The position numbers and the translations under genes were made by a program. Below, piece by piece: positions 1 to 14,066 of a DNA stretch of 14,066 nucleotides. Every line of letters begins with the position of its first letter. Within the stretch, counting starts at the first letter, position 1. The notes below the pieces were generated by a model. It was not told the DNA's origin and searched no databases. It saw nothing but the letters and a program-made list of their open reading frames with translations. This stretch comes from Leptolyngbya sp. (GTDB lineage: Bacteria; Cyanobacteriota; Cyanobacteriia; Leptolyngbyales; Leptolyngbyaceae): positions 1 to 14,066 of the forward strand of contig QBMH01000130.1 of NCBI GenBank assembly GCA_003249025.1, in the 5' to 3' direction.

Positions 1-306
1 GAGAGGGATTACCTGCCTAGCATATCAACTATTCAATTAGAACGGAATAGCCCTGGAAAAACTGTATACGACATAGATATATGGGCAAAGAAGCAACAGG
101 AGCAGACACGAACATGTTTAGCAAGTCGGCTTTCAACCATGTTCGGTTTTTCCCTTCTCATAACTATTCTTCTAGTTGGAGTTGCTGCTTTCAGCCCAAA
201 AGCTGACAAAGCTTTTATCAAAGATGTTATTCCGCTCGTTATTACGCCTCAAGTAACCCTGCTAGGAGTTGCGTTGACTTTCTATTTCACGAGTAAGGAG
301 AAATAG
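1..306 (+). CDS. 3' end of a hypothetical membrane protein (5' end cut by window edge)
   Basis: Frame +1 is open from base 1 to TAG at 304-306. It is absent from the ORF track because it has no long Met-initiated ORF. The translation ends ...STMFGFSLLITILLVGVAAFSPKADKAFIKDVIPLVITPQVTLLGVALTFYFTSKEK, which shows two hydrophobic helices. A strong same-strand intrinsic terminator follows 20 nt downstream. No family recognised. Confidence 0.5.
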   Translation, partial: ERDYLPSISTIQLERNSPGKTVYDIDIWAKKQQEQTRTCLASRLSTMFGFSLLITILLVGVAAFSPKADKAFIKDVIPLVITPQVTLLGVALTFYFTSKEK

Positions 307-325
307 GTTTAAATATACGCTGAGA

Positions 326-359
326 GGAGTTGGATGTATTTATATCCAACTCCTTTTTT
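326..359 (+). terminator. Rho-independent terminator
   Basis: GGAGTTGGAT (326-335) pairs perfectly with ATCCAACTCC (344-353): a 10-bp stem with an 8-nt loop, followed at once by TTTTTT (354-359). On the opposite strand there is no T-tract after the stem, so it is unidirectional. Confidence 0.8.
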
Positions 360-541
360 ACGTCTATAAGGCTTTTTATGTTGTTGGCAAAAGCTCAATC
401 ATTTCGCTTTTCTCCAGTCAACTCTATGGATCTATTGCGTGCTACGCGCGATCTAATTTGCTGTAAGTTGAATACTCACTAGAAACCCCAACTTTAGAAT
501 CATGCTGAATATTCTTGAGTAATTGAAACTGACTTCCACGA

Positions 542-748
542 TTACTCTTCGATCGCCTGCCTTAGTTCACTAAGATTAGCAGAAAACTTCAGTTCACCGT
601 TCTGTTGTTCAATCTGCGCCGACTTAAAATTTTCGTATATCTCTTCACGGCGTTCCTCACGCAGATATTGCTGCAACAGCAGTTGGATTTCATATTTTTC
701 GTCACTGGACAAACGTTGGATTGCCTCAACCACATCGCTAAACGTCAT
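542..748 (-). CDS. small antitoxin-like protein (addiction-module component type), apparently orphan
   Basis: The 68-aa product MTFSDVVEAIQRLSSDEKYEIQLLLQQYLREERREEIYENFKSAQIEQQNGELKFSANLSELRQAIEE has the size, charge pattern and N-terminal MTFS..V.EAI..LS..EK motif of small cyanobacterial antitoxins that pair with RelE/ParE-type toxins. The ORF-track start at 757 is TTG. The ATG at 748 has GGGAG 9 nt upstream, so I prefer it. Family assignment is from memory only. Confidence 0.45.
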   Translation of the reverse strand: MTFSDVVEAIQRLSSDEKYEIQLLLQQYLREERREEIYENFKSAQIEQQNGELKFSANLSELRQAIEE

Positions 749-826
749 TGTCCGCAACTCCCTAGTGTACTTACTGAGGTCAATTTATCATGGTGGTTGG
801 CAAGGCGATCGCGCTTATCCTTAGCC

Positions 827-1714
827 CTACTTGCGATCGCCGACTGCTTGAGCGCGGGAAAACTCTAAGGCTCTGGCAATGCGGATAGTGCCTTGGGGCG
901 CAACATAAGCAACTTCAGGATAGTATTGGGCGGGCGGATTTTCGGGCGCTCTGGCAACAAAGTCAGCAATACGAATTTGGTTGGGTTCCATTTGCAGCGC
1001 CATGATTAGGCATTGGGCATTGCCTTTTGCGCCTGCATGAGCAGTACCGCGCAAGCGACCCCAAACGAGAATATCGCCCGTGGCAATCACGGAACTGCCG
1101 GGATTCAAATCTCCCAGAATGATGACGGTGCCATCATGGCGAACATCGCCACCTGACCGCAGCGTAGTTTGCAAATACAGCGGTTCTTCCATTGCTTGGG
1201 CAGACTCAGCGCCAGCAGGATTCAATTGAGCGATGGAGGATTGTTGCTCCACTGAATAGCCAGCAGTCGCAGCAGCAACAGCGGTTTGACGACGGCTAGT
1301 ATAGACGCGAGTCAGACGGAGTTGGGCTTCGGTGAGGGCATCGGCGATCGCCTGAAGTTGACGACCGTCTAGCAAGCGATCGCGAGCAATCAAATGCACC
1401 GACGTGTCAGCCAGCCATAGCCGCTCTCCCGCATTCAAGCGCTGCTTAAGCTGCTGCAACACCTCCGACCAAGTTAACGAACTCGCAGGATTCTCTGCTT
1501 CTGACTCAATTTCTGGCGGTAGCATCAGCAAAAGTTTGCCACCCTCACTTTTAAGCCGAACCTGAAGATCTCGCTCCTGCAAGCCCTCTGCGGGTGTATC
1601 GGGGTTTGCTGCTGTCGAAGCATTTCCTTCTGAATCGAGAACGATTGCAGCTATATCGGGAACGACATCAGGAATTATTGGAGTAGAGGAAGGCACTGAA
1701 GTATCAGAAGTCAT
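827..1714 (-). CDS. minC: septum site-determining protein MinC
   Basis: The C-terminal beta-helix signature is clearly MinC: ...LRSGGDVRHDGTVIILGDLNPGSSVIATGDILVWGRLRGTAHAGAKGNAQCLIMALQMEPNQIRIADFVARAP... The N-terminal half is variable and low-complexity, as is usual in cyanobacterial MinC. Confidence 0.9.
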   Translation of the reverse strand: MTSDTSVPSSTPIIPDVVPDIAAIVLDSEGNASTAANPDTPAEGLQERDLQVRLKSEGGKLLLMLPPEIESEAENPASSLTWSEVLQQLKQRLNAGERLWLADTSVHLIARDRLLDGRQLQAIADALTEAQLRLTRVYTSRRQTAVAAATAGYSVEQQSSIAQLNPAGAESAQAMEEPLYLQTTLRSGGDVRHDGTVIILGDLNPGSSVIATGDILVWGRLRGTAHAGAKGNAQCLIMALQMEPNQIRIADFVARAPENPPAQYYPEVAYVAPQGTIRIARALEFSRAQAVGDRK

Positions 1715-1926
1715 AGATCGAGCGTTTTGTGGCAGCAGTTTGCTGTGATTTTAGCGACCCAGAATGTGCCCTTGCACAAAACCTGAGGCAATCATTATAG
1801 GCAGGCATGGGAAAATTTAGCGTAAAACCTAGGTTAAAAGTGAGAAGCAAGCGAGTAGATAGACAACGGCACGATCCGTTTTAAGCTTCTAATGTTGGAT
1901 GCCTATCGCCTAGAATCCAGTCTGAC

Positions 1927-3213
1927 TCAGGGCTGCCGAAAGATTCCAAAGACCGAGGTAAACCCATGCAGAAAGGTGGTGCTGCCAACGGGACCAATTT
2001 CACCATTGCAGAAAAACCCGCTCATAGGCAGATTGGGCAAGTAGCGACTGAACAAATGAGAATCAAAGTCAGGCTCATCATAAAGCCCCTCACCTCTTCC
2101 AGTGCAAGAAAACATTAAGGCTCCACTACCAGACAATGTATGAGCGGGATAGGTGGAAGTGTAGCGAAGCAGCAACGTTTCTAGATCTTCGGCAGACGCT
2201 TTGGCATCACGCAGATGAAACTGCACCCGTTGACCGGGGCGAATGCGATCGCCAATGGCGATCGCCCCTACTCTGGGATCAACTCCAATTAACTGCCGAA
2301 TTAAAAAATCCCCCTGTTCCAGGGTTTGCTTAAACTCACTTTGGGCAACGCCAATAAACAACGAGTGCTGCGCCAACTCGCGATCGTCCTCATCCAAGGT
2401 TTGAATTAGGTCTTGCAGTACCTCCAGCGGTGTCCCCTTCTGAGATACCCTTGCCCCGCCCCCAGCAGGCGCAAAACTCATATCTGCTTGATCCAGTGCC
2501 AGCATGATGTTTCGTTCACCCTCCGTCACCAAGTAAGGTTGACCAATGGGACGGCATCCCTGGGCAACGATCGCATCTAGCACAATGTTGCCGCTTAGTG
2601 CCACCCCAACCATCCCTTCTTGATGCAAGCGATCATCACAAAAAATTCCGCCAGAGTTGGTGATATTGCCGCTGATCAAGCCGCCAATTTTGGTAGATCC
2701 CGCATAGGCAAAATCCAGTCCTTGCAACAAGTCATTGAGTCGTCCAAAAGATGGGTCGCTCAGCAGCACAAACTGAGGTTGCTCAGCCGCAGGAATTCCG
2801 ATCACGTCTACCCAAGCCGTTGGCGAACTATCCAAATCGGGTAAGTCTTCGGGTAACAGATGAAACGTGTGAACGTGAACCTCTGGCAATGATGCGAGCA
2901 TTAAAGTCAGGGCAGGTTCTCCTTCTACTTCATGAGGATGCCCCTGATGATCCATGCCTGTAATTCCAGCACCGCCACATCCAATCAGCGGCACCCCTGG
3001 TAAATGCTCTTGTAGCAAGGGCATTAATCGCGAATATTCACTAGCAAAGGCAGACGAAATGAAAATCAATGCTAAGTCAGGTGAAGTTTGCAGCGCTGAT
3101 TTAGTCTGTTGCACCACCTCAGCGATCGCCGCTTCCAAAGAAGGACGGGTCGATAAAAAACTTGCCCACTTCATTTGTTTTACTTGCGGTTCTGCCATTG
3201 CAGTTTCCCCCAT
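1927..3213 (-). CDS. FIST (N + C) domain signal-transduction protein
   Basis: N-terminal FIST_N-like ...PDLALIFISSAFASEY...PLIGCGGAGITG. C-terminal FIST_C-like ...GALMFSCTGRG...GFFCNGEIGPVG. The start at 3213 is supported by AGGAGG (complement of 3222-3227) 8 nt upstream of the ATG. Confidence 0.75.
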   Translation of the reverse strand: MGETAMAEPQVKQMKWASFLSTRPSLEAAIAEVVQQTKSALQTSPDLALIFISSAFASEYSRLMPLLQEHLPGVPLIGCGGAGITGMDHQGHPHEVEGEPALTLMLASLPEVHVHTFHLLPEDLPDLDSSPTAWVDVIGIPAAEQPQFVLLSDPSFGRLNDLLQGLDFAYAGSTKIGGLISGNITNSGGIFCDDRLHQEGMVGVALSGNIVLDAIVAQGCRPIGQPYLVTEGERNIMLALDQADMSFAPAGGGARVSQKGTPLEVLQDLIQTLDEDDRELAQHSLFIGVAQSEFKQTLEQGDFLIRQLIGVDPRVGAIAIGDRIRPGQRVQFHLRDAKASAEDLETLLLRYTSTYPAHTLSGSGALMFSCTGRGEGLYDEPDFDSHLFSRYLPNLPMSGFFCNGEIGPVGSTTFLHGFTSVFGIFRQP

Positions 3214-3463
3214 TGGACTGACCTCCTAAAACTAGTATGGATTGTCAAAGTGCCTCTGTCTAAGGAATTTTTACTATTAATACAGTATTCTACGGAAACG
3301 CTACACGAACAAAATTCAAAACTGTTTTTTCCGAACCGTAGCATTGTGTGTTCATTCAGCTAAAACAGAGTACTTTGGAAGAAATCCTTTCAAGCTGGGC
3401 ATACTTGTCCAGCGTAGTCATAGTTGGCACGTTTGCGGCTATGGTCAACCTAGGAGCTTACTC

Positions 3464-5662
3464 ATGCAGACTACTGCACCGCCAAACCCAACCGAGTCTG
3501 CCCCACCTCGCCGCAGTTCAGGTTTTTCCATGTTGCGATCCGTCGGATCACGTCTGTTCCTTTCCGTGGTGGGTGGCTCCTTAATTGGTTTATTGGGCAC
3601 CACTTATTGGTCATACCGTGAACTTACCCGTCAGTCTGAAAACGAGTTGCTCTCAAATCTTCAGGTCAAAGCCGAAAGTTTGGAAGGCTCGTTTAATACG
3701 GTTGAATACTCCACTAAAACCGTCGCCGATGCCTTACAAAGCCTTTATATCGCGGGTGAAAGGCGGGAACAGGTTTACGTAGATCTGATGCGGCGATCGC
3801 TAAAAACCTCTCCCGTGGGTACAGGACTAGGATTTGGGCAACCTCCGACAAGTCGCTTAATTCTGCCAAGCCGTCAGTTTGCCTATCCCTACGCGGTGCG
3901 CGACAAAAGCGGTCAAATCACCTCCAAGGGTGGGGAAAGCGATCCGGGGGATTACCAAAAGCGTTACTTTACCGAGCCGATCGCCGCTGGCAAACCGGTT
4001 TGGCTAGAGCCAGAATCCTACATGGAAACGACGCTAAATCCACCGCAACAACTGGTTAGCACTGCCTATTCTCTGCCCTTCTATACTGACAAGCAGCAAC
4101 TACTTGGCGTGTTAAGCCAAGATTTAGAACTGGGCTTTTTAAGCCAAAAGCTCAGCGTACCCGCCATGCGAGATGCCGGCTACTTTGTTTTGGTCAGCGC
4201 CAAAGGCAACCTACTCGCCTATCCCCCCAATCCTCAAAAAGCCCTTGCTCTCACGCCCTTTCCCCAACTGAGTAACTATCAGGGGTTATGGGAAAAAATT
4301 CAAACGAATTTAGCGGCTGGCGAAAAAACGGGTGTACTGCGATGGAAAGATGACAGTGGCAAATCAGAATTTTGGGCGTATCAGCAAATTCCTAACAACA
4401 ATTGGATTTTGATGGCACAAGTTCCAGAATCAGTTGTGTTAGGTCCTGTATGGCGGTTTTTGGCAGCCGGAATTTTGGGAGCCGTGATTGGTGCTTCTAT
4501 TGTTCAAGGAGTGGTGGTGTTTTTGTTTGTGCGGCGGTTAAATCAGCGGTTGCAACCGATTATGGATGAGTGCAATCGCTTGGCAGAAATGAATGCGAAG
4601 AGTGAAGAACTGATGAACCGCGAGGATGAATTGGGACGGCTAACGATTTCCTTTTATGCCTTGCTGGGTCAGGTGACCGTAAATGAGCGACGCTTACGGA
4701 AAGAAACCGCAAAATCGGCGCAGGCACTTCAGGCATTGCAACAAACCCAAGCGCAACTCATTCAAACGGAAAAGATGTCTAGTTTGGGACAATTAGTTGC
4801 GGGGGTTGCCCACGAAATCAATAACCCCATTAACTTTATTTATGGTAATTTGCCTCACGCTTCGGAGTATGCCGAGGATTTGATGAATCTGGTCAAGCTT
4901 TACGATGCGACCTACACCAATCCTGACCCGGCGATCGCAAACTATCAACGAGCTATTGACCTAGACTTTTTGATGGAAGATCTGCCAAAAATGCTGGAGT
5001 CTATGAGCATTGGAGCCGATCGCATTCGAGAGATTGTGTTGTCCCTGCGAAACTTCTCTCGGTTAGACGAAGCCGAAATGAAGCGGGTCAACGTGCATGA
5101 AGGCATTGATAGCACCTTGCTAATTTTGCAAAATCGCTTGAAAGGCACCGCCGGACAGACCCCGATTGAAGTGGTCAAAGACTACGGAGAACTGCCTTTG
5201 GTGGAATGCTATGTTGGGCAGTTAAATCAAGTGTTTATGAATATCTTGAGCAACGCGATCGATGCCTTAGAGCAATACAACCGACAGCGATCGCGCGAAG
5301 AAATTGCTGCCAATCCATCCATCATCACAATTCGTACTGAAGCCATTTCCCAAGAAAACTCCGACTCTACTTCAAATTCCGCGCTCCGCTCTGGTGCTAA
5401 ATCAGTTCTGATCAGCATTCGCGATAATGGTTCGGGGATTCCTGCGGCAAACCAATCTCGTCTGTTTGACCCATTTTTTACAACGAAGCCCATTGGCAAA
5501 GGAACTGGATTAGGTTTATCGATCAGCTATCAGATTGTGGTCGAAAAACATAGCGGAATGCTCAAGTGCATTTCAGAGCCAGGGAACGGATCAGAATTTC
5601 AGATCGAGATTCCCATTGTGCAGGAAAACATGTCGTTGCCAGAAACTTCGCAGCCACACTAG
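3464..5662 (+). CDS. membrane sensor histidine kinase (extracytoplasmic Cache-like domain, coiled-coil linker, HisKA + HATPase_c)
   Basis: TM1 is LFLSVVGGSLIGLLGTTYWSY. It is followed by a ~290-aa extracytoplasmic region with Cache-like features, then TM2 FLAAGILGAVIGASIVQGVVVFLFV. H-box: VAGVAHEINNPINFIYGNL. N-box: NILSNAIDAL. G1: RDNGSGIP. G2: GKGTGLGLSISYQIV. I place the start at ATG 3464, which has AGGAG at 3452-3456 with a 7-nt spacer, rather than at the TTG at 3344 used by the ORF track. No response regulator lies in the window. Confidence 0.9.
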   Translation: MQTTAPPNPTESAPPRRSSGFSMLRSVGSRLFLSVVGGSLIGLLGTTYWSYRELTRQSENELLSNLQVKAESLEGSFNTVEYSTKTVADALQSLYIAGERREQVYVDLMRRSLKTSPVGTGLGFGQPPTSRLILPSRQFAYPYAVRDKSGQITSKGGESDPGDYQKRYFTEPIAAGKPVWLEPESYMETTLNPPQQLVSTAYSLPFYTDKQQLLGVLSQDLELGFLSQKLSVPAMRDAGYFVLVSAKGNLLAYPPNPQKALALTPFPQLSNYQGLWEKIQTNLAAGEKTGVLRWKDDSGKSEFWAYQQIPNNNWILMAQVPESVVLGPVWRFLAAGILGAVIGASIVQGVVVFLFVRRLNQRLQPIMDECNRLAEMNAKSEELMNREDELGRLTISFYALLGQVTVNERRLRKETAKSAQALQALQQTQAQLIQTEKMSSLGQLVAGVAHEINNPINFIYGNLPHASEYAEDLMNLVKLYDATYTNPDPAIANYQRAIDLDFLMEDLPKMLESMSIGADRIREIVLSLRNFSRLDEAEMKRVNVHEGIDSTLLILQNRLKGTAGQTPIEVVKDYGELPLVECYVGQLNQVFMNILSNAIDALEQYNRQRSREEIAANPSIITIRTEAISQENSDSTSNSALRSGAKSVLISIRDNGSGIPAANQSRLFDPFFTTKPIGKGTGLGLSISYQIVVEKHSGMLKCISEPGNGSEFQIEIPIVQENMSLPETSQPH

Positions 5663-5672
5663 TGGTCTATCA
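5662..5672. repeat. IS630 terminal inverted repeat (transposase 3' side)
   Basis: GTGGTCTATCA is the exact reverse complement of 6880-6890. The transposase stop codon (complement of 5670-5672) lies inside it. Confidence 0.85.
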
Positions 5673-6350
5673 GTTTTCTATTTGTGGGTAAAGGCGTTTG
5701 AGACGAATGCGGGCATCAGCGGTTGCAAATTGCCAATCTACCGATTTTTGCGCTTGATTGCGCTGAGTGTACCAAGCAGTTGTTTCTCGTTCCAATGTTT
5801 CACGATCTCGAATCCGACGGTCTAGGCATTGCCGAGTCAGAGCGGACAGTTCGTTCTCAGCGATATTGAGCCAACTTCCATGTTTGGGAGTGTGGTGAAT
5901 TTCCAATCGTTCTACTAGACGGCGGGCAACAGTCGCCGGAAAGGCTTGATAGAGTGAGGCAAGTTTGTGAGTGTTCAACTGGTCACACACCAGAATCACC
6001 GTTTCGCTATCCGCATACTCTTCATCGAGTAAGCGCCTGATTTCTCTTGCCCAGTCAACCGCTGTCCTACGTTCACTCACGACGGCTTTGCGCCATCCAG
6101 CCAAAGGTTCTGTGAACATGAAGATGTTGGCGGTTCCATTGCGTTCATATTCATAATCTACCGATTCTGGCTGTCCAGGTTTAGCTGGCAATGGCAACCG
6201 GGTTTCTTTGACTAACTGTACGGGTTGCTCATCCATACAGATCACAGGACGCTTGGGATTGTAAGACAAGTGATAAATCTCTAGCACGTCTGACCTGTGA
6301 GCCACAAATTCGGCACTCTGTTCAGGCGGAATCACATACATTTGCCGCAA
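5670..6350 (-). CDS. IS630-family transposase OrfB (DDE catalytic part, probably made only as an OrfAB fusion by -1 frameshift)
   Basis: ...LKPHLRQMYVIPPEQSAEFVAHRSDVLEIY...VICMDEQPVQL...VILVCDQLNTHK...HHTPKHGSWLNIAENELSAL... are IS630 DDE-region motifs. The listed start is a TTG with no independent initiation context. The frame stays open upstream through the A7 run. The joined product would be ~377 aa. Confidence 0.85.
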   Translation of the reverse strand: MRQMYVIPPEQSAEFVAHRSDVLEIYHLSYNPKRPVICMDEQPVQLVKETRLPLPAKPGQPESVDYEYERNGTANIFMFTEPLAGWRKAVVSERRTAVDWAREIRRLLDEEYADSETVILVCDQLNTHKLASLYQAFPATVARRLVERLEIHHTPKHGSWLNIAENELSALTRQCLDRRIRDRETLERETTAWYTQRNQAQKSVDWQFATADARIRLKRLYPQIEN

Positions 6351-6358
6351 ATGTGGTT

Positions 6359-6802
6359 TTAGTTTGTTTTTTTCAGCACTTGCCGCACGGTTTCATGAGA
6401 AATTGCTGGCACAATCGCTAACTCGACTGCTCGGTCAGCGAGTAACCGCAATGTCCAACGAGCCTGACCCGCAGGCGGTTGACCACACCGGAGGGCAATC
6501 AGTTTCGCTTCTGCCTCTCCATCACAGACCGGCAGACGGGGGGGTGTTTTGCGGGGTTTGCGTTCCAAAGCAGCCTCTAACCCCTGTTCAACCAATCTCT
6601 GCCGCAGGTTGGCGACTGTGTTGCGGTGGCAACTCATGGCACTTGCGGCTTCTTCGTCTGTCCATCCCTGTCCATTCACATCAATGTTCAACAGAAGGTT
6701 GGCGTGTTTGATTTTGTAGGCGGCGGCTTTACCGGTCGATACCAAGCTTTGGAGTTCCTGTCGTTCTGCCGAACTTAACCGGACGATATAACGTTTAGGC
6801 AT
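6359..6802 (-). CDS. IS630-family transposase OrfA (helix-turn-helix DNA-binding part)
   Basis: MPKRYIVRLSSAERQELQSLVSTGKAAAYKIKHANLLL...RWTLRLLADRAVELAIVPAISHETVRQVLKKTN is typical of the IS630/Tc1-like N-terminal HTH region. The ATG at 6802 is preferred over the ORF-track start at 6868. The ORF ends just after an A7 run. Confidence 0.85.
   Translation of the reverse strand: MPKRYIVRLSSAERQELQSLVSTGKAAAYKIKHANLLLNIDVNGQGWTDEEAASAMSCHRNTVANLRQRLVEQGLEAALERKPRKTPPRLPVCDGEAEAKLIALRCGQPPAGQARWTLRLLADRAVELAIVPAISHETVRQVLKKTN
6367..6373 (-). promoter_or_regulatory. A7 slippery run, candidate -1 frameshift site joining OrfA and OrfB
   Basis: The minus strand reads CTG AAA AAA ACA AAC TAA. A -1 slip on the A-run gives VLKK|NKLKPHLRQMYVIPPE, restoring the LKKN.LKP junction typical of single-ORF IS630 transposases. 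Confidence 0.5.
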
Positions 6803-6879
6803 CGCAAGTTCCTCGAATATGAGGAGTGGGTTACTGTAAATCACTCCTCCATTCTCCCTTAAACTCACAAGCTTAGGTT

Positions 6880-6890
6880 TGATAGACCAC
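6880..6890. repeat. IS630 terminal inverted repeat (transposase 5' side)
   Basis: TGATAGACCAC is the exact reverse complement of 5662-5672. It lies 88 nt upstream of the OrfA ATG at 6802. Confidence 0.85.
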
Positions 6891-6958
6891 TAGCCTTGGC
6901 AATTTGTGTCCCTAGGTTTACGCTCTATTGCTTGTCCTCACCATCTGGATACTGCTAT

Positions 6959-6984
6959 GCCGTAACTTTGAGCCGTAACTTTGA
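6959..6984. repeat. perfect tandem duplication of the 13-mer GCCGTAACTTTGA
   Basis: Unit 1 is 6959-6971 and unit 2 is 6972-6984. They are identical and lie 83 nt upstream of the ABC gene ATG. Function unknown. Confidence 0.6.
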
Positions 6985-7066
6985 AAATCAAGCGGTATCT
7001 TTTCTTTCAAAAATCTCCTAATTTAAGAGAGCTTCTTTTGGAAGACCGTGAGGTTGAGCGATCGCC

Positions 7067-8851
7067 ATGCAGCAATTAGACCGTCAAGATTCCTCGATGC
7101 AGTCCCTTCAGCGGGTGCTGAAAAGTTTGAATGGATACCGTTGGCTGTCAATGGGCGCATTGTTTAGCCTATTGCTGTTGACGGCGGCAAATGCGGTGAC
7201 TCCGCAACTGTTTCGCTGGGGAATTGATCAAGGAATTGCCAAACAAGATTTGCAAATTGTGTTGTATAGCGCCGGGGCAATGGTGGTGACCGCGATCGCC
7301 CGTGGCGTGTTCAACTTTGGTCAGAGCTTTTGGGCAGAAGCCGCGTCTCAAGGGGTTGCCTATGATTTGAGAAATCGGATTTTTAGCAAAATTCAAACCC
7401 TCAGTTTTAGCTATCACGATCAGGCACAGACTTCGCAACTGCTAACCCGCGTCACTAGCGACATTGAGCAAATTCGCACGTTCTTAGGCACCAGCCTGAT
7501 TCAGGTACTTAGCTCCGTGGTGACGCTGGTGACGATAGCCGTGATTTTGCTAGTGATGAACTGGCAGCTAGCCTTGATTACGCTGACGGTTGTGCCCATG
7601 GCGGGTTGGCTATTAGCCCGATTTCTGACGCGCAACGGCAAACTGTTTCGCCAAGTGCAGGAACAATTGAGCGACCTGAATGCCATTTTGCAGGAGAATT
7701 TGCTGGGGGTGCGGGTGGTGAAAGCGTTTGTGCGGGAGTCTACCGAGGCGCAACGTTATACAGCGTTGAATGATGCGCTGGTGACGGCGAATATGAAAAC
7801 TATTCGGGCGATTCACAATACGTTTCCAGTGATTTTTTTGCTGAGTAATTTGGTCACCTTAGTGGTGTTTGGCTACGGTGGGGCGCAGGTGATTGGCGGC
7901 AATTTTTCCATTGGCGAACTGGTGGCGTTTAACTCCTATTTGCTGGTGATTTTGCAGCCGATTTTACTGATTGGCTTTGCAGCACCGGCGATCGCCCAGG
8001 CGGCGGCTTCTGCGGAACGGGTGTATGAAGTGGTGGATGCCAAGGTGGAAATTCGCGATCGCCCCGATGCGGTGCCGTTTGAAACCTGTAGCGGCAGAAT
8101 CACCTTTGAAAACGTGTCGTTTCGCTATCCAGGAGCCACAACCGAAGCGCTCAAGGGCGTGTCGTTTGAGACGAAACCCAAGGAACTAATCGCCGTGTTG
8201 GGCATGACGGCTTCGGGCAAAAGCACGATTATGAACCTGATTCCGCGCTTTTATGATGTGACCATAGGAGCCGTGCGGATTGATGGGCGGGATGTGCGAG
8301 ATTTGACCCTAGCAAGCTTGCGATCGCACATTGGCATTGTCTTTCAAGAAACGACGCTGTTTTCGGGCACCCTGCGGGAAAACATTGCCTACGCCAAACC
8401 CAACGCCACCCTAGAGCAGGTGATTGAAGCGGCAACCACGGCACAAATCCACGACTTTATTGCCGCCTTGCCCGATGGCTATGAAACCATTGTGGGAGAG
8501 CGCGGTGTGGGCTTATCGGGGGGACAAAAGCAGCGGGTGGCGATCGCCCGAACCCTATTGACCGACTACAGCATTCTGATTTTGGATGACAGCACCTCGG
8601 CGGTGGATGCCCAAACCGCATCCCAAATTCAGGCGGCACTGGATGATCTGATGCGCCGCCGCGCCTGCGTTACCTTCGTCGTTGCCCAACGCATCAGCAC
8701 CGTGCAAAACGCCGATCGCATTTTTCTAATGGACAAAGGACGCTTGATGGCACAGGGCACCCACGAAGAATTGATGCAAACCAGTCCGCTCTATGGCGCA
8801 ATTTTAGAATCGCAAGTGGCGCAAGTGCCGGAGCGATCACTGCCAAAATAG
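7067..8851 (+). CDS. ABC exporter half-transporter (TMD-NBD fusion) with degenerate-type NBD (TM287-like chain)
   Basis: About 300 aa of N-terminal type-I exporter TMD. Walker A: GMTASGKST. Signature: LSGGQKQRVAIAR. Walker B: ILILDD, with Asp (GAC 8588-8590) in place of the catalytic Glu. The H-loop reads VAQRIST, with Gln (CAA 8687-8689) in place of His. Confidence 0.9.
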   Translation: MQQLDRQDSSMQSLQRVLKSLNGYRWLSMGALFSLLLLTAANAVTPQLFRWGIDQGIAKQDLQIVLYSAGAMVVTAIARGVFNFGQSFWAEAASQGVAYDLRNRIFSKIQTLSFSYHDQAQTSQLLTRVTSDIEQIRTFLGTSLIQVLSSVVTLVTIAVILLVMNWQLALITLTVVPMAGWLLARFLTRNGKLFRQVQEQLSDLNAILQENLLGVRVVKAFVRESTEAQRYTALNDALVTANMKTIRAIHNTFPVIFLLSNLVTLVVFGYGGAQVIGGNFSIGELVAFNSYLLVILQPILLIGFAAPAIAQAAASAERVYEVVDAKVEIRDRPDAVPFETCSGRITFENVSFRYPGATTEALKGVSFETKPKELIAVLGMTASGKSTIMNLIPRFYDVTIGAVRIDGRDVRDLTLASLRSHIGIVFQETTLFSGTLRENIAYAKPNATLEQVIEAATTAQIHDFIAALPDGYETIVGERGVGLSGGQKQRVAIARTLLTDYSILILDDSTSAVDAQTASQIQAALDDLMRRRACVTFVVAQRISTVQNADRIFLMDKGRLMAQGTHEELMQTSPLYGAILESQVAQVPERSLPK

Positions 8852-8923
8852 GTGTGAAGTTTCCCGAAGCCATGGGAATTCTTTTGGTAGAAAAGATATA
8901 GTCCCAACTCTCAAATCGCCCCA

Positions 8924-9418
8924 ATGACCAACAATCGCCTGCATCAAATTGAGGACCACTTAAACCTACTACGAGAGCAGCAAGCCTCTTTGGAACGAGA
9001 AGCTTTGCTGACAACAGGATTGCCAAAAACGCAAGCAGAGCAGCGATTGCGGCTAGAAATTAAGCCAAAAATTCGTGACTATGAGCAAGAGTATTGGCAG
9101 ATTTTAGCCGAGAATGCCAACCAGCTAAACATTCCTGAACCAAAGGCTGAAGTAATTGTGGCAGAGCTTGTCGAATCAGTGGGTCGGCTGGAGGTGCAGC
9201 AAGACTATTCGGCTGAAATGATGCAGGTTTTGTTGGAATTGCGGGACAAATTGAACCAACCGCAAGCTCCGGCAGCCATTAAGGTGAAATGGGCGTTGTC
9301 AGCAATTCCACCCTTTGTGAGTTTGGCAACGGAAGGCGAGTTAGATATAGAGAAGTTTTTGCAAACGAATTTTCCGACGTTTAGAAACTGGTCTAAGGTG
9401 CTGGCAAAAAAGTTGTAG
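8924..9418 (+). CDS. 164-aa hypothetical protein, probable N-terminal module of the downstream NB-ARC NTPase
   Basis: ATG at 8924. The first ~75 aa are highly charged and heptad-like (LNLLREQQASLEREALL...AEQRLRLEIKPKIRDYEQEYWQIL). They are followed by a helical/hydrophobic segment (AAIKVKWALSAIPPFVSLATEGEL). No known effector domain recognised. The ORF ends ...GCA AAA AAG TTG TAG, inside the frameshift cassette. Confidence 0.65.
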   Translation: MTNNRLHQIEDHLNLLREQQASLEREALLTTGLPKTQAEQRLRLEIKPKIRDYEQEYWQILAENANQLNIPEPKAEVIVAELVESVGRLEVQQDYSAEMMQVLLELRDKLNQPQAPAAIKVKWALSAIPPFVSLATEGELDIEKFLQTNFPTFRNWSKVLAKKL

Positions 9419-9455
9419 ACCACGATCGCCCACCCGATAGAACTGATCGTGGTCT
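9406..9455 (+). promoter_or_regulatory. candidate -1 programmed ribosomal frameshift cassette (A_AAA_AAG heptamer plus hairpin)
   Basis: The heptamer at 9406-9412 is in X_XXY_YYZ phase of the 8924 frame. After a 4-nt spacer comes a perfect 11-bp stem, AGACCACGATC (9417-9427) with GATCGTGGTCT (9445-9455), and a 17-nt loop. No U-tract follows. The -1 frame is open from 9397 through 10656. Confidence 0.5.
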
Positions 9456-9513
9456 GCCCAAATTTCAGGTTCCCTATCACCGGAATCAACACTTCACCGG
9501 GCGATCGCAACTG

Positions 9514-10656
9514 TTGCAAGATCTGCATACTGCACTCACGTCCACAGGCAAAGCCGCGCTCAATCAAGCAGCAGCACTCAGCGGATTGGGCGGAATTGGC
9601 AAAACCCAAACCGCCGTGGAGTATGCCTATCGCTATTTCTACGACACTCCCACCTATGAGTGGGTATTTTGGGTCAAGGCAGACACGGAATTAGCCCTGG
9701 TCACGGACTTGGCAGCGATCGCCCGATCGCTCGATTTGGGTGATGGCACCTTGGAAGAATTGGCAACGCGATCGCAGCAGTGGTTGAAGACTCATCAGGG
9801 CTGGTTGCTGATTTTTGATAACGCGGATCAGCCGGAAATTGTGAAACCCTGGTTGCCGCGCAATCCTCAGGGACGTGTATTGCTCACGTCACGGGCACCA
9901 CGATTTACCAGCCTGGGCATTAAAGCCCTGATCGCGGTGAAAAAATTCTCACTAGAAGAGTCGATCGCCTTTTTGCGCGATCGCGTAGCGTCTCCACAGG
10001 AGAATCGCACCGATCACCCTGAACTGGATGCCGCTGAACTCGCCGCCGTCACCGCCCTAGCTCAAGAATTAGACGGATTGCCGCTGGCATTGGAGCAAGC
10101 CGCTGCCTATATTGCCCAGATGGTCGTATCGTTTGCGGTGTATTGGCGCTACTACCAGCAGCAGCGTTTGGTCTTGCTAGAGAAAGGCTTACCCGAAACC
10201 GGAGACTATCCCCAATCCGTCGCCACTACCTGGCTATTGAACTTTGAGGAAGTGGAACAGCGATCGCCTGCCTCGGTGCCAATTTTGCAATTGAGCGCCG
10301 TGTTAGCCGCCGATGACATTCATGAACACCTATTGCTCGTATGTGCTGAGGAATTTGGCTTGCTAGCCTGCACCGATGAGTTGGCGCTAGCCGAGCAGTT
10401 AGCAGCCCTAGCAGATTTTTCCCTGATTCAGCGGGAGCGAGCCACAGCAAGCTACAGCATTCACCGCATGGTGCAGGCAGTCATCTGGCAGCGGTTGAGC
10501 GAAGCTGAACAGCAGACTTGGATAGAGCGTACCATCACTGGATTAAATGCCGCCTTTCCTGATGTGACGAAGTTTGAAAACTGGCAAATCTGTGGATATC
10601 TGGTGCGCCATGTGCAGGCGATCGCCCCTAGCCCTACCCAGATCTTTGGCTTCTAG
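9514..10656 (+). CDS. NB-ARC (STAND) P-loop NTPase, lacking both its own N-terminus and a C-terminal repeat sensor
   Basis: Walker A: GLGGIGKT (9583-9606). Walker B: WLLIFDNAD (9802-9828). RNBS-B-like: VLLTSR. Canonical GLPLAL (10075-10092) followed by EQAAAYI. The TTG at 9514 is the first possible start, but the frame is open back to 9397 and encodes conserved-looking LPKFQVPYHRNQHFTGRSQLLQDLH upstream of it. The true N-terminus is therefore probably supplied by frameshift from 8924-9412. May be annotated as a pseudogene. Confidence 0.8.
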   Translation: MQDLHTALTSTGKAALNQAAALSGLGGIGKTQTAVEYAYRYFYDTPTYEWVFWVKADTELALVTDLAAIARSLDLGDGTLEELATRSQQWLKTHQGWLLIFDNADQPEIVKPWLPRNPQGRVLLTSRAPRFTSLGIKALIAVKKFSLEESIAFLRDRVASPQENRTDHPELDAAELAAVTALAQELDGLPLALEQAAAYIAQMVVSFAVYWRYYQQQRLVLLEKGLPETGDYPQSVATTWLLNFEEVEQRSPASVPILQLSAVLAADDIHEHLLLVCAEEFGLLACTDELALAEQLAALADFSLIQRERATASYSIHRMVQAVIWQRLSEAEQQTWIERTITGLNAAFPDVTKFENWQICGYLVRHVQAIAPSPTQIFGF

Positions 10657-10689
10657 TTCATCTGCTGATTTACCCCTTGCCATCTCATA

Positions 10690-12450
10690 TCATCGCAATT
10701 GCTTGAATAAATCCATCAGTTTACGCTTGCGGGCATGAATGGACTGGAGTTGATTGAAATATGCCGTCCACGTTGATTGTTGCCCTGAGTGCAGGTAGGC
10801 AGCTTTGGCGTGTTTTAGCCATTGCACTGCTTCGTGGTAGCGATCGGCTTTGCCTTGCTCCATAATCGGTTCTGCCCGTTGACGAGCCGCTGCAATCACC
10901 CAATCGGAATGAGTGGCTACCACGGCTTGCATGACGCGATGCACCAACTCGGAGCGGTAGTAGGTGTCAGTTTGCACGGCTGCGATCGCATCATCCAGCA
11001 ACCCTTCATGCAGAAAAATATCAACCTTTGCATCCCTCGCTGCCCATTCCTGCGTCTGGCGTAGAATTTCCAGCAACTCTGGTTTAATGTCGTTCCACTG
11101 GTGAGCCGCGAAATGCGCCACTCGTTGATAGTCTGCAAAACTAGGACGCAGTTTGAAGGCAAGAATGCTGGCATCTAGAGCGATTTCGGAGTTTCCTAAC
11201 CCTTCTGCCAGTTCACTTGTCCAACTTGCCAGAGTATACCGACAATTTCCAGGTAAAGGCAGTCCAAGCTGAGCAATCGCCAACGCCTCAGATAAATGAT
11301 TGCTTTCTCGTAAGGTTTTTGCCAGGGCAAACGCTTCTTCAGCCGTGGTCATGCGCGATCGGGCTGTGGTCATCGCTTCCTCAATGTTGCCGATCTCCGC
11401 CAATCGCGTCAGATACTGCACCATTAATCCTTCTGTTTTGGCTAAGTTCAAGTACTCAGCCTGCTGTCCCTGCCGATCCAATATTTGCAGCCGAACCAAT
11501 GCCAGATCTTGACCGCAGGGTGAATTTAACCGCTCTGGATCGGAATAATGCCCGCCTTGCAATGCTTGCTGTAAGTCTGGATCAGTCCACCCCTGCTGCA
11601 ATGCCGCTAGGCTCATCGAAAAATCCCCGTCTAGGGCATCCTGCCATTCTTCTAACATCAAGCGCAGATCGACGGCTTCAGGTGGCGAAAGATCGATGCT
11701 GAGAACCGCTTCTGTCCAGGCTTCGTTGAGCGACTCGACAATTGGAAAAGAATCTCCCCCATAATCGCTGATGTCGTCCCATTCATCGACACAAGCAGCA
11801 GTAATCGCCTCTAGAATTGCGATCGCGCTAGTCCCATCTTCATTCCTGGCAAATGCTAAAGCTTTCTCAATGATTTCCAGCAATTGATCGGTAAACGGAT
11901 CATCCTCATAGCCTTCCTCCAGCGATCGCACGCCTTCTCGCAAAATATGTCTCACCTGCCGCCGAAACGGAGCTACATCAATTGCGGTACGACGGCGGGG
12001 CACAGCCACTTGCGCCGCTGGAGCCGGGTTCGACATCAGCATCACCTGGAGATCGACTGCCTCGATCAGTTCCGGTTGCTCTTTGACCAATGCTTGCACT
12101 AATCGTTGGGTTTGCACGTGATCGAGGCGATCAAGCAATTGGGGCAGCGTTGGTCGCACTTCAACGCGATCGGGTTGCCGCACCCAAGCCAGTGCTGCTG
12201 CCACAATATGTTTACACCAGCCTTCATAGTCATAAGGGCAGGTACAGCCAGCCGAAGTAATACCCCCAGAATCAAACTGGAGACTGACGCGGTAAGGAGT
12301 TACTTCACTGCCCTCCACGTCTGCATAGATCGTGTTGCCTCGTTGCACCAGATCGGCGACGGCTCCTTGCTGGTAATAGGCTTCTCCCCGGCTAAAGGAA
12401 TTGCTCGTTGCCTGATGCTGAATGGTTGTTATCGAAATTGGTGCTGTCAT
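10690..12450 (-). CDS. SWIM zinc-finger domain protein with long alpha-helical C-terminal region
   Basis: The N-terminal region ...YRVSLQFDSGGITSAGCTCPYDYEGWCKHIVAAALAW carries the CxCx7CxH SWIM signature (C69, C71, C79, H81; nt 12208-12246). The remaining ~480 aa are helical and repeat-like. Several HIP1 sites lie inside it, so it looks resident. Confidence 0.8.
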   Translation of the reverse strand: MTAPISITTIQHQATSNSFSRGEAYYQQGAVADLVQRGNTIYADVEGSEVTPYRVSLQFDSGGITSAGCTCPYDYEGWCKHIVAAALAWVRQPDRVEVRPTLPQLLDRLDHVQTQRLVQALVKEQPELIEAVDLQVMLMSNPAPAAQVAVPRRRTAIDVAPFRRQVRHILREGVRSLEEGYEDDPFTDQLLEIIEKALAFARNEDGTSAIAILEAITAACVDEWDDISDYGGDSFPIVESLNEAWTEAVLSIDLSPPEAVDLRLMLEEWQDALDGDFSMSLAALQQGWTDPDLQQALQGGHYSDPERLNSPCGQDLALVRLQILDRQGQQAEYLNLAKTEGLMVQYLTRLAEIGNIEEAMTTARSRMTTAEEAFALAKTLRESNHLSEALAIAQLGLPLPGNCRYTLASWTSELAEGLGNSEIALDASILAFKLRPSFADYQRVAHFAAHQWNDIKPELLEILRQTQEWAARDAKVDIFLHEGLLDDAIAAVQTDTYYRSELVHRVMQAVVATHSDWVIAAARQRAEPIMEQGKADRYHEAVQWLKHAKAAYLHSGQQSTWTAYFNQLQSIHARKRKLMDLFKQLR

Positions 12451-12653
12451 GTTTACTTACACCCTCTACACCCCAGCTATTTCAACCTCAAATCTTGCCT
12501 AATCAGGATATCCACCCAGTGCAGATCGGCTTAGGATAGCACCGGAGACGATAGAACCTGATGATAATCAATGGACAGATCATAGGCTAGTTTGTCATAA
12601 ATTGCTGCGATCGCTTCTCTTCAGATCTAAAAGCACCTCTGCATCAGGCGATC

Positions 12654-12765
12654 GCTCATCCATTTGATTCATTTACTGAGACAAAACTCAGTTAGAATTT
12701 GTTAGCACCAATTTACGCTGAATTTTTCTGAAAAATAGTAATACTTGCATACATATTTCAACTGG
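12654..12765. repeat. copy 1 of a ~112-bp imperfect direct repeat flanking brnTA
   Basis: By hand alignment it is ~82% identical to 13446-13557 (20 differences including one 1-nt gap). The first 35 nt match 34/35 (GCTCATCCATTTGATTCATTTACTGAGACAAAACT). Confidence 0.8.
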
Positions 12766-12824
12766 AACTGACAAGCAACCATGAGACACCAACAAAATTT
12801 TCGCCTATCCATTGCGGCGCAATG

Positions 12825-13067
12825 TTAGGCTGTCTCGCCGCTTTCTGACTGTGGCATCGATTCGATCAATGCTCTTAGCACTTTGTTAACCGATTCAGGC
12901 GTTGTGAAAACTTGAGCCACATCCTCATCTAAAACTACAACCGTTAACTTTTGCGTCTCATTGCGGACAGCAAATCGATTGGGTTTCGCCTTCTGATAAT
13001 CAAAGCTGTATTCAGCTAGAAGCTCGTCTTCAAGATTTTGTGGTTGGTCAGAGGGCGTTTTGCTCAT
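12825..13067 (-). CDS. brnA: BrnA-like antitoxin
   Basis: MSKTPSDQPQNLEDELLAEYSFDYQKAKPNRFA...LTVVVLDEDVAQVFTTPESVNKVLRALIES fits the antitoxin pattern found downstream of DUF497 toxins. It overlaps the brnT 3' end by 20 nt. The ATG at 13067 has AAGGAG 10 nt upstream. The ORF-track start at 13076 is GTG. Confidence 0.7.
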   Translation of the reverse strand: MSKTPSDQPQNLEDELLAEYSFDYQKAKPNRFAVRNETQKLTVVVLDEDVAQVFTTPESVNKVLRALIESMPQSESGETA

Positions 13068-13326
13068 AATCCTCACGCTCCTTGCGAGTAGCTAGACGGG
13101 CACTAATGATACGGATACGACCAGATCGCTCAGTAAAAGCAATTAACAGAAATCGATTTTGCTGAGAATGACCAATGATAATTTCTCTCCGCTCATCTGT
13201 GGAATGAGCCTCATCATCAAAGATAACTGCCAGAGGATTATCGAATACGGTCTTGGCTTCTTCAAAGCTAATGCTGTGCTTCTTCAGATTGGCAATTGCT
13301 TTTGATTGATCCCACTCAAACTCCAT
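13048..13326 (-). CDS. brnT: BrnT-family toxin (DUF497)
   Basis: MEFEWDQSKAIANLKKHSISFEEAKTVFDNPLAVIFDDEAHSTDERREIIIGHSQQNRFLLIAFTERSGRIRIISARLATRKEREDYE matches the BrnT hallmarks (FEWD..K...N..KH..SFEEA, EER, RIISAR.AT..ER..Y). Toxin-first gene order is as in canonical brnTA. Confidence 0.85.
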   Translation of the reverse strand: MEFEWDQSKAIANLKKHSISFEEAKTVFDNPLAVIFDDEAHSTDERREIIIGHSQQNRFLLIAFTERSGRIRIISARLATRKEREDYEQNAL

Positions 13327-13445
13327 GCCTAAATCATACCTGATGGTTCAAAGAGCGTAGCAGCCTTGCTCAGAAGTCTGCCATCTCATCAATAAGCGTC
13401 CCAGTCTCAAACAAGAAATCATAGTACTCAAATCGATATAGGATA

Positions 13446-13557
13446 GCTCATCCATCTGATTCATTTACTGAGACAAAACTTGGTTGGAAGTTGGTTGCAC
13501 CAATTTACGCTTAACCATTCTGAGGAACAGCAATACTCGCATATATATCTTCGACTA
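13446..13557. repeat. copy 2 of the ~112-bp imperfect direct repeat, abutted or interrupted by IS630 copy b
   Basis: See copy 1. Homology runs up to the CTAG at 13555-13558, where the second IS begins. The true right boundary of the repeat is therefore masked. Confidence 0.8.
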
Positions 13558-14066
13558 GTGGCTTTCCAATTATTAGATGATGGGTGAGGAGGATAAGATA
13601 GAAGGAGATCGCGTTACCTAGTGGAATGACCAAAAAATATATTGTTGATCTGACTTTAGAAGAGCGTGAATATCTCGAAGAATTTACCACGACTGGACGA
13701 CATGCAGCTTATCAAATCACCCGTGCTCGGATCTTACTGAAAGCCGACCGGAATCAACCAGGCGGTAGTTGGTGTGATGCAGAAATCCAAGCAGCCCTAG
13801 ACGTGGGAGTGGCCACCGTCGAACGAGTGCGACGATGTTTTGTCGAAGTTGGATTAGAAGCAAGTTTGAAACGGCAGCCAGGGGGTGGACGCAAACGCAA
13901 ACTCGATGGCGAGCAAGAAGCTCATTTAATCGCATTGCGCTGTAGTGATGCGCCTCCAGGACAGGCTCGTTGGACGCTGCGCTTACTGGCAGACCGGATG
14001 GTGGCGTTGGGGCAGGTCGAATCGATTAGCGATGAAACCGTGCGTCAGGTGCTAAAAAAAACGAAC
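13558..14066 (+). mobile_element. second, divergent IS630-family element (left end only, continues past window)
   Basis: The candidate left end is TA|GTGGCTTTCCA at 13556-13568. It shares GTGG..T..CA with the IR of the first copy and sits in a CTAG. The OrfA ATG is 68 nt inside. The right end is not in the window, so the boundary is provisional. A second CTAGTGG at 13618-13624 is an alternative, but it lies only a few nt from the ATG. Confidence 0.7.
13626..14066 (+). CDS. IS630-family transposase OrfA (open to window end)
   Basis: MTKKYIVDLTLEEREYLEEFTTTGRHAAYQITRARILLKAD...GQARWTLRLLADRMVALGQVESISDETVRQVLKKTN is roughly half identical by eye to the OrfA at 6359-6802. It ends in CTA AAA AAA ACG AAC, with the same in-phase A-run. 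It is missing from the ORF track because there is no stop before the window edge. Confidence 0.85.
   Translation, partial: MTKKYIVDLTLEEREYLEEFTTTGRHAAYQITRARILLKADRNQPGGSWCDAEIQAALDVGVATVERVRRCFVEVGLEASLKRQPGGGRKRKLDGEQEAHLIALRCSDAPPGQARWTLRLLADRMVALGQVESISDETVRQVLKKTN

Follow-up and report, generated by a model that had tools for sequence, protein, structure and literature searches.

The 3′ end of a small gene in Leptolyngbya sp. very likely holds a signal for −1 programmed ribosomal frameshifting of the canonical bacterial kind, judging from its layout and from the conservation of that layout in other cyanobacteria. The gene (GenBank DCF22_16080) occupies positions 8924–9418 of the plus strand in the stretch of DNA that was analysed, which is referred to here as the window (14,066 nucleotides; GCA_003249025.1, QBMH01000130.1:1-14066), and its zero-frame product is a protein of 164 residues that is predicted to be all-alpha and that we call the N-module, or simply the module. 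Some 70 further loci in cyanobacteria retain the slip signal, with diverse downstream partners, so that the one gene most likely makes both the free module and a module–NTPase fusion. Comparison of these loci indicates that the window holds one copy of a portable 'module plus slip site' cassette, which is widespread in cyanobacteria and is mostly found before STAND NTPases. The −1 frameshift mechanism is known; what is apparently new is that NLR-like/STAND systems employ it, and that a module is coupled to a slip site in a portable design.

All of the elements of the signal lie on the plus strand. The open reading frame (ORF) starting at 8924 ends GCA AAA AAG TTG TAG, and rechecking of the sequence agrees with a preliminary description of this region in placing the slippery heptamer A_AAA_AAG (9406–9412) in the X_XXY_YYZ phase; the zero-frame stop codon TAG (9416–9418) follows one codon later and sits, as had been described, at the base of a stem. 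The −1 frame is closed by a TAA at 9394–9396, 9 nt 5′ of the heptamer (an equal distance is found in 34 of 70 loci), and is open from 9397 to its stop at 10654–10656. The first start-type codon in this frame is TTG 9514, with no ATG, GTG or TTG earlier, in line with the preliminary description. Read from the heptamer, the −1 frame ORF (9412–10656) has 414 codons plus the stop and encodes a linker, an NB-ARC domain with the Walker A motif GLGGIGKT (9583–9606) and a winged-helix region (DUF7779), but no TPR sensor. The predicted trans-frame product has 163 + 414 = 577 residues, which is the length that had been estimated.

The stem was originally given as a perfect 11 bp helix (9417–9427 with 9445–9455). 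This helix is real and extends further than claimed, to 14 bp, with arms at 9415–9428 and 9444–9457 and a 15 nt loop (9415–9457 overall). Its folding energy is −22.3 kcal/mol (z = −3.6; none of 200 shuffled sequences folds equally well) and it is a likely frameshift stimulator, although the spacer between heptamer and stem is 2–4 nt compared with the usual 5–9 nt. The earlier view that the hairpin is not a terminator holds: the stem has no U-tract on its 3′ side, and terminator prediction for the plus strand gives nothing at this position. A search of the junction against Rfam gave no family match. We also considered whether the hairpin might be a mere pair of HIP1-like CGATCG sites, but ruled this out, as the sequence of the outer stem, AGACCA/TGGTCT, differs from HIP1, and as other subfamilies have stems of unrelated sequence in the same place. 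A Shine–Dalgarno (SD)-like element, AAGGTG (9395–9400; anti-SD duplex ΔG of −6.4), is found 5 nt before the heptamer and is a possible upstream stimulator in the window; its role is uncertain because the spacing is shorter than the 10–14 nt seen in dnaX.

The putative signal thus comprises the SD-like AAGGTG, the A_AAA_AAG heptamer, a zero-frame stop one codon on and a 14 bp stem-loop. The majority of ribosomes would terminate at the zero-frame stop to give the free 164-residue module. As the layout suggests, a fraction would slip by −1 on the tandem lysine codons, presumably with the stem and the adjacent stop, and perhaps also the SD-like element, promoting the slip, and would continue into the downstream ORF to give a 577-residue module–NB-ARC fusion. 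Free and sensor-tethered module would then be made in a fixed ratio determined by the efficiency of frameshifting. In Escherichia coli, A_AAA_AAG ranks with the most efficient −1 motifs if it is accompanied by a stimulator; on its own it supports about 0.3% shifting (PMC4066793).

The 164-residue ORF is a member of a conserved family of all-alpha stand-alone proteins in cyanobacteria that has no Pfam entry. When the predicted protein that spans the junction was used as the query, 55 close homologues of the module were found, with 41–99% identity; nearly all of them are 159–175 residues in length and in almost all the sequence AKK followed by 0–2 residues forms the C-terminus. A profile search of 1.84 billion representative sequences gave 297 family members at 50% clustering, most of which are ∼165 residues long. 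No match to the 164-residue ORF was found in Pfam, NCBIfam or PADLOC, and a search of a phage collection with the module was likewise negative. The AlphaFold2 model (pLDDT 88, pTM 0.78) has seven helices with a long N-terminal hairpin, and a Foldseek comparison of the module with the PDB gave no significant structural neighbour (best E = 1.2). Wherever the neighbourhood could be read, the next gene after the module gene is an NB-ARC-TPR or NACHT gene on the same strand, and the chromosomal contexts differ.

To assess the conservation of the slip site, 80 loci from species-representative cyanobacterial genomes were sampled, and 83 loci were analysed altogether. An in-phase A-rich heptamer is present near the end of the module ORF in 71 of the 83 loci (70 plus L035, which was found later), with the pattern NNA-AAA-AAR/N. 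Most are A_AAA_AAG (50 loci), followed by A_AAA_AAA (15) and variants ending in AAC (three) or AAT (two). The stop codon follows within 0–3 codons in nearly all loci, with two outliers at 8 and 12 codons. Codon usage would produce such a heptamer in ∼18% of cases by chance (binomial p = 1e-40), although this and the other p-values given here overstate independence because many of the loci are related, those from Microcoleus especially. Counted from the heptamer, the median open length of the −1 frame is 698 codons, and 62 of 70 loci (63 in the fuller set) have 200 codons or more. The corresponding median for the +1 frame is 8 codons, and in no locus does it reach 200. The preliminary description had proposed an OrfA/OrfAB-type −1 frameshift and had suggested looking at orthologues; comparative genomics supports the proposal, as the heptamer, the position of the hairpin and the two-frame layout are all conserved in related loci.

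A competing explanation is that these are two ordinary adjacent genes, that translation of the NTPase begins at an internal or non-canonical codon (CTG 9454 or TTG 9514 in the window), perhaps by termination–reinitiation, and that the heptamer merely encodes the conserved AKK peptide. The AKK motif is indeed conserved in its own right. However, synonymous codon choice is fixed at the slip site and not at other invariant lysines of the same gene. In 68 non-redundant heptamer loci the P-site codon is AAA in every case, the A site mostly has AAG (49 loci) or AAA (15), and the codon before the lysine pair always ends in A (68/68; GCA in 36, AAA in 16, CTA in seven and others in the remainder). Elsewhere in the gene, invariant lysines have mixed codons (AAG in 33 and AAA in 31 at Lys120; AAA in 46 and AAG in 18 at Lys122). 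Where the preceding residue is alanine, GCA is used at the slip site in 36 of 36 cases, compared with 32% of alanine codons elsewhere in the ORFs. Further, some copies of the module are attached to the C-terminus of SNF2 helicase ORFs or are orphans, and have no downstream ORF in any frame. These copies keep an AKK, AKR or ARK peptide while their heptamers have decayed (GCG AAA AAG, GCC AAA AAA, AAA AGG, AGA AAA and GAA AAC), and the association of the heptamer with a long −1 ORF is strong (Fisher p = 5e-7). The slip signal is thus, on codon evidence, conserved beyond the need of the encoded protein.

The adjacent-gene explanation draws further on annotation: gene callers and RefSeq record separate genes with internal starts, and the Microcoleus group has an ATG 37 codons past the heptamer. 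The called starts nevertheless cut conserved motifs. GenBank begins the window NTPase (DCF22_16085; P0205, 400 residues) at CTG 9454, within the hairpin; in RefSeq, the NACHT gene on the Crinalium plasmid starts 56 codons past the slip site; and one of the internal codons chosen by gene callers is a methionine inside the P-loop GMGGIGKT. In many NB-ARC loci, the window included, a conserved motif preceding the P-loop, F[VT]GR..L..LH, lies 5′ of the first possible start, which bears out the earlier claim that the NTPase ORF is incomplete alone. In the nSTAND4 group from Nostocales, the ∼87 or more codons ahead of the P-loop are free of ATG, GTG and TTG. From these sequences, the downstream proteins usually appear to have no start codon before the conserved motifs or the P-loop. 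In addition, the open frame is always the −1 frame, it opens just 5′ of the heptamer, and variants with a longer A tract are in-frame fusions (see below). Two independently started genes are thus a very unlikely account of the locus compared with frameshifting.

In-frame fusions of the module bear on a second alternative, namely that the A6 tract is a sequencing or assembly error or that the locus is a simple frameshift pseudogene of a once-single ORF, a caveat that was raised in the preliminary description. Homopolymers are error-prone and the window comes from a metagenome-assembled genome; with A7 the two frames would be joined into a single ORF, as in one relative (L015), which has A7 where its own relatives have A6. 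A second fused variant (L049) has A10 where its relatives have A9. The same A6G tract and frame relation recur, however, in ∼50 independent assemblies, among them some finished chromosomes and one finished plasmid (the A6 junction is present in Geitlerinema PCC 7407 and on the Crinalium PCC 9333 plasmid), and the −1 ORFs are intact over 400–1050 codons. Among the 55 close homologues of the 164-residue protein, a single ORF fused with an NTPase occurs in none, contrary to the uniformly uninterrupted orthologues that an error of this kind would lead one to expect. We regard an error or a simple pseudogene as the least probable of the explanations considered, with next to no weight. More distant members of the family carry the module in frame on an nSTAND1 protein (P0098), an NB-ARC-like protein with TPRs (P0204), a TIR protein (P0184) and a TRADD-like_N protein (P0056), as well as on TPR, PBP and GUN4 proteins. 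Together with the rare A7 and A10 variants, these distant in-frame fusions argue that module–NTPase is a genuine protein architecture.

The stimulatory elements were examined across the family. Hairpins starting 0–9 nt 3′ of A_AAA_AAG have a median ΔG of −12.0, compared with −7.4 in control windows from the same loci, and 67% of them reach −10 or lower, compared with 30% of the controls (p = 5e-7, a value that ignores the relatedness of the loci). This position-anchored metric was used in place of a crude minimum-free-energy comparison over the 60 nt that follow the heptamer, which showed no significant difference from control windows (p = 0.12). The sequences of the stems are unrelated among subfamilies and their position is kept. 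In a sister subfamily with a 9 bp stem, compensatory double changes are found at five pairs, and 94% of the cells in the alignment are paired, compared with 83% in shuffled alignments (0 of 500 shuffles reach 94%) and 42–57% when the partner strand is slid. Covariation is given for the sister subfamily only, because loop lengths vary in the hairpin subfamily of the window and the MAFFT alignment is ungapped (RNAalifold). SD-like elements upstream of the slip site are also stronger than in controls, with a median anti-SD ΔG across the family of −5.1 compared with −2.7 kcal/mol (p = 2e-10, again ignoring relatedness). In the Pseudanabaena/Merismopedia-type subfamily, a near-perfect AAGGAGG is found 12 nt upstream, which amounts to the full dnaX-type three-part arrangement; the AAGGTG of the window is weaker.

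The fusion could also arise during transcription, if RNA polymerase slips on the A run and inserts one extra A. The loci of the Nostocales type have A9–A10 runs with weak or no hairpins and are polymorphic between A9 and A10, and the downstream structures at A-run slip sites are weak in general. These loci resemble the dnaX gene of Thermus thermophilus, for which slippage on an A9 run is cited in PMC3711429: there too a long A run without a hairpin has the same −1 outcome, although the gene families are unrelated and the comparison does not apply to the A6 tract of the window. No more than six A residues are present in the window and in 50 other loci. These loci also have a heptamer in phase with the codons, a nearby stop, a covarying hairpin at a specific position and an SD-like element, all of which bear on ribosomes and not on RNA polymerase. 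Slippage by the polymerase is plausible for the A9–A10 subfamilies, which, lacking the hairpin, probably reach the same result in this way. It is unlikely for A6, and as a general source of the fusion we consider it improbable, if somewhat less so than a pair of independently started genes. Ribosomal frameshifting on the heptamer is preferred for the window.

The −1 ORF in the window matches PF00931 (NB-ARC) with a score of 32 bits (cutoff 23.5) and PF25000 (DUF7779), has the motifs GLGGIGKT and LLIFDNAD, and aligns with positions 3–373 of the 830 positions of the NCBIfam model FxSxx_TPR. These matches identify it as an NB-ARC STAND NTPase with a winged-helix module, as had been proposed. The relatives continue with TPR_10/TPR_12 arrays, but the TPR sensor array is absent from the window. 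Alignment shows that the window ORF ends (10656) at the exact point where the TPR array of the relatives starts, an observation that the preliminary description had overlooked, and a convergent SWIM-domain gene is found 33 nt past this end. The closest relatives, with 70–87% identity to the window NTPase, are 450–720 residues in length and have TPRs. In L010 the TPRs are kept in a different frame, and L089 is a full-length member of the NTPase subfamily of the window with the same cassette. By this alignment, the NB-ARC partner in the window is a 3′-truncated instance, and with its sensor lost the copy may be decaying or not fully functional.

Taken further, the cassette in the window may be an evolutionary relic, in which the signal is intact but the NTPase sensor has been lost by a 3′ deletion and the product is functionless. 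The abrupt end before the TPRs, the adjacent SWIM gene and the full-length relatives fit this account, as does a nearby IS630 element (5670–6868, minus strand; identified by ORF and domain search), which has an A7 frameshift site of its own and is separate from the cassette. On the other hand, the module, slip site, hairpin, Walker A motif and NB-ARC/winged-helix region are all intact, and there is no internal stop in 414 codons, which suggests that the loss is recent or that function has been retained. A relic is a real possibility but an unlikely one, and it overlaps with the favoured explanation, a frameshift signal.

The cassette is not confined to NB-ARC proteins. The preliminary description had seen the frameshift as applied to a STAND NTPase; this stands for the NB-ARC partner in the window, but the cassette is not NB-ARC-specific and precedes many kinds of downstream protein. 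The NTPase partners in the −1 frame are of the NB-ARC-TPR, NACHT, NACHT-TPR and nSTAND3/4 types; an nSTAND4-type partner is related to NCBIfam DS8_antiphage and PADLOC PDC-S60, only from profile positions ∼186–295 onward. Other −1 partners are a dynamin-like GTPase, WD40, TPR-only, TM+FGE and Ig-like/PPC proteins, and small TM proteins. Similarity in the module does not track similarity in the partner. The modules of the window and of L001 are 80% identical and their NTPases 32%; for L007 and L010 the NTPases are 86% and 79% identical to that of the window and the modules 69% and 63%. Among 248 pairs with modules that are at least 60% identical, 63 have partners that are less than 35% identical or cannot be aligned. 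The histories of module and partner, as read from these identities, disagree. Copies of the cassette are present on two mobilizable plasmids. The shuffling of the cassette among unrelated partners suggests a recombination-friendly junction that may aid the diversification of these conflict systems.

To our knowledge, conserved programmed frameshifting is rare in bacterial genes that belong neither to mobile elements nor to phages, known cases including dnaX, copA and csoS2. The closest parallel in the signal itself is dnaX of E. coli (tau/gamma), which has the same A_AAA_AAG heptamer, a downstream stem-loop and an upstream SD-like element (PMC3711429). In dnaX, however, the shift leads to early termination and a shorter product, whereas here it would add 400–1050 residues, and the proteins are unrelated. 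The layout of the ORFs is most like the OrfA/OrfAB arrangement of IS3/IS911 and IS630 elements, in which a small zero-frame protein is fused by a −1 shift, at A_AAA_AAG with a structure, to a large catalytic ORF that has no start of its own. Unlike in these elements, the downstream ORFs here have no DDE transposase domain (they encode NB-ARC, NACHT and other proteins) and the module is swapped among unrelated downstream genes. The G/GT tail-assembly chaperone of phage lambda and CsoS2A/B of the alpha-carboxysome share a conserved −1 shift that gives two nested products in a fixed ratio, in non-mobile or structural genes, but differ in slip site, protein and biology, and neither involves NTPase sensors. 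The carboxysome case is covered in the review by Atkins et al. (2016; PMC5009743).

The module itself most resembles the effector-associated domains (EADs) of NTP-dependent conflict systems, which are small non-enzymatic N-terminal domains on STAND and other NTPases that are enriched in multicellular bacteria (Kaur et al., 2020; PMC7159879). Like them, it is N-terminal on STAND NTPases and is also found fused to TIR and TRADD-N domains. No Pfam model of a described EAD family matches the module. The two also differ in how the copies are supplied: EAD coupling involves two genes with one copy each, whereas here one gene would supply both a free and a tethered copy by recoding. Frameshifting is not mentioned by Kaur et al. 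(2020). The literature covered included the GeneTack paper (Antonov, 2013) with its supplements, Atkins et al. (2016), Kaur et al. (2020), a 2026 paper on cyanobacterial RNA structures and a 2026 Nature paper on STAND proteins; subscription journals and the GeneTack database lay outside its scope. Nowhere in this searchable literature did we see frameshifting described for STAND/NB-ARC proteins or for the module family, which agrees with the preliminary description in knowing of none.

By inference, the module behaves in the manner of an effector-associated adaptor or effector domain, and a role of the ratio of free to fused module in homotypic recruitment or regulation is speculative. We tentatively suggest, at somewhat less than even odds, that the cassette is a plug-in 5′ end of NLR-like sensors and signalling proteins, in which oligomerized tethered copies recruit or nucleate free copies, and that sister lineages use A9 transcriptional slippage and possibly stop-codon readthrough (L052 and L090) to the same end. 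If so, bacteria would have in a single gene a counterpart of NLRP3/ASC or NWD2/HET-S signalling. Should the frameshift be genuine, many cyanobacterial NLR-like proteins would be mis-annotated, with truncated N-termini, as pseudogenes or not called at all; these sensors would carry a domain at the N-terminus that standard gene callers miss, and recoding could determine how much of an adaptor or effector is free relative to its sensor-bound form. As a separate observation, in more distant relatives of the window NTPase the N-terminal slot holds in-frame TIR or SEFIR domains.

The slip site at the end of the 164-residue module varies among the related cyanobacterial loci. In the Nostocales loci (L047, L053–L055, L060–L064 and L088, the last at 4470–4495) it is an A9 run (AAAAAAAAAC) or A9G, and the hairpins are weak or absent; L049, in contrast, has an A10 run and the module is fused in frame. 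These run lengths and poor hairpins suggest transcriptional slippage or DNA-level phase variation at the A-run in this lineage. An A7 variant is found in L015 (4480–4560; GCA AAA AAA GTC GTA GAC), where the module is joined in frame straight to TPR repeats and there is no NB-ARC domain. At two further loci, L052 (about 4445–4520) and L090 (925–1560), there is no change of frame: only one stop codon, a TAG in L052 and a TGA in L090 (GATPND*LEPPGRERVKLNTPKFQVPYQRNPHFTGRS), lies between the small upstream ORF and that of the NTPase. This could reflect readthrough of the stop codon or simply a nonsense mutation.

The small ORF of L090 (925–1380) is a second small module of ∼150 residues without a Pfam match (MLETIPLLLATPIAKVILDKFYEG...), which stands alone there upstream of an NTPase of the window type; it is also found in the protein P0008 (residues 1–143), fused ahead of the N-module. 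In L029, L031, L033 and L050 (ORFs of ∼890 residues), and in the protein P0063, the N-module itself is found as the C-terminal domain of an SNF2-family helicase; these copies have nothing downstream and their slip site has decayed.

The NB-ARC ORF of the window stops at 10656 (region 10560–10690), the point at which the TPR arrays start in its relatives, and its end is only 33 nt from that of a convergent SWIM zinc-finger gene (10690–12450, minus strand, 586 residues). This arrangement implies that the sensor of the NTPase was removed by a deletion or rearrangement. The nearest relative of this NTPase, L010, has a second frame break (3007–3411), which separates the NB-ARC/WH region from the TPR array; as this locus comes from a metagenome-assembled genome with low coverage (3.8×), the break may be an error or mark a pseudogene.

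The GenBank start of the window's NTPase (DCF22_16085, 400 residues) is a CTG at 9454, within the 3′ arm of the hairpin. In its relatives the annotated starts are internal ATG or GTG codons or the gene is uncalled, as in L003, which has a stretch of ∼1.9 kb without any called gene. Judged from these starts and uncalled genes, mis-annotation of the module-linked NTPase family is systematic.

Upstream of the module gene lies an ABC transporter gene (7067–8851), with a terminator-like hairpin (8861–8878) between the two. At the transporter gene there is synteny with Leptolyngbya sp. Cla-17 (L003/L008); despite this, the NTPase behind the module in Cla-17 is of a different type, ∼32% identical to that of the window over the aligned part.

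The window also carries an IS630-family element (5670–6868, minus strand) with separate HTH (169 residues) and DDE_3 (226 residues) ORFs. Since OrfA ends in CTG AAA AAA ACA AAC TAA, with an A7 run (6367–6373), and OrfB lies in the −1 frame, this is a classic IS630 slip site, sharing the window with the putative module–NTPase slip site.

Follow-up and report, generated by a model that had tools for sequence, protein, structure and literature searches.

To our knowledge, conserved -1 frameshifts are known in few non-mobile bacterial chromosomal genes, and the reference sites for such events are those of the dnaX and IS3/IS1 type. No paper linking frameshifting to STAND or NB-ARC genes was found in the literature searched. 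Among the systems closest to the locus analysed here are the effector-associated domains of NTP-dependent conflict systems, EAD1-11 and bDLD (Kaur, Burroughs, Iyer, Aravind 2020, PMC7159879), and the Bell/BASS effector-NLR gene pairs of filamentous bacteria, which are involved in amyloid signalling (Dyrka et al., 10.1101/2020.01.06.895854). We analysed a locus in a 14,066-nucleotide stretch of Leptolyngbya sp. DNA, referred to below as the window, in which an ORF encoding a helical module is followed by an NB-ARC NTPase in a different frame and with no C-terminal sensor. Comparison with related loci makes it probable that a -1 site joins the module and the NB-ARC part in one recoded gene. With respect to the window, this suggests that the frame change represents a conserved design and the missing sensor a secondary loss.

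Positions 8924-10656, to which an earlier note on the window refers, do not form a single ORF but consist of two reading frames joined at 9406-9412 (Table 1). The first frame closes with the codons GCA AAA AAG TTG TAG, and the NB-ARC frame is -1 relative to it, open from 9397 and ending in a stop at 10656. Translation of 8924-9412 followed by the -1-frame ORF would yield a transframe product of 577 aa, with a predicted junction reading ...LAKK|VVDH.... In the scan of the window no promoter or terminator was found between the two ORFs. The gap between the NB-ARC stop and that of the convergent SWIM gene measures exactly the 33 bp counted before (10657-10689). The locus is also as rich in HIP1 as had been noted, with 27 copies of GCGATCGC in 14 kb, 6 of them inside the NB-ARC ORF, versus 0.36 expected. 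The neighbouring SWIM gene matches PADLOC PDC-S62; its adjacency, about which the note had asked, is kept in no related locus compared. The locus is flanked by a diverged IS630 copy and by this convergent gene, which is foreign. The NCBI annotation starts the NB-ARC gene of the window at a CTG.

Table 1. Features of the module-NB-ARC locus and its surroundings (positions in the window).
Feature	Position	Strand	Remarks
Helical-module ORF, 164 aa (0-frame, short product)	8924..9418	+	ATG start; C-terminus LAKKL*
SD-like AAGGTG, possible upstream stimulator	9395..9400	+	5 nt upstream of heptamer; putative role
Slippery heptamer A_AAA_AAG, proposed -1 shift site	9406..9412	+	in phase with 0 frame (GCA AAA AAG)
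-1-frame ORF, 416 codons: linker, NB-ARC NTPase, DUF7779	9406..10656	+	
Hairpin, 14-bp stem, proposed 3' stimulator	9415..9457	+	arms 9415-9428 / 9444-9457; 15-nt loop; no U-tract
0-frame stop TAG	9416..9418	+	one codon past heptamer
Walker A GLGGIGKT	9583..9606	+	G60-G63 and K66 invariant in 69 homologues; G65 and T67 kept in at least 90%
Walker B LLIFDNAD	9805..9828	+	invariant or nearly so in 69 homologues
Sensor-1 / RNBS-B-like LLTSR	9880..9894	+	invariant or nearly so in 69 homologues
GxP motif GLPLAL, helical domain 1	10075..10092	+	invariant or nearly so in 69 homologues
MHD-like SIHRMV, winged-helix domain	10456..10473	+	H353 invariant among 11 close homologues
HIP1 octamer GCGATCGC at homology end	10618..10625	+	marks deletion or rearrangement junction
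Novel 9-codon tail PSPTQIFGF and stop	10626..10656	+	in place of TPR sensor array
SWIM gene	10690-12450		convergent to NB-ARC ORF

The heptamer at the frame change has the X_XXY_YYZ form of dnaX/IS3-type -1 sites. For A_AAA_AAG to be shifty in E. coli, a tRNA-Lys(CUU) must be lacking. Conservation of the site was determined in 75 related cyanobacterial loci, a long -1 ORF being defined as one of at least 150 codons. Heptamer and long -1 ORF were found together in 62 loci, the heptamer only in 4 and neither in 9, and a long -1 ORF without the heptamer in 0 of the 75, among which the downstream ORF was never in the +1 frame. The Fisher value of 5.7e-9 for this association ignores kinship among the 75 loci, and this and the other p-values overstate independence because the loci are phylogenetically related. 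The 62 loci span cyanobacterial orders and include complete genomes as well as the TPR-bearing orthologue L080, and the site is still present at protein identities down to 33%. The heptamer reads AAAAAAG in 49 loci and AAAAAAA in 13 and is in phase with the reading frame at every locus; the base after it is T in 46 of 49 loci, and in most a 0-frame stop lies 0-1 codon downstream. Where no ORF follows downstream, the site is degenerate and reads, for instance, GCG AAA AGG or GGA AAA AAC. Moreover, "AKK" tails are encoded by GCA AAA AAG in 48 of 50 cases versus 8.4% expected from the codon usage of the same genes. Two genomes with one extra A encode the predicted fusion in frame: L009, where an A7 run gives ...AKKVVDH..., and L045, where an A10 run gives an 876-aa module-nSTAND4 protein. 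In the more distant relatives P0215, P0226, and P0284 the module is likewise fused in frame. The frame change has the appearance of a conserved recoding site and not of a lesion, and the two ORFs are most likely one gene. The earlier idea that the gene had picked up a frameshift is at odds with an A_AAA_AAG site conserved, with a covarying hairpin, in 62 related loci.

The -1 ORF, conserved together with the site, is devoid of an evident start of its own. No ATG, GTG, or TTG occurs between 9397 and 9513, and FQVPYHRNQHFTGR (9463-9504; conserved FQVPYxRNxHFTGR) precedes the first codon that could serve as a start, in a region where synonymous differences outnumber nonsynonymous ones. Throughout the family the first start codon of any type lies at a median of 39 codons past the slip site, and in six Nostocales loci it falls after the P-loop. 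These observations bear on the possibility that two operon genes are translated independently, the NB-ARC protein being initiated at a non-canonical or downstream codon (CTG 9454 as annotated, or TTG 9514). Gene callers annotate a pair everywhere, and adjacent effector/NLR pairs are known in filamentous bacteria (Dyrka et al., 10.1101/2020.01.06.895854). However, no start codon is conserved and the annotated starts differ among orthologues, conserved coding sequence extends upstream of any start, and coupled translation needs neither a strict -1 relation nor a synonymously fixed heptamer. Independent translation also leaves unaccounted for the in-frame single-A variants and the distant in-frame fusions, and we regard it as very unlikely.

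A recoded gene, the reading we favour, would be expected to have a stimulatory structure at short spacing downstream of the slip site, and such a structure is predicted. The core arms of the hairpin are GACCACGATCG/CGATCGTGGTC, and the heptamer is separated from the extended stem by 2 nt and from the core stem by 5 nt, in keeping with a family median of 5 nt and a position 3-7 nt downstream. The window hairpin has a dG of -21.6, and equally stable control windows from the same genes were encountered in 0 of 60 cases. The 50 nt past the heptamer reach -13.6 kcal versus -8.9 in control windows (p 8.5e-7, related loci). Covariation was assessed in 28 phylogenetically related loci with differing 5' arms, where pairing with the own 3' region gave -15.4 versus -10.4 with that of other loci (p 8.8e-6), the own region being the single best partner in 7 of the 28. 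No terminator-like site on the + strand was listed by the scan at the hairpin. Upstream, the AAGGTG overlaps a -1-frame stop TAA (9394-9396), which closes the -1 frame just ahead of the site; in 31 of 62 loci that frame opens a mere 3 codons upstream. Between -18 and -3, 32 of 49 loci have an SD-like tetramer, yet it overlaps conserved Lys-Gly/Lys-Ala codons. The 5-nt spacing from AAGGTG to the heptamer is shorter than that typical of dnaX.

A clear hairpin was not seen in the NACHT group, in L004, or in a Nostocales group with an A9 run, and these subgroups may use another mechanism, transcriptional slippage or a pseudoknot being examples. For the site in general, slippage would mean that RNA polymerase adds one A within the A-run, ribosomal frameshifting not being involved. 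One added A leads into the frame that a -1 shift would also give, +1A variants occur in genomes, and the Nostocales subgroup combines its A9 run with the lack of a hairpin signal. PTR at A-runs with n > 7 is cited in the GeneTack paper, as is the stretch of nine A in Thermus dnaX (PMC3711429). The window type, six A followed by G, is shorter than the n > 7 runs implicated there in transcriptional realignment (PMC3711429), and RNA polymerase slippage does not account for the X_XXY_YYZ phase of the heptamer at every locus, for a covarying hairpin located 3-7 nt downstream, where a ribosomal stimulator is expected, or for the 0-frame stop directly after the heptamer. Taken as the explanation of the frame change, it appears quite unlikely.

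The module encoded by the 0 frame is conserved: its stand-alone homologues number 53, with identities of 43-88%, and clustering at 50% identity gives 291 clusters. It is unrecognised, as had been stated, in that it matched nothing in Pfam, NCBIfam, PADLOC, or PDB sequences. The description as a coiled coil with a short hydrophobic helix was not borne out: the AF2 model predicts a compact seven-helix domain on a long helical hairpin (pLDDT 88.9, pTM 0.80). A Foldseek search with this model, one of the checks that had been proposed, gave no structural match in PDB and BFVD, nothing being found below E 0.2. Pfam EAD or Death-fold models were matched by 0 of 49 module members at E <= 1; the same library does detect EAD11 on the homologous NTPase P0353. 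In related NB-ARC proteins the position of the module is occupied by TIR, SEFIR, EAD11, or HTH domains, which agrees with its proposed nature as an effector or adaptor position. The module also recurs in other fusions, as had been asked, namely on NACHT, nSTAND4, TIR, TRADD-N, SNF2, and Roc-COR proteins. Its behaviour is that of an effector-associated coupling adaptor, since it forms the C-terminal end of TIR, TRADD-N, SNF2, Roc-COR, and NACHT proteins. Genes for TIR-module and TRADD-N-module proteins have a slip site and a STAND ORF downstream, and in at least 8 genomes more than one module locus is present. The module resembles EADs as a small non-enzymatic domain present on an NTPase and on signalling proteins with several paralogues per genome, and it falls outside the sequence families described as EAD or Death-like. 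It may be a non-enzymatic coupling adaptor of the EAD or CARD kind, the architecture patterns suggesting homotypic contacts.

The NB-ARC motif set was as complete as the earlier note had found it, GLGGIGKT, LLIFDNAD, LLTSR, and GLPLAL all being located at 9583-10092. The Pfam NB-ARC profile matches at E 9e-8 (32.1 bits, above the gathering score of 23.5) and DUF7779 at E 8e-12. The AF2 model of the NTPase (pLDDT 90.3) matches Apaf-1, CED-4, and plant NRC/ZAR1 in Foldseek at E 1e-9 to 1e-12, in alignments that cover about 380-410 columns. Motif set, profile, and NBD-HD1-WHD fold identify the protein as an NB-ARC STAND NTPase from which the C-terminal repeat sensor is absent; neither window product matches any PADLOC model. 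The assignment of the locus to the world of NLR-like conflict systems is supported by these results.

The NB-ARC ORF ends 10 codons past HVQAIA, and Pfam gives no repeat domain, in line with the original reading that it stops without TPR or WD40 repeats; nor is there a TPR remnant anywhere in the window. The match to NCBIfam FxSxx_TPR (NF040586) stays below the cut-off of that model and covers only positions 3-373 out of 830. A sensor-less architecture by design is not supported: the closest orthologue, L080 (87% nt identity), comprises N-module, slip site, NB-ARC, and about 5 TPRs, and the homology of the window to it, as to L005, breaks off at 10618-10625. The sensor-less state is to all appearances derived, by deletion or rearrangement at the HIP1 site. 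Over 381 codons, the window-specific branch has accumulated 27 synonymous changes and 7 nonsynonymous ones, counts that cannot date the TPR deletion, and relaxed selection, which the note had named as a mark of a pseudogene, is not apparent. The other mark it had named, a 3' end deleted relative to a full-length orthologue, is present, in a copy in which slip site, hairpin, and NTPase motifs are all intact.

The TPR array has truly been deleted relative to the closest orthologues, and the locus might therefore be read as a decaying gene, an old module-NB-ARC-TPR gene with a frameshift mutation and a 3' deletion from which nothing functional is made. In L005, the nearest relative, a premature stop is followed by DNA that still encodes TPRs, repeats are likewise missing from roughly a tenth of the close NB-ARC homologues in the database, and the IS630 copy and the foreign SWIM gene at the flanks are compatible with decay. 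Decay is difficult to reconcile with an arrangement of heptamer, frame, and hairpin that is found again across cyanobacterial orders, in 62 loci that include L080, with the intact elements, or with the substitution pattern of the window branch. In addition, CED-4 provides a precedent that an adaptor with NB-ARC and no repeats can function. Decay of the whole gene is hardly credible on these grounds; a recent inactivation of the window copy by TPR loss is a separate matter, which we judge rather unlikely, and this copy displays no apparent sign of decay on its own branch.

Downstream of the slip site the modules vary by locus and comprise NB-ARC-TPR, NACHT, nSTAND4, and TM-TPR; the nSTAND4 module of Nostocales matches the PADLOC candidate PDC-S60. 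The module of L002 is 89% identical to that of L003, and its NTPase is 89% identical to that of the window and 33% to that of L003. DNA homology between the window and L003, which runs from an ABC transporter through the module, stops at 9413, at the slip site. The module-slip site-NTPase arrangement is, judged by these comparisons, common to dozens of cyanobacteria and ancestral to a large cyanobacterial family, and the slip site coincides with the boundary of sensor-module exchange between loci and closely related genomes.

The anatomy of the site, its conservation and covariation throughout the family, the shuffling of modules, and the truncated 3' end are shown by the sequences themselves. 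From comparative sequence we infer the frameshifting itself, its efficiency, and the 577-aa protein, and the following model is proposed. Ribosomes translating the 164-aa module would arrive at the heptamer, where most would terminate two codons further on and release free module, and a fraction, assisted by the hairpin, by the 0-frame stop next to the site, and possibly by AAGGTG upstream of it, would slip back one base into the NB-ARC frame and produce the 577-aa module-NB-ARC protein. The locus seems built to produce what the earlier note had imagined, a free short form with the same sequence as the N-terminal part of the long one. In full-length members the C-terminal repeats would sense a trigger, upon which the NTPase would oligomerise and cluster the N-terminal modules. 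The clustered modules could in turn recruit, by homotypic contact, the excess of free module or module-tagged partners, namely the TIR-, TRADD-N-, SNF2-, Roc-COR-, and NACHT-module proteins. Frameshift efficiency would set the ratio of sensor to adaptor. After loss of the TPRs the window copy would retain a CED-4-like architecture of adaptor and NB-ARC without repeats. A role in defence or cell death is conceivable on this basis.

More generally, we tentatively propose, while holding it to be open to considerable doubt, that NLR-like immunity or cell-death genes of filamentous cyanobacteria, as a large family, use conserved programmed -1 frameshifting in signalling. Free adaptor and sensor-fused adaptor would be made in a fixed ratio, a few activated sensors would nucleate many free copies in the manner of an ASC/CARD-like amplifier, and the recoding site would serve as recombination boundary for sensor swaps. 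In such genes the free product may also be an effector-adaptor, for example TIR-module. If correct, this would constitute a new, widespread class of bacterial chromosomal recoding and a new regulatory principle for prokaryotic NLRs. The design suggests a hard-wired ratio of NLR-like sensor to adaptor or effector and would be a bacterial counterpart of CARD/PYD-nucleated assemblies and of amyloid-motif signalling in fungi and bacteria; a slip site that is also a sensor-exchange boundary bears on the diversification of NLR repertoires. A family that has such sites in 62 of 75 loci, together with stimulators that covary and in-frame versions as natural controls, would add notably to recoding biology and is easily tested. 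Such genes are annotated as a 'hypothetical protein' and an NTPase clipped at its N-terminus, whose assigned start is arbitrary or non-canonical, and domain-architecture surveys of bacterial NLR-like proteins would consequently miss the N-module and the link between the ORFs.

The locus shares with Avs and bacterial NACHT defence the order of N-terminal effector or adaptor, STAND NTPase, and C-terminal repeat sensor; unlike in those systems, the effector position holds a module that is apparently non-enzymatic, the sensor is missing from the window copy, and there is no PADLOC match. As in the Bell/BASS pairs, the coding sequence of an NB-ARC/TPR or NACHT protein of filamentous cyanobacteria is immediately preceded by that of a small protein, and a shared element could pass the signal from an oligomerised NLR to the small protein. 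In Bell/BASS that element consists of a short amyloid motif, present in two genes that are each initiated separately, whereas here a whole 163-aa module would be shared via the frameshift. No Bell domain or BASS-like motif was found in the window, where the 164-aa ORF has no Pfam match, nor was a short repeated motif common to the module C-terminus and the start of the NB-ARC ORF. BASS-like motifs were noticed only in neighbouring gene pairs of L081. In structure, the NTPase part is matched best by CED-4 and Apaf-1 (E 1e-10 to 1e-12 in Foldseek, with TM up to 0.68), at a sequence identity of only about 15-18%. CED-4, with its homotypic CARD adaptor, NB-ARC, and lack of C-terminal repeats, has the architecture left in the window, but the N-module was not Death-fold in the tests run, and the repeat-less state of the window results from a deletion, apparently recent, and is not ancestral.

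The described EADs (PMC7159879) are likewise small, non-enzymatic, all-helical constant modules on a core NTPase, occur on TIR, TRADD-N, helicase, Roc-COR, and NACHT proteins with rapidly varying partners, and are present in several copies per genome in multicellular cyanobacteria. The N-module differs in matching no Pfam EAD model and in being about twice the typical EAD size, and its free and NTPase-fused copies are predicted to be products of one gene through recoding and not of neighbouring genes. Finally, the locus has in common with -1 frameshifting of the dnaX and IS3/IS1 type an identical heptamer in the same phase and, as predicted for our locus, a stem-loop a few nt downstream, together with a possible upstream SD-like element and two predicted products that share their N-terminus. 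As in OrfA/OrfAB of IS3, the shift would extend the protein into a long second ORF without its own start, whereas in dnaX it truncates the protein. In dnaX and IS3 the host is a replication gene or a transposase, and here it is a chromosomal NLR-like STAND gene family, in which, unlike in those cases, the slip site also bounds the exchange of downstream modules between loci.

Comparison with related cyanobacterial loci (designated by L numbers) indicates that the gene pair is a conserved recoding cassette, able to yield a short and a long product that both contain the N-terminal module. The contig belongs to a Leptolyngbya sp. MAG, and both ORFs have identical database proteins, DCF22_16080 and DCF22_16085. 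The locus layout described in the earlier note was confirmed by ORF, motif, domain and spacing checks, as all four reported NTPase motifs were found and 33 bp separate the NB-ARC stop from that of the convergent SWIM gene; an MHD-like SIHRMV motif was additionally found in the NB-ARC ORF. Pfam searches with the NTPase detected NB-ARC and DUF7779 and zero repeat domains, and the AlphaFold prediction for the 416-aa protein of the -1 frame (pLDDT 90.3, pTM 0.86) has Apaf-1, CED-4 and the plant NRC and ZAR1 NLRs as its top PDB neighbours. The window contains 27 copies of the octamer HIP1 (GCGATCGC) where 0.36 would be expected, approximately one copy per 520 nt on average, and a stretch of approximately 950 nt spanning the module ORF and its leader is free of it. 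The NB-ARC ORF contains six copies versus none in the module ORF; this uneven spread is not significant alone and fits separate histories for the module and the NB-ARC part. Upstream, the stop of an ABC transporter gene is followed at 10 nt by a terminator-like hairpin that has a T-rich tail, which suggests that the module gene begins its own transcription unit.

Coordinates of features in the window
Feature	Position	Strand	Remarks
IS630-family transposase	5670-6868	-	HTH ORF 6359-6868 and DDE_3 ORF 5670-6350, in different frames
HIP1-free stretch	8548-9500		
Terminator-like hairpin	8861-8878	+	
Module ORF	8924-9418	+	164 aa, C-terminus LAKKL*
NB-ARC reading frame (-1 relative to the module ORF)	9397-10656	+	closed by TAA 9394-9396, open from 9397
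Frame junction	9401-9418		CTG GCA AAA AAG TTG TAG
Hairpin, 14 bp	9415-9428 paired with 9444-9457	+	core GACCACGATCG/CGATCGTGGTC, U-tract absent
GLGGIGKT	9583-9606		
LLIFDNAD	9805-9828		
LLTSR	9880-9894		
GLPLAL	10075-10092		
HIP1 copy at the homology break	10618-10625		
SWIM zinc-finger protein	10690-12450	-	586 aa
Second IS630-type orfA	13626-14066	+	diverged, approximately 70% nucleotide identity to 6362-6523, cut off by the contig end

In the 0 frame, the junction of the two frames reads A_AAA_AAG, the heptamer at which -1 frameshifting takes place in dnaX of E. coli and in numerous IS elements (PMC3711429). The 0-frame stop lies one codon past this heptamer, and the hairpin has a folding energy of -21.6 kcal/mol, a stability that was reached by 0 of the 60 control windows taken from these same genes. 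ATG, GTG and TTG are absent from the -1 frame over 9397-9513, the NTPase start in the NCBI annotation is a CTG (start coordinate derived by arithmetic), and a scan for promoter-like or terminator-like sites between the module and NB-ARC ORFs found none. A -1 shift is predicted to generate a 577-aa transframe protein with the junction ...SKVLAKK/VVDHDRPP.... An Rfam scan of the whole window gave zero family matches.

Searches with the 164-aa module retrieved 53 homologues (43-88% identity), all annotated as hypothetical proteins of approximately 160-175 aa from filamentous cyanobacteria and nearly all ending in AKK, and a genome scan identified 79 loci, complete genomes among them, in Leptolyngbyaceae, Microcoleus, Coleofasciculaceae, Nostocales, Pseudanabaena, Synechococcales and others. 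The DNA at the ORF ends was examined in the 75 loci that have a complete module C-terminus. A heptamer followed by a -1 ORF of 159-1176 codons is present in 62 of these (A_AAA_AAG in 49, A_AAA_AAA in 13), a heptamer without a long ORF in four, neither in nine, and a long -1 ORF without a heptamer in none (Fisher 5.7e-9), while a downstream ORF in the +1 frame was found in 0 of 75. Sites have decayed where the downstream ORF is lost (GCG AAA AGG, GCC AAA AAA T, GGA AAA AAC), which argues that the heptamer is retained for the downstream ORF and not for the AKK peptide. Moreover, GCA AAA AAG spells 48 of 50 AKK tails, with 8.4% expected from the Ala and Lys codon usage of the same genes, the base right after the heptamer is a T in 46 of 49 loci, and only 0-1 codon separates the heptamer from the 0-frame stop. 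The frame change, for which an acquired lesion had been considered in the earlier note, is most likely a recoding signal and not a lesion.

Within the -1 ORF, a median of 39 codons separates the site from the nearest start codon, whatever its type, and in six Nostocales loci that codon is found only 3' of the Walker A motif. In the clade of the window, a conserved FQVPYxRNxHFTGR segment is encoded 5' of the first possible start, with synonymous exceeding nonsynonymous differences (4:2, 6:3 and 7:3); the 16 hairpin-overlapping codons are without such an excess (2:6, 3:3 and 1:8). Three loci from Tychonema and Oscillatoriales (L006 6496-6540, L007 1173-1240 and L079 230-270) have the degenerate site GGA AAA AAC and a tandem GGGCATA/GGGCATT-type heptamer array after the module ORF, and lack a STAND ORF. 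In Microcoleus sp. A006_D1 (L008/L082), the gene for a TRADD-N-module protein retains GCA AAA AAG TCC TAG and a partial hairpin, the -1 frame shuts after 10 codons, and the upstream neighbour, in divergent orientation, is a CyanoTRADDas_TM gene; the locus looks like one that recently lost its downstream STAND module.

In most A_AAA_AAG loci the RNA folds into a stem, 8-19 bp long and beginning 2-7 nt past the heptamer, with dissimilar arm sequences. RNAalifold, applied to a MAFFT alignment of 24 slip-site regions, returned zero consensus pairs, because loop lengths vary and the 3' arms are unalignable; a control-window test and a test of matched versus mismatched arms were therefore used instead. 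The 50 nt 3' of the heptamer fold at -13.6 versus -8.9 kcal/mol in control windows (Wilcoxon p 8.5e-7, n = 49). Among 28 loci with 5' arms differing at 4 or more nt, arms pair more strongly with their own downstream region than with those of other loci (-15.4 versus -10.4, p 8.8e-6), the own region being the top partner in 7 of 28. The hairpin is kept, as far as these comparisons reach, as structure and not as sequence. The NACHT subgroup, L004 and the Nostocales A9-run subgroup depart from this pattern and may rely on a different structure or on transcriptional slippage. In the Nostocales-type loci (L041, L043, L049-L051, L053, L055-L058, L060 and L064), the A9 run ATT AAA AAA AAA CAG replaces A_AAA_AAG, the hairpin stability signal is missing, and the partner is an nSTAND4 NTPase with its first start codon past the P-loop, features that point to shifting without a hairpin, or to slippage during transcription, in these loci.

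Natural in-frame versions were encountered only at the DNA level and among distant relatives. In L009 (Microcoleus), one additional A (GCA AAA AAA GTC GTA GAC) creates a single frame reading ...AKKVVDH..., and in L045 an A10 run, where Nostocales loci have A9, gives an 876-aa in-frame module-nSTAND4 protein of which the junction agrees with the predicted transframe product. Distant relatives fused in frame without a slip site are P0215 (1169 aa, STAND), P0226 (TM and TPR) and P0284. A search of the close clade for called proteins across the junction found none, which fits gene callers not joining frames.

The AlphaFold model of the module is a seven-helix domain (pLDDT 88.9, pTM 0.80). No significant family was found in Pfam (with the single sequence, or with 49 members at E <= 1), NCBIfam, PADLOC or the PDB sequence profile search, and Foldseek with the model against PDB and BFVD gave zero significant neighbours; matches to saposin and Lon fragments (E 0.04-1) and to ESCRT-III and IpaD (Foldseek E > 1) were taken as noise. 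A profile search of 1.84 billion representatives yielded 291 module clusters. Stand-alone forms are among them, and in many other proteins the module forms the extreme C-terminus, preceded by TRADD-N, TIR, a SNF2 helicase, Roc-COR or a NACHT NTPase. In the loci with accessible context, the TIR-module gene of L081 has GCA AAA AAG TAA as its end, with a hairpin and then a STAND/TPR ORF in the -1 frame behind it, and the same slip site leads from the TRADD-N-module genes of L004 and L021 into NB-ARC-TPR, while the SNF2-module genes of L024 and L037 have neither slip site nor downstream ORF. In close homologues of the window's NTPase the position of the module is taken in frame by TIR, SEFIR, EAD11 or HTH. 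This partner pattern is the same architectural signature from which Kaur et al. defined effector-associated domains (EADs) as homotypic coupling adaptors (PMC7159879), although by the sequence and structure tests run the module is no member of the described EAD or Death-like families. The L081 contig carries two more small-protein/STAND pairs (1507-4806 and 8253-10337), each split by a single in-frame stop (TAA 1939-1941 and TGA 8916-8918) right after which the NB-ARC frame opens; their upstream proteins have G/Q-rich C-terminal motifs (...GWQTKVEGGTAYIGEIHIQGQPD and ...GWQINVSGGTVNIGNPPGQP), and the pairs could represent stop-codon readthrough or BASS-like amyloid motifs.

Several kinds of protein are encoded by the -1 ORFs. 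NB-ARC with TPR arrays accounts for 29 loci, counted by their NB-ARC-type P-loop, NACHT for 7 and nSTAND4 for 10 of Nostocales type; further ORFs encode only WD40, a transmembrane segment with TPR, or unknown domains. The nSTAND4 module of L043 aligns with the profile of the PADLOC candidate PDC-S60, from position 186 on. Identity comparisons among the window, L001, L002 and L003 reveal conflicting phylogenies of module and NTPase. The L002 module is 89% identical to that of L003 and 70% to that of the window, and its NTPase is 89% identical to that of the window and 33% to that of L003; window and L001 share 73% identity in the module and 30% in the NTPase. L003 (Leptolyngbya sp. Cla-17) has an upstream ABC transporter with 96% protein identity to that of the window, and the DNA homology (7019-9413; L003 4099-6496) ends at the slippery heptamer, past which L003 encodes a different NB-ARC-TPR (31% identity). 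This discordance and the homology break indicate that the recoding site is also a module-exchange boundary.

Nearly all close NTPase homologues (70-88% identity) continue into TPR arrays. The window protein aligns with them through ...CGYLVRHVQAIA and then carries an unrelated PSPTQIFGF where the first TPR begins, covering only the first 373 of 830 positions of NCBIfam FxSxx_TPR. The closest orthologue, on metagenome contig L080, has an N-module that is 88-89% identical and shares GCA AAA AAG TTG TAG with the window, along with a hairpin related to that of the window; its -1 ORF spans 660 codons and includes approximately five TPR units; its DNA is 87% identical to the window over 8841-10626, where identity ends. 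Homology to L005, in which an early stop precedes TPR-coding DNA, ends at 10625, and the break falls on a HIP1 copy. TPR sequence in another frame or displaced within the window was considered and rejected, since no remnant exists anywhere in it. The alignments, the shared break and the absent remnant together argue that loss of the repeat array was a secondary event, probably a rearrangement by which the convergent SWIM gene came in as well. The truncated-pseudogene reading of the earlier note therefore holds for the 3' end, given the TPR of L080 and L005, and not for visible decay, which is absent: NTPase motifs, slip site and hairpin are all intact, and in 381 codons compared among three or four taxa the changes unique to the window branch number 27 synonymous and 7 nonsynonymous, with 18 and 14 on the TPR-bearing L080 branch. 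A recent inactivation of this copy is considered possible, although less likely than not. CED-4, among the best structural matches, has the same repeat-less architecture of adaptor and NB-ARC as remains in the window.

The SWIM gene had been raised as a possible conserved neighbour, and a homologue is present in 0 of 80 related loci, an absence that rules it out as functional partner. The first approximately 140 residues of its product match the PADLOC candidate defence family PDC-S62, and the gene looks like an independent defence-island passenger placed beside the truncated gene. The IS630 transposase is devoid of HIP1, and its HTH ORF ends in CTG AAA AAA ACA AAC TAA. Slippery A7 runs of this sort are usual in IS630 transposases expressed by frameshifting, and this one is a second, ordinary recoding-type site in the window. 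The second IS630-type orfA probably accounts for the assembly end.

In the proposed mechanism, the long product would act as an NLR-like sensor, oligomerisation of which would bring modules together, and the clustered modules would draw in the short product, expected to be in excess, or different proteins tagged with the module, with the ratio of short to long product set by frameshift efficiency. CARD-only proteins act as caps or inhibitors, and by analogy the short form could equally be a cap or inhibitor instead of a recruited partner. Family membership and the TRADD-N, TIR and PADLOC-candidate neighbours point to a putative role in defence or programmed cell death. The searchable literature available without subscription contains no account of frameshifting in connection with STAND, NACHT, NB-ARC, cyanobacteria or defence, and the combination is unmentioned in the main conflict-system, bacterial NLR, Avs and Bell/BASS papers, as well as in the GeneTack survey, a review of recoding and a survey from 2026 on RNA structures in cyanobacteria. 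Each element has been described by itself, be it -1 frameshifting on A_AAA_AAG, the NLR-like STAND protein or the coupling adaptor; their combination, for which the comparative evidence is strong, appears to be new within this literature.
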